64,000 nucleotides of DNA. Source: Armatimonadota bacterium. GTDB lineage: Bacteria; Armatimonadota; SYMT01. Shown here piece by piece: positions 1 through 64,000 of the stretch. A model generated the notes under the pieces. The model saw only the letters and a program-made list of their open reading frames with translations. It was not told the origin of the DNA and ran no database searches. The translations under genes were made by a program, and so were the position numbers. The DNA is taken from positions 56,234-120,233 of the forward strand of contig JBKBRF010000014.1 in the NCBI GenBank assembly GCA_046292385.1. Direction: 5' to 3'. Numbering within the stretch: position 1 is the first letter of the stretch; every line of letters starts with the position of its first letter.

Positions 1-1342
1 CCGCCGCCCACGTGGCGCTGCTCGTGACGAGGTTCGGGCCGAGGTTGAACATCGGAATCAGGGCACTCCAGGCGAGGGTCAGTAGGGCGGCCTGCGCCCC
101 CTGGCGGAGGAGCGGAACGCGGCTGCGGAGCTGTCGCCTCACCTGCAGGGTGATGAGCGGGTTGTCCTCGCGCGCTGCCGCGGTGTCGAGCCACCGCTCC
201 AGGGCGTCCCGCGGGCGGTTCGGGCGGACCACCCGACCCGTCTCCTCCGCGCGGGGGCGGTGCTTCCGGATGCGCGTGGAGCGCCAACCGGCGAGTCCGC
301 CGATCCAGAGGAGCAGGGCAAAGGCCAGTACGCTCCCGCCGACCGCGTGGAGCGGCAGCCAGAAGAAGCCGAGCAGCACGATGCCCGTCACCGCGCCCAG
401 CACTGCCGCGGACGGAGAGCGGTCTCCGTCCCGCGTCCCCTCGGCCACGGCATCCGGGGCGGCGTCCCACATCTCGGACGCTTCTCGCCACCGCACCACC
501 AGGTAGACCAGTCCGGCGAGCCCGACCGGTACCAGCGGGGGCACGACGACGGTGAAGAAGGGGCGGGGCACCCAGAGGAGCCGGAGCAGAACCACTGGCG
601 CGGTAAGCGGCCCTCCCCGGAGCAGCACCGGATCGATCCCCCCGGCCCAGGCCGCCGCGAGCAGGCGCCCGAGCCACACTCCCACGGGCTGCAGCCAGTT
701 CTGCACGGTGCCCGAGGTAAGGAGCATCCCCAGCGCCAGCTGAACCACGATCATTCGCAAGGACGACCACCCGAAGCAGCCATCCCTCCTGGCCGGTTGC
801 CGGTCGACCTTCGCCTGCAGGTGCTGGAATGCGCTGCGGACCTCCAGCGGCGTGGGCGGCCGGAAGAGCAGCGCCAGCATCACCAGTTGGGCCGTGAGGA
901 GGTCCTGCGGCTTCGGGCCGCCGAGGGCGAGGGCCACGACGTAGATCGGCAGCGGCACCACCGCCGCCAGCAGACCGAGCGCGGCCCGCTCGATCCCGAT
1001 CAGCCCGAGAATCCGGCGCCCGTTCCGGGGGAGCAGCAGCCACGAGGTGAGCCGGCCGGTCACCGCCTCCGAGAAGAGGGAGATGCCGCTGGAGCGAGAC
1101 CAGAGCACCGCGATCCACTGGGCGGCGACGACCGCTCCCAGCAGCGTGTATCCGGCGGCGCCCGGCAAGAGCGGCCGCCGGATGCTCCACCCGTAGAAGG
1201 CGATCAATCCCAGCGCCAGCCCTACGGGGGACGCGGAGATCAGGAGGGCGCGCCGGAGCGTGCGGCGCCGCACCCACCGCAGCAGCGTCAGGCGGAGGAA
1301 CGGATTATCGGCGAGCCATTCCTGCCACGGGCGGGAGATCAC
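1..1342 (-). CDS. Polytopic membrane protein, ABC-2-type permease-like (3'-partial, runs off window start)
   Basis: Not in the ORF track because there is no stop in the window. Manual translation from GTG 1342 gives MISRPWQEWLADNPFLRLTLLRW..., with many hydrophobic segments and a second DNPLITLQVRR motif near 170. NP-x-L-x-R/E starts are typical of ABC-2-type permease domains. Confidence 0.6.
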   Translation of the reverse strand, partial: MISRPWQEWLADNPFLRLTLLRWVRRRTLRRALLISASPVGLALGLIAFYGWSIRRPLLPGAAGYTLLGAVVAAQWIAVLWSRSSGISLFSEAVTGRLTSWLLLPRNGRRILGLIGIERAALGLLAAVVPLPIYVVALALGGPKPQDLLTAQLVMLALLFRPPTPLEVRSAFQHLQAKVDRQPARRDGCFGWSSLRMIVVQLALGMLLTSGTVQNWLQPVGVWLGRLLAAAWAGGIDPVLLRGGPLTAPVVLLRLLWVPRPFFTVVVPPLVPVGLAGLVYLVVRWREASEMWDAAPDAVAEGTRDGDRSPSAAVLGAVTGIVLLGFFWLPLHAVGGSVLAFALLLWIGGLAGWRSTRIRKHRPRAEETGRVVRPNRPRDALERWLDTAAAREDNPLITLQVRRQLRSRVPLLRQGAQAALLTLAWSALIPMFNLGPNLVTSSATWAA

Positions 1343-1424
1343 GACGTTTCTTCTGATCTGCGGGAGTGGGAGCAAGGGGGAGTGGGAGAGCCGCTCCCTC
1401 GTGGCTGTTAACGGGTTTCCGTTG

Positions 1425-1496
1425 GGCAGGCTCCAGGTTCCGAATCCCACCCACCGGGCAGTTCAACCTGCAACCTGCAACGTGCTAACTTGGAAC
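1425..1496. repeat. Intergenic CAGGTT/CAACCTG 7-8 nt repeat cluster with inverted halves
   Basis: caggctccaggttc ... caacctgcaacctgcaacgtgctaacttg; same family as 2603-2690. Confidence 0.6.
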
Positions 1497-1553
1497 AGAC
1501 GTCGCCCACTCTCCCTTGCCAAATCCGCCCCTCCATCCCGGACCGACGGAGTA

Positions 1554-2078
1554 CTACGTCCCCGGGACCGGTTTTCCCTCGTGGTCGAAGAGCTGGATCG
1601 CGCCGCCCGCGAAGCCGGAGGAGAGCAGCAGGCCCGGCTTCCCCTCGCCGTTCTGCACGCTCATCACGCTGCTGCCGGCACCGGTGGAGAGGAGGATCCG
1701 GCCGTCGTCGACCCCGCTCGTGAGGCCGCAGACGCCGCTGTCGCCGGAGGCGAGCAGCGCCGCGACCATCTTGCCGCCGCGGTTGTAGACGCGGACGCGG
1801 CCGCCGTCCGCGCTGGCGGTGAGCCCGGAGAGCATCGTGCCGTCTGCGTCGTAGAGGTCCATCCCGCCGCCGGCTGCGTCCGCGAAGAGGACCGCCACCG
1901 GGCGGCCGTCGCGGTTGTAGAGGCGCAGGCACGGGATGTTCTCCACGATGCCGACGTCGAGCAGGGTCTCGCCTCCGGGGCCGGTCACGCGCAGCGGCGC
2001 CGGGATCTCCCCCCGCTCCGCCTCCAGCTCCGCCACCCGCCGCTCCAGGCGCTCGATCCGCTCCAGCAGCTCTTCCAC
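1554..2078 (-). CDS. Hypothetical protein (N-terminal coiled coil plus repeated beta-strand motifs)
   Basis: GTG start after GAGAGG; MEELLERIERLERRVAELE followed by repeated (L/M)xLY(N/D)xxG motifs; host-like codon usage. Confidence 0.7.
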   Translation of the reverse strand: MEELLERIERLERRVAELEAERGEIPAPLRVTGPGGETLLDVGIVENIPCLRLYNRDGRPVAVLFADAAGGGMDLYDADGTMLSGLTASADGGRVRVYNRGGKMVAALLASGDSGVCGLTSGVDDGRILLSTGAGSSVMSVQNGEGKPGLLLSSGFAGGAIQLFDHEGKPVPGT

Positions 2079-2261
2079 GGCCTCTCCTTCCGGACCCCTA
2101 CGCGATTGGACCCATGGAACCTTAACGCAGGGGAGCGGTTCGGGTTGCGGAAGATTGGAGAGCGGGTGAGCTGCTCCCACGGGGTAGTTCACAGCGCGGC
2201 TGATGCCGCAACCAATCTCAAGGCGGCGGGGGAATGCTTGGTAAGACGAGATCAGCATCTC

Positions 2262-2500
2262 TCCGAGGATCCACCCCGCGCCCTCCCCGCGCGGAGCGGC
2301 CCTCCCGCGTGGGGGGCCCTCCGCGGCCCTTTCACGCTCCGGCTTCGCCTCCGCTAGCGGGCGCTGCGGGCGTGCTCCCTGGCGCGCTGCGTTCCGCGTC
2401 CGAAGGCGGCACCTGCAGCGGGAAGACGGTTCACGGGCCGCTCCGCGCGGCTCAAGCGACCACCCCTACCGCCCGCAAGCGGGCACCCGGGTAGTCACAG
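2262..2500 (+). repeat. Diverged copy of the ~250-bp dispersed element also found at 48150-48418 and 48631-48886
   Basis: Shared blocks in the same order: gccctcccgcg, ggccctccgcgg, tttcacgctcc, ctccgctagc, agcgacc...gtcaca. Confidence 0.75.
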
Positions 2501-2602
2501 GTGAAACCCTCCAGCCCTGCCTCCGGCAGCGCTTCCGGGCTCCTTCGGAGCACTCCCCGCGCAGAAGCTGCACGTCCCGACAAGATTCTCACTGCGAGTA
2601 GT

Positions 2603-2690
2603 GCAGGTTCCAGGTTTCAGGTTTGCAGGTTCAGAACCCCGCCTCGCGGAGGGCTAACTTGCAACCTGCCAACCTGCCAACCTGCAACCA
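2603..2690. repeat. Intergenic CAGGTT/CAACCTG repeat cluster with inverted halves
   Basis: gcaggttccaggtttcaggtttgcaggttc ... aacttgcaacctgccaacctgccaacctgcaacc, downstream of the ABC permease stop. Confidence 0.7.
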
Positions 2691-2721
2691 ACTTCCCCCA
2701 TTCACCCGCTCTTCCCGCGCA

Positions 2722-3792
2722 TCACGCCTTGCGGGCGGCGCCGCCGAGCCAGCGGCCGAGGAGGTTCATCTGGCGCACCTGGTTGAAGACCACCGCCGCC
2801 AGGAGGACGCCGCCGACCACCATTCCGCGCCAGAAGGTGGGGTTGTCCAGCGTCAGGTTGATGATGTTCAGGATCCACTCCAGCAGCATCACGCCGAGGA
2901 GGGTGCCGATCACGCTGCCGCGGCCGCCGGTGAGCGCCGCGCCGCCGATGACGGCCGCGCTGATGGCGTTCAGCTCGAACATCACGCCGGCACTCGGGTC
3001 GCCCTGGCCGCCGTAGCCGGCGTAGAGGATGCCCGCCACGCCGCCGAAGAGGCTGCAGGCACCGTAGGCGAAGAGCCGGACCTTGAAGACGCTGACGCCG
3101 GAGAGGCGGGAGGCTTCTTCGTTGCTGCCGACGGAGTAGACGTGCCGCCCCACCTGCGTCAGGTGGAGGGTCAGCATCATCGCGCCGGCCAGGACCACCA
3201 GGAGCAGGGTGGAGACCGGGATCCCGAAGCCGGTGCCGGCGAGCCAGATCTTCTGGTTACCCAGGAACGAGATGAACGGGAAGCGCTCGATCGGGAGCGG
3301 CAGCGCGTTGTTCAGCAGGAGGGCGCCGCTGCGCAGCATCGACATGGAAGCGAGCGTCACCACGAACGACGGCAGCTTGAGGAACTGGATCAGCGCGGCG
3401 TGGATCACCCCGAGCAGCAGCGAGGCGCCGAGCACCACCAGGATCCCCACGCCCATCGCCGCCGGGACGCTCACGCCGCCGTCCGCGAGCCGGGACATGA
3501 CGACGGCGAGCAGCATGCCGGCGAACGCGACCAGGGAGCCGATACTGAGGTCGATCCCGCCGGTGATGATCACCACCAGCACGCCGACGGCGAGGAACGA
3601 CTGCAGGCTGATCGTGCGCGTCAGACTGTCCCGGTTGAACTCGTTCGTGAACATGCCGAACCGCCCGGTCGCCGCCATGTAGATCAACAGCGCGACGAGG
3701 ACGATCAGCACGCTCGTCTCCGGCGCGGCGAACCAGCGGCGCAGGGCAGAGGTGGTCGGCTTGGTGTCGGAAAGCGTGGCCCCGTGGCTCAA
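2722..3792 (-). CDS. Sugar ABC transporter permease (RbsC/BPD_transp_2 family)
   Basis: GGIDLSIGS, GRHVYSVGSNEEASRLSGV and ELNAISAAVIGG motifs. Confidence 0.93.
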   Translation of the reverse strand: MSHGATLSDTKPTTSALRRWFAAPETSVLIVLVALLIYMAATGRFGMFTNEFNRDSLTRTISLQSFLAVGVLVVIITGGIDLSIGSLVAFAGMLLAVVMSRLADGGVSVPAAMGVGILVVLGASLLLGVIHAALIQFLKLPSFVVTLASMSMLRSGALLLNNALPLPIERFPFISFLGNQKIWLAGTGFGIPVSTLLLVVLAGAMMLTLHLTQVGRHVYSVGSNEEASRLSGVSVFKVRLFAYGACSLFGGVAGILYAGYGGQGDPSAGVMFELNAISAAVIGGAALTGGRGSVIGTLLGVMLLEWILNIINLTLDNPTFWRGMVVGGVLLAAVVFNQVRQMNLLGRWLGGAARKA

Positions 3793-3897
3793 CGGTCTAC
3801 TCCTTGGGGGTTGGTTGGGCGGGATCGGTGGGGAAATGGGAGAGGCGGCTCCGGCCGGAGCCGCCTCTCGGGACGGGTCGATGACAGCGGTCGGAGA

Positions 3898-5022
3898 TCA
3901 GGAAGACTTGATCCCCATCTTCGCCAGCTTATCGCGGTACTCCTTGACGTTGGCGGGGGTGATCGTCTCCACGCCGGTGTCATACAGCAGCGAGTCCGGG
4001 ATGTTCATCTCCTTCTTCGCCTCGCTGAAGCCCTTTCGGTTGATCAGCGTGAGCAGCTTGACGGAGAGATAGCCGAAGTCGTACGGCTTCTGCACGATGG
4101 TGGCGTCGATCAGCCCCTTGTCGAGCGCCTGGAGGGTCTGCGGCTCGGCGTCGAAGGCGACCACCTTGTACTGGCTCTTGCGGTTGCCGACCGCCTGCAC
4201 GATCGCCGGGCCGTTGTAGCTGTAGAGACCGAGGAGACCGTCGACATCCGGGTACTTCTGCAGCGCGTTTTCCACGTTGGAGCGCGCGCGGGCCGGGTCC
4301 TTGTCGTCCCCGATCACTTCCTTGAGGGTGATGCCGGCTTCCTTGGCGGTCTTCTCGAAGCCCTCCTGCCGCTCGCGAGCGTTCTCCGCGGAGATGTTGC
4401 CGACGAACCCGAGGAACTCGCCGCCGTTCGGGAGCAGCTCCGCCGCCGCGCGGCCCGCCGCCTCACCCGCGGTGACGTTGTTGGTGCCGATGTAGGCGAG
4501 CCGGCGGGAGCCGGTGGAATCCGAGTCGAAGGTGACGAGCGGCACGCCCTTGCTGATCACCATGTCGATCATCTCCTTCGAGGCGTCGCCTTCGATGCAG
4601 GAGAGGGCGATACCGTCCGGATTGGTGGCGAGCGCCTCCTCCAGCATCTTCTTCTGGTTCGCCACGTTGGCCGGGTCCGGGCCGCGCCACGACGCCTCGA
4701 CCCCCAGCTCCTCGGCCGCGTCCTTCATGCCGACCGCCATCGGGTCCCAGAACGGGGAGATGCCGTTGGTGACGATCACGAACTTGAGCGGGCCTTCCGG
4801 CTTGCGGGGAGTCTCGAACTCGGCCGTCGCCGGAGTGCCGGTGGCGCCGCCGCCGTTCTCGCCCGTGGAGGCGACCGGCGCGGCGTTGCCGCCGCCGTTG
4901 CCGGTGGAAGGCGGCTCAGTGGTGCAGGAGGCGAGCAGCACGCTGAGCGGCAGCAGCGCGCCCGCCAGCAGCCACGCTGGGCGCCGGCCGCGCGCGGGCC
5001 GCGGGGAGAGAGAAATCGACAT
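3898..5022 (-). CDS. Sugar ABC transporter substrate-binding lipoprotein (RbsB/Peripla_BP_4 family)
   Basis: RBS GGAGG before ATG 5022; lipobox LLASC; FW..M..G, GVPLVTFDSD, YIGTNN and QKPYDFGY motifs. Confidence 0.92.
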   Translation of the reverse strand: MSISLSPRPARGRRPAWLLAGALLPLSVLLASCTTEPPSTGNGGGNAAPVASTGENGGGATGTPATAEFETPRKPEGPLKFVIVTNGISPFWDPMAVGMKDAAEELGVEASWRGPDPANVANQKKMLEEALATNPDGIALSCIEGDASKEMIDMVISKGVPLVTFDSDSTGSRRLAYIGTNNVTAGEAAGRAAAELLPNGGEFLGFVGNISAENARERQEGFEKTAKEAGITLKEVIGDDKDPARARSNVENALQKYPDVDGLLGLYSYNGPAIVQAVGNRKSQYKVVAFDAEPQTLQALDKGLIDATIVQKPYDFGYLSVKLLTLINRKGFSEAKKEMNIPDSLLYDTGVETITPANVKEYRDKLAKMGIKSS

Positions 5023-5190
5023 CGAAGAATCCTCCGAGATGGACACACGGGAACCGCCGGAGCTGCGGCGCTCCGGCGGCGGTATCTACCTAATTTGCGG
5101 GCGCCCGCGGCACATTCCTGCGCCAGCCGCCTTCGCCGAGGGCAGCCGATCCCCTGGGAAGAACGGAGCACAGGCGGTCAGGGGCGCAGT

Positions 5191-5481
5191 GCGTATCGCG
5201 TATTCCGTAGCGAGCGCGGGCCTGTCTTGGCGCGCATCGTGCCGGACGAAGGCCTGCAGAGAAGCATATCACCCGGCACGATACCGAAGTGAACAGAGTA
5301 AGGCTCTGCGCTGGAGGCAGGCGGCTTGTTGCATATTCCGTATCTCGTATCGCGTAGCGGGTCGCCGGCCCCGATTTCCGTAAGGTCGTGCCGGGCGGAG
5401 TGGCTGCAACGCGTTCCGCCCGGCAGGATCCGCTGCAGAGCGGTATAGGGCTACCGCTACGCAATACGGAATACGCAATAC
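5191..5481. repeat. Cluster of three ~65-bp CCGGCA(C/G)GAY...TACGCAATACGGAATACG elements (two reverse, one forward)
   Basis: 5191-5245 and 5331-5397 in reverse orientation, 5417-5481 forward; the same motif pair recurs at 16740-16807 and 59657-59817. Confidence 0.7.
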
Positions 5482-5492
5482 TCGACAGCCGT

Positions 5493-7313
<1,821 letters not shown>

Positions 7314-7643
7314 CGCTTCTCACTCCTCCGGTCGCCCGCCCCGAACGACCCTACGCTTGATTAACTGGTAACCACAAGACTGTTGGTGGTCGAAGGCCCC
7401 GCCTCCGGTTCGGTGCAGCGCTCCCAATCATACCGCGGTTCCACCGAAATCCCCGGCCGATTCTCGACGACCGAGGCTCACACTATCTATATGCCGCACG
7501 GTACGTTTCCTAATCACTGCGGCGGACGGAAGTTAGTAAGGAGAGCGCTCCCTCTGCAGGCGCCCCCTCTGCAGTCGCCCGAGGAACGACCGGCCGTCGA
7601 GGCGAACGCTCTCCGGCAGACGCAGTTCCATTGGGAGAGAGGC

Positions 7644-8375
7644 ATGAGCAGGCTCGAGGGGAAGACGGCAGTCGTGACCGGCGGCAACCGGGGGATCGGG
7701 GCGGCGATCGCGCGGGCGATGGCAAAGGAAGGCGCCTCCGTGGTGGTGGCGGCGCGAGACGCCGCGCGGCTGGAGGAGGTCGCCGCCGGCATCGCGGCAG
7801 AGGGCGGCGCGGCGCTGGCGGTGCCGACCGACGTGACCGACGAGGCGCAGGTGGAGGCGCTCTTCCGCCAGGCGGTGGAGCGGTTCGGGAAGGTCGACAT
7901 CCTGGTCAACAACGCCGGCGCCTTCGACGGCGGCCCGCTGGAGGAGCTCTCCCTGGAGACCTGGGAGAAGGTGATGGCGGTCAACCTGCGCGGCCCGTTC
8001 CTCTGCACCCGCGCCGCCTTCCGGCTGATGAAGGAGCAGGGCGGCGGCCGCATCATCAACATCGCCAGCATCTCCGCCCAGCGGGTGCGCCCCCACTCCG
8101 CCCCCTACAGCACCAGCAAGCACGGTCTCTGGGGCCTCACGCAGGTCACCGCCCTGGAAGGCCGCCCGTACGGCATCGCCGCGAGCTGCCTCCACCCCGG
8201 CAACACCCTGAACGAGCGCCGCGCCCAGCGCGCCACGGAGCAGGACGAAGAGCCGATGATGAGCTGCGAGGAGCTGGCCGAGACCGCCCTGCTGATGGCT
8301 TCGCTGCCGCCCCACGTGAACATGCTGGAAGCGATTGTACTGCCGGTGGAGCAGCTCTACGTCGGGCGTGGCTAG
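7644..8375 (+). CDS. Short-chain dehydrogenase/reductase (SDR)
   Basis: RBS GGAGAGG before ATG 7644; TGGNRGIG, NNAG and catalytic YSTSK. Confidence 0.95.
   Translation: MSRLEGKTAVVTGGNRGIGAAIARAMAKEGASVVVAARDAARLEEVAAGIAAEGGAALAVPTDVTDEAQVEALFRQAVERFGKVDILVNNAGAFDGGPLEELSLETWEKVMAVNLRGPFLCTRAAFRLMKEQGGGRIINIASISAQRVRPHSAPYSTSKHGLWGLTQVTALEGRPYGIAASCLHPGNTLNERRAQRATEQDEEPMMSCEELAETALLMASLPPHVNMLEAIVLPVEQLYVGRG
8181..8375 (+). repeat. Left copy of a 195-bp imperfect direct repeat (SDR 3' end) flanking the island
   Basis: Aligns without gaps to 13926-14120; differences are mostly at third codon positions. Confidence 0.92.
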
Positions 8376-8547
8376 CGGGTTCCACAGTCGACACCGCATG
8401 TCAGGCAACGGGATCTAAACAGAGGTCCAGATTCAGAGTTGCCGTCAACGGGCACAGCGGTGTTCTTGATTGATGGCTCGTGTCCGGCCGGAGCAGATTA
8501 CCGGGCCACGCAGTGTAGCTGGCTGTTGACGAGAATGAGCAGGGGAA

Positions 8548-9903
8548 ATGTCGGGGCAGGGTAAAGTTCACACTTCGGAAGACGAAACCGCACGAGGAAC
8601 GCTGGTTACGAAGTCGTCGGAAGCGCTCGAGCAAATGCTGAGAGACTATCAAGTGAGCCAGCGTCCACTTGAGGTGAATTTCAGGACCCTCGTGGGAGCG
8701 ATACCGATACATGATCTTACCCATTCAATTTGCCCCTATCCCGCGCGCCTTCTCCGCCAGATCCCTCGCTTCTTTCTCCATTGCGAGCAACTTTCGACGC
8801 GGGATACGGTCGTGGTCGATCCATTTTGCGGTTCAGGCACGGTGCTAGTGGAGGCGGTAGCGGCCGGCAAACAGGCTTGGGGCATAGACAAGAACCCTTT
8901 CGCTCGTCTGCTTTCGCAGGTGAAAACCACCCATGTAGATTGCCAAGCGGCAAATGCCGCGGCGTTAGCGGTGCTCGAAAGGGCGAAAAGGAGCCGAACG
9001 GTTGTAGAACCGGAAATAGTTAATGCTGAACTCTGGTTTGCACCCAAGGTTAGGAGCGCTCTGCGGCGAATAAAAGGAGCGATCAGCGATTCGAAGCTCC
9101 CAATCGAAATAGAGAGATACCTACTCGTCTGTTTAGCCGTTACCGCCGATAAGTGTAGTTTACGTGATCGGCGCATCCCCGTACCCGTTCGTCGTAGCGA
9201 CTGGCAGCAGTTCTCAGTGAAGCAAGACTCCCGAACCGTATGGATGAGTTTTGAAGCTGTAGCACATGCAGTCGCCGCTCGGATAAGCGGATTGCCAAAG
9301 TCCACCGGAGCCGCATTCGTATATGGGGATGACGCACTCAACGTAGATGAATTCTATGACGCTTCGATGTCAGGAATAATTCAAAGACCGAGTTTGCTCG
9401 TCACAAGTCCGCCCTACGGGGCGGCGCAAAAGTACATCCGAAGCAGCAGCCTCGCTATCGGGTGGACTGGACTGGCAAGCCCGAAGGGCCTAACGCAGCT
9501 CGAAAGAGAACTCATCGGAAGAGAACATTTAAGAAAGCCCGATTTGGAGATGCTGCAATCTCCATCTCCGCTGATTGACCATGAAATCAGATGCATCTTC
9601 AAGAGAGATCCTCAGCGGGCGGCGATATATGCGGAGTACTTCAGAGCCATGGATAAGGCGATAGCAGCCTTCGGAAGACTCCTGCAGCCGGGAGCATTCT
9701 CGGTAGTCATAGCAGGAACCAATATAGTTGCTGGCAGGATGATTGAGACACACAGATTCCTACGAGATCTTTCGGTGAATCACGGATTCTCGCCAGTGCT
9801 AGAACTGAGAGACACAATTCGGGGTAGGACTCTGCTGACTAAGCGCGCATCTACTGCGAGACCGCTGTCACACGAAACCATCCATGTTCTCCAGAGGAGG
9901 TAA
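8548..9903 (+). CDS. DNA amino-methyltransferase (probably N4-cytosine; motif I precedes motif IV)
   Basis: HSICPYPARL N-terminal motif, SAM-binding VDPFCGSGTV and catalytic VTSPPY. Confidence 0.88.
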   Translation: MSGQGKVHTSEDETARGTLVTKSSEALEQMLRDYQVSQRPLEVNFRTLVGAIPIHDLTHSICPYPARLLRQIPRFFLHCEQLSTRDTVVVDPFCGSGTVLVEAVAAGKQAWGIDKNPFARLLSQVKTTHVDCQAANAAALAVLERAKRSRTVVEPEIVNAELWFAPKVRSALRRIKGAISDSKLPIEIERYLLVCLAVTADKCSLRDRRIPVPVRRSDWQQFSVKQDSRTVWMSFEAVAHAVAARISGLPKSTGAAFVYGDDALNVDEFYDASMSGIIQRPSLLVTSPPYGAAQKYIRSSSLAIGWTGLASPKGLTQLERELIGREHLRKPDLEMLQSPSPLIDHEIRCIFKRDPQRAAIYAEYFRAMDKAIAAFGRLLQPGAFSVVIAGTNIVAGRMIETHRFLRDLSVNHGFSPVLELRDTIRGRTLLTKRASTARPLSHETIHVLQRR

Positions 9904-9908
9904 AGTGC

Positions 9909-10871
9909 ATGGGCAGTGATACCGAGGAAGAATTGATCCGTCGGATCAAGACTTTGTCCGAGCAAGTCTGGGAAGGCAGGTGCAAATCTCCAGATATGGG
10001 TGAGTGGCTACGGAACTTTACCGGCCGCCATTGCGGAAGTGCCGAGGTTGAGCATCTCCACGCGTTGCACCTACTCGCTCATGTCTCATACTTCGGGCTC
10101 AGAGAATTGCGGATTCTACTGCGCGCGATGTATCGCGAACTATTCCGCTATCCAATCGTACAGCAGATTCGATCCGATCTTGGAGGAAGCCGTGACGCGG
10201 CCTCAATTCATCGCGTTTACTCCGATGAACTGAAGTCGACACGTTTTGTGGGTATGGGGAACCCGGCCGAGAGTGGCACGCATTTGCTCTACTACTTCAG
10301 GCAGGAGAACCAGCTTCCTCGAAAGTGCTTCGCCAGCCAACACGAACTCCTCAACGCTGGTATCACAGATGCTAAAGTAGACTTTTCCGACCCCGGTCTC
10401 AAACGAGTAGTATTCATTGACGACTTGTGTGGGAGTGGAGATCAAGCGGTGCGGTATAGCAGAACCCTGTTGAAAGATCTGCGTACTATCGCAGTAAGGC
10501 GTGGCCGGGAATTACAGTTTCAATACTTGGTACTCTTCGGGGCGGTCCCGGGTCTGGAGCGTGCGGCGACTTCAACCGAATTTGACATCGTGAAGGCGGT
10601 AAATGAACTAGATGAGTCTTGCCAAGTATATGCCACCAACTCGCGGCTGTTTCGGAAACCCCCTCCCGGGATAGACGCGGCGCTGTCGCACGAACTGGCA
10701 TCCGGCTACGGTGAGGAGTTGTGGCCGGAACATCCGCTAGGGTTTTCGAACGGACAATTACTGTTGGCCTTTCATCATAACGTGCCGGACAACTCGTTGC
10801 CAATTCTCTGGCACGATGATGAGACGCCACCGTGGAACCCGATTTTTCCTCGACAACCCAAGCTAGACTGA
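9909..10871 (+). CDS. Phosphoribosyltransferase-fold protein of the conflict-system type (PRTase-CE-like)
   Basis: PRPP-loop-like VVFIDDLCGSGDQA, upstream ESG motif, and C-terminal PLGF...FHHNVPDNSLPILW...WNPIFPR. Confidence 0.78.
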   Translation: MGSDTEEELIRRIKTLSEQVWEGRCKSPDMGEWLRNFTGRHCGSAEVEHLHALHLLAHVSYFGLRELRILLRAMYRELFRYPIVQQIRSDLGGSRDAASIHRVYSDELKSTRFVGMGNPAESGTHLLYYFRQENQLPRKCFASQHELLNAGITDAKVDFSDPGLKRVVFIDDLCGSGDQAVRYSRTLLKDLRTIAVRRGRELQFQYLVLFGAVPGLERAATSTEFDIVKAVNELDESCQVYATNSRLFRKPPPGIDAALSHELASGYGEELWPEHPLGFSNGQLLLAFHHNVPDNSLPILWHDDETPPWNPIFPRQPKLD

Positions 10872-10879
10872 GGTGCTAG

Positions 10880-12886
10880 ATGCCAGCGAATCCGTTCGAG
10901 ATTACCAAAGCGGTAGATTTTACTGACGAGCAAATTGTGCAGAACTGGGTAGACTTGCCGGGTGGAGGCTTTCAGTCTCTCGCCGATCCCCGATCGCCCA
11001 TGCCCAGGTTCTTGGTAGGAGGAAAGGGTGGAGGTCGCACACATATGCTGCGGTACTTCTCCTATCCGCTGCAGCGGTTACGTCACGGGAATGACTTGCT
11101 TTCAGCAATACAGGATGATGGATATGCTGGAGTGTATTTCCGATGTACTGGTCTGAATTCTTCGCGGTTTTCGGGGAAGCAGCAAAGTCCCGAAGTATGG
11201 AGCGCTGTGTTTGCATACTACATGGAGATTTGGCTGGGCCGTCTCGTCGTCGACTTAATCAGGGAGTTAGGGTTGGGTAACGCGCAACTCGCTAACACCA
11301 CATCGTCGATGGACTTCGTGAAAGGCGTGAGAGGTCTCTTTGATGAAGAGATCGAGTCAAGCCTGTCGCAGTTGGACACGCTCGACCAATTAGCGGTCTC
11401 CCTTCATAACATCCAGCGCCAGCTTGATCTCTCGATCAACAATGTCGCTCTAACTAGATCCCTCGATGTGCGAATTGCGGTCACCCCTGGGCGGCTGGTT
11501 TTCGGAATACCGGAACTTGCAACCCGAACATTTCCGCAGATCTCTGGCTTAACATTTGCTTACCTCCTCGACGAGTTTGAGAATCTAAGCGAGGATCAGC
11601 AGCGCTATGTAAATACACTGGTGCGTGAGAAGCAACTTCCCACGACATTTGTCATTGGAAGTCGTCAGTTCGGATTGCGAACGCAAGAGACGCTAAGCGC
11701 CGGGGAAGAGAACAAGCAGGGAAGCGAGTTTGACCTGGTCGTATTAGAGGATGCATATCGAACCTCGGATAAGTACTATCACAGCTTTTGCGAAAGAATC
11801 ATTCGAAAGAGACTGGATGCCGCAGGAGTGGATGTCTATCGCCCGGAGAGGCTCGACGCTTATTTCAGCAAGCCATTGGGAGGGGTCTCCGGACTAGAGG
11901 AGCGAGCGCGGATTCATGTTTCGGAGTGCCTTGGTGATCAAGATGAGCGACCGTGGATCATCCGCCTTAAGGATCAACTTCTGCAGTGGTCACCGGGTCA
12001 GGATATAGGAAAGATCATTGAGGAAGTAAGGTTTCCGTCGAGTCCACTCCACGAGAAGTTTGCAGTGCTGCTGGTTTATCGATCCTGGGCCGATGGCAAT
12101 GACCCGCTACGAGAAGCGCGACAGTTCCGATTCCGGATAGAAGCACTAGCTAATGGCGCGCGCGTGGGAGATGACTTAGCCACAACCTATAAACACTACA
12201 GGGGAGATCTCTACGCACAATTGGTCTCGCAGTTGCGTCGGCCGCAGGAGTACCACGGGATTGACGATTTCGTGCTCATGTCCGGCTATCTCCCAAGGAA
12301 TCTTCTGGTGTTACTAAAGCAAGTGACGCGGTGGTCATTATTCCTTGGAGAACACCCGTTCCGCGGTGAGCTGATATCTTCGAAGGCTCAAACTGAAGGA
12401 GTGCGCGAAGCGAGCAACTGGTTTCTTAGCGACTCCAAGGGATTGGGGCGGATCGGTGAAGAAACGGAACTGGCGGTGCGGCGTCTTGGGGGTCTCTTTC
12501 GGGACATGAGATTCGCTGACAAACCGGTTGAAGTAAGTTGCTCGTCATTCTCAACTGATCGCCGGGGACTCACTGACAGAGCTATCGCCGTCCTGGACAA
12601 TGCCGTATCGCATAGTTTAATACTTAAGGTGCCAACTGGGCGGCGTGAGCGAAACACTCACGTACTACAGCACAAGTATCAATTGAACCCCATGCTTGCT
12701 CCATTGTTTGACTTGTCGGTCGCCAGAAGAGGCACAGCGAACTTTACTCCCGAGCAATTAGTCGCACTTTTTGATCCAAGTGTCGATGCAGAGCACTTCA
12801 TCGCTGAGCGAACGCGGCTCTTGGCGCGGCTGAATGCTCCGTTCTCTACTCCGACTCCGCAGCCAGCCCTGGATTTCTCTGAGTGA
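10880..12886 (+). CDS. Large P-loop ATPase, ORC/CDC6- or STAND-like
   Basis: NPF N-terminus, Walker A-like GGKGGGRT, Walker B YLLDEFENL, sensor-like SGYLPRNLL and C-terminal YQLNPMLAPLF. Confidence 0.78.
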   Translation: MPANPFEITKAVDFTDEQIVQNWVDLPGGGFQSLADPRSPMPRFLVGGKGGGRTHMLRYFSYPLQRLRHGNDLLSAIQDDGYAGVYFRCTGLNSSRFSGKQQSPEVWSAVFAYYMEIWLGRLVVDLIRELGLGNAQLANTTSSMDFVKGVRGLFDEEIESSLSQLDTLDQLAVSLHNIQRQLDLSINNVALTRSLDVRIAVTPGRLVFGIPELATRTFPQISGLTFAYLLDEFENLSEDQQRYVNTLVREKQLPTTFVIGSRQFGLRTQETLSAGEENKQGSEFDLVVLEDAYRTSDKYYHSFCERIIRKRLDAAGVDVYRPERLDAYFSKPLGGVSGLEERARIHVSECLGDQDERPWIIRLKDQLLQWSPGQDIGKIIEEVRFPSSPLHEKFAVLLVYRSWADGNDPLREARQFRFRIEALANGARVGDDLATTYKHYRGDLYAQLVSQLRRPQEYHGIDDFVLMSGYLPRNLLVLLKQVTRWSLFLGEHPFRGELISSKAQTEGVREASNWFLSDSKGLGRIGEETELAVRRLGGLFRDMRFADKPVEVSCSSFSTDRRGLTDRAIAVLDNAVSHSLILKVPTGRRERNTHVLQHKYQLNPMLAPLFDLSVARRGTANFTPEQLVALFDPSVDAEHFIAERTRLLARLNAPFSTPTPQPALDFSE

Positions 12887-13848
12887 CGATGGACTACAGC
12901 CTTCTTCGCATTGATCAATATCAGGCAACGGAGCTTGAAGCGCTCCCCGAGTGGGATATCTTCATCTCCGCCTACAACGAGTCGCAGCGAGTAATCACTG
13001 TTTTTGACTCCGTGCGCGCGCAGCGTAAAGAGTGGGTAATCCATCCGGAGTACGACTTCGAGGATGGCGAATTGCCGAAGACCGGAGTTGTGCGAGTTCT
13101 GCATACGCGTGATGAAGCGGAGTTCTGGCATGACTACTTCTCTGAGGCCGACTTTCATAATCTTCCCCGTGATTCCCGGATTTGCGTCGATGTGACGGGG
13201 TTTATGCGTCCGCATTTGATGCTATTACCGCGGATGCTTCGATTGCTTGGATTCGCTCAACTGGATATAGTGTATTCTGATCCTCGTGAGTATCAATCGG
13301 GAGAAAAGACTCAATTCAGCAAAGGGGCAGTCACTGAGGTGCGGCAAATCCGTGGGTTTGAGGGTACACACCTGCCCAGTGGCGACGAGGACTTGCTGGT
13401 CATTGGGGCTGGATATGACGACGATTTGATCCGGAGAGTCTCCGAAGATAAGCGCGCGGCTCGGAAACTGATGATGTTCGGGCTTCCTAGTCTTCAGCCC
13501 CATATGTATGAGGAAAACCGTCTGCGCGCAGCAAGAGCCGAAGAGGCAGTAGGCCCGTTGCCGGCACGTTCTCTGTTGTTTGCGCCCGCCAACAATCCGT
13601 TTGCCACGGCGCAGGAGCTTCACGACAAGATACAACAGTTGCGCTCGACTGGCTTTACGAACCTGTACTTCAGCCCGCTTGGCACGAAGGCTCAAGCACT
13701 GGGATTTGCTCTCTACTATCTGTGCGAGTGTGTGGGTTCGAGTGCGAGCGTCGTATTCCCGTTCGCAGAGTATTACACTCGTGAGACATCCATCGGCTTG
13801 GCTCGCGTTTGGTGCTATCGGGTGGAACTCGATTGGCTGAACGTCTGA
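12883..13848 (+). CDS. Hypothetical Rossmannoid (CARF-like or PRTase-like) partner protein
   Basis: Start overlaps the ATPase stop (GTGA; alternative ATG 12889). Motifs ICVDVTGF, YSDPREY, LVIGAGYD and YFSPLGTKAQALG indicate an alpha/beta fold. Confidence 0.7.
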   Translation: MTMDYSLLRIDQYQATELEALPEWDIFISAYNESQRVITVFDSVRAQRKEWVIHPEYDFEDGELPKTGVVRVLHTRDEAEFWHDYFSEADFHNLPRDSRICVDVTGFMRPHLMLLPRMLRLLGFAQLDIVYSDPREYQSGEKTQFSKGAVTEVRQIRGFEGTHLPSGDEDLLVIGAGYDDDLIRRVSEDKRAARKLMMFGLPSLQPHMYEENRLRAARAEEAVGPLPARSLLFAPANNPFATAQELHDKIQQLRSTGFTNLYFSPLGTKAQALGFALYYLCECVGSSASVVFPFAEYYTRETSIGLARVWCYRVELDWLNV

Positions 13849-13925
13849 ATGTGTCGGTGGAGTTATTGCTCTAGTTTGTTTTCTCACATTGACCACTGGT
13901 CGGTTGGGTTACCGGATGTTCCGCG

Positions 13926-14120
13926 GCGAACTGCATCCACCCCGGCCACACCTTGAACGAGCGCCGCGCCCAGCGCGCTACGGAGCAGGACGAGGAGCCG
14001 ATGATGAGCTGCGAGGAGTTGGCCGAGACCGCCCTGCTGATGGCCTCGCTGCCGCCCCACGTGAACATGCTGGAAGCGATCGTGCTGCCGGTGGAGCAGC
14101 TCTACGTGGGAAGGGGATAG
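13926..14120 (+). pseudogene. Orphan 3' fragment (64 codons plus stop) of the SDR gene; right direct-repeat copy
   Basis: Translates to ANCIHPGHTLNERRAQRATEQDEEPMMSCEELAETALLMASLPPHVNMLEAIVLPVEQLYVGRG*, nearly identical to the SDR C-terminus; no start or N-terminal part. Confidence 0.9.
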
Positions 14121-14384
14121 GGCTTCGCCCAGGGTCTAGGGTCCAGGGGTTAGGGTGTCGGACTGGCGGCGGGCGGGGGCGCCATGCGTGTACGGCCGCT
14201 CCTACTCATTCTCTTTCTCCTTCTCCTTCTCGGCTGCGATCCTTTCGCGGCGGAAGCCCCTCTCGTTTAGCGAGTACCTCGTTTCCGCTCGGCCCCGGTG
14301 GCGCGCGGCTGCGGGGTGCGCTAACATTTTCGCAGTACCCTGTCGCGGGTCCGCGGCGCCGGCCTTCGCCGCAAAGGAGCTGAC

Positions 14385-15119
14385 GTGAAACCGTCTACCA
14401 TTCGCCTTCCGCTGGTCCTGGCTTCTCTGGCGCTGCCTCTGCTGACCGCCGTGCCGGCCGCGGCCCAGGGGGCGCCGGCCGCGCCCGGGAGCGGCGACCT
14501 GCGCGCGCTGCTCTCCGGCAAGCAGGCGCCGCTGACGCTGAAGCTGCGCGAGCTGAGCCCGGAGTGGCGTCGGGTGACGCTGCGGACTCCGGCCGAGGCG
14601 CCGGGCGAGGGGAGCGGGTTCCTCGGCATGATGCTCGGCGGGATGTTCGGGCCGATGGCAAGCGGCCTCACGCCGTCCGCGCCGCCGGTCTACACCCAGG
14701 GCGACACGATCAGCCTGGGCGGAGAGCTCTACCTGATCGCTTACCGGCCCCCGAAGCCGGCGCTCGACCTGCTGGCGCTCAAGCGGGCCGCCGAGCAGAA
14801 TGCGGAGCTGCCGCCTCCCGAAGTGCTGAGGCCCGACACCGAGCTGTCGCTCTGGCTGATCCAGTTCCGCGACATCCAATCGCTCGGAGAGATCCGCCCG
14901 TTCAACCTCGACCTGGAGCTGCGGGAGAGCGAGAAGGCGGCGGCGGCTGAGACGGCGCTGCGGAAAGAGTTGATGGGCGGGGTGTTCGGCGGCGGTGCGG
15001 CACCCGCGGCTCCCGAGCCGGAGGTGTTTGCGGAGCCGGCGCTCCCGGAGGAGGCTCCCGCGCCGAAACCGGCTGCGAAGAAGCCCGCCCCCAAGAAGCC
15101 CGCCCCCAAGAAGCGCTGA
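14385..15119 (+). CDS. Hypothetical exported protein with Pro/Ala/Lys-rich tail
   Basis: RBS AAGGAG before GTG; signal peptide ending AAA-Q; C-terminal KPAAKKPAPKKPAPKKR. Confidence 0.8.
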   Translation: MKPSTIRLPLVLASLALPLLTAVPAAAQGAPAAPGSGDLRALLSGKQAPLTLKLRELSPEWRRVTLRTPAEAPGEGSGFLGMMLGGMFGPMASGLTPSAPPVYTQGDTISLGGELYLIAYRPPKPALDLLALKRAAEQNAELPPPEVLRPDTELSLWLIQFRDIQSLGEIRPFNLDLELRESEKAAAAETALRKELMGGVFGGGAAPAAPEPEVFAEPALPEEAPAPKPAAKKPAPKKPAPKKR

Positions 15120-15207
15120 TACCCGCAAGCCGCCCCCGCACCCGGTTTGCCGGCCACTCGCCCGCGGAATATACAGGGCGAGGAAGCGGTCCATCGGGAG
15201 GCAACAG

Positions 15208-15957
15208 GTGAAGGGCTTTTGGGCTTGGCTGGTCGGGGCGTCGTTAGTGGTCGCCGGCGCGGGTGTGCAGGCGCAGGACGAGGTGCCGCCGCCACCCGCG
15301 GAGGTGCGGGAGGGGGTCACCTTCGCCGCGGAGCCGGGCGTGCTCTACGTGCCGGTGCGGGAGGCGGCGGAGTCGCTCGCGCTGCGCGCCCGGTGGGACG
15401 GGGAGCGGCAGACGGCGCTGCTGGAGGGAAAGCCGGTCTCGGACGCCGCCACCCGCCTGCTCCTGGAGGGGGCGACGCTGATCTCCGTGCGCGACCTGGA
15501 GCAGTGGGGGGCGAAGGTGCGCTGGGATGCGGAGCGCGGCGCGGCGCGGGTGACCCACGGCGAGCGGGTCTTCTGGGTCCGCAGCGGCCCCAAGCGAGTC
15601 GCGGTCAACCGCTCCACGCAGCAGCTCCGCGCCTGGCAGGGGGACCGGTTGGTGCTGGAGACACGGGTCAGCACCGGTGCGCCGGGGAACGAGACCCCCA
15701 CCGGGAGCTTCACCGCGGGGCCCTACCGGGCGAAGATGCACTATTCCAGTCTCTACGACAACGCCCCGATGCCGTGGAGCGTGCAGATCACCGGCAACAT
15801 CTTCTTCCACGGCTACCACTCGGTGCCGCCGCGCGCCGCCTCCCACGGCTGCATCCGGATACCGCTCTGGGGCGGCAACGCCGCGAAGTGGCTGTTCGAG
15901 TGGATCGACAACGGCACGCCGGTCACCATCGCGGACGACTGGCCGGCGGAGGAGTGA
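15208..15957 (+). CDS. L,D-transpeptidase (YkuD family) with N-terminal copper-amine-oxidase-N-like domain
   Basis: Signal peptide; LYVPVREAAESL domain; VSTG..ETPTG, FFHG and catalytic ASHGCIRI. Confidence 0.88.
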   Translation: MKGFWAWLVGASLVVAGAGVQAQDEVPPPPAEVREGVTFAAEPGVLYVPVREAAESLALRARWDGERQTALLEGKPVSDAATRLLLEGATLISVRDLEQWGAKVRWDAERGAARVTHGERVFWVRSGPKRVAVNRSTQQLRAWQGDRLVLETRVSTGAPGNETPTGSFTAGPYRAKMHYSSLYDNAPMPWSVQITGNIFFHGYHSVPPRAASHGCIRIPLWGGNAAKWLFEWIDNGTPVTIADDWPAEE

Positions 15958-16049
15958 GTGCCACGCGTTCAGCAGCGCCGCGCCGCTGTTAGCTCGAGTG
16001 GATCAAACCGGCACACTCGAGCTACGGCGAGAACGACTGCCGGATTCGC

Positions 16050-16100
16050 GCCTCGGACTGAAGTCGAGGCTACAGAAAGCGAAGCCCGCCTGCGCGGGCT
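16050..16100. repeat. REP-like double hairpin
   Basis: gcctcg-gactgaagt-cgaggc followed by agcccgc-ctgc-gcgggct; similar layout at 56837-56904. Confidence 0.5.
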
Positions 16101-16455
16101 GAGTTCTGCCGACCCCAGCACCACGCTGTACTTACGTCCCGCCCCCCAGTTTCCTGTGGTCCGAGGACTGCTCTACCCTCTCGTCGCCCGCCTCGTGATC
16201 GGCGTTTTCGCCGTGACAGTCGATACAGAGCAGCGCGCGGCGGTGGTGGCGCCCGGTGGCGTCTACGAATGGTGCCGCGGTCAGCCCTCGTCGCTTGTAT
16301 ACCCCGCAGCCATCGCAGAAGCCCTTGATGCTGAATCTGGAGCGGTCGGCTGGTTCCACGGCTTCAGGGATCTCCCGGCACGCAGGTGCTCTCGAGGAGG
16401 ACCTCCGGGGCCACCGTTCTCCGGTATCGGAGAGCCGCCCGCCGTCCTCATCGCC

Positions 16456-16698
16456 CTATCGCTCGAGCCGGTCTTGCCGCTCAACCGCTTTGCGGATACC
16501 GCGAATGAAGCCCCACGTTACGACTACCGCGACCACCACCCAGACCCCGAGCGCGATCTCGCGAAGACCTCCGTTCCAGGGGTGGGGGCCCGAAGTCCAG
16601 TTGGGCGGACGATAAGAGTACGCCAGCAACAGGACCCAGATCCACCACGGATAGAACGCTACCGCCGCAACGATACAGATGCTCCGGAGCCGTCGCAT
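16456..16698 (-). CDS. Small hypothetical membrane protein (two TM segments)
   Basis: RBS GAGGAG before ATG; two hydrophobic stretches; no recognised family. Confidence 0.5.
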   Translation of the reverse strand: MRRLRSICIVAAVAFYPWWIWVLLLAYSYRPPNWTSGPHPWNGGLREIALGVWVVVAVVVTWGFIRGIRKAVERQDRLER

Positions 16699-16808
16699 CT
16701 CTCCTCACCCAGAGCGCGGATACGCGCGGAAGCGGCGCTCCGCCCGGCACGATGTCCCGCGGAGCGGAGTACGCCCACCGCTACGGAATACGCGATACGG
16801 AATACGCC

Positions 16809-19664
16809 TCACCCCGTGCTCTGCATCCCCGCGGCGATCCCGATGATCGAGAGCAGCAGCGCGTTCCTCCAGGGGTCGTCTTCGCCTTCGTGGTGCTCGT
16901 CGAGGTCCATCAGGGCGACCTGCAGCTTGTTGAGCGGTGCCAGGGCAGGGTTGCGGAGGGCGACCGTCTTCCGGATCACCGGCGCCTGGGAGAGCAGCAC
17001 CTCGTCGCCGGTGACGCGCAGGATCCAGCGGCTGGTGCGCTCGTGCTCCGCCGCGATCAGGCCGTGGATCCGCTCCCCCAGCTCCGGCGGCTGCACGCGG
17101 GCGGCGTACCAGGCGGCGGTGCGGAGGTCGGCGCGCACCAGCTCGAGCTGGGTGTTGCGGACGATCGTCCGGAAGAACGGCCACTCCTGGTGCAGGCGGC
17201 GCAGCAGCGCCTCGTGCTCCGGAGACTGCTCCGCGAACCACTCCAGCGCGCTGCCGAAGCCGAACCAGCCGGGGAGCACGTAGCGCGCCTGCACCCAGGC
17301 GAAGACCCACGGCACCGCCCGCATGTGCTCTGGGCCGCCCTTGGCGCGGCCGGGCCGGAAGACGGGCCGGGAGGCGATGGAGAGGCGGCTGATCGGCTCG
17401 ATCGGGGTCGCCTGGAGGTAGAAGTCCCAGAAGTCGGGGTCGTGGTGGACCAGCGACTGGTAGACCTCCCGCGAGCGCTCCGCCATCGCGGCAATCGCTT
17501 CGGCTCCGCCTTCCGGCAGTCGGAGGCGCGCGGCGGTGCGGCCGGCGGTGAGCAGCACGGCGCTGGCGATCTGCTCCAGGTGCCGGTGCGCGATCGGCGG
17601 CAGGCCGTAGCGGAAGGAGATGATCTCCCCCTGCTCCGTGAAGCGGATACGGCCCTGGAAGCTCCCCGGCGGCTGCGAGAGGATCGCCTGGTTGGCGCGT
17701 CCGCCGCCCCGGCCGACCGTCCCCCCGCGCCCGTGGAAGAGGCTCACCTCCACCCCGGCGCGCCGGCCGACCGCCGCCAGGCGGCGCTGGGCGTCGTAGA
17801 GCAGCCAGTTGGACGCGAGATAGCCGCCGTCCTTGTTGCTGTCCGAGTAGCCGAGCATGATCTCCTGGCGGTCGCCGCGGGCGCGGACCTGGTGCGCGTA
17901 GGCGGGGTTGCGGAAGAGACGGCGGGTCAGCTCCTCGCAGTGGCGGAGGTCCTCCACCGTCTCGAAGAGCGGGACGATGTCGACGTCGCTCTCCAGCACC
18001 GGCTCGCCGCCCTCCTGGGTGCGCCAGCGCACCAGCCCCTCTTCCTTCGCCAGGAGCAGCGCCTCCAGCACGTCGCTCGCGCCGCGGGTCATGCTGATGA
18101 TGTAGGTGGTGACGGCGCGGGGGGAGAGGTAGCGCTGCGCGTGCCGGATGACTTCCAGCACCTGCAGGGCGCGGCTGCTCCCTTCGGAGCCTTCCCAGCC
18201 GCGCGGCAGCAGCGGGCGCGGGTTCAGCAGCTCCCGGGTGAGCAGGCGCACCTTCTCCGCCTCCGAAAGCTCCTTGTAGCTCCGGCCGGGCGGCAGCAGC
18301 CGGGCGGCGTGGACCAGCTCGTCCATCACCGCCTCGTGCTCGTCGCTGTGCTGGCGCACGTCGAGGGAGGCAAGGTGCAGGCCAAAGGTGCGCACCTGCA
18401 CGGCCAGGTGCGCCAGGCCGCCCTCGTCCGCCAGCGCCTCCGCGTGGTTCTCCCGCAGGCTGCGGCGCATCCGCTCCAGGTCTTCCAGCAGCTCCTCGGC
18501 GCCGGAGTAGGCGGGGGCGTGCGGGACGAACGAGGGACCTTCCGCGCGGAAGTCGGTCAGCGCGGCCAGGTGGTCGAGGGTCGCCTGCAGCCGCTCGCGG
18601 ATGAAGAGCAGCTTGCGGGAGTACGGCTCGGAGGCGGCGCGCGCCAGCAGCTCCTCCGGAACCGGGACGGTCTGGTGGTCGTGCTCCAGCGACTCGAGCA
18701 GCTCCGCGCTGGCCGGCACCTGCCGCGCGCTCACGGTCAGCTCCCGCCGCAGCGCCTGCGCGCGCTCCAGGTAGTACTCCAGCACCAGCTCCCGGTGGGA
18801 GAGCAGGGTGGTCCAGGTCACCTCCGGCGTCACCCTCGGGTTGCCGTCCCGGTCGCCGCCGATCCAGGAGTGGTAGACCACCAGCGGCGGGATGTCGAAC
18901 GTCACCCCCGGGTACGCCTCCGCCAGGGCGGCGCGGAGGTCGTCGTGGAGCCACGGCACCACGTTCAGGATGGTGCGCTCGAAGAAGAAGAGGCCGTTGC
19001 GTACCTCGTCGCCGACGGTCAACGGCGCGGCGCGCAGCTCATCGGTCTGCCAGAGCGCCGTCAGCGCCTGGCGCAGCTCCGTCTCCGCGTGCCCGCGGCT
19101 GTCGAGCGGCCGGTCGAGCCGCGGCAGGGAGGGCGGCTGCGCCCGCTCCACCAGGGCGGCGGCGATGCGCTGCAGCTTCTCCAGCACCGCCCGGCGGCGC
19201 GCCTCGGTGGGGTGGGCGGTGAGGGTGGGGCCGATGCGGACGCGGTTCAGCAGCGCCTGCATCTCCTCCGCGGTGGTGCCCGCCTGCCGCAGGCGCCGCA
19301 CCGCGTCCCGGATCGATTCCGGCCGGGCGCGGCCGTTCGCGCCGGAGATCCGCTCCCGGTTGACCCGGATGATCTCCTTCTGCTCCGCGGTGTTGAGGAG
19401 CTGGAAGAACACGGTGAACGCGCGAAGCAGTCGCTCCAGCGTCTGCGGGTCGCGCAGGGCGGGGAACCGGTCCAGCAGCCCCTCCGGCGCCTGCTCGTCC
19501 GCGTAGAGCGCGCGGGCGAGCGCCAGCAGCGATTCCTCGCCCTGCTGGATCAGCAGCTCGCCCAGCATCTGGTCCAGCAGCAGGATGTCGTCGCTCAGGG
19601 AGTCGGTGAGACCGATCTCGCGGGGAGTCAGGGGCAGGAAGCGGTCTTGCGGCGATTCGTGCAT
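16809..19664 (-). CDS. ppc: Phosphoenolpyruvate carboxylase (bacterial type)
   Basis: LTAHPTE, SWIGGDRDGNP, QEIMLGYSDSNKDGG, FHGRGGTVGRGG, RAVPWVFAW and C-terminal GIAAGMQSTG; start set at MHESPQ. Confidence 0.97.
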   Translation of the reverse strand: MHESPQDRFLPLTPREIGLTDSLSDDILLLDQMLGELLIQQGEESLLALARALYADEQAPEGLLDRFPALRDPQTLERLLRAFTVFFQLLNTAEQKEIIRVNRERISGANGRARPESIRDAVRRLRQAGTTAEEMQALLNRVRIGPTLTAHPTEARRRAVLEKLQRIAAALVERAQPPSLPRLDRPLDSRGHAETELRQALTALWQTDELRAAPLTVGDEVRNGLFFFERTILNVVPWLHDDLRAALAEAYPGVTFDIPPLVVYHSWIGGDRDGNPRVTPEVTWTTLLSHRELVLEYYLERAQALRRELTVSARQVPASAELLESLEHDHQTVPVPEELLARAASEPYSRKLLFIRERLQATLDHLAALTDFRAEGPSFVPHAPAYSGAEELLEDLERMRRSLRENHAEALADEGGLAHLAVQVRTFGLHLASLDVRQHSDEHEAVMDELVHAARLLPPGRSYKELSEAEKVRLLTRELLNPRPLLPRGWEGSEGSSRALQVLEVIRHAQRYLSPRAVTTYIISMTRGASDVLEALLLAKEEGLVRWRTQEGGEPVLESDVDIVPLFETVEDLRHCEELTRRLFRNPAYAHQVRARGDRQEIMLGYSDSNKDGGYLASNWLLYDAQRRLAAVGRRAGVEVSLFHGRGGTVGRGGGRANQAILSQPPGSFQGRIRFTEQGEIISFRYGLPPIAHRHLEQIASAVLLTAGRTAARLRLPEGGAEAIAAMAERSREVYQSLVHHDPDFWDFYLQATPIEPISRLSIASRPVFRPGRAKGGPEHMRAVPWVFAWVQARYVLPGWFGFGSALEWFAEQSPEHEALLRRLHQEWPFFRTIVRNTQLELVRADLRTAAWYAARVQPPELGERIHGLIAAEHERTSRWILRVTGDEVLLSQAPVIRKTVALRNPALAPLNKLQVALMDLDEHHEGEDDPWRNALLLSIIGIAAGMQSTG

Positions 19665-19743
19665 GGTCCTGGTTCGATTGATGCGGCAAAACAAGCCCGG
19701 AGCACCCGCTTCGGCCCGATGGGTCAGCCCTGCGTTCTCTCGC

Positions 19744-19873
19744 GGAGTGACGCGCTTGCGCGGCCCTTCTCTCGGTGTGAAGTCGGCTCCGCCAAGCACG
19801 GCCGCCAGGCAGGAGCCGAATGCTCGAAAGCAGGTGCCAGTACGCTGGGGAGGCCGCGCAAGCGCGTCACTCC
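19744..19873. repeat. Perfect 22-bp inverted repeat pair (REP doublet/MITE-like)
   Basis: GGAGTGACGCGCTTGCGCGGCC at 19744-19765 and its exact reverse complement at 19852-19873. Confidence 0.85.
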
Positions 19874-20034
19874 GGCAGTACTCGGTGGCGTCTCCTGGCA
19901 CTCCGCGGGAGCGCTCCGCACCCGCATTTCACTGCCACGTCACACGGGAACGCGAAAAGGCCGGGCGCCACCCGGAAGCATACCACGCATCCGGAAGCGG
20001 CACCCGGCCTGCAGAGCCGGTGAGAGCCGGGACC

Positions 20035-21153
20035 CTACTTGATGCCGGCCTTCTCGATCGCCTCGCGCATGGCGGTCTCGTTGAAGCCGACGCCGCGCCA
20101 CAGGATCGTGCCGTCCGCCCCGATCAGGTAGTTGGTCGGGTAGGCCTGCACGCCGTAGGCCTTGCCGAGGGTGTACTTGTCGCGGTCGCCGCCCATCACG
20201 ATCGGGAACGACCAGCTGTTGTCCTTGATGTATTTCTGGACCGTCTCCAGCTTGTCGGAGGCGTTCACGGCGACCAGGCCCAGGCCCTTGTCCTTCAGCT
20301 CGGTGTAGATCTTCTGGAGGTGAGGAAACTCCTCACGGCAGGCGCCTCAGCCATAGAACCAGAAGTTGATCACCACCGCCTTCTTGCCCTGGAGCGCCTG
20401 CTCCAGGCTGAGCTGCTGGCCGTCCGGGGTGGGGAGCTGGAAGCTCGGCGCCTTGCTGCCGACCTTCAACAGGCTGTCCTCGAAGTCGGGCTGCTTGAAC
20501 TCTTCGAAGCCCGCCGGGACCTTGAACGCGAACTGCTGCGCGGTCAGCGGCGCGTCGAGCTTCAGGTTCTTGATCCAGATGCGCTGGGTCAGCTTCTGCT
20601 CGCCGTTGCCGAACGTCATCTCCGCCCCTTCCGGCACGCCGGCAGCGGTGAAGAAGAGCTTCTGGGTCTGGCCGCCCGCGCCGGAAACCTGCACTACCTC
20701 GTAGCTCTTGGCGCCGACCTTCTGCGTCCCCAGGTGCTTCGTCTCGCCCCCGGCTCCGAGGGAGTCCGGGTTGAAGAACGCCGCGCCGATCGGGCCCGCA
20801 GCGCTGCCGATCATGCCGCCCTTCTCGTCCGCAGGCTGCTTGAGGTACTGCTTCTGGGAGTCGAGCGTGATGTAGACTTCTTTCCCGGTCGACTGAAAAC
20901 TCTGGCTGCCTTCGGGCGTCTTCAGGGTCAGCTTGCCGAGGTTCGGCTTCAGAAGCTGCACCGTGCCGGTGAGCTCCTGCTTCTCCCCGTCGCTGTTGAT
21001 GTTGATCTGGAGATCCCCGGTCAGGCTCTTCGCCTTCTTCAGGCTCTCCCGCGCCTTCGCCAGGAGCGCGTCGGATTTCGAGTCCGCGTGGGCCGCCGCC
21101 ACCGCCACCAGGGCGGCCGCGCAGGCCAGCGCGGAGATGGGTCGCAAACGCAT
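20035..21153 (-). CDS. Exported LolA-like + TlpA/redoxin fusion; probable selenoprotein (UxxC, TGA at 20347-20349)
   Basis: The ORF-track pieces 20347..21153 and 20035..20268 are in frame. Reading through TGA gives INFWFYG-U-GACREEFPHLQKIY...YGVQAYPTNYLI, matching the TlpA NFWxxxCxxCxxExP motif plus cis-Pro. Confidence 0.9.
20320..20336 (-). promoter_or_regulatory. Putative bacterial SECIS hairpin
   Basis: mRNA reads UGA-GGCGCCUGCC-GUGAGGA-GUU-UCCUCAC: a 7-bp stem starting 11 nt after UGA, with a loop beginning with G. Confidence 0.75.
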
Positions 21154-21216
21154 GGCATACCTCCGATGGGGCCGTGGAGCTCCGGCGAGGCCGCCGGATT
21201 CCGGACCTCGGTCACG

Positions 21217-22368
21217 CTACTTTACCCCGAGCTTCTCAATCGCATCCCGCAGGGTCTTCTCCGTGGCGGGAGAGAAGCCGACTCCCCGCCACGCGACCTT
21301 TCCTTCCGAATCGAGCAGGTAGTTGGTGGGGTAGGCGCGCACTCCGTACGCCTTCCCCAGCGTGTACTGCTCCCCCTTGCCGCCCATCACGATCGGGAAG
21401 GTGAACTTCCCTTCCTGCACGTACTTCCGGATCGTCTCCTCGCTGTCGCCCCGGTTGACGGCGATCAGCTCGAGACCCCGGTCCTTCAACTCTTCGTAGA
21501 TCTTCTGGAGGTGCGGAAACTCCGCACGGCAGGCGCCTCAGCCGTAGAACCAGAAGTTGATCAGGACCGCCTTCTTCTCTTTGAGCGCGCTTTCCAGGCT
21601 CAGTTGCCCGCCGCCCGGTTGGGGCAGCTGGAACCGTGGCGCCTCTTTGCCTACCGGGATCAGCTCCGCCGTGTAGTCCGGCGCCACCGGCTGCGCGATG
21701 ACATATTTCTGGTAGCCCTCCGGAATCTCCCGCACCAGCTCTTCCGGCTTCGCCGGCTCGTTCAGGCGCACTTCCGTGAGCCAGCCGGAGTTGCGCAGCA
21801 TCTGGTCGCCGGTGCGGAAGAGGAGCTCCACCCCGCGCAGCACTCCCGCTTCGTCGAAGAAGAAGCTCCGCTCCTGCGGCGCCCGCTCCGCCCGGAGCTG
21901 CAGCACTTCGTAGGTCCGGCCGTCCACCTCCTTCCGGCCGCCGTAGCTCAGCGTGCCGGCCTCCAGCTCCGCCTTCAGGTTCAAGAAGGCGTGCATCGGC
22001 ATGAACGTCCCACCGAAGCCGACGTTACGCCCCTGGGGATCGGCGGCCGATTCCAGGAACTGCTTCTGCGACGTCATCAGCCGGAGGAGCTGCTTTCCGT
22101 CCGAGACGACGGTCTGGACGGGGGCGCCCTCGAAGAGCACCGTGTAGCGTGCCAGGTTCGGGCGCTGGATGACCCCCTTGACCCGGTACTCGAATTCTCG
22201 ACCGCCGCCGCCGCGCGTGATCTTCATCTCACCGCGCAGCGTCTGGATCTTCTCCGCCGCCGCCAGGGCTCGCGCCTTCAGCGCCTCCGCCTGCTCGTCG
22301 GCGCGCGCCGCCAGGCCCAGCGCCAGCACGCCCAGCGCCGCCAGCAGTCCCGCATGCCGTCTCCTCAT
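21217..22368 (-). CDS. Second exported LolA-like + TlpA/redoxin fusion; probable selenoprotein (UxxC, TGA at 21538-21540)
   Basis: The pieces 21538..22413 and 21217..21489 are in frame. Readthrough gives INFWFYG-U-GACRAEFPHLQKIY...YGVRAYPTNYLL; signal peptide MRRRHAGLLAALGVLALGLAARA. Confidence 0.9.
21511..21527 (-). promoter_or_regulatory. Putative bacterial SECIS hairpin
   Basis: mRNA reads UGA-GGCGCCUGCC-GUGCGGA-GUU-UCCGCAC; same geometry as 20320-20336 with one A-U to C-G compensatory pair. Confidence 0.75.
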
Positions 22369-22606
22369 GCCGCCGCTCCTTTCCCGCCGCCGCCCGCGCG
22401 TCGGCCGTATCACTCTGTTGCCGATCCGGCACCGCGATCCCTCTCCTCGGCTCGCCGGCGGCGCGCTCCCGGAGAGGCACGCTTCAGGACGCCGGGGAAC
22501 AGGTATCCTTTAGAGGACGGCGACCTCGCGCGCGTTACGCCTGCACGGAGCGCCGATGGCCGGACCCATTTGCTTAGACGCACCGATTAGACGGAAGGAC
22601 CACCCC

Positions 22607-23797
22607 ATGTCGCTCCGCAGGCTTCAACCGTTCGCGGTGCTCTTCCTCGCGCTGGGAGCGCTGCTCCCCGGTCGCGCGCTGCAGGAGACCCCGCCGCCTC
22701 GCCCGGGTGAAGGTCACCTGGTCCAGTGGGAAGGCTGGAGCTTCCGCTGGTCGGTCCGCCCGCGCGAGGGGATCGTGCTCAGCGACGTGTCGTTCCAGGG
22801 CCGCAAGGTCTTAAAGCACGCCTCCATCGTGGAGATCTTCGTGCCGTACGACCAGGGCCAGCCGCGTCCGGAAGACTCGCTGGACGGGATGGGCGTCAAC
22901 CTGGTCGAGCTGCTCCCCGGAAAGGACTGCATCCCCGGCACGATCTGCCGCATGCTCAATGCCGAGGGCAAGGAAGAGGGGAAGCGGCTGGTGGGGCTGC
23001 ACGAGGAATACACCGGCCTGAACTACCTGGGCGACCAGGGCCGCTCCTACGGCAAGATGCTGGTGCTCTGGGGCAGCTCCCGGCTGGGGAAGTACACCTA
23101 CTTTCTCCGGTGGCGGTTCAGCAGCGACGGCAGCATGCACCCGGACGTGGGCCTCACCGGCCGCCTGGAGCATACCCGCCCCGGAACCACCACGCCGCAC
23201 GGCACGCAGGTGGGGCGCGAATCGAACGGTGAGCCGGTCTTCGCGCCGTCGCACGTCCACAATTTCTACTACCGCCTCGACTTCGACATCGACGGCGCCG
23301 CGGACGACGTGGTGGAGGAATCGAGCCACAAGCAGGACCAGCCCGGCCGGAGCCTCACCGCCCAGGACCAGTGGACGCCGGTGCTCCGGGAGGGCGGCCG
23401 CAGCCTCGACTCGGACGCGTTCCGCACCTGGCGGGTGGTCGACAAGAATTCGAAGAACGCCCTCGGACACCGGCGCTCCTACGAGCTGATGCCGGGCGGC
23501 AACGGCCGGTTCCGCGGCGCGGCGGAGGAGGCGTTCACCCAGGCCGACCTGTGGGTGACGCGCTACCGCCCCAACGAATTCCCGCTCAGCTCCGAGGTCC
23601 CGGTCCCCACCCGCCTCGCGCTGCCGCTCTTCACCAACCGGGAGCCGCTGGCGGAGCAGGACGTGGTGGTCTGGTACACGATGTCGGTCCACCATATCCC
23701 CCGCACGGAAGACTGGCCCGCCATGCCGGTCGTCTGGGCCGGCTTCAACCTGATGCCGAGAGACTTCCTGGACGGCAGCCCTTTGCGGCCGCAGTAG
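22607..23797 (+). CDS. Copper amine oxidase catalytic-domain homologue (exported; atypical TPQ motif)
   Basis: Signal peptide; W..WSFRW...REG.VL, EIFVPY, HVH Cu ligands, RLDFDIDG, LWVTRY and DVVVWY...HHIPRTEDWPAMP. Confidence 0.85.
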   Translation: MSLRRLQPFAVLFLALGALLPGRALQETPPPRPGEGHLVQWEGWSFRWSVRPREGIVLSDVSFQGRKVLKHASIVEIFVPYDQGQPRPEDSLDGMGVNLVELLPGKDCIPGTICRMLNAEGKEEGKRLVGLHEEYTGLNYLGDQGRSYGKMLVLWGSSRLGKYTYFLRWRFSSDGSMHPDVGLTGRLEHTRPGTTTPHGTQVGRESNGEPVFAPSHVHNFYYRLDFDIDGAADDVVEESSHKQDQPGRSLTAQDQWTPVLREGGRSLDSDAFRTWRVVDKNSKNALGHRRSYELMPGGNGRFRGAAEEAFTQADLWVTRYRPNEFPLSSEVPVPTRLALPLFTNREPLAEQDVVVWYTMSVHHIPRTEDWPAMPVVWAGFNLMPRDFLDGSPLRPQ

Positions 23798-24009
23798 CGG
23801 CCGGTTGAGGGTCTAGCGTTTAGGGTGTAGGGTGTAGGAGCTCGGCAGCCTGGCTCACCCAAACCGACGCGCACGGCTTCATCGGTAAGCGTCGCGCTGG
23901 GGCCGGACCGACCGTGCGCGGGAGGTTCGGATTCCGCACTCCGTCCTCTGCACTCCGCCCTAAAGTCATCCGCTCGCACGTCTCCCTATCTCCTGACGAG
24001 GCCCTGACC

Positions 24010-24747
24010 GTGACGTTTCCTTTCTCACCCATCACCTATCTGGAGCCGCTCGACGTGGGGCGGGAGATCCAGCTCGACGCGCGGACGATGGAGGCGCTGG
24101 TGTTCCGGCAGATCCGAGTCTCGGAGGCGTTCACCCTGCGGGACTCCGCGGGCGACTACTTCCGGGCCAGCCTGCGCGAGGCGGGTCCCCGGGGTGGGGC
24201 GGCCGTGGTCTACGAGCGGATGGAGCGCTCCCCGGAGAGTCCGCTGCAGCTCTCCCTCTACTGCGCGGTGCTCGCCCGGCAGCGGATGATGCTGGTGACC
24301 CAGAAGGCGACGGAGCTCGGGGTAGTCCGGCTGCAGCCGCTCTTCACGGAGCACTCGGTTCCGCCGGAAGGGCTGCAGCATGAGAAGGCGCACGCCTGGC
24401 CCAACCAGGCGCTGCGGGCGGTGCGCCAGTGCCGCCGCGCCAGCGTGCCGGAGGTCCGCCCTACCGTGCCGCTAGCCGAAGCCGTGCAGTACCCCACCTG
24501 GCAGCGGGCGGAGGCGCGCTTCTACCTGGATGACCGCGCCGCGGAGAAGACACAGCTCTGGCGCGGCCCGCGGGAAGTGGTGCTGGCGGTCGGTCCCGAG
24601 GGCGGCTGGAGCGACCCCGAGCGCAGCCTCCTCCAGGCCTCCGGCGCTCTTCCCCTCGCCCTCGGCGGCCGCGTCCTCCGCTCCGAGACGGCGGTACTGG
24701 TCGGCGTTACCCTCCTGCAGCACCTGCTGGGCGACCTGCAAGTCTAA
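24010..24747 (+). CDS. rsmE: 16S rRNA (uracil-1498-N3)-methyltransferase RsmE family
   Basis: QKATELGV, AVRQCRR, VGPEGGWS and LGGRVLRSETA motifs; start approximate. Confidence 0.88.
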   Translation: MTFPFSPITYLEPLDVGREIQLDARTMEALVFRQIRVSEAFTLRDSAGDYFRASLREAGPRGGAAVVYERMERSPESPLQLSLYCAVLARQRMMLVTQKATELGVVRLQPLFTEHSVPPEGLQHEKAHAWPNQALRAVRQCRRASVPEVRPTVPLAEAVQYPTWQRAEARFYLDDRAAEKTQLWRGPREVVLAVGPEGGWSDPERSLLQASGALPLALGGRVLRSETAVLVGVTLLQHLLGDLQV

Positions 24748-24984
24748 TCAGCCCGAGCGGAGGTGTAAGAAAAGGGGATAGGGGGATGTATTGGGGATGG
24801 GGGGGATGTTTGGGGAAGCTAGCCGCGCCGCGGCTCGACTGATCCCGTGGAGCCAGCAGCGCCGCTGGCGTGACCGTCACCCGAGCATGGAGCCAGTTTC
24901 GGTTCCCGCACGCCAGGACTGAATCCCATCATCCCCTCATCCCCGTTCCTACATCTCCTCATCCCCTGAGAAGGTCCGGATCGC

Positions 24985-27159
24985 CTATTGCTCCACGGTC
25001 AGGTCGTCGATCAGCAGCGCGCCTTTTGGTTTGCGGGTGTCGTCCGGCTCTACCACGTAGACGGCTTCCAGCGAGATCGGGCCGGGGAGGTCTTCCGAGA
25101 GGGGGACGCGGAGCTCGCGCCAGGTGTCTTTCCAGTCGACGTTCCGGGCGATATCGACCAGGTGGGACGCTCCCTTCGCGTCCCGCAGCCGCGCGCGGAG
25201 CCAGGTGCCGAGTCCGTCACCAAAGACCCAGAGCTTGAACGCCAGCGGCTGGCCCAGCGGACGGCTGGCGAGGGCGTAGACGGCGCGGGTACCGGTGCCG
25301 GTGGTGAGGTCGTATTCCAGCCGCAGCGCGCGGGAGCCGGAGCGGGCTTTGCCGGCGCTGATCTGCACGGAGCCCTGCGCGCCGCCCGCGGTCTGGACTT
25401 TCCAGGCGCCGTCGGTCTCGAAGTCGTCCAGCGCCTTCGCGGCGCCGACCGCCACTTCCACCATCGCCTCGCCGGCGACGCCGTTCACCAGTGCCCGGAC
25501 CACGCCGCGCGCCGCCGCTTCGCCCGTCAGCAGCGTGCCGTCCGCGGCGAGCGTCCCGAGCTCCGGCGTGGCCTCCCACCGCACCTCGCCGGGCAGCGCC
25601 AGCGGCCGGCCGCGGGAGTCGACGGCGCGGACCGTGAAGGTAGACTGCAGGCGGGTGCCGAGGCGGGTGCTGCCGGTGACGACCACCTGCGACGGCCGCG
25701 GGTAGACGCGCACCGGGATCTCGCCCGCGGCGGCGCCGGCTTCCACGCGGATCCGGCCTTCAAGATACTCCGCGCCGGCGGGCGGCGAGGCTTCGGCCGA
25801 AGCGACGAAGCGGCCGTCCCGCACCGTCCCGAGCGCAGGATCGACACTCCAGCGCGCCGCTTCGGCCGGGAGCGCCACCGGGTTGTAGTGCTGGTCCTCA
25901 CCCGTGAGTGAAAGAGGCACTTCGGCACCGGCCAGCGCCGCCACTTCGCCCGGGGTGGTGATGATGCGCACCGCCTCGCCCTTCGGCGCGGTGCTGAAGA
26001 CGAGCAGGCCGTTTGCGACGGGGCGCTCCCGGCCGTCCGACGGTCGGTTCAGGATGCTGCCGCGCATCCAGAGAGTGGTGGAGCCGCCGCCGTCCATGTT
26101 CAGCGCGTCGGTGCAGCCGAGATCGACCATCGCCTGCGCCAGCTCGGGCAGGCTCATCCCGATGCTCTGTCCGGGCAGGCGCCCGTCCACCGTAAACAGG
26201 TAGAGCTTGCTGCCGTTGAAGCCGATGGCGGTGCGCGGATGGCGGGTGCGCGCAAAGGCGCCGTCGATGCTGCCGGCTTCCTTCTCGATCGAGACGCGGC
26301 CGTTGCGCACGAGGCGCGGCCCACCGCCGAGCAGCTGGTCTCCGGGGCCGACGGCAGGGTCGAAGTCGATCTTCAGCTCCAGCACGTCGTCCGGCTTCAG
26401 GCCGCGCAGCAGGAAGCCCGCCGGTCCGGAGCCGGAGAGCACCCAGCCGCCGGGCGCGATCGGCGCGTTCCCGGCACCGCTCTGGACCGCCCGCACCCGC
26501 GCCCGGTGGACTACTCCGTTTTGCAGCGGGAACTGCTCGGGCTCCAGGTAGACTTCCGTCCCCTCGGCAGAGGTACGTGTAGACGGCCCGAACCACGGGG
26601 TATAGATCACCAGCTGGTTTGCGCCGCGCGGGTGGTTCACGGAGGTGATCTCGCGCTCGATGCCGCTGGGGAGCGCCAGCTTGCCGGTGGCGCGGAAGAT
26701 CTGGATCGACGGAGTCCCGCTCTGGGGGAGCACCAGGCAGGAGCGGTTGAACGGGGTCCGGATCACCTCGCCGTTTAGAATGGCGGCATTTGTGGGGATG
26801 CCCGGCTGCTGGGTGCTGGGGTAGTAGAAGAAGTCGCCGTTCACGCCGGCGATCGGGTAGCGGGTCTCCTGCGTCAGCCGCTCGGCCTGGCGGGAAAGCG
26901 GCTCCAGGCCGAGGGTGCCGCCGCGGCCGAGGGAGACCCCGAGCTGGATCAGCGGCTGGGTGGTGTCCACTTCCACCGCGTAACAGACGTTCGGACCCTC
27001 CGCGGAGGCGCGGGTCCACTGCAGGAGCCGCACCCCCGGCCCGATGAAGCGCTCCGAGCGCTCCTGGGCCGCGGCGCCGGCGCAGAGGGCGAGCACGGCG
27101 CATAGAATGAAGACGAGCGAGGTGCGGCGGCGGATCACAGAACCGGGCAAGGCGGGCAT
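24985..27159 (-). CDS. Phosphodiester glycosidase (NAGPA) family exported protein with C-terminal Ig-like and carbohydrate-binding-like domains
   Basis: AGVNGDFF, GGGPRLV, RHPRTAIG, TVDGR, ALNMDGGGST and NRPSDGRERPVAN. Confidence 0.88.
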   Translation of the reverse strand: MPALPGSVIRRRTSLVFILCAVLALCAGAAAQERSERFIGPGVRLLQWTRASAEGPNVCYAVEVDTTQPLIQLGVSLGRGGTLGLEPLSRQAERLTQETRYPIAGVNGDFFYYPSTQQPGIPTNAAILNGEVIRTPFNRSCLVLPQSGTPSIQIFRATGKLALPSGIEREITSVNHPRGANQLVIYTPWFGPSTRTSAEGTEVYLEPEQFPLQNGVVHRARVRAVQSGAGNAPIAPGGWVLSGSGPAGFLLRGLKPDDVLELKIDFDPAVGPGDQLLGGGPRLVRNGRVSIEKEAGSIDGAFARTRHPRTAIGFNGSKLYLFTVDGRLPGQSIGMSLPELAQAMVDLGCTDALNMDGGGSTTLWMRGSILNRPSDGRERPVANGLLVFSTAPKGEAVRIITTPGEVAALAGAEVPLSLTGEDQHYNPVALPAEAARWSVDPALGTVRDGRFVASAEASPPAGAEYLEGRIRVEAGAAAGEIPVRVYPRPSQVVVTGSTRLGTRLQSTFTVRAVDSRGRPLALPGEVRWEATPELGTLAADGTLLTGEAAARGVVRALVNGVAGEAMVEVAVGAAKALDDFETDGAWKVQTAGGAQGSVQISAGKARSGSRALRLEYDLTTGTGTRAVYALASRPLGQPLAFKLWVFGDGLGTWLRARLRDAKGASHLVDIARNVDWKDTWRELRVPLSEDLPGPISLEAVYVVEPDDTRKPKGALLIDDLTVEQ

Positions 27160-27238
27160 GGCACTAATATCCGGCGGGCGGGTGTCGATTTGACGTGAAC
27201 TGAGGCGCCGCCTATCATGTCGGCCGGGAGACTAGAGA

Positions 27239-29431
27239 ATGATCAGTCGGAGCGCCAAGCGGCGAATTAAGAAGATCCTGCTCTGGATGGAGGTGACGCT
27301 GATCCTCGTCCTGGGAGCCGGCATGGGCGTGGCGCTCGGCGTATTCTACCAGATGAATCGCCTCCTGCCGCCGGACGCCGCGCTGGACACCTACCGCGCG
27401 CCGGTGGGCACCAAGATCTACTCTTCGGACGGCGTGCTGCTGGCCAAGCTGGCGGAAGAGAACCGCGAGCCGGTGCCGCTGGAGAAGATCCCGAAGACGA
27501 TGCAGGACGCGATCGTCGCGATCGAGGATGCCCGCTTCTACAGTCACAGCGGTCTCGACTACAAGGGTCTGGCACGCGCCCTCTGGACCAACGTGAGCGG
27601 CCGGGAGCTGGCGCAGGGCGCCAGCACCATCACCATGCAGCTCGCGCGGAACATGTTCTTCAGCCAGAAGAAGAAGATGTCCCGGAAGGTCAAAGAGATC
27701 CTGATGGCGGTCCAGATCGAGCGGAAGTGGACCAAGCGCCAGATCCTGGAAGCCTACCTGAACCAGGTTTACTTCGGAGCCGGCGCCTACGGCGTGCGCT
27801 CCGCGTCGCAGACCTACTTCCGCAAGAACCTCGACGACCTGACGCTGGAAGAAGCCGCACTCCTCGCCGGGCTGCCGCAGCGGCCCAGCGCGTTCAACCC
27901 GTTCCAGGTCCACGCCGAGGAGGGGAACTACAAGCGCACGAAGGCCCGGCGCGACGACGTGCTGGAGCGCATGGCGCAGCTCGGCTTCGTGACGCGCGAG
28001 CAGGCCGAAGAGGCGAAAGAGAAGCCGGTCAAGGTAGCCAAGAGCCGCCCGCAGACCGTCGGCTACTTCAAGGCGAAGTATTTCTGCCAGTACGTGGTGG
28101 ACGAGCTGAAGGAGCGGTACGGCTACGACCAGGACCTGATCGAGAAGGCGGGCCTTAAAGTCGTCACCACGCTGAACTGGAAGATGCAGCAGGAAGCGGA
28201 GAAGGCGGCGAAGCAGGGGCTGGCCAAGTACAGCGGCTGGGGCAACGTCTCCGAAGTGGCGCTGATCTCGCTCGATCCCAACAGCGGCTACATCCGCGCG
28301 ATGGTCGGCGGCGTGCAGGAGCCGTGGGACAAGTACCAGTTCAACTGCGCCACGCAGGCGAAGCGGCAGCCGGGCTCGTCGTTCAAGACGTTCGTCTACG
28401 CGGCGGCGCTGCAGGCGGGGAAGACCCCCTACTCCAGCGTAAACGGAAACGCCGCAATCCGGATGCCGGACGGCACGGTCTGGGCTCCGAAGAACCACGG
28501 CGGCGGTGGCGGCGGAATGATGTCGTACCGCAGCGCCTTCCAGAGCTCCGTCAACGGGGCGGCGGCGAACGTCTGCTACGACGTGGGCCCGCGCAACGTG
28601 GCCAACCTGGCGATGCGCCTCGGCCTGGAAGGTCCGATCCCGGCGTACCCGTCGATCGCGCTCGGGACGATCGAGGCGACGCCGCTGGAGATGGCCACCG
28701 CCTACGCGCCGTTTGCCGCGCGCGGAAAGAAGGCGGAGCCGCTGGCGATCCTCCGGATCCAGAACCAGGACGGCGAGATCGTGGAGGACGTGCAGCCGAA
28801 GGTGAAGGACTCCGGTCTGACCCCGCAGACGGTAGAGGGAATGGGCGAGCTGACCCGCGCCGTGGTAACGAGCGGGACCGGACGGGGCGCCAGCCGCGTG
28901 CCGAACGCCCACGGCAAGACCGGCACTACCGAGAAGAACACCGACGCCTGGTTCGTGGGCTACGTTCCCGGCGAGCTGGTGACGGCGGTCTGGGCGGGAA
29001 ACCGGAACAACCGGCCGATGTCGCACAGCCTCTACGGCGGCACGATCTGCGCGCCGATCTGGGCGGACTACATGGAAGACGCCGTGAAGCTCAACCCGGC
29101 CAACAAGAAGAGACCGAAGGTGGAGACGCTGGCGAAGGAGGCGCGTCCGCGGCGGGCTCGCCCCCGGCCGGCGCCGGCGGCGCCTTCCGCGGACGAGAAC
29201 GACCGCAACCGCGTGAGCGCTACGGTCTGCTCCGTGAGCGGGCTCCTGGCCCGGGACGGCTGCGAGAGCACGGAGCGGCTGGAGTTCCGGCTGGGACAGC
29301 AGCCGCTGACCCGCTGCACCCTCCACACCGGCGAGAAGCCGAAGCAGGACGCCAAGAAAGAGGAGTCGCAGAAAGCAGACGCCCCGGACGCCGGGACGCT
29401 CGCCCCCGCAGCCGCCGGCACGAGCGACTGA
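27239..29431 (+). CDS. Class A penicillin-binding protein (PBP1A family)
   Basis: TM anchor; transglycosylase AIEDARF, GASTITMQL and RKVKE; transpeptidase QPGSSFK, SVN and GKTGTT. Confidence 0.95.
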   Translation: MISRSAKRRIKKILLWMEVTLILVLGAGMGVALGVFYQMNRLLPPDAALDTYRAPVGTKIYSSDGVLLAKLAEENREPVPLEKIPKTMQDAIVAIEDARFYSHSGLDYKGLARALWTNVSGRELAQGASTITMQLARNMFFSQKKKMSRKVKEILMAVQIERKWTKRQILEAYLNQVYFGAGAYGVRSASQTYFRKNLDDLTLEEAALLAGLPQRPSAFNPFQVHAEEGNYKRTKARRDDVLERMAQLGFVTREQAEEAKEKPVKVAKSRPQTVGYFKAKYFCQYVVDELKERYGYDQDLIEKAGLKVVTTLNWKMQQEAEKAAKQGLAKYSGWGNVSEVALISLDPNSGYIRAMVGGVQEPWDKYQFNCATQAKRQPGSSFKTFVYAAALQAGKTPYSSVNGNAAIRMPDGTVWAPKNHGGGGGGMMSYRSAFQSSVNGAAANVCYDVGPRNVANLAMRLGLEGPIPAYPSIALGTIEATPLEMATAYAPFAARGKKAEPLAILRIQNQDGEIVEDVQPKVKDSGLTPQTVEGMGELTRAVVTSGTGRGASRVPNAHGKTGTTEKNTDAWFVGYVPGELVTAVWAGNRNNRPMSHSLYGGTICAPIWADYMEDAVKLNPANKKRPKVETLAKEARPRRARPRPAPAAPSADENDRNRVSATVCSVSGLLARDGCESTERLEFRLGQQPLTRCTLHTGEKPKQDAKKEESQKADAPDAGTLAPAAAGTSD

Positions 29432-29459
29432 CGCCCCCTCGCGCCCCTGACATGGGAAA

Positions 29460-29491
29460 GACCGGGATGGCAGCTACTCGCCATCCCGGTC
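29460..29491. terminator. Hairpin between convergent genes, probably a bidirectional terminator
   Basis: gaccgggatgg-cagctactcg-ccatcccggtc (11-bp stem) followed by tgctttt. Confidence 0.65.
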
Positions 29492-29525
29492 TGCTTTTGT
29501 CCGGCCCCGAAAACGCGCGGCTCGC

Positions 29526-30098
29526 TCAGCGCGGCTCCGGCAAGGTAAAGAGCGCGCCTACCCGGCAGCGGAGGTCCGGGATCAGCTCCGGCGCGGTCAG
29601 CTCGTCTTCGTCGCCGAGCCGCTCCACCGTCCCGTCCGCGCGATAGACGTGAACTGCCCTCAGCTCGGGGTTTACCCGCCAGACCAGCGGAACGCCGGCG
29701 CGGAGGTACTCCTCGACCTTGAGGTCGATCTCGTACGCCGTGTCGTTGGGGGAGAGCACCTCTACCGCCAGATCGGGGGCGATCCTGACGTGCCCCCGCG
29801 GGATGCGCTCCTCCGGAAGGCGCCCGCGGCGGATAAAGGAGACGTCCGGCCTCCGCACCTTCCGCGGATGGTTCCGGAAGCACTGGTAGCTCGCTCCCGA
29901 CTCGAGCGCCCAGCCAAGCCCCTGATCCTGTCCCAGCGTTGCCAGAAGCTGCAGGATCCGTGCGGCAACCCAGCTCGCGAAGCTCCCCGTGCCCTTCTTC
30001 ACCAACCGCCCCTTCACGAGCTTGAATCCCTTTCCGCCGCCTGCCAGCTTCAGCAAGGATTCCGGCGTGTGGGTTGGCTCCGGCACGGCTGCGCTCAT
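29526..30098 (-). CDS. Uma2 (DUF820) family PD-(D/E)xK endonuclease-like protein
   Basis: VRRPDVSFI, APDLAVEVLSPND and KVEEYLRAGVPLVW. Confidence 0.92.
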   Translation of the reverse strand: MSAAVPEPTHTPESLLKLAGGGKGFKLVKGRLVKKGTGSFASWVAARILQLLATLGQDQGLGWALESGASYQCFRNHPRKVRRPDVSFIRRGRLPEERIPRGHVRIAPDLAVEVLSPNDTAYEIDLKVEEYLRAGVPLVWRVNPELRAVHVYRADGTVERLGDEDELTAPELIPDLRCRVGALFTLPEPR

Positions 30099-30188
30099 GG
30101 CACTTCTCCCAAAGCAGCGGACGGCATGGTCCTATCTCACAATACGGGAACACCCGTTCCCGGCTCGGTGGCGGAGAACTGGGGCGGC

Positions 30189-31439
30189 TTAGAACCGGTC
30201 CAGCTCGGAGATGAACGGCTCGCCGGCGGGGAAGAGCTGGTCCGCAAGCTCCAGCGCGCCCTCGCCGGAGACGCGCGCCAGCTCCTGGGAGACGGCCTCC
30301 GAAGGGGAGAGGTAGCCGCAGGCGAGCTGGGAGAAGACCTGGATGCTGCTCTCCAGGTACGGCTCGGCGGGGGCGTCGGGGCGGAGGTGGACGCGTGCGC
30401 CGTCGTGGGAGACGGTGACCGGCTCGGAGTTCTCCGGCAGCGCGTCATCGGAGATTCGAAAGCAGAGCGCGCCCGGCATCGCTCCGGCGGTCTCCGCGGC
30501 GAGCCGCAGCATGCCGGGGAGATCGACTACCCGGAACTGGAACATCGGCCGGGTGGTGACGATGCTCCGCGGCTTGAAGCCCTCCCGCAGGGGGGCCGTG
30601 GAGTGCAGGAGGCCGCTGGCGCAAAGCGAGACCGAGTCGGCGTGCCACTCGATCGACTCGCCGCCGAACTCGGAGAGGGAGCCGATCAGCGCGCGCCAGG
30701 CCCTCGGAGAGGCGGCGTCCATCTCCAGCACTCGCAGCACGCGACCGCCGTAGTTGTCGCGCGCTTCGGTGGAGATCAGGTAGCCATCGATCCGATTCTC
30801 GCCGACGCAGCGCGTGGTGAGGACGGGATCGCCGCAGACCCGTTGCCAGCGCGGCTCCGGCCGGGCGAGGGCGCAGGTGGCGCGCTCCAGCCGCTCCGTA
30901 TAGAACCGCGTGAGCCGCGGGACGTCCTCCGGCTGGGCCAACCGAACCGTCCGGCGCTCGGAGAACGCCGGCAGGCAGTTGGGGCGGCTCCAGAAGTGGC
31001 AGTGATTGCCGCCCAGCTCGTAGCCGAACTTACGGTAGTAGCGGAACGAGAACGGGAAGAGGACGGAAGCGGGCACCCCCTGCGCGCGCAGGTGACGGAG
31101 GCTGTCCCGGATCAGCGCGCTGGCGTAGCCCTGGTTCTGCTGCTCCGGATCGGTCGCCACGTGCCGGATGCCGCCCAACGGCACCGCCGCCCCCCGGATT
31201 CGGAGCTCCGCCCGCAGCAGGGTGAGGCAGGAGACCACGCGGTCCCCGAGGGCGACCACCCGGAGCTCGTCGGAGCTGCCGGGATGGGCCGGCGGGGCCT
31301 CGCCTTCCAGGTTGAAGGCTGCGCGCTGAAGCCGCCAGGCCGCCGCCCGCTCCTGGGAGTCGGCGCCGCGAACCTCCGGCAGGCGGTGCCGGACGGGCTG
31401 GGGAGGAAGCTGTAGATGGGGTGCCGCTGTACTTGCCAC
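30189..31439 (-). CDS. GNAT acetyltransferase, Eis-like, with C-terminal SCP2-like domain
   Basis: GGIRHVATDPEQQNQGYA, LFPFSFRYYRKFGYE and C-terminal ...ELDRF; GTG start after GGAGA. Confidence 0.88.
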   Translation of the reverse strand: MASTAAPHLQLPPQPVRHRLPEVRGADSQERAAAWRLQRAAFNLEGEAPPAHPGSSDELRVVALGDRVVSCLTLLRAELRIRGAAVPLGGIRHVATDPEQQNQGYASALIRDSLRHLRAQGVPASVLFPFSFRYYRKFGYELGGNHCHFWSRPNCLPAFSERRTVRLAQPEDVPRLTRFYTERLERATCALARPEPRWQRVCGDPVLTTRCVGENRIDGYLISTEARDNYGGRVLRVLEMDAASPRAWRALIGSLSEFGGESIEWHADSVSLCASGLLHSTAPLREGFKPRSIVTTRPMFQFRVVDLPGMLRLAAETAGAMPGALCFRISDDALPENSEPVTVSHDGARVHLRPDAPAEPYLESSIQVFSQLACGYLSPSEAVSQELARVSGEGALELADQLFPAGEPFISELDRF

Positions 31440-31781
31440 GACATTCTCCGGGCAGCCGACGTCCGTAATGATACCCCCGCAATCCGCCCGACTGCCAGAT
31501 TCGGGATCGAGCGCCGAATCGAGCCGCGGGTCCCCGGCGCCGCGTCGCGCGCTCGTCCATAGGCGCTGCCGATACCCGGTATGAGAACTTCGATGAAACA
31601 GCTCTGCGGGTGTGTACGTCTGAGGAGCCGGAGCGATTCTCCGTGACAGGCGGGCCTCCAGCCAAAATCGCTGACAGCCTGCCACCCTGGCCCGTAATCT
31701 ATATTCGGGAGTGCGGACATGTCCGCACCCGCGGTTTCTCACCCCGGCCCAGGCCGAACCCCGGAAGGAGGTGATACGCAG

Positions 31782-32318
31782 ATGAAGAAGCTAGCCCTCA
31801 TCCTCGCAGCGCTCGGGATGGCCGTCTCCGCCTTTGCGGCGAACGTCGAGTCCGGACTGAAGCCCGGCGAGCGATTGTCGCCATTTGACGTGGTGGACAT
31901 CTCCGGCCCCGACAAGGGAAAGCAGCTCTGCATCGTTTGAAAGAACGGTGGATCGCCGAACGTCGTTGCCTTTGTCAAGGACGAACCGGCGAAGGCTGCC
32001 AGTTTGGCAGCCCAGATCGAAAAGCTTGTTGAGACGCACAAGGGAGACAACCTCCGCGGCTGGGTGGTGTACATGGGCGGTGCGGAGTCGAAGCCCGCGC
32101 TCGAGAAGGCAGTCGCCGACAAGAACGTGAAGCTCGCCGTCACCTTCCTGCCCGAGGGACCGAAGCAGGCCAGCCTGGCCCGCTACAAGGTCAACCCGGA
32201 AGCGAAGAACACCGTGCTGCTCTACAATCGCCAGCAGGTGCAGGGGAACTTCGTGAACGTCGACGAGAAGTCGTTCGACCAGGTCGCGAAGAAGGCGGCT
32301 GAGATGCTCGGCAAGTAA
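31782..32318 (+). CDS. Exported thioredoxin-like protein; probable selenoprotein (CxxU, TGA at 31938-31940)
   Basis: Strong RBS AAGGAGGTGA; signal peptide; SGLKPGERLSPFDV redoxin-like start; GKQL-C-I-V-U-KNGG continues in frame into the ORF-track piece 32004..32318. Confidence 0.82.
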
Positions 32319-32354
32319 GCCCGGCGTCGCAGCGCGGTATCCCGCCAGACGTGG

Positions 32355-32378
32355 CGGCCCACCCACTCGGGTGGGCCG
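32355..32378. terminator. GC-rich hairpin downstream of the CxxU gene
   Basis: cggcccaccc-actc-gggtgggccg; U-tail is weak. Confidence 0.4.
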
Positions 32379-32434
32379 TCGTGTTGTACCGTCCCGGGAG
32401 GTGCCCGGCGGCGGGAAGCCGAAACTGGTGGCGC

Positions 32435-33424
32435 ATGAGCGCCGCAACCCCTTCCGTGGACAAACCCGGCTTGAAGCTCCGATTCCGCCGCGAGCACGGC
32501 CTGCTGCTGCTGTTCCTGGTAGTCTTCCTCGGCCTGGCACTCAGCGTGCCCCAGTTCGCCGGGCGGGACAACCTCCTGCTGGTGCTGCGCTTCCACGCGC
32601 CGATGGCCGTGCTGGCGACCGGCATGACGCTGGTGATCCTGACCGGCGGCATCGACCTCTCGATCGGCTCGATCGTGGCGCTCTCCGCGGTAGTGCTCGG
32701 CCTCGTCTGGAAAGGCACCGGCTCCGGTCCGCTCGCGCTCGCCGCCGCCGCCGGTACCGGCGCGCTCTGCGGCTTCATCAACGGCGCGCTCGTCTCCTGG
32801 GGCCGCGTGCCACCGCTCATCGTGACGCTCGCCACGCTCTCCGTCTTCCGCGGCGCGGCGTACGCCGTCGGCGGCAGCGACACCTTCAACGGCTTCCCCG
32901 CGTGGATGCTCTCGAAGAACTGGTACCAGTTCCTCTCGCTGCCTCCCGATCTCTGGCTGATCGCGCTGCTCTTCCTCGGCACCGGCCTCTACCTGGCGAA
33001 GACGAGCGGCGGTCGCGCCATCTACGCCGTGGGGCACAACGAGCAGGCCGCGCGCCTCTCCGGAGTCCCCGTCCGGCTCCTCAAGCTGCGCCTCTACACC
33101 GTGATGGGCCTCCTGGCCGGCCTCGCCGCGATTCTCTACGCCGGTTACTTCGAGAGCGTGCGCGCCAACGTCGGCGGCGGCTACGAGCTGATCGCGATCA
33201 CCATGGTGGTGCTCGGCGGCACCAGCGTCTCCGGCGGCGAGGGGAGCATGGCCGGCACCGCCCTCGGCTTCCTCACCCTGATCCTGATCCAGAACGGCAT
33301 GGAACTGGGCGGCCACCGCTGGAATCTCCCCACCGAGGCGCACGGAGTCGTCGTGGCGATCCTCCTCATTTCCGCTCTCCTGCTCGACGCCGGCTTCCGC
33401 CGGCGGGCACTCTCCAGGGTGTAG
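32435..33424 (+). CDS. Sugar ABC transporter permease (RbsC/LsrC-like)
   Basis: GGIDLSIGS, GRAIYAVGHNEQAARLSGV and YELIAITMVVLGGTS. Confidence 0.92.
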   Translation: MSAATPSVDKPGLKLRFRREHGLLLLFLVVFLGLALSVPQFAGRDNLLLVLRFHAPMAVLATGMTLVILTGGIDLSIGSIVALSAVVLGLVWKGTGSGPLALAAAAGTGALCGFINGALVSWGRVPPLIVTLATLSVFRGAAYAVGGSDTFNGFPAWMLSKNWYQFLSLPPDLWLIALLFLGTGLYLAKTSGGRAIYAVGHNEQAARLSGVPVRLLKLRLYTVMGLLAGLAAILYAGYFESVRANVGGGYELIAITMVVLGGTSVSGGEGSMAGTALGFLTLILIQNGMELGGHRWNLPTEAHGVVVAILLISALLLDAGFRRRALSRV

Positions 33425-33638
33425 CGTGTAGGGGGTAGGGTGTAGGCCTGTGGGGACGGCGGTTGCCGTGCGGTAGGGGGCTCGCCAGGAGTTGACCTCT
33501 CACGGACCCAACCCGCAGAGCTCACTCCACCCGGTTCGGCTCCTCCTCCGGTGCCCAGCTAGAGCAGGAGCAACCGTGCTCGAATGGCGCACCTGCCTCC
33601 GGAAGATCTACACGCTACACCCTACACGCTACACCCTC
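33416..33638. repeat. Inverted pair of AG(G/C)GTGT / ACAC(C/G)CT heptamer arrays
   Basis: agggtgtagcgtgtagggggtagggtgtagg at 33416 and ctacacgctacaccctacacgctacaccct at about 33608; related arrays at 14131, 23808 and 55901. Confidence 0.7.
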
Positions 33639-33736
33639 GTATACTTCACACGGTCCGGCGCGCCCCTGGTTCCCCGCTCGTGGGGAGACGACTGCCACGC
33701 GGCCGGAAACCATGCTGCCGCCTCGCCCCGGCGGCT

Positions 33737-33745
33737 TGCTACACT
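33737..33745 (+). promoter_or_regulatory. Possible extended -10 element for tpx
   Basis: TGcTACACT about 20 nt upstream of the tpx ATG. Confidence 0.35.
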
Positions 33746-33765
33746 CACGCTACGAGGAGCTTTCG

Positions 33766-34284
33766 ATGGTTGAACGACGCGAAGGCGAGGTTACCATGAA
33801 GGGTAACCCGATCACCCTGCTCGGCCCGCGGATCGAGGCGAATGAGGACGCGCCGGAGTTTACCGCGCTGAAGAACCTGGTCACCCCGGTCAAGCTCTCC
33901 GACTCCAACGGTAAGGTCCGCGTCCTCCTTTCCGTGCCGTCGCTCGATACCCCCGTCTGCTCCCTGGAGACGAAGCGCTTCAACCAGGAAGCCGAGGGCC
34001 TGGGCGGCGACGTGGAGATCCAGGTGGTGAGCATCGACACGCCGTTCGCGCAGAGCCGCTGGTGCGGCGCCGAAGGCGTGAGCAACGTGGTGACCCTCTC
34101 CGACTTCCGCGACCGCGACTTCGGCAAGAAGTACGGCGTGGAGATCGAGGGTCTCGGCATCTACGCCCGCGCGGCGTTCGTGGTCGACCGCCAGGGCGTG
34201 GTCGTCTACAGCGAGTACGTGCCGGAAGTAGCCCAGGAGCCGAACTACAGCGCCATCCTGGACGCCGCCAAGGCCGCTATCTAA
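33766..34284 (+). CDS. tpx: Thiol peroxidase (atypical 2-Cys peroxiredoxin)
   Basis: RBS GAGGAG; VPSLDTPVC, DTPFAQSRWC and EPNY. Confidence 0.96.
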   Translation: MVERREGEVTMKGNPITLLGPRIEANEDAPEFTALKNLVTPVKLSDSNGKVRVLLSVPSLDTPVCSLETKRFNQEAEGLGGDVEIQVVSIDTPFAQSRWCGAEGVSNVVTLSDFRDRDFGKKYGVEIEGLGIYARAAFVVDRQGVVVYSEYVPEVAQEPNYSAILDAAKAAI

Positions 34285-34297
34285 GCGCTTCCGTTCT

Positions 34298-34333
34298 GGA
34301 CGCGAAGACGCGAAGTTCTGAAAGCACGCGAAG
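34298..34333 (+). repeat. Left 36-bp inverted repeat flanking the three-gene cassette
   Basis: GGACGCGAAGACGCGAAGTTCTGAAAGCACGCGAAG; 31/36 match to the reverse complement of 39249-39284. Confidence 0.75.
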
Positions 34334-34400
34334 AGGGCCGTGACTCGCCGTGAGTTACGGCCCTTTGCGTGTACAGAGAGGAGGAGGCGGCCTCCCAGCC

Positions 34401-36464
34401 TCACTCCGGAGGCTCCTCCGAAGCGACCAGGAAGAAGTGGGCGATCGGCTCCGCGCCGGGGATTTGCAGCACCACTTCCACTCGCTGGCCCTTCACTCGG
34501 GTCAGGTCCCGCTCCGTCGCTTTCGGATTATGTACGCGAGCAGATTCTAGCGCCTCCTCGGTATTCTCCGCGTGGAACCACTCATTCCCGGCGTAGAGCC
34601 ACGCGGCGGGGACACGTCGCAGGTGCAGCGTTCCGCTCATCAGCGCCGCTTCCAGCCGGTCCTCTTCCTCGAAGCCGCGTCCGAGCACGAACGCCCGTTC
34701 GCCAGCGCCTGGCCGGGCCTCCGTGCCGTCGAAGAGCGCAACCGTATCCGCGCAGACGCGGAGTGCGTACCGCCTGGACACCGCGGAGAGAGCTGTGATG
34801 GGGACCGGTCGTCCGGTACTCAGCGTGCGCAGGAGCGGCGGCGGCAGCGAGTGCAGCAGGCGCAGCATCGGCCGGCTCTGCTCCAGATCCGCTTCCAGCA
34901 GCGAGGACAGACCTCCGAAACCGCGGCTCTCCCACCGCTGCACCAGGACGTCCGCCTGGCCTGGCGTGAGACTCCCGCCGATTTCCAGTAGATCGGGGAG
35001 CGCTAGAGCCTGACTCTGACGGATCCTGCGTTCCCAAGCCTCCACCCGACGGGCGGGCGGCTCCACCGCTCTAGAAGCAGCCCACGCTACATGCCGGAAC
35101 GACAGGTAACCGCGCTCCAACCGGCAGTGCCGGCTGAAGCTGCGGCACACCCGCTCCAGCACCCTGGCCGCCGGCTCTTGCACCGTGACCATCGGACTAT
35201 GGATCGCGTCGCTCCCGTAGCCATCCGCCACGATCGGGTAAGGGAGATGCGCCGACAACCGCTCCAACACGTCGGCTAGTAGGTTCGGGTGCTCCGGCTT
35301 CACCTTCTCGGGTTTCGGAAGGCTGATCGGGAGCTGTAACTTTCGCACCTGCTCATCCAGCTGCGGCTCCGAGATTGAGTAATGGAATGAGCCGGGGTGA
35401 ACCTCTTCCTGAAAGGTCGTCTCCACGCGAGTATGGCTTCGGTCGTCGCCGTAGCTACCCAGGGTGCGAACACGGACACGCAGCCGCGCATCCGGGCCAA
35501 CGTCCTCGAGCGAGAGCTCCGCTCGCACGCGTTGCGCGGAGTGGAACGGGATGGGGACATCACGCCCGGTCTCCTCGTCGATGCGATGCGCCAGGCTCCC
35601 CAGCCCTCCGGCCACGATGCTGGCTGCCATCTGCGCTGAGATCGGCACCCGATCTCGTTCGCGAGGGAAGGAAAATCGAATCGACTCCCCCTGCCACAGT
35701 GCGGCCTGACCCTCTGCCGGAAGCGTTGAGTAGAGTCGGCCCGCGGCATCCAGGCCGTTGAACCCTCGAAAGCGCTCCGGGTCCAGGATCAGAAGCCGGC
35801 GCTGCTCCCTCAGCAGCGCCCCTCGCTCAGCGCGAGACGGCGGCGGCCCGAGGGGCACTCGCCGGATCGACGTGCCGTCCTCCTCTCGCTCCACGACGAT
35901 ACGGCCGTGCAGTCGCTCGTCGATCTCACCCAGCCGCCGGCGCCACTCTTCCGGACCCCGGCGCGCGAGGGCCGCAACCTCCGGGCTGCCGGCGAGCCGC
36001 CGCCACTCCTCCAGCAACTCCCGCAGGGCGGCCACTTCACCTTCGGGGCAGCCGCGCAGGGCCAGCTCCCGCCGGCGGGCCGCCAGGCTCTGGATCAGCA
36101 CCAGCTCCGGCTTGCCGGCCCGCGTACGCTGCACCCACTGGTAGTCCAGGTGGTCTGCCACGACCGCGAGGATTTCGTGGGCCGGGCGGCTCCGTGCGAA
36201 GAGGGTGATCCGCTCGTCCGCCACCTCGGAGCCTGCCGCGACGGGCGCGCCCGTGAGGCGGGCGATCCTGGCGAGGAAGCCGGCCAGCGGCTCTTCCCGG
36301 GCGGTGACCGTCACCTCCGCCTTCAGTCTCGGATCGCTCTCCAGCGGCCCGCTCGACTCGGCCGACACCCGGATCGACGCGGAAGTCCCGGCGAGACAGC
36401 TTACACCCGCCAGGTGCAGCGCTGCCCGGCGGGTGAGCCAAAGGCAGTGTAATGGCGGTCGCAT
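34401..36464 (-). CDS. Hypothetical exported protein with secretin/TonB N-terminal (STN)-like domains
   Basis: TRRAAL Tat-like signal, DPRLKAEVTVTAREEPLAGFLARIARLTG and a second LADVLERLS...PIVAD segment; start approximate. Confidence 0.65.
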   Translation of the reverse strand: MRPPLHCLWLTRRAALHLAGVSCLAGTSASIRVSAESSGPLESDPRLKAEVTVTAREEPLAGFLARIARLTGAPVAAGSEVADERITLFARSRPAHEILAVVADHLDYQWVQRTRAGKPELVLIQSLAARRRELALRGCPEGEVAALRELLEEWRRLAGSPEVAALARRGPEEWRRRLGEIDERLHGRIVVEREEDGTSIRRVPLGPPPSRAERGALLREQRRLLILDPERFRGFNGLDAAGRLYSTLPAEGQAALWQGESIRFSFPRERDRVPISAQMAASIVAGGLGSLAHRIDEETGRDVPIPFHSAQRVRAELSLEDVGPDARLRVRVRTLGSYGDDRSHTRVETTFQEEVHPGSFHYSISEPQLDEQVRKLQLPISLPKPEKVKPEHPNLLADVLERLSAHLPYPIVADGYGSDAIHSPMVTVQEPAARVLERVCRSFSRHCRLERGYLSFRHVAWAASRAVEPPARRVEAWERRIRQSQALALPDLLEIGGSLTPGQADVLVQRWESRGFGGLSSLLEADLEQSRPMLRLLHSLPPPLLRTLSTGRPVPITALSAVSRRYALRVCADTVALFDGTEARPGAGERAFVLGRGFEEEDRLEAALMSGTLHLRRVPAAWLYAGNEWFHAENTEEALESARVHNPKATERDLTRVKGQRVEVVLQIPGAEPIAHFFLVASEEPPE

Positions 36465-36574
36465 AGCGCATCTGACGCCGGTGCGGCGGAGCAGTTTCGG
36501 AGGGAATGCGCTCCACCGTTGCGTGCCGGCCCGGCGAGGAAGGCAATGGAAGCTACCATCCCGAACGAGCAGGC

Positions 36575-37909
36575 ATGAGCCGCCCCCGCCGCTTCCGCTG
36601 GCTGCGCTTCGCCCCGTTGCTGCTCGTGCTGGTGGTCGGCATCGGCTGGGGCCGCAAGGCGCTGACCCCACCGCTCCACGTGGCCCGTTTCGCGGACGGG
36701 ACCACGGTGACGGTGCACGAGATCGACTGGGGTCCGGGGAACGAGTACGTCGATGGAACCGCGTGGGACCGGCTGATCGCTCCATTCATGTCGCCCTGGA
36801 AGCGACCGCAAGTCCGGAGTGTCCACGCCCCCGATCCCCAGACGCCGGTGATCTGGTTCTCGGACCAAGGACCCTCCGCCGGAGCGTGGGACGACATCTC
36901 GGTCTTCGACGAGCATGGGTGCGAGTCGCGGGCTACCGCGGCCTGGACCCGATTCGTCTCCGCTTCGTTCACTCCCTCCGGTAACCAGTTGAGGTTGGTC
37001 GGGCTCCACTCGCTCGCGCCTCCGGCGTATCCACGCCGGGGAAGGCTGTTGGGCGTACGGTTCTGGGACCGCAGCGACCGTATCCTCGGAGAGGTCCGGC
37101 TCGCCAACCCATCGCGAGGCACGCATCCCTCGTGGCAGGATGAGCCTCTGAAGCTGAGCGAAGCACTCGACGATCTCCACCGGATCCGGCTGGATCACTT
37201 CAAAACCGGCTTCCCTCTCGGAGGCGGGTGGACGCATCCGGTGCTCTACGGCAATACCAAGATTGGCCTCGAGATTACGCGCGGAGGCCGCCCAACCGTG
37301 GATTGGGTGCCGTACTACGCATCGATCCACGACGCCACTGGCAACACCTATCCCGGCCTGCGCCACCAGGGAATGGGAGGGCCGAGAGCACGAATACACC
37401 AGCTCAGTGATCTCGTCACGCTTTTCCCGGATGACGAGATCTACCGCGTGAAGGTCGCGTGTGGTCGCACGCGCACTGCCAGCTTCGCGCCGGACGAGTT
37501 GTGGACACTCCCCGATGTTCCGCCGGCAGACGCCGGCGGCGAATCGAAGCCGGTAGTGGTGGCACGTGACGGCCTGGAATTACAGGGCGAGGTGGTCCGC
37601 GAAGCCGAGACACGCTCACTGCAGCTTCAGGTGTCGATCAATCACGGAACGCCGGATCTCTACCTCACGGTCGTCCGTGCCGTCGACGAATCCGGCCGAG
37701 AAATCCAGCTTCCGTCGGAGGTTGCAAACGGATACTCCGGTCCGAGCATCCACTACTTTCCCACCAATTCGTCCACTCGCTATGACCTCCCCGTCCCCCG
37801 GTGGGGGAGGAAGGTCACCCTCACGGTAGCGGTGCAGCGCGCGAAGTGGGTGGAGTTCACCGCCACGCCCGCGCGTCCTGCCGAGGCGGACACGGGCGCT
37901 GTGAGATAA
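36575..37909 (+). CDS. Hypothetical membrane-anchored beta-rich protein (paralogue 1)
   Basis: Long ORF with an N-terminal TM segment; shares its N-terminus and the YPRR, DATGN, ELWTL and KWVEFTA motifs with the next gene. Confidence 0.75.
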   Translation: MSRPRRFRWLRFAPLLLVLVVGIGWGRKALTPPLHVARFADGTTVTVHEIDWGPGNEYVDGTAWDRLIAPFMSPWKRPQVRSVHAPDPQTPVIWFSDQGPSAGAWDDISVFDEHGCESRATAAWTRFVSASFTPSGNQLRLVGLHSLAPPAYPRRGRLLGVRFWDRSDRILGEVRLANPSRGTHPSWQDEPLKLSEALDDLHRIRLDHFKTGFPLGGGWTHPVLYGNTKIGLEITRGGRPTVDWVPYYASIHDATGNTYPGLRHQGMGGPRARIHQLSDLVTLFPDDEIYRVKVACGRTRTASFAPDELWTLPDVPPADAGGESKPVVVARDGLELQGEVVREAETRSLQLQVSINHGTPDLYLTVVRAVDESGREIQLPSEVANGYSGPSIHYFPTNSSTRYDLPVPRWGRKVTLTVAVQRAKWVEFTATPARPAEADTGAVR

Positions 37910-37958
37910 TACCTGCACATCGGAAGGTAAGCGCCAATACGATGCTGAACGGGCGGGT

Positions 37959-39233
37959 ATGTCCCGCCCCCGCCGCTTCCGCTGGCTGCGCTTCGTCCCG
38001 CTGCTCGCCGTGCTGGTGCTGGGGATCGTCTGGGGCCGGAAGGCGCTCACCCCACCGCTGCACGTCGCCCGCTTCGCGGACGGCACCACGGTGACGGTCC
38101 ACCGGATCGACTGGGGGCCGAGCACCTACGTGGAGGGTGCCTGGTGGCAACAGCTACTCGTGCCAATTCTCCCGGCTCGGTGGGGGCCGCGGATTCACGA
38201 GAAGACCGACCTCCAGCAGACTACGCCCGTTCTCTGGCTATCGGAAACGGGACCCATTGCAAAGCAGTGGTTTGCCGCCACGGTGTTCGATGAGCTGGGC
38301 AACGAAACGCTCGTCGGCGTACAGCACTGGGCAGTGAGCGGGGGTGACGTCTACCCAATGCCACTCAATCCGTACCCGCGCCGTTCTCACACTCTGGGGA
38401 TTCGGTTCTGGCGGTGGGATGGCAAGCGTCTGGGGGAGCTCCGATTGAAGAATCCGCGGCTATCTCAAGACCCGCAGCAGATTCCGGAACGCCTTCCCGC
38501 GCGTCGTTCCCTGGCTGGCTCCCGAGTCAGCCTGGTTGGCTTTCGCACCGGACTTCCCAGTTCCTCGCACGACGCATTCGCGCGCGAAACCGAAATGCTG
38601 TTCGAGGTGTCAAGGGGCGGCGCCACTGACGAGACCTGGATCCCCGTCGGCGCATCGGTTACGGACGCAACCGGGAATCGATTCGACCTGCCTTCCAAGA
38701 TGGGTCGGGAACGGCGCGGCCCCCTGCACCGGCTCTACTTCGAGGGTAATCTGTTCCAGAGCGAGCAGGGCTACCACATTCAGGTCGCGTGGGCTCGCAG
38801 CGTTCGCGCCCGCTTCTCCGCGAGCGAGCTGTGGACCCTGCGCGACATTCCGATGCCGCGGTTCGGGGAGCGAACTCCCTTATCGAGGCAGACGAGGTTT
38901 GGGGCGGCCAGGCTCACGGCGGTGGAGCTAAGTCGAGAGTACCGGGACGGCCGCCCGGAGCTCCAAATACAGTCAAACTCGGGCGAGTTCAACCCGCACG
39001 TCTCGCTCGTGAGCGCGGTCGACGATCGGGGTAGGAAGCTGCAGGTGCGACCGGACTGGGAGGATGGGCTCTCATTCGGTCCGGACTTCACGCTTTACAG
39101 TCTGCCGTTTACGCGCGGCATCAACGCCAAGTCGGTGACGCTTACCCTGGCGTTGCAGTACCCGAAGTGGGTAGAGTTCACCGCTGCGCCGACCTGGCCG
39201 GCGAAGAAGGGGGCGTCCACCGCAGCGAAGTAG
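37959..39233 (+). CDS. Hypothetical membrane-anchored beta-rich protein (paralogue 2)
   Basis: First ~54 codons near-identical to 36575..36736; interior diverged. Confidence 0.75.
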   Translation: MSRPRRFRWLRFVPLLAVLVLGIVWGRKALTPPLHVARFADGTTVTVHRIDWGPSTYVEGAWWQQLLVPILPARWGPRIHEKTDLQQTTPVLWLSETGPIAKQWFAATVFDELGNETLVGVQHWAVSGGDVYPMPLNPYPRRSHTLGIRFWRWDGKRLGELRLKNPRLSQDPQQIPERLPARRSLAGSRVSLVGFRTGLPSSSHDAFARETEMLFEVSRGGATDETWIPVGASVTDATGNRFDLPSKMGRERRGPLHRLYFEGNLFQSEQGYHIQVAWARSVRARFSASELWTLRDIPMPRFGERTPLSRQTRFGAARLTAVELSREYRDGRPELQIQSNSGEFNPHVSLVSAVDDRGRKLQVRPDWEDGLSFGPDFTLYSLPFTRGINAKSVTLTLALQYPKWVEFTAAPTWPAKKGASTAAK

Positions 39234-39248
39234 CCTCTGGAGGTGACC

Positions 39249-39284
39249 CTTCGCGTCCTTCCAATACTTCGCGCCTTCGCGTCC
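39249..39284 (-). repeat. Right 36-bp inverted repeat flanking the three-gene cassette
   Basis: cttcgcgtccttccaatacttcgcgccttcgcgtcc, the inverse of 34298-34333. Confidence 0.75.
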
Positions 39285-39310
39285 GTTCGGAAGTCCTCCG
39301 CGCGAGAGCG

Positions 39311-40513
39311 TCAGGCAGTGAGGCCGAGGTAGCGGGGCTGCCAGTCGGGGAAGACGCGGTCCAGGTGCGGGTTGTGCAGCCGGCGCTCCACGATCTCGCC
39401 CAGGATGTCCCGGTAGTCGGTGGTGACGCGCAGGTTGCCGTCGCGGTCCAGCTCGTCCTTGGAGAGGCCGGGCCAGCGGCCGTAGACCTTGCCGCCCCGG
39501 ATGCCGCCGCCGAGCAGGAACATGGCGCTGCCGCGGCCGTGGTCGGTGCCGAGGCCGCTGTTCTCGTGGACGCGGCGCCCGAACTCGGTCATCGCGACCA
39601 CCGTCACGCGCTTCATCCGGCGCTCCAGGTCGGCGTGGAAGGCGTGGAGCGACTTCCCCAGGTCCTGCATCAGGCCGCTCATCAGCGTCACCTGCGCCAC
39701 GTGGGCGTCCCAGCCGCCGAGGTCGACGGAGGCGATCTCCAGGCCCACGTCGGCCTTGATGAGCTGCGCCACCTGCTTGAGGCCGCGGCCCAGATCGGTC
39801 TCCGGATACGCGGCGCCGCCGGAGGGGGCGTAGTCGTCCGGCTTCAGGCGGTCGAGCCGGCCGAGCAGCTCGAAGATGTGCCCGCCCGCGGTGCGGGCCG
39901 CGTCGCCTTCGCCGGGATAGAGCTCCGTCAGCAGGTCGCGGTAACCGGACGGCCAGCCATCCGGAACGGCCAGGCGGAACTCCGAGAGGGAGCGGACGGC
40001 GGTCGCCTGGGTGCTGCCCTGGAGCGACTTCGGCAGCACGTCGCCGAACGCGACGGCTCGCATCGGGGAGCTGTTGCCGGTCTCGCGGGTCGCCAGGTGG
40101 CGGCTGATCCAGCCGCTGGCGGTGCTGTTCCCGTCCGAGACGCCGCGCTCCATCGTCTGCATCGCCTCGAAGTGGGAGAGGGTGGTGTCCGGGCTGCCGC
40201 AGGCGTGGACCACCGCCAGCCGCTTCTCCTGGAACAGCTCCGCCAGCGGCGCCAGGTCCGGGTGCAGCCCGAAGAAGCCGTCCAGGTCCACGGCGCCGGC
40301 CGCCTTCCCGGGGTCGGCGATCGCCAGGGTGGGGCGCTGGCGCTGGTAGGAGGGGTCGGCGAACGGCGGGACGGTGTGGACGCCGTCCATGGCGCCGCGG
40401 AGGAAGATCACTACCAGCACGTCGCCGGCCCCCGGCGCTTCGGCGAAGACCATCCGCGGGCGGGCGGCGCCGCGCAGCAGGTCGCGGCGGGAGAGGGAGC
40501 GAGTCGCGGGCAT
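39311..40513 (-). CDS. DUF1501 domain protein
   Basis: Read on the minus strand: LVVIFLRGAMDG, FGLHP, SHF, GGWDAH, TEFGRR..EN..GTDHG and TTDYR. Confidence 0.9.
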   Translation of the reverse strand: MPATRSLSRRDLLRGAARPRMVFAEAPGAGDVLVVIFLRGAMDGVHTVPPFADPSYQRQRPTLAIADPGKAAGAVDLDGFFGLHPDLAPLAELFQEKRLAVVHACGSPDTTLSHFEAMQTMERGVSDGNSTASGWISRHLATRETGNSSPMRAVAFGDVLPKSLQGSTQATAVRSLSEFRLAVPDGWPSGYRDLLTELYPGEGDAARTAGGHIFELLGRLDRLKPDDYAPSGGAAYPETDLGRGLKQVAQLIKADVGLEIASVDLGGWDAHVAQVTLMSGLMQDLGKSLHAFHADLERRMKRVTVVAMTEFGRRVHENSGLGTDHGRGSAMFLLGGGIRGGKVYGRWPGLSKDELDRDGNLRVTTDYRDILGEIVERRLHNPHLDRVFPDWQPRYLGLTA

Positions 40514-40518
40514 CGGTT

Positions 40519-42036
40519 CTACCTCCACTGGAACTCCGGCGCGGAGAGCAGCATGGCGAGCTGCGGACCCGCTGCGTCCTCTTTTCGGCCCTCGGCCAGG
40601 GCGGCCAGCTTCTTTAGCACCGGCTCGGCCAGCGGGCGGCCCAGCACCAGGCGCGAGAGGGAGCGCGCGACCTCCACCGGCTCCTTCTTCCCCGTGGCGC
40701 GGGCGAGGCCCGGGGCGTCGACCGACGTGCCGTCGATCTTGCCGTTCAGCAGGTCGAGCGCGAAGTTCCACCGGGCGAGCAGGCTGGGGGTCCAGGCGTC
40801 GACTCGCTCCGGGTAGCCGTCCGGCATGGTCCACTTGTACGGGAGCTGGCCCATCCGCTCCAGGTAGGGGAGCACCCCGACGCCCTGGGTGTCGGCATTC
40901 AGCACGCGCAGCGCGGAGACCGCGTAGTCGAACGGCCGCTTCAGCTTCCGGTCGGGGCCCCGCTGCAGCTCCCGGCTGCGGAACAGCTCCGAGAGGACCT
41001 GGCGAAGGTCGCCGTCGGTCTTCGTAAAGACCTCCGCGAGCCGGGCGGTGAGGCGCGGCTGCGGGCGGTCCGAGACGAAGCGGCGGCAAAGCTTGCGCGC
41101 GATGAACCGTGCCGTGCTGGGGTGCCCGCAGACGAGGTCGATCACCTGCTCGCCGTCTTTCAGCCCCTGCCCGGGGGGAATCTTCACGCCGAGCACCCGC
41201 TTGGGGCCGTCGTCGTGGTGCTGCGGCTCGAAGGTGAAGTCGCCGGGCCAGAAGCTGAAGCCTTTCTTGTAGCTCCAGCCGCTGAAGCAGCGGGCCACTT
41301 CCTGGATGTCTTTCAAGGTGTAGCCGCCGTCCACGCCGAGCGTGTGCAGCTCCAGCAGCTCTCGCGCGTAGTTCTCGTTCGCGCCGGAGCCGGTCTTCGG
41401 ATCGCGCTTGTGGTTCTTGTCGTTGTCCAGGTAGAAGAGCATCGCCGCGCTGTGCGCGGAGGCGGAGACGAGGTCCCGGAACCGGCCCAGGGCGTGCTTC
41501 CGGATCTGGCGGTCGTCCACCGTCTTCAGCCAGGAGCATTCCGCCTTGAGCTGGCTGACGTTGAAGTGATCGGTCCAGAGCTCCACCATCACCTGCTCGA
41601 GCTGGCGGCTGCTGTAGACCGCGCGGAGCACGCATGCCTGCTGGAGCTCGATCGCCGCCTGGCCCTGGCCGACCTCCGGATAGGTCGCCATCTCGAAGTC
41701 CTGCGCGTCGGAGGCGTCCATGTTCAGCGTGTCGAGCGGGAGCAGGCGCATCCACGCGGCGCGGCTCTCGTCGATCGTCTCCGGCGAGAGCTGTTCCTCC
41801 AGGTAGGCGTCGGTGCCGATCTCCCGCACCCGTTCCAGGTCGCCCGGGCGGGGCCCGAACGCCGCGCGGTTGAGCAGCCGCCACGCCGGATCGACCGGCT
41901 CCGCTTCCGCCGCGCCGATCCGCTCCGGCAGCTCCGGGACGGAGAGCCGGCGGGTCACCTCGCTGCAGCCGGAGATCGCCGCGGCGCCGGCGGCGCCCGC
42001 CGCCAGCTTGAGCAGCTCCCCACGTGAGAGTCTCAT
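40519..42036 (-). CDS. DUF1800 domain protein
   Basis: LLNRAAFGPRPG, QLEQVMVELWTDHFNV, AMLFYLDN, NENYARELLELHTLG and C-terminal SAPEFQ; directly upstream of DUF1501. Confidence 0.92.
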   Translation of the reverse strand: MRLSRGELLKLAAGAAGAAAISGCSEVTRRLSVPELPERIGAAEAEPVDPAWRLLNRAAFGPRPGDLERVREIGTDAYLEEQLSPETIDESRAAWMRLLPLDTLNMDASDAQDFEMATYPEVGQGQAAIELQQACVLRAVYSSRQLEQVMVELWTDHFNVSQLKAECSWLKTVDDRQIRKHALGRFRDLVSASAHSAAMLFYLDNDKNHKRDPKTGSGANENYARELLELHTLGVDGGYTLKDIQEVARCFSGWSYKKGFSFWPGDFTFEPQHHDDGPKRVLGVKIPPGQGLKDGEQVIDLVCGHPSTARFIARKLCRRFVSDRPQPRLTARLAEVFTKTDGDLRQVLSELFRSRELQRGPDRKLKRPFDYAVSALRVLNADTQGVGVLPYLERMGQLPYKWTMPDGYPERVDAWTPSLLARWNFALDLLNGKIDGTSVDAPGLARATGKKEPVEVARSLSRLVLGRPLAEPVLKKLAALAEGRKEDAAGPQLAMLLSAPEFQWR

Positions 42037-42050
42037 CGCGCGCTCCCGTC

Positions 42051-42626
42051 TCACTCGCCGACCAGGAACTGCGGCTGCGCCTCCCCGTACGCCGGCCGCG
42101 CCGGGTGGGTGGCCTCGGCCGCGGGGGCGGGCTGTGCGGCCGGGGCCGTCCGCGGCTGCCGCCGCGCGATCGCCATGGCGCCCGCGCCGATGGAGATCGC
42201 GGCCGTGACCGGGAAGTAGATGAACCAGCCGACCACCGGCAGCCAGCCGGGCAGGGCGGTGCAGAGGGCGCCGCCGACCAGCGCGGCGATGGAGCGCTCC
42301 TGGCCCGTGGTGCGGCGGATGCGCGCGGCGAGCTGCCGCGCGATGCCGGCGCCGCCGATCACCGCGGAGACCAGCATGGGGCTCAGCACGATCCACCCGA
42401 GGAGCTGCAGGCCGCCGACCTGGCTGCTTAGCAGAGCCACCGCCAGCGTGAAGAAGAGCGCGAAGATCCCCAGGCCCACGAAGCCGCAGAGGTAGGGGCG
42501 CCGCTCCACCCGCTCCCGAGCGCGCTCCACCGGGTTCGGCAGCATCAGGTTCGCCCAGACCAGAATCGCCGTGTGCGTCACCACGAACCCGATCACGAAC
42601 CAGACCACCGTCAGCACGTTCGCCAT
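42051..42626 (-). CDS. Hypothetical membrane protein (4-5 TM)
   Basis: RBS AAGGAG; hydrophobic segments; LPVVGW motif. Confidence 0.8.
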   Translation of the reverse strand: MANVLTVVWFVIGFVVTHTAILVWANLMLPNPVERARERVERRPYLCGFVGLGIFALFFTLAVALLSSQVGGLQLLGWIVLSPMLVSAVIGGAGIARQLAARIRRTTGQERSIAALVGGALCTALPGWLPVVGWFIYFPVTAAISIGAGAMAIARRQPRTAPAAQPAPAAEATHPARPAYGEAQPQFLVGE

Positions 42627-42787
42627 GACGTCACTCCTTCCGATGCCCCTTCTGACACAACAGATTCTGCCCCGGCACCGGGTGCACTCGGACTGTGCTT
42701 TGACGCACGCGCGGCGAGGAAGAAACGAAAAACGCCTGCCTCGGGAGCGAGACAGGCGTTCGGATGCGGGATGACGGGATGAGCGCG

Positions 42788-43030
42788 CTAATGCCGTGTG
42801 GGGCTGGCCTCTCGGATCTCGTAAGTGACGCAGATGCTGGAGATCTGGGAGAGCATCCGCTGCTCGATCGCCTCCAGCTCTCCGCGCAGCTCGATCGGCG
42901 TCAGGTTCTCCGCGGAGCTGCGCAGGTTGGCGGCGGCCTGGTAGCCGTCCTGGAACACTTCCACGATGCGCTCCAGCGCGTCCTGGCAGGGGGTCAGTTC
43001 CTTATTCAAAGCTGGGAGCCGCAGGTCCAT
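42788..43030 (-). CDS. Small hypothetical helical protein
   Basis: RBS GGAGG before ATG; host-like codon usage. Confidence 0.6.
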   Translation of the reverse strand: MDLRLPALNKELTPCQDALERIVEVFQDGYQAAANLRSSAENLTPIELRGELEAIEQRMLSQISSICVTYEIREASPTRH

Positions 43031-43215
43031 ACGTTGCCTCCCGGACGAGTCTCAGCCGGGGCTGGGGTGAGTTGGATGGTTCGACTTCCCTGCCGACAGG
43101 TTTGTTCGGACCGGAAGCGTTCGCCCTCGATTTCCGTTCGATTCGCGATGGCGGGCGGGCTTCCCTCTTCCATCCGTCAAATCGGAAAACCAGGCCAGCT
43201 TTCGGACCGCTGCGA

Positions 43216-43887
43216 CTACTCGGCGAACGGCCACTCCACGCCTTCGCCGCTGGCGGCGGAGACCTTGCGCTTGATGCGCATGAGCGCGTTGTCGACCGAC
43301 TTCGTCTTGCACTGCAGCTCCCGGGCGATCTCCCGGTACGACTTGCCCATCTGATAGCCGGCCAGCACGCGCCACTCGAACTCGCTGAGCATCTGGTGCA
43401 GCAGGGAGCGCAGCCGGATGGTGTCTTCCGTCCGCAGGATCACGTGCTGGGGATCCAGCTCGTCCCCGGACTGCAGCACGTCCGCCATGTTCCACTCGGA
43501 GGCGTCGTCATCCGCCGGCACCTCCAGAGAGAGCGAGCTGTTCAGCGGCACCTGCTTCTGGCGGGTGGCCGCCTTGATCGCAGTGATAATGTGCCGGTGG
43601 ATGCAGACTTTGGCAAACGCCGGGAACGACGTCGCCTTGTCGTGGCGGTAGTCCACGATCGCCTGCCAGAGGCCGATCATCCCCACCTGCAGCAGGTCCT
43701 CGCGCTCCGCGCCGACGAGAAAGTACGACTTGACCTTGCTGCGTACCAGGTTCCGGTACTTGTAGAGGATGTGCTCGGCAGCGTCGCGGCGGCCTCGCTG
43801 GGCGAGCGAGACTACCTGAAAGTCCGGCCACTGCGCGTAGCGCGTGCCGGTCGAGCCGTCGTCGTTAAGGTCGAAAGAGTCCCTCAT
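43216..43887 (-). CDS. sigH: RNA polymerase sigma factor, SigH (sigma-30)-like
   Basis: YFLVGAEREDLLQVGMIGL, IITAIKAATRQKQVPLNS and SYREIA...KSVDNALMRIKRK, characteristic of the Firmicutes-type SigH family. Confidence 0.88.
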   Translation of the reverse strand: MRDSFDLNDDGSTGTRYAQWPDFQVVSLAQRGRRDAAEHILYKYRNLVRSKVKSYFLVGAEREDLLQVGMIGLWQAIVDYRHDKATSFPAFAKVCIHRHIITAIKAATRQKQVPLNSSLSLEVPADDDASEWNMADVLQSGDELDPQHVILRTEDTIRLRSLLHQMLSEFEWRVLAGYQMGKSYREIARELQCKTKSVDNALMRIKRKVSAASGEGVEWPFAE

Positions 43888-44363
43888 CCCGCTTCGGATT
43901 TCTCGCAAAGGCCTACGCTGGCCAAGCCGGGTCCTGGTGTTACTCCCAGGCAGGACCTGAACGGGGACAGGCTAGCTCAGGGCCGGTTGATCAACTTACG
44001 GCATAGTTCGCCGTCGATAGCCGTCATTCCTGCCCGGAGGCCCGCTCCGGAGAGCGGCTCTGGGTGGGAATCTCGAATGTGCACCGCGGTACCGTGAGTG
44101 GGGCCCGTGATTCCGGGCGGGCGTGTGAGGGGTATCGACCCGGTCTCCGGAGTCGTGCGCCGCGGAGAGCGGCGACGGGTTACGGTACCTACCCTAGTAA
44201 GATGTCGTCGCAAACCTCCGAGTTTCAAGCGAGTTTAAGCGCCGAGCCGAACAGGCCTGCTCGGCTCCGCTAGCAACCGAGCCTGTCCGGATCGGCTCTT
44301 TGGTGGGTGGGGCGGGGGCTCTCCCGGCGGCAACCTGACTTCTGACCGGGATATGGCGCATAA

Positions 44364-45758
<1,395 letters not shown>

Positions 45759-45825
45759 GCACCCGAAGTGGGTGAAAAGGAGAGTGGGCGAGGGGGAGCT
45801 CCGCCCCTCCTTCTCCGAGGTTGAC

Positions 45826-45856
45826 GCGGCGCCTCACCGAGCTGGTGAGGCGCCGC
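45826..45856. terminator. Hairpin between convergent eno and nucleotidyltransferase genes
   Basis: gcggcgcctcacc-gagct-ggtgaggcgccgc (13-bp perfect stem). Confidence 0.7.
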
Positions 45857-45880
45857 GCTTCGTTCTGGGCCGGACCCCCT

Positions 45881-46717
45881 CTATGCCGGGGCGGCTATTC
45901 CCGCATCCGCCATCAGGTTGGCAGTGAGGTGGCGCTCGGCGGCGGCGTAGTCTTCCGGCTCGTCGATGTCGAGCGCGATTTCCGGGTAAGGGGAGACCAC
46001 GGCCCCCAGGCCGACGTGGAAGTGCTCTCCGGCGATCTGGAGCGTCTCCTGCAGCGTGGTGAGCTGCTGCGTCACCATGCTCCAGGCGAACCGGAGGAAG
46101 AGCGACGGGCCTAGCTCCCAGGCGAAGCGGAGGTTGTTCTTGCGCGCCTCGTAGAGCCGGTCGAGCCGCTCCTTCACCTCCTCGGCGGCGGGGAACTCCT
46201 TACGGGCCAGGAAGAGGTTTCCGTGGGCGTAGCGGCCGTCCGCGAAGTCGGCGAACTTGTGGTCGCCCTCCTCGTACCGGCCGAGCACCTCGCTGCGGAC
46301 CCAGCTCGTCACGAGGTCGGCGTCCTGCCGACGGGCGTGCTCCACGAAGTGGTCGATCATCTCCGGGCGCAGCAGCGGCTGGTCCGGATGGCAGAAGAGC
46401 ACCCGCGGCGTGCCGGCGGCCTGCAGTCCGCAGTAGGCGTTGTCGAGCAGCGTCTCGCACTCCGGCACCGTCTCCACGCGCTCCCACCGCTGCACGTAGG
46501 AGTGGACCACCGGAGCGCCGACCACCAGAATCCGGTTGACGGTGCGAGCCCGGCAGAGGGCGTCGAGCACGTAGTCGACCAGCGGCTTCCCGAGCATCGG
46601 GACCAGCGCCTTGTAACCCGGCGCTTCCCCCGGCCGCAGCGCGACGCGGTTGATCGACCCGGTCAGCACCACCGCGTCGACCGGCGCCCGCTCTTCCATT
46701 CCTCGCCCGTCATCCAT
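45881..46717 (-). CDS. Nucleotidyltransferase family protein (MobA-like NTP transferase fold)
   Basis: DAVVLTG, KALVPMLGKPLVDYVLDAL, DQPLL and C-terminal DIDEPED. Confidence 0.82.
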   Translation of the reverse strand: MDDGRGMEERAPVDAVVLTGSINRVALRPGEAPGYKALVPMLGKPLVDYVLDALCRARTVNRILVVGAPVVHSYVQRWERVETVPECETLLDNAYCGLQAAGTPRVLFCHPDQPLLRPEMIDHFVEHARRQDADLVTSWVRSEVLGRYEEGDHKFADFADGRYAHGNLFLARKEFPAAEEVKERLDRLYEARKNNLRFAWELGPSLFLRFAWSMVTQQLTTLQETLQIAGEHFHVGLGAVVSPYPEIALDIDEPEDYAAAERHLTANLMADAGIAAPA

Positions 46718-47086
46718 TCCGCTTCCCCTCTACCCGCGGTACTCGGCTGCACGCCGGTCCCTCGCTCTATTGTTTCCCCGATCCCACCTCCGGTTACCAT
46801 CCCGCGCGGTCGACGGGTAGGCCAGTACTACCAGACCGGCGCGAAAGTTACGCTTGGAGCCGGTCGGCTACTGACCCACAAGCCGGTTCTCGCCGCTCGC
46901 TCCGGCACCCGCCTCCGAGGAGCAGGCTCTCCCGCTCACGAAGAGTTCGGATTCATCCCTCATCCCTCCGCCTTCATCCTTCTGTTTGCTCTCCCGCCGC
47001 TTCGGGTATATGCGGCCGGCTGCCGGACCGGCCGGCGCCATCTCCCCCGGCGCCAGTGCTTCGGGCGAATGAAGAGCGAGCAAGCG

Positions 47087-48031
47087 ATGCAGCGGCAGTG
47101 GTGGCACGTTCGGCCCTGGTTGATGCTCCTGTGCGGGGCGGCGCTGGCGACGGCGCTGCCGTTGTCTGCCGTGTCGCAGGGAAGCTCCACGTGGGAAGTG
47201 GTGCCGAACTGGCCGGAGAAGCCGGCGGCGCGGGCCGCGGCCGATTACAGCTACATCGACATCACGGGGGTGGCGGTGGGCCGGGACGGCCGCGTTTACG
47301 TCTGCCACGGGCACCCGGCCAAGGCGAAGGTGGTGGTCTTCGCGGCGGACGGCACCTACCTCAGCTCCTGGAAGACGGACGTGCTCCGGGAGCCCCACAC
47401 GATCCGGACCGCGCCCGACGGAAACCTGTGGATCACCGACTTCTATACCAACCAGGTGAGCAAGTGGAGCCCGGAGGGGGAGCTGCTGGCGCTCTACGGC
47501 ATCCGCGGGCGGGGCCGCCGGGACGAGCGCCACTTCATGGGGCCGAACGACGTCGCCTTCGCGCCGAACGGCGACGTCTACGTGGCGGAGGGGGACGGCG
47601 ACCGGATCGTCCACCTCTCCGCGGACGGCCGCTACCTCGGCTCCTGGGGCCAGCGTGGCCGCCGGCCCGGAATGGTCTTCTTCCCGCACTCGATTGCCAC
47701 CGACGCCGCCGGGCGGGTCTACCTGGCAGACCGGAAGAACAAGCGGGTGCAGGTCTTCGCGGCGGACGGCACCTTCCTGGCGCAGTGGAAGAAGGTCGGC
47801 ACTCCCTACGCGCTTTTTATCGACCGCCAGCAGCGGGTCTACGTGGCGGACGGCAAGAAGGGGACGATCCGGACCTTCACGACGAGCGGCCAGCTGCTGG
47901 AGAAGTTCGGCCGCTGGGGCCGCGCGCCCGGCCGCCTGCAGGAGCCGCACGGCCTCTGCGTGGATGAGGCGGGGAATCTTTACGTGGCGGACGGCTATGG
48001 CAAGCGGGTGCAGAAGTTTGTGAGGCGATAG
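47087..48031 (+). CDS. NHL-repeat beta-propeller (peptidyl-alpha-hydroxyglycine lyase-like), exported
   Basis: Signal peptide; WEVVPNWP; repeats P-H/N-x-(I/V)A...G.VY(V/L)AD. Confidence 0.88.
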   Translation: MQRQWWHVRPWLMLLCGAALATALPLSAVSQGSSTWEVVPNWPEKPAARAAADYSYIDITGVAVGRDGRVYVCHGHPAKAKVVVFAADGTYLSSWKTDVLREPHTIRTAPDGNLWITDFYTNQVSKWSPEGELLALYGIRGRGRRDERHFMGPNDVAFAPNGDVYVAEGDGDRIVHLSADGRYLGSWGQRGRRPGMVFFPHSIATDAAGRVYLADRKNKRVQVFAADGTFLAQWKKVGTPYALFIDRQQRVYVADGKKGTIRTFTTSGQLLEKFGRWGRAPGRLQEPHGLCVDEAGNLYVADGYGKRVQKFVRR

Positions 48032-48049
48032 GGCTTTAGCTGTTCCCGA

Positions 48050-49060
48050 TGCCTGGGTTCCCCGGGGCATTTGGCATTGCTTGTCTTGGCAGTCGCGACT
48101 ACCGTCTCGTGAGTTCCCGCTGCGCCCTTGGCGTCGTATATCCTGACGTTCCCGGCTACCCGCCCGGAGGTCCCCCCTGCGCCCTTGGCCCTCGGACCAG
48201 CCCTCCCGCGCCGGTGGCCCTCCGCGGGCCTTTTCACGCTCCGCCTCCGGCTCCGCTAGCAGGCCGCTCCGGGAGTGCACATCGATAAGCTCTGCCCGCG
48301 TCAGTAACGGGCGATCGTCTCAGAGCTGGCGCTTACGGGCTGGTCCGAGGGCCTTCGAGCGACCCTCCCCCACCGGGGAGGGTCACAAGTGCCCGCCTCC
48401 GCTCCGCTGCGGCGGCCTCAGTCCCTTCTGTCGGCAGTGGTGCAATAGTCGCGTTCAGCTCCTCTGTGGATCAGTCCGGCGACCGCGTGAGACGAAGGTC
48501 CCGGGAGCGATCGAGAGATTGGCCCCGCCCACCGTCGACTCTTGCCAGTGCGGCATCATCCGCCGCCCCTCCGGGGCTCCAGTCCGCCGTGAGGCGATAA
48601 CTCCATCGCGGACTAGCACCGCCCAAACCAAGGCCGCCGGAGCGAGAGCGGAGGCGGTCACTGTGACCCTCCCCGGTGGGGGAGGGTCGCTCGAAGGCCC
48701 GCGGCTCGGCCCGTGAACCTGGCCCTGGTGGCGGTAGAGCGCAGTGGCGCGGGCAGAGCATATCGATGTGCACTCCCGGAGCGGCCTGCTAGCCCGGAGG
48801 GCGTGAAAAGGCCGCGGAGGGCCTTCGTCGCGGGAGGGCCGGGCCGCGGGACAAGGGCGCAGGGGGAACCCTCGGGCGGGTAGCCGTGAACGACAAAACA
48901 AACGACGCCACTATGACGCAGGCGGAAACCTCGGGCGGGTAGCCCCGAACGCCAAGACAATAACCGCCGAAGGCACAGGCGGAAACCTCGGGACAGTAGC
49001 CGCGAACGCCGAGATAGACCCGGCCGAAGGCAAAGGGGGAAACCGAGGCCGGTCGCACGG
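48050..49060. mobile_element. Composite non-coding inverted element: two ~260-bp inverted cores, each with outward 57-bp tandem units
   Basis: 48150-48418 is an imperfect reverse complement of 48631-48886. Units of 57-59 bp start at 48859, 48918, 48975 and 49032, with mirror units at about 48066-48180. Confidence 0.7.
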
Positions 49061-49092
49061 CACGGGGTCGTGCAACCGGCCACCGAAAGGCC

Positions 49093-51336
49093 TCAGTCCA
49101 CCTCACTCTCCCCCAAAACCCTCCGATAAGTCACCCGAGCGTGCTCGTAAGCGCGGCGGGCCTCCTCCTTCTCCTCCGGCTTGATGAAGCGCTCCTTCTG
49201 GCTCCAGCAGCGATCGACGCCCTTAAGGCACCACTCCGCGCTGCGGCGGCTGGCGCGGACCGGCTTGCCGCCCACCAATACCCAGACTGGGTTGGTGTGG
49301 GAGCTGGGGAGCACGCGGACCGCTACCCAACTGCTCCGCTCCACCGGCACGTCGAAGGTGAGGTCGCGAGTCACGCCGTCGGCGGCGAGCATCTGCCTGG
49401 CTACCGGATAGCCGTTGACGATCACCTCTACCGGCACCTCGCGGCTTTCGCCGGCGCGGGCGCGCTCCAGGTGCCAGTACGGCTGCTGGGTGTAGGGGCG
49501 CTTCGAGAGGGCGGGGTTCGGCTTCTCCGGCAGCAGCGCGGAGGCCTTGACGGTGAGGCGCACGGTTCCGGGCTGGGCGAGGCGGACTTCGCTGCCGTTC
49601 TCGCCGACCGCCGTCTGGTTCACGCGCAGCTCCATCAGGTGGCTCTGGCCGTCGGAGACGTAGCTGCGGCCCTGGCGGACGCCCTCGATCCAGGTGTCGA
49701 AGTCGAGCTTCCCGTCTAGCTTCACGTAGGAGCGGCCGAGGCCGACTCGCTCGCCATAGATGCAGGGGAAGTCGGTCTCCCCGCTGATCCGGGTGCGGAA
49801 GCCGCAGTTGAGCGTGTGGTACCACATGTTCAGCTCCCACACGTAGGGCGTGTCGACCGTCGACATGAAGTCGACCGCCGGTACCGGCTTCCCGTCCGGC
49901 CCCGGTACCTCGTGGGTCACGTCGACCACGTACTCGTTCGCGCCAATGCCGGAGTAGGGCGGGATCACGTAGTTGGGGAGCTCCGCCGTCTCCACTTCCA
50001 GGCCCCAGCCGGAGTGGGCGGGACCGGTGACGGCGCCCTGCGCCTTCGCCCAGCGCAGCGTGTTCAGGCCGAGCGTGGGCCAGTGGTGGGTCGAGTCGCC
50101 GCCGGGGTAGATCTGCTCCTTGAGGCGGAGCAGGCAAAGATGCCCGCTCTGGTGCGAGCCGAAGCCGGAGACCTCCACGTCGTAGCGCAGCAGGTAGGGG
50201 TACTGCGAGGTCGGGTCGATCTTGCCCGTGAAGAACTGCTTCTGGTAGTCGAAGCACGGTCCCCAGGTGAGGTTGCAGCCGACTTTCAGGTCTTCTCCCT
50301 GGCAGTGGCGCGCCATGTCGGGAGCGTGGACCCCTTCCGTGGGGTTGGTGTAGTGAGCGCAGCCGGCGGCGTGGATATGGTGGTCGCCGGAGTACCAGCC
50401 GAGGGTGGCCGGGTCGACCCACCGCGCGAGCTTGAACGTCTCCGTGTGTTTCTTCCCGGCGGGGACCTTCATCGCGCGGCGCTGCGCGTGGTACTCTGGG
50501 CCGCGGGTCACCTCCACCTGGTACTCGCCCGCGGGGAGTCGCACCGTCTCGCCGTCCTTCCGGTAGATCTGCGGGTGGAACGAGAAGTCGGGCGCCAGGC
50601 GCTTGGCAGGGGAGGGATAGACGCGGCCGGCGCGGTCCCGGATCACGAAGCCGGCGGTGCACGGCTTGCCGTGCTCGTCCCGCACGCGCAGGGTGACCGT
50701 GGAAGCGGGCAGGGCCGTGAAGAGGGTGTCGACCTCGCTGCGGAAGCCGAGGTCTTGCGTCCCCTGGCCCACGTTAAAGCTCACCTTCGCCTCGCGCTTT
50801 CCGGCGTCCCGGCTGTAGAGGGAGAGCACGCGGTACTCCAGCTCCAGCCCGGAGAGCTCCGGCCGCAGCGGCTGCGCGGTGTGCTGGAGCAGGTCGAGCC
50901 AGCGGTGCGCCACCTCACCCTGCGGGCTATTGTGCAGCCGGCCGGCATTCGGGCTCGTCACCCGCAGCGGCGCCGTCACGCCCGCGTCGTTCCGCACCTT
51001 CACCAGGAAGGTGCGCCAGCCGCCCTCCACCAACTCCGGCTTCGCCGCGCCGGGGGCGACCTTCACCCGGCTCTCCGGGTTGATCTCCACGTGGTAGAGC
51101 GCGTGGCGGTCCAGCACCCGCTCGATCCGCGCCGCACCGCCCGGGGCCATCGCTTCCGCCGCCTCCAGCACCGCCTTGCGGTCCGCGGGGGGGAGCGGCG
51201 CGCCCAGGAAGTCGAGCGTCTCCACCACCCGGCGCGCCTGGGCGGCGAGGGGCTGGAGATCCACTTGCGCCGCGGGTCCGGGCGCGGCCAGCACGGCGGC
51301 GGCAAAGGCGAGGAACGGCAGGAAGAGGCGCTGCAT
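49093..51336 (-). CDS. CehA/McbA-family (PHP-like) metallohydrolase, exported
   Basis: Signal peptide; Y.VEVTRGPEY, WYSGDHHIH, GHL, AH and SGETDFPC motifs. Confidence 0.82.
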   Translation of the reverse strand: MQRLFLPFLAFAAAVLAAPGPAAQVDLQPLAAQARRVVETLDFLGAPLPPADRKAVLEAAEAMAPGGAARIERVLDRHALYHVEINPESRVKVAPGAAKPELVEGGWRTFLVKVRNDAGVTAPLRVTSPNAGRLHNSPQGEVAHRWLDLLQHTAQPLRPELSGLELEYRVLSLYSRDAGKREAKVSFNVGQGTQDLGFRSEVDTLFTALPASTVTLRVRDEHGKPCTAGFVIRDRAGRVYPSPAKRLAPDFSFHPQIYRKDGETVRLPAGEYQVEVTRGPEYHAQRRAMKVPAGKKHTETFKLARWVDPATLGWYSGDHHIHAAGCAHYTNPTEGVHAPDMARHCQGEDLKVGCNLTWGPCFDYQKQFFTGKIDPTSQYPYLLRYDVEVSGFGSHQSGHLCLLRLKEQIYPGGDSTHHWPTLGLNTLRWAKAQGAVTGPAHSGWGLEVETAELPNYVIPPYSGIGANEYVVDVTHEVPGPDGKPVPAVDFMSTVDTPYVWELNMWYHTLNCGFRTRISGETDFPCIYGERVGLGRSYVKLDGKLDFDTWIEGVRQGRSYVSDGQSHLMELRVNQTAVGENGSEVRLAQPGTVRLTVKASALLPEKPNPALSKRPYTQQPYWHLERARAGESREVPVEVIVNGYPVARQMLAADGVTRDLTFDVPVERSSWVAVRVLPSSHTNPVWVLVGGKPVRASRRSAEWCLKGVDRCWSQKERFIKPEEKEEARRAYEHARVTYRRVLGESEVD

Positions 51337-51417
51337 GACGGTGGCTCCGGTGCAGGGCGCCGCGGGTCGGGCGCTTATCGGCGCATTCGACGTGCTGCGG
51401 GGGTCTGCCTGCGCGGA

Positions 51418-53145
51418 TTACTCCGGCGGCTGCGATTCGTCCCGGTAGCGGTGCTGGCGGACGCCTTCGATGTAGAGGTCGACCTTCCGGTCCGGGAAGC
51501 CGAGGCGGTCGAGGCCCTGGCGGATCATCTCGGTACCGGCCTCGAACTCCGCGTGAATCACGGCGTCCGCGCCCGCCGCGCGGACGCGGGGGATGTCGAC
51601 GCCCCGGTGAACGCGCGCCACGATCTCCAACCGAGGCGCGAGCCGCCGGAGCATGCGCACGGCGATGCCGGTCATCGCCGCTTCCGGGAGCGTTACGATC
51701 GCCAGCTTCGCCTCGTCCGGACGCGCCTTTTCGAGCACCACTTCGGAGGTGGCGTCGCCGTAAACGATCGGCACGCCCAGCTTCCGCAGGCGGTTCACCG
51801 CGTTCGCCTCGTAGTCGACCACCACGTGGGGCACTTCCATCGCGCGGAGGCTATCGGAGACGTACCGGCCTACCCGGCCGCAGCCGAGGATGACGACCTG
51901 CGGCTGGATGTCGAGCGGGGTCTCCGCGTCCATCTCCGGCACGGGGCGGTTCAGGAGCCGGGAGAGCCGCGGGATGCGATTGAGCCGATGGTACAGCCGG
52001 TCCGCGTTGCCGAAGACGAACGGGGTGAGCAAGATGGAGACGAGGGCGCCGGAGAGCAGCACGCCGGAGATCTCCTCCGGGATCAGCTCGCGCCGGATGC
52101 CGATGGTGGCGAGGACGACGGAGAACTCCCCGATCTGCGCCAGCCCCAGGCCGGAGAGCACGGCAGTGCGTCCATGGGCTCCCGCCAGCCAGACCGCGGC
52201 CCCGGCGATCAACCCCTTGCCGACCACCACGGCGAGCACGACCAGCAGCACCGCCGGCCAGTTCTGCATCACCCAGATCGGGTTGAGGAGCATCCCGACC
52301 GAGACGAAGAAAAGCGAGGCGAACACGTCCCGCAGCGGCCGCACCTGGTTGAAGACTTCGTGGGCGTAGTCGCTCTCGGAGACCACCATTCCGGCGAGGA
52401 ACGCGCCCAGCTCCAGCGAGAGGCCGCCGAGGCGTGCGAGGTACGCCGCGGCGAGGCAGACGCAGACCACCACCAGCAGGAACAGCTCCTGGGAGCCGGT
52501 GCGGGCCACCCGGTCGAGCAGCGCGGGAACGCCGCGCACCGCCAGCGCCAGCGCGATCCCCACCGACGCGGCCGCCTGGAGCAGCGACCCCGCCACGGTT
52601 CCGAGCGCTCCCATCCCGCCGGCGGAGATGCTGGCGAGGGCGGGGAGCAGCACGACCATGACGACGACCGCGAGGTCCTGCACCACCAGGATGCTCATCA
52701 TCGCGGTGCCGTGAGCGGTCCCCAGCTCGCCCCGCTCCTCCAGCATGCGCATCATCACCGCGGTGGAGGAGAGCGCCAGGGCGGAGCCGAGGAAGATCCC
52801 TCCGTAGAAACCCCAGCCGAGCGCGATGCCCAGCGCCAGGCCCAGCAGGATGGTCCCGCCGATCTGCACCCCGCCCCCCAGCAGCGCGGTGCGGCGCGCG
52901 GCGGCGAGCTGCCCCAGGGAGAGGTGCGTGCCGACGGCGAACATCAGCAGCGTAACGCCGAGCTCCGCGACGGGCTGCACCGACTCCCCCGCCGCCACGA
53001 AGCCGGGCGTATGGGGACTGAGGACCACGCCCGCCAGGAGGTAGCCGACGAGGAGCGGGAGGCGCAGCAGACGGGCCACCATCCCTCCGGCGACGGCGCC
53101 CAGTAGTGCCAGGCCCAGATCGGTTAAGAAATCGTGTGGGTGCAA
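51418..53145 (-). CDS. CPA2 cation:proton antiporter with C-terminal TrkA-N (KTN) domain
   Basis: VAELGVTLLMF, LSSTAV, VVQDL, LGAFLAG, FFVSVG, LAQIGEFS, GCGRVG and YGDAT. Confidence 0.93.
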   Translation of the reverse strand: MHPHDFLTDLGLALLGAVAGGMVARLLRLPLLVGYLLAGVVLSPHTPGFVAAGESVQPVAELGVTLLMFAVGTHLSLGQLAAARRTALLGGGVQIGGTILLGLALGIALGWGFYGGIFLGSALALSSTAVMMRMLEERGELGTAHGTAMMSILVVQDLAVVVMVVLLPALASISAGGMGALGTVAGSLLQAAASVGIALALAVRGVPALLDRVARTGSQELFLLVVVCVCLAAAYLARLGGLSLELGAFLAGMVVSESDYAHEVFNQVRPLRDVFASLFFVSVGMLLNPIWVMQNWPAVLLVVLAVVVGKGLIAGAAVWLAGAHGRTAVLSGLGLAQIGEFSVVLATIGIRRELIPEEISGVLLSGALVSILLTPFVFGNADRLYHRLNRIPRLSRLLNRPVPEMDAETPLDIQPQVVILGCGRVGRYVSDSLRAMEVPHVVVDYEANAVNRLRKLGVPIVYGDATSEVVLEKARPDEAKLAIVTLPEAAMTGIAVRMLRRLAPRLEIVARVHRGVDIPRVRAAGADAVIHAEFEAGTEMIRQGLDRLGFPDRKVDLYIEGVRQHRYRDESQPPE

Positions 53146-53333
53146 ACGAGCCGTCTCTGTGCCGTCGGGTTATCTGGGCAGTCGTGCCGGAAGAAAGCAA
53201 GGAACCGCCGGCCTGCCGCAGCCAGCCGGTTCGGGTCGCGCCGCGGCAGGCGCAGTTGCGGAAAGTCCTTTCTAGTATAGGGGGTGACGCCTCTCCGACA
53301 AAGAGCGGCGACAGCGAAACGCTCCCGGTCGAC

Positions 53334-54281
53334 TCAGCCTTTCGGGAGGTCGTCCGGCGAGAGGCGGGCATATCGGATCCGCTCCCGCCGCCAGGTGTAG
53401 GTGACGTGGACCGTGCCGTCCGCGCCCTGAATCACCGCGGGGTAGGAGTACTCGCCCGGCTCCGTCTCCAGGACGGGACCCGGAGTCCAGGTGCGACCCA
53501 TGTCCCGGCTGACCGCCAGGTTCAGCGGCGTACGGGCGGACCGGGTGTGGTTGTAAACCAGGACAACCCGCCCGTCCCGCAGCCGGACGGCGTCGAGCCC
53601 GCTGTTGTTCTGCGGGAGATCGATGGGGGAGAGGTCGGTCCAGGTGCGGCCGCCATCCCGGGAGGTGGCCCGCGCCATCTGGTGGAGATCTCGCGTCCGC
53701 ACCAGCATCGCGAGGGAGCCGTCGCGCGTGCCGAAGACCGTCGGCTGGATCGTCCCGTAGAGGTGGCCCGGCACGTTGATCGGGCCGTGCTTGGTCCAGC
53801 TCCGCCCGGCATCCGGAGTGCGCTCCACCCAGCAGCCCCAGGCCCCGTAGCTCTCCACGCTGCTGCCGCAGACCAGGGTGCCGTTCTCCAGCTCGAACGG
53901 CTTGTTCTTGATCGGCCCGAGCACGCCGGCCGGGAGCATCTCCGGGTCCGACCAGGTGCGTCCGCCGTCCTCGGACCGCTTCAGCAGGGTGGTCCAGGTC
54001 TGCGGGCTGGGGCCGATCCGGTAGAAGAGCAGCAGGGGGCCCCGGCGGAGCTGGTGGAGCACCGGATTCCAGCACGGCACGCCGCCGCCCGCCGCCACCC
54101 GCGCCGGTTCCGTCCAGCCGCCCTCGCCGCGGCGGGAGAGCCACACCGTTACGTCCGGCTCTCCTTCGTCGGAACCGCCGAACCACGCGGCCAGCAGCTC
54201 GCCGCGCGAGGTCTCGACGACGGTCGACGCATGGCACGACGGAAAGGGGGCTCGCTCGTAAATGAATTCTTGTTTCAGCAT
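53334..54281 (-). CDS. Sialidase-like BNR/Asp-box protein
   Basis: CHAST, AAWFGG, the Asp boxes SEDGGRTW, SRDGGRTW and SRDMGRTW, and YSYPAVIQ. Confidence 0.9.
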   Translation of the reverse strand: MLKQEFIYERAPFPSCHASTVVETSRGELLAAWFGGSDEGEPDVTVWLSRRGEGGWTEPARVAAGGGVPCWNPVLHQLRRGPLLLFYRIGPSPQTWTTLLKRSEDGGRTWSDPEMLPAGVLGPIKNKPFELENGTLVCGSSVESYGAWGCWVERTPDAGRSWTKHGPINVPGHLYGTIQPTVFGTRDGSLAMLVRTRDLHQMARATSRDGGRTWTDLSPIDLPQNNSGLDAVRLRDGRVVLVYNHTRSARTPLNLAVSRDMGRTWTPGPVLETEPGEYSYPAVIQGADGTVHVTYTWRRERIRYARLSPDDLPKG

Positions 54282-54514
54282 CGTACGGGGCTCCTGATAG
54301 CTCGTATGATGTTGTACCGCGTGCGCGCTGGGAACCTTCGTCCGGCCCGGTCGTCATTCCATCAGGAGAGCGACCCGGTGCTCGCCCGCTGGTCAAGCAC
54401 CAGTCCCTCCGGCGCCGTAACCCGGCGGCCGTCAGGTCGTTCCAAAGGAGGTCCGGCGCGGTTCTGCCATCGCCGTTTCGCAACACCACTGGAACGGCCC
54501 GCTCAGGCACGGCA

Positions 54515-54523
54515 TGCTATAAT
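54515..54523 (+). promoter_or_regulatory. Extended -10 promoter element (TGnTATAAT) for the pilT-like gene
   Basis: Perfect TGcTATAAT about 35 nt upstream of ATG 54558, unlikely by chance in such high-GC DNA. Confidence 0.6.
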
Positions 54524-54557
54524 CTGCGGCGTCATCGCCACTTTTCCGCTTTTCAAG

Positions 54558-55691
54558 ATGGTCAACATTCACGAACTACTGGAGCTCGCGATTCGTCATC
54601 GCGCTTCCGATCTGTTGCTCAAGGCGGGATCTCCGCCCGCGCTCCGCATCGACGGAACCGTCGTCAGCACCAAGATCCCGGCGCTCGAATCGGCGGCGAT
54701 GGACGAGCTGGCGCAGTCGATCATCTTCAGCGCCAGCCGGGACGCCCTGCTCCGCTTCTCCGGGCCCGGAGGGGAGGGGAAAGAGATCCCGAACCTCGCC
54801 GAGGAGCAGATGCAGGCGCTGGCGGAGCAGGAGGAGGTGGACCTGGTCTTCACCATTCCGAACATGGTCCGGGTCCGCGCCAACCTCTTCCTGCAGCAGG
54901 GAACGGTGGCGGCGGCGCTCCGGATCATCCCGCTGCGGCCGTTCTCCGTGGAAGAGCTGAACCTGCCGCCGGTGCTGCGGGAGATCGCGGACGCGCGCCA
55001 GGGGCTGATCCTGGTGACGGGACCGACCGGCAGCGGAAAATCGACCACGCTCGCGGCGCTGGTGGAGCATATCAACACCACCCGGCACGGAAACATCATC
55101 ACCATCGAAGACCCGATCGAGTATGTCTTCGAGGACAAGCACTGCGTGATCTACCAGCGCGAAGTGGGTCGGGATACCCGCTCCTTCTCCGCGGGCCTGC
55201 GCAGCGTGCTGCGGCAGTCGCCGGACGTGATCATGCTGGGTGAGATGCGGGACGCGGAGACGATGGCGGTCGCCCTCGGCGCGGCGGAGATGGGGCACCT
55301 GATCCTCTCCTCCATCCACACCACCTCCGCGCCGGCGACGGTCGACCGCATCGTGAACGCCTTCCAGCCCCACGAGCGCGCCCAGATCCGCTCCCAGCTC
55401 GCCAGCGTGCTGACCGGCGTGGTGAGCCAGCGCCTCCTCCGCCGCGTGAACGGCCCGGGCCGCGTCCCCGCCGTGGAGATCATGATCAACACGCCGAGCG
55501 TCCGGAAGTTCATCGAGGAAGGCAACGGCCACGAGCTCTACAACACGATCCGCGATGGGCGCCACTTCGGCATGAACACGATGAACCAGTCGCTGGAGCG
55601 GCTCGTGAACGCCAAGCTGATCAGCACCGAGGACGCGCTGAACAACGCCGGCAACATCCAGGAGCTCCGCCAGCTGCTCCGGCAGGGGTAG
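54558..55691 (+). CDS. pilT: Type IV pilus retraction ATPase, PilT/PilU family
   Basis: ASDL, GLILVTGPTGSGKSTT, TIEDPIE, QREVG, PDVIMLGEMRD and GHL..SIHT. Confidence 0.9.
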   Translation: MVNIHELLELAIRHRASDLLLKAGSPPALRIDGTVVSTKIPALESAAMDELAQSIIFSASRDALLRFSGPGGEGKEIPNLAEEQMQALAEQEEVDLVFTIPNMVRVRANLFLQQGTVAAALRIIPLRPFSVEELNLPPVLREIADARQGLILVTGPTGSGKSTTLAALVEHINTTRHGNIITIEDPIEYVFEDKHCVIYQREVGRDTRSFSAGLRSVLRQSPDVIMLGEMRDAETMAVALGAAEMGHLILSSIHTTSAPATVDRIVNAFQPHERAQIRSQLASVLTGVVSQRLLRRVNGPGRVPAVEIMINTPSVRKFIEEGNGHELYNTIRDGRHFGMNTMNQSLERLVNAKLISTEDALNNAGNIQELRQLLRQG

Positions 55692-55936
55692 CCCGGGAGG
55701 TCTTCCGAACCTGAAAGGGGATGGGGAGATTTGCCCAGGGGATGGGGAGATGCCGAACCTTCTCCCGCCCCGCGCTCGTCTCTCACTTCGGGTGACTTCG
55801 CCGGCAGGTGCGCTCTTCCGGCGCGTGCTCCACTTCACGCTCTGCCTTCTGAGTAGGAGAAAGAGTAGGAGTAGGAGTAAGAGAGCTTGCCGTCGAAGGG
55901 CTACACCCTAGACCCTGGCCCCTATACCCTTTCCGA

Positions 55937-56821
55937 ATGCCCGCCACCACCTCACTTCTGGAGCCGGAGTTCCTGCGCAAGCTGGAGCAGCTCTCGATCG
56001 TCAGCAAGAAGGTCTTTACGGGCCAGCTCAAGGGCGAGCGGCGCAGCGCGCGGCGCGGCACCTCGGTGGAGTTCGCTGACTACCGCAACTACACGCTCGG
56101 CGACGACCCGCGCTACATCGACTGGAACACCTTCGCTCGGTTGGAGAAGCTGTTCCTCAAGCTGTTCGTGGAGGAGGAAGACCTCCACGTCTACCTGCTG
56201 GTCGACGGCTCCCAGAGCATGCTCTACGGGTCGCCGAGCAAGTTCGACTACGCTCGCCGCGTCGCCGCCGCGCTGGGGTATATCGGGCTCACCAATTACG
56301 ATCGGGTCGGCGCGACCGTCTTCAACGACCGCATGCGGGCCCACCTGCCGCCGGTGCGGGGCCGGCAGCAGGTCTTCCCCTATTTCAACTTCCTCGAGAG
56401 GGCGGAGGCGGGCGGGCAGACCTCCCTCGCCGCCTCCCTCAAGGAGTACGCGCTCCGCACTCGCCGCCCCGGCGTGCTGATCCTGATCAGCGACTTCTTC
56501 GACCCGGAGTGGGAGACCGGCCTCAAGGCGCTGCTCCACCGCCGGTTCCAGGTGACCGCCATCCAGGTGCTCGACCGCACCGAGGTCCGGCCGGACTACG
56601 TGGGCGACCTGAAACTGGTCGACTCCGAGACCGGCGAGGAGCGGGAGATCACCATCAGCGCCGGGCTCCTGAAGGAGTACCAGCGGCACGTGGACCAGTT
56701 CTGCGGCGGGATCCAGGAAGTCTGCCGCCGCTACGGCGCCGACTACCTCCAGGCGATCACCGACCAGCCGTTCGAAGACCTGATCCTCCGCTGGCTCCGC
56801 TCCGCCGGCCTGGTGCGCTGA
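55937..56821 (+). CDS. DUF58 domain protein (vWA-like, MoxR-associated)
   Basis: SVEFADYRNYTLGDDPRYIDW, DGSQSM and ILISDFF. Confidence 0.92.
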   Translation: MPATTSLLEPEFLRKLEQLSIVSKKVFTGQLKGERRSARRGTSVEFADYRNYTLGDDPRYIDWNTFARLEKLFLKLFVEEEDLHVYLLVDGSQSMLYGSPSKFDYARRVAAALGYIGLTNYDRVGATVFNDRMRAHLPPVRGRQQVFPYFNFLERAEAGGQTSLAASLKEYALRTRRPGVLILISDFFDPEWETGLKALLHRRFQVTAIQVLDRTEVRPDYVGDLKLVDSETGEEREITISAGLLKEYQRHVDQFCGGIQEVCRRYGADYLQAITDQPFEDLILRWLRSAGLVR

Positions 56822-56836
56822 GGGCTCATTGTACGG

Positions 56837-56904
56837 GCGGTTGAAACCGCGGCAACAACGGCACGAAGTTTTATCCCCCGGATGGGGGACCCCCTACGGG
56901 GACT
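56837..56904. repeat. REP-like multi-hairpin between convergent genes
   Basis: gcggtt-ga-aaccgc ... acgaagt ... tccccc-ggat-ggggga ... cccc-tac-gggg; layout resembles 16050-16100. Confidence 0.45.
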
Positions 56905-57018
56905 CACACGGCCTGGTTCGGGCGTCCGGAGGACGCGTGGCCGGAGGCCGAACAGCGAGGTATTTCAATGCCTCGCGGACTTCTCGTCCGTCAATGCAGC
57001 GGCACTCCGGCGTACCCC

Positions 57019-58008
57019 TCAGCAAACCGCCGGGTCGAGGACGCTCACGCTCTTCCGGTCCGCGTCGAGGCGCACGCGCACGCCCATCGGGAGGGTGATC
57101 GGGCTAGGGTCGTGGCCCACCGGCCAGGCGTGGACCAGCGGCTTGCCGAGCGGTACCAGCAGGTCCTGGTAGATCTGCGGGATCGGCAGGTAGTGGTCGT
57201 GGTCGTCGCCGTCGTACGGCGTGTTGCCGATCAGGAACCCGGCCGCCCGGTCGAGCTTTCCCGCCAGCAGGAGCTGCATCAGGTAGCGCTCCACCCGCGC
57301 GGGCGACTCGTGCACGTCTTCCAGGAAGAGGATGCAGTCGTCGGTATCGATCTCGTACGGCGTGCCGAGGGTCGGGACGATGAGCGAGAGGGTCCCGCCG
57401 ACACAGCGGCCTTCCGCCACGCCGCCGACCAGCGTCTCCGCGTCCGAGCAGCGGCAGTCGAGCAGCTCGCCGGCCGGCTCCGGGCTGCAGACGGTCCGCC
57501 ACAGGATTTCGAGGCATCCCTCGGAGGGGGAGTGGGCGAAGTCGGAGGCGACCATCGGCGCGAAGAAGCTGACGAGCCCGCTCCGCTTCAGCATTGCCAG
57601 CTCCAGGATCGTGATGTCGCTGTAGCCCAGGAACGGCTTGGGATTGGCGCGGATCAGCTCCCAGTCGAGGTGCGGCAACAGCCGGATCGCCCCGCTGCCG
57701 CCGCGGGCGCAAAGGATCGCGTCAACGTCGTCCCGGACGAACATCTCGTGGAGGTCCGCGGCGCGCGCCTCGTCCGGGCCGGCCAGGTGACCGTAGGTGG
57801 AGAGCACGTGCCGTCCCAGCTCGATCCGGTAGCCGTGACGTCGCAGCTCGTTCAGGCCCTTTTCGAAATGCTCCGGGTTGACCGGGCTGGCGGGGGCGAC
57901 GATCCCGAGGGTGCCGCCCGGCGGCAGCGCGCGGGGCAGGAGGAGCTCGCCCGCGGGCGGCGTGTAGGTTGGCAGAGATGGAGTTAGTAGCGTGCTCACT
58001 TGAATCAT
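57019..58008 (-). CDS. LD-carboxypeptidase (peptidase S66)
   Basis: IVAPAS, RGG.G, catalytic GYSDIT, FLEDV and C-terminal GH. Confidence 0.93.
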   Translation of the reverse strand: MIQVSTLLTPSLPTYTPPAGELLLPRALPPGGTLGIVAPASPVNPEHFEKGLNELRRHGYRIELGRHVLSTYGHLAGPDEARAADLHEMFVRDDVDAILCARGGSGAIRLLPHLDWELIRANPKPFLGYSDITILELAMLKRSGLVSFFAPMVASDFAHSPSEGCLEILWRTVCSPEPAGELLDCRCSDAETLVGGVAEGRCVGGTLSLIVPTLGTPYEIDTDDCILFLEDVHESPARVERYLMQLLLAGKLDRAAGFLIGNTPYDGDDHDHYLPIPQIYQDLLVPLGKPLVHAWPVGHDPSPITLPMGVRVRLDADRKSVSVLDPAVC

Positions 58009-58032
58009 GTCGGCTGATGGGTGCTCCCCGGT

Positions 58033-59373
58033 TCAGCCCGTCGATACACCGTCAATCGGACGAATCCGTACTTCCTCGAGACCCAGGGCAGTCACGGCGC
58101 CCACGCAGAGCACCGCGCTGCCGATCACGAACGCCGCCTCGAAGCCCCAGAGCTGCGCGATCCCGCCGAGCAGCAGGGGAGCCGGGGCGGTAACGAGCTG
58201 GACCGCGTTCACCGCGCCCAGCGCCATGGCGTGGTCGTGCTGCGGCACCACCTCCAGCAGGTAGTTGACCAGGAGCTGGTAGACCGGAAACCGCGCGCCG
58301 ATCAGCACGTAGACCCCCAGGTACCAGGCCCAGTGCCCTCGGAACGGCGCCATGCCCCCCAGCACGAGTGCCGCGATCGGCACCACCGCCTCGATCCAGA
58401 GCAGTCCGCAGATGATCTTGCGGTTGCCGCGGCGGTCGGCCGCGCGGCCCATCACGTTGCTGGAGAGCGACTGCCAGAAGACCTGCAGCACGGTGGCGAG
58501 CAGCAGCGCCTGCGGCAGCGCGGCGACGCTGACGGAGCCCGACTCTCGCCAGTAGGCCGTGTAGAACTGCAGCATGCTGCCGCCGATGCCGACGGCGATG
58601 TTCACCACCATCAGCCGCGCCAGGTTCGAGTTGGCGCGCCCCAGCTTGACGAAGTGCCGCAGGTTCTTGCTCACCGAGAAGCTGCGCGCGGCCGGCTCGC
58701 TCGGCTCTTCCCGGATCCAGAGCAGCGAGAGCCCGGCCGCCACGAAGAGGCCCGAGGTGAGCGTGAAGGAGAGCGCGTAGTTGAGCGGCTCCGGAAACCC
58801 TTTGCTCTGGACCGCCCAGTAGACCAGCAGGATCGCGAAGACGTTGATGGCGCCGGACAGCCCCATCCCCACGGCCATGGCGCGGCCGCGGTGACCCGCC
58901 GGGATCACTTTACCGAGCAGGGCTCCCTGTGCCACGGAGCTGGCACCGAGCAGGAGGAAGAAGAGCGTATAGCACGCGCCGAAGACCCAGAGGGCGGTCT
59001 TCTGGTTGCGCGCGGACGGCAGCCAGAGATAGAGGGTGAGCCCGATCCAGGAGACGACTGCCCCGCCCCAGAAGAAGAGCAGCGCGCCCCGCTTCTGCCG
59101 GAAGCGGTCGACTACCGGCGCGGCCACCAGCGGGGAGAGGTTCCGACCCACGTTGTTGCAGGTGGTGAAGATCCCCATCACGGTGGGTGACCCGGTGAGG
59201 TAGGTCACCACCCCCGCCATGAGGGTGCTCTCCATCTTGAATTGCCAGCCGATGCGGTAGAAGAACTGGTACGCGACCCACGCCCAGAAGTTGCGGGGAT
59301 CGAGCGCGGGCTCGGCCGGCAGGCGCTCCGGGGAGGCGCCCTCCTCGGAGGCGGGGGTGCGGACAGACTGCAT
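58033..59373 (-). CDS. MFS transporter
   Basis: About 12 hydrophobic segments; motif-A-like VVDRFRQK and GRAADRRGNRK. Confidence 0.85.
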   Translation of the reverse strand: MQSVRTPASEEGASPERLPAEPALDPRNFWAWVAYQFFYRIGWQFKMESTLMAGVVTYLTGSPTVMGIFTTCNNVGRNLSPLVAAPVVDRFRQKRGALLFFWGGAVVSWIGLTLYLWLPSARNQKTALWVFGACYTLFFLLLGASSVAQGALLGKVIPAGHRGRAMAVGMGLSGAINVFAILLVYWAVQSKGFPEPLNYALSFTLTSGLFVAAGLSLLWIREEPSEPAARSFSVSKNLRHFVKLGRANSNLARLMVVNIAVGIGGSMLQFYTAYWRESGSVSVAALPQALLLATVLQVFWQSLSSNVMGRAADRRGNRKIICGLLWIEAVVPIAALVLGGMAPFRGHWAWYLGVYVLIGARFPVYQLLVNYLLEVVPQHDHAMALGAVNAVQLVTAPAPLLLGGIAQLWGFEAAFVIGSAVLCVGAVTALGLEEVRIRPIDGVSTG

Positions 59374-59656
59374 GGATTCAGCCTATCGCATCCGGAGGAT
59401 TCCGAACCGTGATTCACCGCCGAGACGCGGAGAGCGCGGAGAGGGCACGGTCCGCGCACTGCGGGTGGAGTAGGTGGAGGGCCACACTGGACGGCGTTCC
59501 GGACGCCGTGCTAGAGTTAGCGCGATGAACGGACGCTTCCAGCACCAGCACGCGCAGATCGGCCACCGTCACGGCTGGCCGCGGTCCGCGCGCGTCCGGT
59601 AGAAGCCCGGCAGATTTCCAGCGCGAGACCCGCGGCGCCCCGGATGGGCGGCCGCG

Positions 59657-59817
59657 GTATTTTTTCGTATTCCGTGTCGCGTATTGCGTAGCGGCGGGTC
59701 GCGCTCGCTTTCCGCGAAATCCTGCCGGGCGAAATGTCTGCGGGAGCGCATCGCCCGGCACGATCTTCCGCAAAGCGAGAGAAGCGCTTCGTTACGCAAT
59801 ACGCGATACGGAATACG
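59657..59817. repeat. Inverted pair of the CCGGCA(C/G)GAT...TACGCAATACG element upstream of hisS
   Basis: Reverse copy at 59657-59731 and forward copy at 59752-59817. Confidence 0.7.
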
Positions 59818-59871
59818 TCTCCCACCAGAAGCAAGCTCACCCCCGCCGACAGCCAGGGCAACCGAGAGAAG

Positions 59872-61140
59872 ATGAAATACCAATCGCCGACCGGCATGCA
59901 CGACATCCTTCCGGAGCAGGCGCCGAAGTGGCGCTTCCTGGAGGGGACCTTCCGCCGCACCTGCGCCGACTTCGGCTACGAAGAGATCCGGACGCCGATG
60001 ATGGAGCAGCCGGAGCTGTTCGTGCGCGCGGTGGGGGAGCATACGGACATCGTCTCGAAGGAGATGTATACCGTCACGGCAGGCGGCAAGGGCGACGGGG
60101 AGCGGGAGACGTTCACCCTCCGGCCGGAGGGGACCGCGCCCGCCCTGCGCGCGTACATCCAGCACAGCCTGGGCGCGAAGTCGCCGCTGACGAAGCTCTA
60201 CTACATCGCGCCGAACTTTCGCCACGAGCGCCCGCAGGCGGGCCGGCTGCGGCAGCACCATCAGACCGGTATCGAGGCGCTCGGCAGCGAGGATCCGGCG
60301 CTCGACGCGGAGGTGATCCTGCTCGGGCTCACCTACCTACACCGCGCCGGCATCCGCGGCGAGACGACGCAGATCAACTCGGTCGGCTGCCCGGAGTGCC
60401 GCCCCGCCTACCGCGACGCCCTGCGCGCCGCGCTGCGGGACCGGCTGCCGGAGCTGTGCGGCAACTGCCAGCGCCGCTACGAGACGAACCCGCTGCGGGT
60501 GCTCGACTGCAAGGTGGAGGACTGGGCGAAGCTGGAGGCGGTGGTGCCGGACATCGTCGACCACCTCTGCGAGCCGTGCGGGACTCACTTCGCGCAGGTG
60601 CAGCAGGTGCTGACGGCGCTCGGCGTGGAGTACGTCCGCAACAAGCGGCTGGTGCGCGGGCTCGACTACTACGTGCGGACCAGCTTCGAGATCACGCACG
60701 ACGGCCTGGGGGCGCAGTCGACCATCCTCGGCGGCGGCCGGTACGACCGGCTGGTCGAGGAGCTCGGCGGCTCGCCGACGCCCGGCATCGGGTTCGGCTG
60801 CGGGATCGAGCGGGTGCTGCTGGCGTGCGAGTCGCTCGGGGTGGAGTTCCCGGTGGAGCAGCAGCGGCCGGTGTTCGTCGTCACCCTGGGCGAGGCGGCG
60901 CGCCTTCCCGGTCTCAAGCTGTTGAACGACCTGCGACAGGCGGGCATCCCGGCGCAGATCGACTACCAGGGCCGCAGCATGAAGGCGCAGATGCGCGCCG
61001 CCAACCGCGCGAATGCCCGCACGGCGCTGATCCTGGGCGAGGACGAGGTGGCGAACGGGGTGGTCGGCTTCAAGGACATGGAAGCGGGCGGTCAGGAGAC
61101 GATCCGGGTGGATGAGGCGCTCACCCGCCTACGGAGTTAG
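59872..61140 (+). CDS. hisS: Histidine--tRNA ligase
   Basis: GMHDILP, KEMY, LRPEGTA, FRHERPQAGRLRQ, LVRGLDYY, GGGRYD and GIER. Confidence 0.98.
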   Translation: MKYQSPTGMHDILPEQAPKWRFLEGTFRRTCADFGYEEIRTPMMEQPELFVRAVGEHTDIVSKEMYTVTAGGKGDGERETFTLRPEGTAPALRAYIQHSLGAKSPLTKLYYIAPNFRHERPQAGRLRQHHQTGIEALGSEDPALDAEVILLGLTYLHRAGIRGETTQINSVGCPECRPAYRDALRAALRDRLPELCGNCQRRYETNPLRVLDCKVEDWAKLEAVVPDIVDHLCEPCGTHFAQVQQVLTALGVEYVRNKRLVRGLDYYVRTSFEITHDGLGAQSTILGGGRYDRLVEELGGSPTPGIGFGCGIERVLLACESLGVEFPVEQQRPVFVVTLGEAARLPGLKLLNDLRQAGIPAQIDYQGRSMKAQMRAANRANARTALILGEDEVANGVVGFKDMEAGGQETIRVDEALTRLRS

Positions 61141-61206
61141 GATCCGTGGTCGCGGGTGCCGCCGGAAGTCGCTGCTCGTGCTCGCCATCGACTCCCGCTC
61201 ACGGGG

Positions 61207-61240
61207 CCTCACCCTCGGTCCCTCTCCTGGGAGGAGAGGG
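61207..61240. repeat. CCTCACCC...CCCTCTCC-N-GGAGAGGG REP-like hairpin
   Basis: ccctctcct-ggg-aggagaggg stem preceded by cctcaccc. Confidence 0.45.
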
Positions 61241-61398
61241 AAGCTATCGGTGTGATGCTGCTGCTCCCCCCTTCCTTTTAGGGAAGGCTGATCCCCCGAA
61301 CGGGGGAGGGTAGCGGGGATCGGCCGCGCCGGAGTGCCGACCCTACGCTCTCCCGGCCGCGTTGACCCTTCCTGGCAGAGTTCGGAAGGAGAGCGGGT

Positions 61399-62328
61399 GT
61401 GCTGCCCTCGGAGCGAATGCGCGCTGCGGATATCGGCGCGCTGCTGCTGGTCAACTTCATCTGGGGCTCCACCTACGTGGCGGGGAAGGGGGTGCTCGAC
61501 ACCGCCCCGCCGCTCGTCCTCGCGTTCCTGCGCTTCTTTCTCTCCGTGCTCTGCCTCTTCTGCCTCGGCGCCTACCGCATGCCGAAGAACGAGGACGGAG
61601 AGCGCGGGTCGGTGCGGCAGGAGTTGCGGAACACGGTGCTGCTGGGGGTGGTCGGCTTCGCGCTGGCAAAGCTGCTCCACTACGAGGGGCTCGCGCGCAG
61701 CACCGCCACCGACGCCGCCTTGCTGGTTAACCTGGAGGCGATCTTCACCGCGCTCCTGGCGGCGCTCTGGCTGGGCCAGCGGCTCGGAGCGCCGCAGTGG
61801 GCCGGCGTGCTGCTCGCCTTCTCGGGCGGGCTGCTGCTCGTCTGGCCGGGCGACGGATTCCACTTCGGGCGCTCCGTCGGCAACCTGATCCTGATCGCCT
61901 CCGTCCTTGCGGAGGCGGTCGCCACCGTCCTGGGCGCGCGGGCGATGCAGCGGCTGAGCGGGCTCCAGGTGACGGCGTTCGGCAGCGTCTGGGGAATGCT
62001 CTGCCTGGCGCCGCTCGCGTGGTGGCAGTGGCGGGCGGACGGCTTCTCCACCGCGTGGCTCACCTGGGGGAACGCCGCCGCCACCCTCTACCTCGCGCTG
62101 GTCGCCACCGTCTTCGCCTACGTGCTCTGGTTTCGGGTCCTCGGCCGGGTGGAGGCGGGCCGGGCGGCCGTCTTCCTCTACGCGCAGCCGCTGGTCGGGG
62201 TGCTGCTCGCCGTCCTCCTCCGCGGGGAGTGGCCGACGCTCCTGGGGCTGGCGGGCGGTCTTCTGGTGCTGGCGGGCCTCCACCTCGCCAGCCGCGAGGC
62301 TCCGGATCCGGCCGCGGCGCCCGGTTAA
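61399..62328 (+). CDS. DMT/EamA family transporter
   Basis: IWGSTYVAGK, PLVLAFLRF, two 5-TM repeats and GE near the C-terminus. Confidence 0.92.
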   Translation: MLPSERMRAADIGALLLVNFIWGSTYVAGKGVLDTAPPLVLAFLRFFLSVLCLFCLGAYRMPKNEDGERGSVRQELRNTVLLGVVGFALAKLLHYEGLARSTATDAALLVNLEAIFTALLAALWLGQRLGAPQWAGVLLAFSGGLLLVWPGDGFHFGRSVGNLILIASVLAEAVATVLGARAMQRLSGLQVTAFGSVWGMLCLAPLAWWQWRADGFSTAWLTWGNAAATLYLALVATVFAYVLWFRVLGRVEAGRAAVFLYAQPLVGVLLAVLLRGEWPTLLGLAGGLLVLAGLHLASREAPDPAAAPG

Positions 62329-63248
62329 CTCGCTTCAGCGGGCGGCGCCGTGACGTGGGAGGCCAGCGCGGCGGCGCCGATCACGCCGGCGTCGTTGCCG
62401 AGGGCGGCGCGGCCGAGGGTGACCCGCTCTCCGAAGAACGGCTGGATGTACTCCCGGAAGGTCCGCTCGACTGGCCGCAGGAGCAGCTCCTCGGTGGCGT
62501 CGACTCCGCCGCCGCCGAGCAGGATGCGGTCCGGCCCGAGCAGGTGGGTCATCGTGACGAGAGCGATCCCGAGGTGGCGCCCGGCCTCACCCAGGGCCGC
62601 CAGCGCCCAGTCGGCGCCGCTCCGCGCTTCCTGCGCCACCTCGCCGACCGAGCGCACCGGCGCACCGCGGAGCGCTTCGGCGCGGCGGACGAGGCCGGGG
62701 ACCGCGGCTACCGCCTCCGCGCAGCCGCGGGCTCCGCAGGCGCAGCGGGGACCGTCCGGCGCGACGATGACGTGGCCCGGGTCGCCGAGGCCCTGCCAGG
62801 AGACGCGGTGGACGTTTCCCCGCACCACCATCCCGGCGCCGATGCCGGTGCCCACGGTCACCACCAGCACCCGCTCCGCGCCCTGGCCGGCGCCGTAGCG
62901 GTACTCGCCCATCGCCGCCGCGTTGGCGTCGTTGTCCAGCACCGTCTCGATGCCGGTGTTCTCCTCCAGCCGGCGGCGGAGCGGGAAGCCGTCGATGTGC
63001 GGGAGGTTGGTGACGTTGACCACGCCCTCGCCGTCGTCGCGCCGGCAGCCGGGGGCCGCCACGCCGAGCGCCGGGACACCCTCCTCGGGCAACAGGTCCC
63101 ACGCGGCGCGGGCGAGGCTGCGGACCAGCTCTTCGCCGGGGAGGTCGCGGTCGGTGGCGACTCGCCCCCGCCGCAGCACTTCGCCGTCGTCACTCACCAG
63201 CGCGAGCTTGGCGCTGGTACCTCCGATATCGATCCCGATGCGAGACAT
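62325..63248 (-). CDS. ROK family protein (sugar kinase-like)
   Basis: IGIDIGGT, DNDANAAAMGE, TVGTGIG, GH...CACGARGCAE and NDAGVIGAA. Confidence 0.92.
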   Translation of the reverse strand: MSRIGIDIGGTSAKLALVSDDGEVLRRGRVATDRDLPGEELVRSLARAAWDLLPEEGVPALGVAAPGCRRDDGEGVVNVTNLPHIDGFPLRRRLEENTGIETVLDNDANAAAMGEYRYGAGQGAERVLVVTVGTGIGAGMVVRGNVHRVSWQGLGDPGHVIVAPDGPRCACGARGCAEAVAAVPGLVRRAEALRGAPVRSVGEVAQEARSGADWALAALGEAGRHLGIALVTMTHLLGPDRILLGGGGVDATEELLLRPVERTFREYIQPFFGERVTLGRAALGNDAGVIGAAALASHVTAPPAEAS

Positions 63249-63324
63249 GCCGCGGCTCCTGATCCCGCGAAAACGGCCCCGGCAGTCGCCGGGGCCGCAG
63301 TGAGGCAAGCGGTGACGGGAGTGG

Positions 63325-64000
63325 CTACTCCACCACGGTGAGGGTGAGCGCCGGCGCCACCTGCACGTTGTTACTCAGGTTGCCGCTGATGATCAGGTTG
63401 ACCGTCCCCAGCGGGGCGTCGCCGGCCGCCGTGATCTTCAGCACCGCTTCGTTCTGATCCTGCGGAATCGGCTGCGCCTCCGGCGTCACCTTGCCGGGCT
63501 GACCGGCCACGGTGACGGCGATCTGCGCGTTCTGGCCCATCTGGCGCGTGGAGCGGATCTTCACCTCCACGCTCTGGCCGCGCTTCAGCGTCACCGCCGC
63601 GTTCTCCAGCGCCAGCGCGTACGGCTGGGGATTCATCACCGTCGCCACGCTGAACTCCGTGGTGCGGCGCCGCGCCTGCTCCGGCGCGGCGAGCGGCGGG
63701 ACGTAGGTCTCAAACGGCTGGGCGACCCGCTCCACCTGCGCCTCGCCGAGGGTGCCGGTCCCGATCACCTTCACGTGCTGCATCGCGCCCATGGCGGCGT
63801 CGGCCGCGGCGCTGACGGTGAACTGCGCGCTGTTGGCGCCGGCGGGAATGAACGCCTGGCTCGCGGTGACGCCCGCGGGGAGGCCTTCGACCTTCAGGGG
63901 GATCGCGGCGTTGAAGCCGTTGATCCGCTCGACGTTCACGGTGATCAGGGCGGAGCCGCCCTGGGGCACGTTGATGCTGTCCGGCGAGAGCGAGAGGCGG
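63325..64000 (-). CDS. C-terminal part of a large Ig-like/PPC-repeat exported protein (5'-partial)
   Basis: Frame is open to the window end; repeated beta-sandwich motifs GFNAAIPLKVEGLPAGVTA and I.(A/G)A.DAPLG. Confidence 0.7.
   Translation of the reverse strand, partial: RLSLSPDSINVPQGGSALITVNVERINGFNAAIPLKVEGLPAGVTASQAFIPAGANSAQFTVSAAADAAMGAMQHVKVIGTGTLGEAQVERVAQPFETYVPPLAAPEQARRRTTEFSVATVMNPQPYALALENAAVTLKRGQSVEVKIRSTRQMGQNAQIAVTVAGQPGKVTPEAQPIPQDQNEAVLKITAAGDAPLGTVNLIISGNLSNNVQVAPALTLTVVE

Follow-up and report, generated by a model that had tools for sequence, protein, structure and literature searches.

What is the role of four tightly packed genes of unusually low GC content in an Armatimonadota genome, which combine a DNA methyltransferase, a phosphoribosyltransferase (PRTase) and an ATPase with a protein that Pfam does not recognize? 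A preliminary description, made from the letters alone, had proposed a nuclease-free defence system. We analyzed the locus in its 64,000-nucleotide stretch (the window), and compared it with related loci and known systems.

The island and its borders

The features of the region, with window positions, are the following:

8177..8375, + strand: direct repeat copy 1, the 3′ end, including the stop codon, of an intact short-chain dehydrogenase gene (7383–8375); left island border
8376..8547, + strand: upstream intergenic region of the cassette
8548..9903, + strand: gene A, 451 aa; amino (N6-adenine or N4-cytosine) DNA methyltransferase
9909..10871, + strand: gene B, 320 aa; PRTase-CE phosphoribosyltransferase, likely effector
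10880..12886, + strand: gene C, 668 aa; ORC-CDC6-like AAA+ ATPase with Walker A GGKGGGRTH and Walker B LLDEFE
12883..13848, + strand: gene D, 321 aa; stand-alone tandem CARF protein (possible SAVED-like pseudo-dimer) and putative nucleotide sensor, lacking any fused effector domain
13922..14120, + strand: direct repeat copy 2, an orphan copy of the same dehydrogenase 3′ end; right island border

The four co-oriented genes are separated by 5 bp (A/B) and 8 bp (B/C), while C and D share a 4-bp overlap. The GC content was 0.52–0.55 over positions 8500–14000, as compared with 0.66–0.73 on either flank, and a fine profile showed a fall from 0.64 to 0.52–0.60 within the upstream intergenic region. 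The gene count, orientation, spacing, overlap and GC drop of the preliminary description were all re-found from the ORF list and the GC profile. The motifs it quoted are present in the translations: DPFCGSGT and TSPPY in A, FIDDLCGSG in B, GGKGGGRT and LLDEFE in C, and SPLGTK in D. No sigma-70-like site was found on the + strand of 8376..8547, and no Rfam family matched in 7300–14500, the upstream intergenic region included.

A repeat search revealed a 199-nt direct repeat at the borders. Its copies are 92% identical, with 16 differences that fall mostly at third codon positions, and copy 1 is closer than copy 2 to the orthologues in five relatives. The region looks like a 5.5-kb foreign, horizontally acquired island carrying a self-contained four-gene module. 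None of the four proteins matched a nuclease or integrase family in Pfam, PADLOC or NCBIfam, in agreement with the earlier claim that no restriction endonuclease or integrase is recognizable.

Folds of the four proteins and the predicted B–D complex

The four products had been described as a methyltransferase, a PRTase, an ORC/CDC6-like ATPase and a Rossmann-fold protein. The call for A was supported by PF01555 (4.5e-09) and by the PADLOC Type II MTase models, with MTase_II scoring best (8.2e-31). Motif I (DPFCGSGT) lies about 190 residues ahead of motif IV (TSPPY), and each is at least 90% conserved in 74 A homologues. Two distant variants, L089 and L091, carry an unrelated methylase of the N6_Mtase/Eco57I type downstream of B-C-D. 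The presence of a different methylase family implies that the methylase is kept by non-orthologous replacement. The sole locus without A (L015) has a Type IV methyl-directed restriction enzyme adjoining the cassette. A could be an orphan methylase or serve another purpose.

The PRTase call for B was upheld by PF24390 (PRTase-CE; 3.6e-53, 181.5 bits, cut-off 27) and by the PADLOC retron PRTase_III-A model (4.9e-29). Some 110 residues at the N terminus of B form a helical extension, and its PRPP-binding loop is acidic. The loop residues D171 and D172 (FIDDxCGSGxQ) were invariant across 28 sequences, together with G278, H290, N291, P293 and N295. By these matches, B is kin of the retron type III-A effectors, and it is the likely effector of the cassette.

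The ORC/CDC6-like call for C was confirmed by PF24389 (3.7e-120, 402.8 bits, cut-off 27). A structure search with the C model (pLDDT 91) returned ORC/Cdc6 as the best fold matches (Z 12–13.6), followed by TnsC, MuB, BrxC (Z 10.7–10.9) and RdrA (Z 10.8); the Z scores to ORC, TnsC, RFC, BrxC and RdrA span only about 3 units. Residues K49, G50, G52, T54, D231 and E232 were invariant in 49 sequences. The position before T54 is Arg in this cassette, and R or K across the family. The modelled fold suggests a place for C among the DNA-binding initiators and loaders, where it may serve as a DNA-facing sensor or switch.

For D, Pfam yielded no match, and the PADLOC CARF6 model PDLC01914 aligned over residues 3–316 at 2.8e-103. 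The best fold match to the D model (pLDDT 93) was Can1 (6sce_A; Z 12.4, rmsd 3.5, 221 residues aligned over 24–299; VIA-align). The CARF domains of Csm6, Card1, Can2 and Cam1 matched residues 151–316 with Z scores of 10.5–11.8. SAVED proteins (Cap5, Cap4, CalpL and viral) aligned over 21–297 with lower scores (Z 7.0–8.7) than Can1 and the single CARF domains; the viral SAVED ring nuclease 9r8s_B was among the matches (Z 8.6). The Rossmann-fold label was too broad: PDLC01914 and Can1 identify D as a tandem CARF protein. Its family comprises 972 sequence clusters at 50% identity. In CARF domains, conserved loops that follow strands 1 and 4 form the ligand pocket. The conserved loops of D come after model strands 24–30, 100–103, 170–176 and 260–264, and their residues S29, N32, R36, D103, G106, G175, G177, N260 and Y262 were invariant in 36 sequences, with K269 nearly so.

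B and D were predicted to bind each other, with ipSAE values of 0.89, 0.89 and 0.88 in three runs, as compared with 0.01 for the best of three controls. Contact agreement between the runs was at least 88%, and the pLDDT of the partner was at least 87. Of 80 solved complexes, 58 reach the ipSAE mark, as do 2 of 110 mismatched pairs; these are rough counts here, as the alignments were our own. On the D side, the modelled interface consists of residues 201–203, 206–217 and 228–241, and takes in the invariant residues G200, P202, L204, Y209, A236 and P239. The N-terminal helical extension of B contacts D, while the CARF loops (S29/N32/R36, D103/G106, G175/G177, N260/Y262/K269) are left free. We found no relatives of B, C or D with a solved structure, so the high B–D score probably does not reflect a known complex. 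The ligand-binding role proposed earlier for D fits its CARF identity; given the predicted PRTase binding, this role would shift to that of an effector gate.

We read the cassette as a methylation-marked, nuclease-free anti-phage or anti-plasmid system with a CARF-gated PRTase effector, and consider that this reading has an even chance of being correct. In the mechanism we infer, A would methylate host DNA and so mark self, and C would act as the DNA-facing sensor or switch. D would sit on the N-terminal helical domain of B and gate B in response to a nucleotide ligand. Released B would then consume PRPP or alter a nucleotide pool, and its activity would halt both the replication of the phage and the growth of the cell, an outcome reported for the related retron PRTase. 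Known makers of CARF ligands are absent from the cassette enzymes, which counts against this reading: no Cas10 or CD-NTase signal synthase was found within the four genes by Pfam, PADLOC and NCBIfam. In favour of the reading, the host genome (98.45% complete) gave no match to Csm1, Cmr2 or SMODS (TIGR02578, TIGR02577, PF18144).

The same proteins could be arranged around DNA itself. B would place phosphoribose on the ring or exocyclic nitrogens of adenine or cytosine at unmethylated sites, A would block those positions in host DNA, and the ATPase would load the enzyme on DNA. The retention of a DNA amino-methylase even by non-orthologous replacement, the resemblance of C to the DNA-loading AAA+ proteins ORC, TnsC and MuB, and the lack of a nuclease in the cassette (Pfam, PADLOC, NCBIfam) are consistent with such chemistry. 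PRTases attach ribose phosphate to nitrogen nucleophiles, for example to N1 of the ATP adenine ring (HisG). However, PRTases are not known to act on DNA, and the CARF sensor would have no role and the ThyX and dUTPase genes described below no explanation. We regard base phosphoribosylation as very improbable.

Conserved order, accessory genes and distribution

The preliminary description had proposed a survey of homologue neighbourhoods for conserved gene order, and this survey bore the operon out. Under a strict criterion, 69 of the 80 related loci were collinear for A-B-C-D, and four further loci with split alignments brought the total to 73, across many phyla. The others were cut by contig ends (three), had an insertion in B (two), lacked A (one) or carried A inverted downstream (one). 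Since the order recurs in 69 of the 80 loci, the arrangement is more than chance.

An extra ThyX, dUTPase, MazG-like, Nudix-like or HIT gene adjoins the cassette in 36 of the 80 loci; the window's own cassette has no accessory nucleotide gene of this kind. The ThyX/dUTPase link is a new observation, which the preliminary description had missed, as it had the flanking direct repeat and the variant with another methylase. In two genomes (G027 and G029), no trimeric dUTPase was found other than the one adjoining the cassette, and some adjacencies may therefore reflect the insertion site and not a shared function. The accessory ThyX was redundant with host ThyA in 5 of the 5 genomes tested. The presence of ThyX, dUTPase, MazG-like and Nudix-like accessories hints that the dUTP/dUMP/dTMP branch is involved, through either the ligand or the damage. 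A simple PRPP-depletion model does not predict the strong ThyX/dUTPase link, which counts against the CARF-gated effector reading.

The accessory genes also bear on a scheme in which the signal flows the other way. B would generate the signal and not do the killing: when the ATPase activates B on foreign DNA, B would make a PRPP-derived nucleotide, e.g., a phosphoribosylated nucleotide that is read by the bound D and passed to C or A, or used for feedback. B is the sole nucleotide-making enzyme in this self-contained cassette, whose host lacks Cas10 and CD-NTase, the predicted B–D binding (0.89 against 0.01 for the best control) would suit such a relay, and the adjoining MazG/PRA-PH-like, dUTPase, Nudix-like and HIT hydrolases could degrade the signal. 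ThyX, however, is no signal-degrading enzyme, and no terminal effector would be left. In PMC12746101, the related retron PRTases are described as effectors. Reversed flow is unlikely in our view.

The cassette is widespread. We confirmed 126 matches among the species-level genomes scanned, one full-length C relative among 2.9 million viral contigs, and matches in 10 of 72,556 plasmid records. The cassette was found on conjugative rhizobial plasmids and beside integrases, and two loci from different phyla (L034 and L042) carry near-identical cassettes (79% in C, 81% in ThyX). In many loci, defence or mobile genes lie within the two nearest ORFs, for example AbiEi, HmaC, GajA, AbiGi, GmrSD-like, Type I methylases, Dsr1, MkoC, integrases and transposases. 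The defence neighbourhood expected earlier was seen as frequent defence and mobile genes, in a raw tally without a matched background.

Its presence on conjugative rhizobial plasmids and near integrases would also suit a fitness or counter-defence module of mobile elements. A would shield the element's DNA from host restriction, D would soak up or cleave host cyclic-oligonucleotide signals, and the PRTase, ThyX and dUTPase would restore nucleotide pools. The viral SAVED ring nuclease among the D fold matches and the duplication of host ThyA by the accessory ThyX point in this direction. We nevertheless find such a module quite improbable: the fixed order across phyla and the predicted B–D complex point to one machine, and the viral and plasmid matches are few beside the 126 in species-level genomes. 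We find it hardly credible that the genes form a housekeeping or niche operon that serves nucleotide salvage or DNA modification and plays no part in conflict. PRTase, ThyX and dUTPase are indeed metabolic families, but the distribution is patchy and crosses phylum boundaries, near-identical cassettes occur in different phyla, and the window copy has foreign GC content and flanking repeats. The frequent defence neighbours, as well as the CARF and retron-effector kinship, point to conflict.

A more far-reaching scheme, which we offer tentatively and with limited expectation that it is right, is a CARF pathway without a cyclase. The D-held PRTase would make a new PRPP-derived messenger or phosphoribosylate unmethylated DNA, the methylase would protect self, and ThyX/dUTPase would link deoxyuridine nucleotides to the pathway. 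If true, it would give restriction or immune signalling a new chemical principle. The cassette could also teach what CARF senses outside CRISPR and what chemistry defence PRTases perform, and could explain why thymidylate and dUTP enzymes accompany an immune module. The predicted B–D interface and the conserved catalytic residues make these readings directly testable.

Comparison with known systems

No known defence system in PADLOC 2.0.0 or NCBIfam matched the cassette, in line with the earlier statement that no experimental characterization of the combination was known. Three of its proteins are hypothetical in the NCBI annotation, and we found no description of it in the literature searched, which covered the relevant papers incompletely.

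A has the catalytic motifs I and IV of Type II R-M methyltransferases, but the cassette has no cognate restriction endonuclease (A–D by Pfam, PADLOC and NCBIfam), and no extra conserved nuclease gene appeared among the clustered flanking genes of related loci. With BREX, it shares a DNA amino-methylase and an ORC/Cdc6-like AAA+ ATPase, with no recognizable nuclease. BREX is made up of the PglX methylase, the BrxC ATPase, the PglZ phosphatase and BrxA/B/L partners, whereas the cassette has four genes. C matches the BrxC structures (Z 10.7–10.9) no more strongly than ORC, TnsC or RFC, and this likeness is structural only. BREX component models were matched by none of B, C and D, nor by A among the best 25 of 45 PADLOC families, and PglZ and BrxA/B/L formed no recurrent flank cluster.

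Type III CRISPR and CBASS effectors (Can1, Csm6, Card1/Can2, Cam1, Cap4/Cap5) follow the same logic of a sensor controlling an effector. Like Can1 (Z 12.4, 221 residues), D has two CARF folds in one chain, an arrangement that may also relate it to SAVED domains. Unlike these effectors, D has no fused effector domain, and the prediction has it contact a separate effector protein in trans. The cassette's effector would be a PRTase and not a nuclease, protease or pore, and its host genome offers no Cas10, CD-NTase or CRISPR context.

With the retron type III-A systems (e.g., Retron-Eco11), B shares the PRTase_III-A/PRTase-CE match and the acidic PRPP loop. PMC12746101 describes the related retron PRTases as effectors and gives their motif as Gx14PNNxP, which the G-x14-P-D-N-x-x-P stretch of B resembles. 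In contrast to retrons, the four genes encode no reverse transcriptase domain, and Rfam found no ncRNA in 7300–14500. In the model, the N-terminal helical extension of B lies on the CARF protein; the retron effector instead has a C-terminal wHTH and tail, according to PMC12746101.

PRTase-fold proteins like B also occur in phage defence as the ShosT and PsyrT toxins and OpnC of Ophion. ShosT disrupts purine metabolism according to PMC11961720, and defence PRTases are placed in one clade in the preprint 10.1101/2025.09.30.679545. The partners of these proteins are an antitoxin, a RecQ-like helicase, or radical SAM and PHP enzymes, and their systems have no CARF protein, ORC-like ATPase or methylase. 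NCBIfam DS32_1 scored E = 0.28 only. With neither a nuclease nor a known signal synthase, the cassette would bring together three themes that mostly occur apart: self-marking by methylation, a BREX-like use of an ORC-like ATPase, and a CARF-gated effector as in type III CRISPR.

Island borders and cassette layout

The low-GC segment of the window holds four genes: A, an amino DNA methyltransferase; B, a PRTase-CE protein; C, an ORC-CDC6-like AAA+ ATPase; and D, a tandem CARF protein. The layout given in the preliminary description was reproduced. The ORFs are co-oriented on the + strand, with gaps of 5 and 8 bp and a C/D overlap of 4 bp, and all of the motifs quoted for them were seen in the translations. 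The GC content is 0.52-0.55 over 8500-14000, compared with 0.66-0.73 on either side.

Cassette genes and flanking direct repeat (window positions)
8177-8375: direct repeat copy 1, which forms the 3' end of a short-chain dehydrogenase gene that is intact (7383-8375)
8548-9903, + strand: gene A, 451 aa
9909-10871, + strand: gene B, 320 aa
10880-12886, + strand: gene C, 668 aa
12883-13848, + strand: gene D, 321 aa
13922-14120: direct repeat copy 2, an orphan duplicate with the stop codon still at its end

The 199-nt direct repeat flanks the low-GC segment on both sides. Its copies are 92% identical and differ at 16 positions, mostly third codon positions. Copy 1 was nearer to the orthologues in five relatives (85.8, 83.7, 82.9, 80.2, and 75.4%) than copy 2 (83.1, 81.1, 78.8, 79.2, and 74.5%). 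This pattern looks like the scar of a site-specific integration at a gene 3' end, with the element bringing its own copy of that end. The preliminary description had recognized no integrase, and the ORF and Pfam searches likewise found none in the island. An island-free site was not demonstrable in 20 relatives, which are too distant: the dehydrogenase 3' end alone was matched, at 73-83%. Scanning for promoters and terminators yielded fewer sites in the window than in shuffled sequences, and the operon ends had none. Immediately to the right of the island, a stretch of ~110 nt (14120-14233), probably an intergenic repeat of the dispersed kind, had ~20 further matches in the host genome at 73-94% identity.

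Protein identities and the predicted B-D complex

Protein A matched PF01555 (4.5e-09) and, with values as low as 8.2e-31, the Type II methyltransferase models of PADLOC. Motif I (DPFCGSGT) lies ~190 residues ahead of motif IV (TSPPY), and across 74 homologues the conservation of each was 90% or more. The predicted product is either N6-methyladenine or N4-methylcytosine. Protein B was identified by PF24390 PRTase-CE (3.6e-53) and by PADLOC retron type III-A PRTase effector models (4.9e-29). In 28 sequences, Asp171 and Asp172 of the PRPP loop FIDDxCGSGxQ were invariant, as was the block G278...H290-N291-x-P293-x-N295, which resembles the retron-specific motif Gx14PNNxP described in PMC12746101.

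Protein C matched PF24389 ORC-CDC6-like (3.7e-120), and its Walker A and B residues were invariant in 49 sequences. The model (pLDDT 91) aligned best with ORC/Cdc6 structures (Z 12-13.6), followed by TnsC, MuB, RFC, BrxC (Z 10.7-10.9), and RdrA (10.8). Since these scores lie near each other, they settle the class alone, that of an initiator/loader-type AAA+ protein.

For D, there was no Pfam or NCBIfam match; the PADLOC CARF6 model PDLC01914 covered its full length (2.8e-103). The predicted structure (pLDDT 93) showed two Rossmann-like halves. An all-against-representatives structural search placed Can1 (6sce_A) first, with Z 12.4, rmsd 3.5, and 221 residues aligned over 24-299. Can1 has two CARF domains within a single chain. 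The second half of D matched the CARF domains of Csm6, Card1, Can2, and Cam1 (Z 10.5-11.8), and both halves matched SAVED domains (Z 7.4-8.7). Together, these matches and the CARF6 model assign D as a stand-alone tandem CARF sensor. The label of Rossmann-fold protein given in the preliminary description is thus borne out by the modeled halves, but it is too loose. A sequence search for solved structures among relatives of B, C, and D gave nothing significant.

The prediction of the B-D complex gave ipSAE values of 0.89, 0.89, and 0.88 in three runs, while the best of three controls reached 0.01. Of 80 solved complexes, 58 attained the ipSAE mark applied, as did 2 of 110 mismatched pairs; these counts are approximate here, as our own alignments were used. 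At least 88% of the contacts agreed between runs, and the partner pLDDT was at least 87. Because no like complex has been solved, this result probably does not reproduce a known structure. In the model, B uses its N-terminal helical extension (residues 12-100), together with 231-250, to contact D at 201-217 and 228-241. This contact would explain the invariance of G200, P202, L204, Y209, A236, and P239 in D, and it leaves the conserved CARF loops exposed. The prediction supports the mutual binding of B and D.

With these identities, a nuclease-free defence system, as first proposed, is the best-supported reading of the cassette. The protein families, gene order, folds, predicted B-D complex, and lack of a known cyclase come from the analysis itself; the defence role, the input sensed by C, the CARF ligand, and the PRTase reaction are our inferences. 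A would mark host DNA, C would serve as a DNA-facing sensor or switch, and D would gate B. Activated B would then use up PRPP or shift a nucleotide pool, and the infection would be aborted. For Retron-Eco11, PMC12746101 describes a PRPP decrease of ~50% followed by abortive infection. In the host genome (98.45% complete), the ATPase family is represented once, and searches for Csm1, Cmr2, and SMODS gave no match; therefore, neither type III CRISPR nor CBASS would supply the CARF ligand in this host. That the PRTase itself produces the signal read by the CARF protein remains a rival to the gating scheme.

Distribution, variants and neighboring genes

A C profile search of one-genome-per-species contigs gave 185 pattern matches, of which 126 were confirmed by tblastn, and the best 80 of these 126 were kept. 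The loci come from Acidobacteriota, Actinomycetota, Planctomycetota, Myxococcota, Bacteroidota, Alpha-, Beta-, and Gammaproteobacteria, Chloroflexota, Nitrospirota, Verrucomicrobiota, Latescibacterota, and Gemmatimonadota. The survey of these neighborhoods revealed a conserved gene order. By best alignment, A-B-C-D lay on a single strand with short gaps in 69 of the 80 loci, and four more were collinear with split alignments (L007, L014, L030, L044). Three loci were cut by contig ends (L002, L060, L068), two had an insertion within B (L019, L040), A was absent from one (L015), and in one it was inverted and downstream (L018). In L019 and L040, the first ~200 residues of the PRTase matched, followed by a 1.6-2.9 kb insertion before the C match; both PRTase copies are probably inactivated. 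When 736 flank ORFs were clustered, the most widespread family reached no further than 15 loci, and no fifth core gene emerged.

The D profile recovered 972 clusters at E <= 1e-3 among 1.84 billion representatives; with few exceptions, the lengths were 300-335 aa. One match, P0358 (787 aa), was considered as a C-D fusion and rejected, its N-terminal part being unrelated to protein C. That part is P-loop NTPase-like, and the C-terminus is the second half of a CARF6-type domain (profile positions 112-298). A 6.8-kb contig labeled as a Heimdallarchaeota MAG (L059) carried complete A-B-C-D and a Nudix-like neighbor; it may reflect a binning artefact or transfer into archaea.

Two variants bear on the methyltransferase. 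In the viral-contig loci L089:3828-8875 and L091:9018-14080, the order is PRTase-CE, ORC-CDC6-like, and D-like (24% identity), then an N6_Mtase/Eco57I-type methylase. This enzyme belongs to another family than the PF01555-type A and sits after D, so a methylase was retained via non-orthologous replacement, an argument for methylation having a part in how the system functions. An integrase lies upstream of the L091 cassette. At L015:13151-16474, the sole complete locus without A, a Type IV methyl-directed restriction enzyme (PADLOC mREase_IV, E = 0) directly follows the CARF gene. This fits a DNA-methylating role of A, as a single case. Phosphoribosylation of unmethylated DNA by the PRTase remains a less likely rival explanation.

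Viral contigs contained one full-length relative of C, inside a complete cassette (L088), so the cassette is rare there; three more distant viral-contig loci, including L089 and L091, had diverged B and C. On plasmids, it occurred in 10 of 72,556 records, mostly rhizobial, five of them conjugative. Among the nearest ORFs, Pfam assigned integrases, transposases, a resolvase, methylase and specificity subunits of Type I systems, GmrSD-like proteins, an OLD-family ATPase, AbiGi, a TIR-TPR protein, SIR2, ThiF-JAB, ArdA, and PLD-helicases. PADLOC, run on 61 selected flank ORFs, named AbiEi, HmaC, mREase_IV, GajA, AbiGi, PDC-S01, HEC-05, HEC-06, PDC-S31, Aga-type REase, Dsr1, PDC-S36, and MkoC, among others. 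These neighbors, a gene list and not an enrichment figure, are consistent with defence islands. A counter-defence or fitness module of mobile elements remains a competing view of the cassette.

Thymidylate and dUTP genes recurred next to the cassette. The nearest ORFs, taken as up to two on each side that lie within 2.5 kb and have at least 110 aa, number 278, and the Pfam scan covered 270 of them; the other eight belong to L078-L080. Genes of the six types listed were present in 36 of the 80 loci; the window's own cassette has none of them.

Accessory genes beside the cassette
ThyX: 16 loci (15 identified with Pfam, L080 solely through its BLAST cluster); 12 share the strand of the cassette, with spacings between a 21-nt overlap and a 136-nt gap
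Trimeric dUTPase: 11 loci, each identified with Pfam; 8 share the strand of the cassette
Dimeric dUTPase: 2 loci (L004, L025)
PRA-PH/MazG-like pyrophosphatase: 3 loci (L022-L024), all Pedobacter
Nudix-like protein: 4 loci; weak PF00293 in 3 of 4, one above the cut-off
HIT protein: 1 locus (L008)

At L007, a dUTPase gene lies upstream of the cassette and a ThyX gene downstream of it. In a thyX-A-B-C-D operon on a S. meliloti plasmid, the stop codon of thyX overlaps the beginning of the methylase gene. As a genome holds one dut and at most a few thyX among thousands of genes, simple reasoning puts this adjacency far beyond chance. Canonical ThyA was also present in all five genomes tested that carry a cassette-linked ThyX, so this ThyX is an extra copy. 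Between L034 (Gammaproteobacteria MAG) and L042 (Chloroflexota MAG), ThyX was 81% and C 79% identical. Hence thyX and the cassette genes moved together, and these identities indicate a recent transfer of a five-gene unit between phyla. The overall correlation of ThyX and C identities was weak (Spearman 0.26, 105 non-independent pairs), the individual pairs being more telling. The occurrence of unrelated dUTP/NTP pyrophosphatases at the same position suggests that what counts is their enzymatic activity. Deoxyuridine nucleotides may be a signal to be kept low, or the action of the system may upset the dUTP/dTTP balance. In genomes G027 and G029, the cassette-adjacent dUTPase was the sole trimeric one found, which counts against a purely functional reading. 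A metabolic operon remains a further, unlikely rival reading of the cassette.

Comparison with known systems

Running PADLOC 2.0.0, a check suggested in the preliminary description, gave matches to the CARF6 and retron PRTase models and no model matching C; NCBIfam named none of B, C, and D. Literature searches on phage defence with PRTase, CARF, ORC-CDC6, and methyltransferase did not find a description of the four-gene system, although an earlier computational one is possible, and the searched terms were absent from PMC11090510 and PMC10542128. The consecutive Pfam accessions of the B and C families (PF24390, PF24389) suggest that Pfam curators had already seen these genes together. In the literature found, the cassette is experimentally uncharacterized, and there is a real chance of new chemistry.

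The cassette differs from type III CRISPR accessories and CBASS in having no synthase, from retrons in having no RT or ncRNA, and from Type II R-M in having no endonuclease. It is also distinct from BREX, with no BREX partner model among the PADLOC matches listed. In its mode of working, it resembles a CARF-gated effector, and it also resembles methylation-based self/non-self systems.

Follow-up and report, generated by a model that had tools for sequence, protein, structure and literature searches.

Tandem genes in an Armatimonadota genome that probably encode selenoproteins with a LolA-like domain fused to a TlpA/ResA-like thioredoxin domain

Two adjacent genes in a 64,000-nucleotide stretch of DNA from an Armatimonadota bacterium (this whole stretch is called the window here) each contain one in-frame TGA, which raises the question of whether the triplet ends the two proteins or is translated. 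The genes, designated A and B, are arranged head to tail, both on the minus strand, and each TGA is embedded in the sequence NFWFYG-TGA-GAC-R-(A/E)-EFP, where GAC denotes the peptide Gly-Ala-Cys. The reading frame then runs on for 106 codons in gene A and 103 codons in gene B, in each case to a TAG. When read with translation table 11, each gene is divided into a longer piece (276 amino acids for A and 268 for B) and a short downstream ORF. A sequence-only reading of the locus had placed the TGA at the first Cys position of a TlpA motif, followed by a continuation of about 100 codons that completes a thioredoxin fold, and had proposed that both genes encode exported selenoproteins rather than pseudogenes. 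The placement is borne out by alignment of the TGA column with the first Cys of the ResA WCEPC motif, and the continuation indeed matches the TlpA/ResA domain in both genes. Genes A and B are, on the evidence of sequence analysis, very probably intact selenoprotein genes in which UGA is recoded as selenocysteine (Sec).

Table 1. Features of the gene pair, in coordinates of the window.
Feature	Position	Strand	Description
Gene A	21217-22368	minus	383-aa selenoprotein precursor (predicted): signal peptide, LolA/DUF2092-like domain, TlpA/ResA domain with U-G-A-C
Gene A start		minus	AGGAG 5' of ATG, Shine-Dalgarno-like
Gene A signal peptide	22300-22368	minus	Predicted Sec/SPase I type; residues 1-23, A-R-A before Asp
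Gene A LolA/DUF2092-like domain	21679-22299 (approximate)	minus	Placed by alignment to B and by family profile versus LolA structures
Gene A TlpA/ResA-like thioredoxin domain	21220-21660	minus	PF00578 E 8.5e-23, PF08534 E 1.3e-19
Gene A TGA	21538-21540	minus	In-frame; putative Sec277 (U277)
Gene A bSECIS hairpin	21511-21527	minus	+11 to +27 after UGA; 7-bp stem, GUU loop, -9.9 kcal/mol
Spacer between A and B	21154-21216	minus	63 nt intergenic; GGAGGT ribosome-binding site for gene B
Gene B	20035-21153	minus	372-aa selenoprotein precursor (predicted), architecture as gene A
Gene B signal peptide	21085-21153	minus	Predicted; residues 1-23, A-H-A before Asp
Gene B LolA/DUF2092-like domain	20488-21084	minus	Residues 24-222
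Gene B TlpA/ResA-like domain	20038-20469	minus	Residues 229-372; U269, C272, E275, P339
Gene B TGA	20347-20349	minus	In-frame; putative Sec269 (U269)
Gene B bSECIS hairpin	20320-20336	minus	+11 to +27 after UGA; 7-bp stem, GUU loop, -8.6 kcal/mol

Pairwise alignment of the two proteins gives 43% identity over the whole length, distributed unevenly: 29% for the N-terminal domains, 70% immediately ahead of Sec and 62% for the halves that follow the UGA. The strong N-terminal divergence that had been noted before, with one TGA kept in each gene, is apparent in these values. Downstream of the pair lies a PEP carboxylase gene, and upstream of it a divergent gene that is copper amine oxidase-like. 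No match to a sigma-70 promoter or a terminator was found at the locus, and the spacer between A and B holds no terminator-like site that we could find.

The genome, which is 98.45% complete, encodes all four components expected for Sec incorporation. Genes for selA (E 8e-146), selD (over its cut-off and itself carrying a TGA) and the selC tRNA-Sec (66.6 bits, where the gathering score is 47; its anticodon is UCA and its variable arm is long) are present on contig C11, and selB, also over its cut-off, is on contig C16. At least 22 Sec candidates are found in the genome, many of them with signal peptides, whereas none of the six molybdopterin oxidoreductase matches has an internal TGA. Among the 25 other genomes with a TGA form of the family, 23 have a strong selA match, in pieces in three of them (G385, G388 and G002), and the remaining two have selB over the cut-off. 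One TGA-bearing genome that is 92% complete (G267) yields neither a strong selA match nor a tRNA-Sec match, and has selB over the cut-off. More broadly, of 31 genomes sampled from the phylum, 23 have a selB match above the cut-off.

A second candidate tRNA with a UCA anticodon, reported by ARAGORN on contig C77, could be taken to favor decoding of UGA by a different tRNA, with insertion of Cys or Trp, or a genome-wide code change. This candidate is spurious, being badly paired and absent from the nine RF01852 matches. TGA is moreover an ordinary stop here, ending 885 of the genome's 2,195 long training ORFs, and the hairpin described below tracks TGA, which leaves this explanation hardly credible.

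Each UGA is followed, with an onset 11 nt downstream, by a 17-nt hairpin whose sequence is GUGAGGA-GUU-UCCUCAC in gene B and GUGCGGA-GUU-UCCGCAC in gene A. The two differ by a compensatory pair, A-U in B and C-G in A, in which a Glu/Ala change on one arm is matched on the other by a synonymous change in a Pro codon. Both hairpins conform to the four bSECIS criteria of PMC13188914, namely a 3-nt loop that begins with G, a 7-bp stem, the location of 17 nt from the UGA and the folding energy. Under a strict version of the hairpin test, only 287 of the 131,166 TGA triplets of the genome pass (0.22%). The chance of obtaining a stem with all seven pairs on the same peptide, given the codon usage of the genome, amounts to 1e-4 in B and 1e-3 in A, and the genes use the rare codons CGT and TTT, and in B also CCT.

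The hairpin is retained where TGA is retained. At least six of the seven stem pairs are kept in 31 of 33 TGA domains versus 1 of 65 Cys domains. Pairing in the 26 closest Cys forms, several of which have the identical peptide, is at the level of shuffled sequences (47%), and 93% of cells are paired among 32 distinct TGA rows. In these rows, three pairs show two-sided change, in 13 cells; the covariation score and the cell count were reached by none of 500 shuffles and the number of such pairs by 38 of 500, although all of these counts are taken over related sequences and are inflated by kinship. RNAalifold recovered the same helix unaided. Synonymous difference among 22 full-length TGA forms is 0.38 in the hairpin codons versus 0.63-0.67, and the C-G stem variant is found at four or more separate positions in the family tree. 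The sole Cys form with an intact hairpin (G155, with TGT) has as its sister G344, a same-genus form with TGA, and is best read as a recent change from Sec to Cys.

Homologues for these comparisons were gathered from searches of 31, 7 and 401 genomes. In the last of these, a search of the phylum that scored no more than four candidates in any genome, 67 of 401 genomes matched at E 1e-24, and 32 of the 89 places listed carry one TGA; 82 of the 89 were used further, and the other seven are without an internal stop. Removal of duplicates left 104 domains, of which 33 (from 26 genomes) have TGA in exactly the column of genes A and B, 65 have Cys and six have another residue. The proposed check for homologues with Cys or TGA at this position thus found both in quantity.

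The sequence downstream of the TGA has also been maintained. In every one of 22 full-length TGA forms, the frame extends for 100-106 codons past the TGA, and dN/dS after the UGA is 0.03-0.15 (six pairs, from four close TGA homologues), values that denote purifying selection and not the relaxation that would have spoken for pseudogenes. For the N-terminal domain of the same four homologues, dN/dS is 0.11-0.14. The comparison of A with B was set aside, since its dS is compressed by saturation and GC bias. Taken with the Sec machinery and the covarying bSECIS, this selection upholds the proposal that A and B are selenoprotein genes and not pseudogenes. That TGA is a real stop, yielding pseudogenes or stand-alone LolA-like proteins with a vestigial tail, is exceedingly improbable: databases do keep truncated forms, named lipoprotein-sorting or DUF2092 proteins, and some truncated product is expected because UGA termination must compete with Sec insertion, but the TGA column, open conserved frame, purifying selection and covarying hairpin all argue otherwise.

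The distribution of Sec and Cys suggests repeated exchange. A quick maximum-likelihood tree of 58 rows requires 11 Sec/Cys changes, of which at least six are forced by well-supported branches; this tree includes the trait column, has several long branches and leaves the direction of change unrooted. Genes A and B are sisters on the same tree (SH-aLRT 85), and tandem pairs also occur in G002 (one Cys and one TGA form) and in G247 (two Cys forms). The labels on named homologues are Armatimonadota, Abditibacteriaceae, Capsulimonadales and Fimbriimonadaceae. The LolA-thioredoxin family appears to be widespread within one phylum and to have switched between Sec and Cys at least six times.

The architecture of the encoded proteins was evaluated with an alignment-based structural model of the gene B protein (pLDDT 93.9, pTM 0.81); a single-sequence AlphaFold prediction (pLDDT 42) was discarded. 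The modeled C-terminal half superimposes on ResA 2f9s with a Z score of 20.9 and an rmsd of 2.0 over 137 aligned residues, and across ResA and DsbE structures the values are Z 20.9-22.0 and rmsd 1.6-2.0 over 137-138 residues. Glu275 aligns with the column of ResA Glu80, a residue with a role in reductant reactivity, and Pro339 with the cis-Pro position. Among 45 family rows, the Glu is found in 44, the Pro in 44 and the resolving Cys in all 45. The domain therefore has the hallmarks of a TlpA/ResA/DsbE-like protein, namely an extended thioredoxin fold, a U-x-x-C motif, an acidic residue at +3 and Pro at the cis-Pro position. The mature chains of A and B contain no Cys beyond U-G-A-C. However, ResA, DsbE, CcmG and TlpA have a first Cys and a membrane anchor, where A and B have a putative Sec, a predicted cleavable signal and a 200-residue LolA-like domain. 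Other ResA/TlpA-like selenoproteins, represented by NF041054 (ResA-like WAxxUGC) and UGC-containing TlpA, carry Sec in the same region (E 1e-10), but their motif is U-G-C rather than U-G-A-C, and the scores obtained, 41.4 and 37.5 bits, are far below the cut-off of 300.

The N-terminal halves begin with signal-peptide features (a basic n-region, a hydrophobic core and AxA-D), and the residues at the predicted cleavage site are conserved in the family, with Ala23 in 34 of 45 rows and Asp24 in 41 of 45. The proposed export gains support from these features and their conservation and stands as a prediction from them; the proteins are probably exported and cleaved after AxA.

In the region that follows, genes A and B taken singly give no match to PF03548 or PF09865, and neither model has a match anywhere in the genome. 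A word-index search with the N-terminal region returned only the truncated protein itself and one relative, and a single-protein scan of genome contigs gave one partial match, which is irrelevant. Across 45 family members, Pfam reports DUF2092 in 28 and LolA in 15, and family profiles match LolA structures at E 9e-13 and 5e-11. Residues 24-221 of the gene B model align with LolA 4mxt at Z 17.5 and rmsd 2.8 over 178 residues, and the open beta-barrel with helical lid that is typical of LolA/DUF2092 proteins (PF03548, PF09865) is found in the model at Z 15-17.5. A profile match to Escherichia coli LolA (E 7e-11) also aligns the KRPN and SDGK stretches of that protein. Four residues, D24, P70, G90 and F126, are each conserved in 41-44 of the 45 rows. 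By the alignment of A to B, the family profiles and the model, the two N-terminal domains are homologous members of the LolA-like fold superfamily, each of about 200 residues. DUF2092 has been linked to LolA and to its hydrophobic cavity (PMC4520260). The LolA/DUF2092-like nature of both N-terminal domains, and their homology, had escaped the sequence-only reading, which also made no mention of the bSECIS.

The domains are nevertheless distinct from LolA proper. LolA is a stand-alone periplasmic chaperone that binds acylated lipoproteins and passes them on, and under the present architecture the domain is fused to a redox domain, with 14-18% identity to LolA. Gene B matches TIGR00547 (LolA) at E 4e-7 and 29.7 bits, well below the cut-off of 112 bits, in a genome that is without a PF03548 match. 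At the position of the gating Arg in LolA, Lys stands in gene B and in 22 of the 45 rows, and Arg in gene A and in 15 of them.

Recoding signals, decoding machinery, selection and the two-domain fold were established by computation, and a mechanism can be proposed around them. SelB, bound to the hairpin, very probably delivers Sec-tRNA(Sec) to the UGA, and the full-length chain would be exported by the general secretory route. In the mature protein, the LolA-fold domain may pack on the ResA/TlpA domain, with Sec and Cys as the sole chalcogen residues. The selenolate would attack a disulfide or an oxidised thiol of an envelope client, and the Cys three residues on would resolve the adduct to a selenenylsulfide. 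By analogy with TlpA/ResA chemistry, DsbD would then re-reduce the protein; a three-domain DsbD is encoded on contig C84, and Lnt is also encoded in the genome. The least certain step is that the fast-diverging LolA-like domain may capture hydrophobic or lipid-anchored clients, the specificities of the paralogues differing after a tandem duplication that probably produced the A/B pair in this lineage. We give this mechanism as a whole, in which a periplasmic reductase is fed by DsbD and acts on hydrophobic or lipidated clients, an even chance of being correct. No neighboring gene is conserved beyond close kin in the 39 loci compared (mostly with flanks of about 1.5 kb), and thus gene context points to no client.

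Could the LolA-like domain instead be merely a soluble tether or spacer that replaces the membrane anchor of a genuine exported selenoprotein, which would serve as a general periplasmic thiol reductant? Mean identity among TGA forms is only 26% in the N-terminal domain versus 46-49% in the thioredoxin domain, and the Sec-TlpA module occurs elsewhere in the genome with a TPR-rich N terminus, with another long N terminus or with a signal peptide alone, as a spacer would predict. However, the low N-terminal dN/dS in close homologues and the four nearly invariant residues suggest constraint on the domain itself, and the pTM of the model suggests a fixed arrangement of the two domains. We think this account unlikely.

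Another function that might be assigned to the fusion is that of an envelope lipid-hydroperoxide or peroxide reductase, in which the LolA-like cavity extracts an oxidised acyl chain for reduction by the selenolate. Peroxides are reduced faster by selenolates than by thiolates, a heme-copper oxidase subunit I is among the genes of this bacterium, and the hydrophobic cavity implied by a LolA fold would suit such a substrate. These points are offset by the retention of ResA-type features, by top structural matches that are disulfide reductases and by the absence of the peroxiredoxin TxxU motif: A and B read FWFYG-U-GAC and lack the PxxxTxxU of Sec-peroxiredoxins (PMC13188914). We therefore regard a peroxide reductase as doubtful.

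Decidedly doubtful as well is a further-reaching form of the proposed mechanism, wherein the fusion would be a redox-active lipoprotein or lipid carrier in the envelope of an oxygen-respiring bacterium, with an acylated client lodged in the LolA-like cavity while the selenolate repairs the oxidised sulfur or peroxide of that client. A stop at the UGA would release a secreted, complete LolA-like domain, and selenium supply could thus switch the product between a carrier and a carrier-reductase.

A dedicated reductase for apocytochrome c or oxidase assembly, akin to ResA, CcmG or TlpA, would agree with the identity of the nearest solved structures, ResA and DsbE, and with the presence of cytochrome c assembly genes in the genome. 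Those genes, however, are on contig C7, away from the A/B locus, and no conserved neighborhood of assembly genes was seen. The proteins moreover are without a membrane anchor and score far under the NCBIfam cut-offs for ResA, DsbE and TlpA (88.6 versus 170 bits), which makes such a dedicated role improbable.

The preferred reading, that A and B are Sec-containing LolA-thioredoxin fusions, also bears on annotation. Protein collections store the truncated pieces of A and B. Among the best 150 representatives in a library of 1.84 billion proteins, which may not keep the letter U, 29 stop exactly at F-W-x-x-x, ahead of the Sec column, and U is present in none. Of the 15 truncated representatives looked up, ten have a name, directly or via their cluster, such as lipoprotein-sorting protein, chaperone LolA or DUF2092; an eleventh is "hypothetical", as is a member of the sixth row. 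The Cys form of the fusion is annotated as a redoxin-domain or lipoprotein-sorting/peroxiredoxin protein, and no NCBIfam model reaches its cut-off on A or B.

The novelty that had been attached to a UxxC TlpA protein as such was overrated, because this selenoprotein type is catalogued. UxxC TlpA/redoxin selenoproteins have been known since a Sargasso Sea study of 2005 (PMC1088965), and Table 1 of PMC13188914 includes thiol-disulfide isomerase-like (cd02966), redoxin (PF08534) and Prx-like (PF00578) selenoproteins, all UxxC. These catalogued types share with A and B the TlpA/redoxin fold, Sec as the first residue of CxxC, a bSECIS within the ORF and widespread Cys homologues. A LolA/DUF2092 fusion is absent from the 119 families in that table of the 2026 catalogue, as judged from the listing rather than from the domains of the representatives, and the main text has no occurrence of LolA, Armatimonad, periplasm or signal peptide. 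Literature surveyed by title and start of abstract, a sample mostly outside subscription papers and the supplementary selenoproteome tables that could list members, likewise has no description of a LolA-thioredoxin selenoprotein family. By these comparisons, A and B appear to be an unlisted domain-fusion form of the known UxxC type, hidden by truncation.

In this fold, Sec at such a position is to be expected; what is surprising is the LolA-like partner, the frequent switching between Sec and Cys, and a rich, partly exported selenoproteome beside a marker of oxygen respiration. Sec forms have been tied to anaerobes (PMC1794560), and bacterial selenoproteins are described as mostly anaerobic and seldom kept by aerobes (PMC13188914). 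The number of Sec candidates in a genome with this marker runs against that picture. With the pair, the bacterial selenoproteome gains a domain architecture that was not listed before, and a systematic misannotation is put right. Natural Sec/Cys pairs in the family, including the same-genus TGA and TGT forms of G344 and G155, also provide a test of the benefit of Sec in an oxidising compartment.

Seven sequencing runs contain small shares of locus words (0.06-0.22). In one rhizosphere RNA-Seq run, contigs that are 88-100% alike span both post-UGA halves, with the qualification that the contigs carry no strand, that they derive mostly from relatives and that DNA carry-over is possible. These same contigs cross the UGA of gene B and bridge the spacer between A and B, whereas the flanks of the pair are nearly bare.

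The genome under study carries six UxxC TlpA-like genes in addition to genes A and B, the tandem predicted selenoprotein genes of the window, and the hairpin register of this pair (a 17-nt bSECIS-type stem-loop starting 11 nt after UGA) recurs in most of them. Their N-termini differ, wherein one type consists of a signal only, an 807-aa protein is TPR-rich, and a 488-aa form weakly matches the LolA-like profile of the family's N-terminal domain. A further fourteen Sec candidates are not TlpA-like and include a BCP-type Prx, deiodinase-like, redoxin, rhodanese and ArsC/Spx-like classes, AhpD-like CxxU proteins (three), one ABC substrate-binding protein and SelD. With TlpA-like genes included, the genome total is at least 22 Sec candidates.

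The commonest bacterial selenoprotein is usually FdhA. None of the six molybdopterin oxidoreductase matches in the whole genome contains an in-frame stop, and thus a Sec formate dehydrogenase was not found. The genome also encodes heme-copper oxidase subunit I.

Locations of features in the genome under study (C, contig)
Feature	Location	Strand	Remark
UxxC TlpA-like	C18:43731	+	TGA position
UxxC TlpA-like	C4:280460	+	TGA position
UxxC TlpA-like	C22:72762	+	TGA position
UxxC TlpA-like	C17:7389	-	TGA position
UxxC TlpA-like	C6:130982	-	TGA position
UxxC TlpA-like	C13:85289	-	TGA position
Non-TlpA Sec candidate	C41:2869	+	
Non-TlpA Sec candidate	C1:280484	+	
Non-TlpA Sec candidate	C4:136679	-	
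Non-TlpA Sec candidate	C18:101383	-	
Non-TlpA Sec candidate	C14:88171	+	inside window, about 31700-32320
Non-TlpA Sec candidate	C51:19350	+	
Non-TlpA Sec candidate	C22:80449	-	
Non-TlpA Sec candidate	C2:119448	-	
Non-TlpA Sec candidate	C66:25267	+	
Non-TlpA Sec candidate	C5:194066	-	
Non-TlpA Sec candidate	C5:150206	-	
Non-TlpA Sec candidate	C39:27796	+	
Non-TlpA Sec candidate	C23:69226	-	
Non-TlpA Sec candidate	C11:88584	-	
Copper amine oxidase enzyme-domain-like gene	window 22607-23797	+	predicted exported; PF01179, E 1e-65
Two overlapping ORFs	window 10880-13848	+	668 and 321 aa
Stand-alone exported protein (predicted)	L130:1318-2004 (C84)		228 aa; weak LolA-like profile match, E 5e-4
Two adjacent tRNA-like calls	C5:199142-199303		four-base anticodon loops, ctct and cgaa

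Homologous loci from two genomes of one genus differ at the active-site codon, which is TGT in L094 (G155, contig C26) but TGA in L096 (G344, contig C43), yet the hairpin is identical and intact in both. A recent Sec-to-Cys change is likely, and the genome with the Cys form still has selA. Neither a strong selA match nor a tRNA-Sec match was found in three other Armatimonadota genomes (G281, G126 and G055). G281 and G126 retain full-length selB-like genes with scores below the cut-off, and their members of the genes A/B family are Cys forms. Such genomes may reflect decay of the Sec trait.

Six homologues (L051, L092, L058, L054, L039 and L034) no longer have the first Cys, or lack the motif altogether, reading SxxC, FxxC or nothing recognisable at this site, and are possibly non-catalytic members.

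The stand-alone exported protein, whose gene sits two genes from dsbD, may be the true lipoprotein carrier; no Pfam match was found for it. Within the window, the copper amine oxidase-like gene is divergent from gene A. Codon style is visibly different across the overlapping ORF pair, which is possibly an acquired island, and the first ORF (668 aa) carries an N-terminal P-loop-like motif, GKGGGRT.
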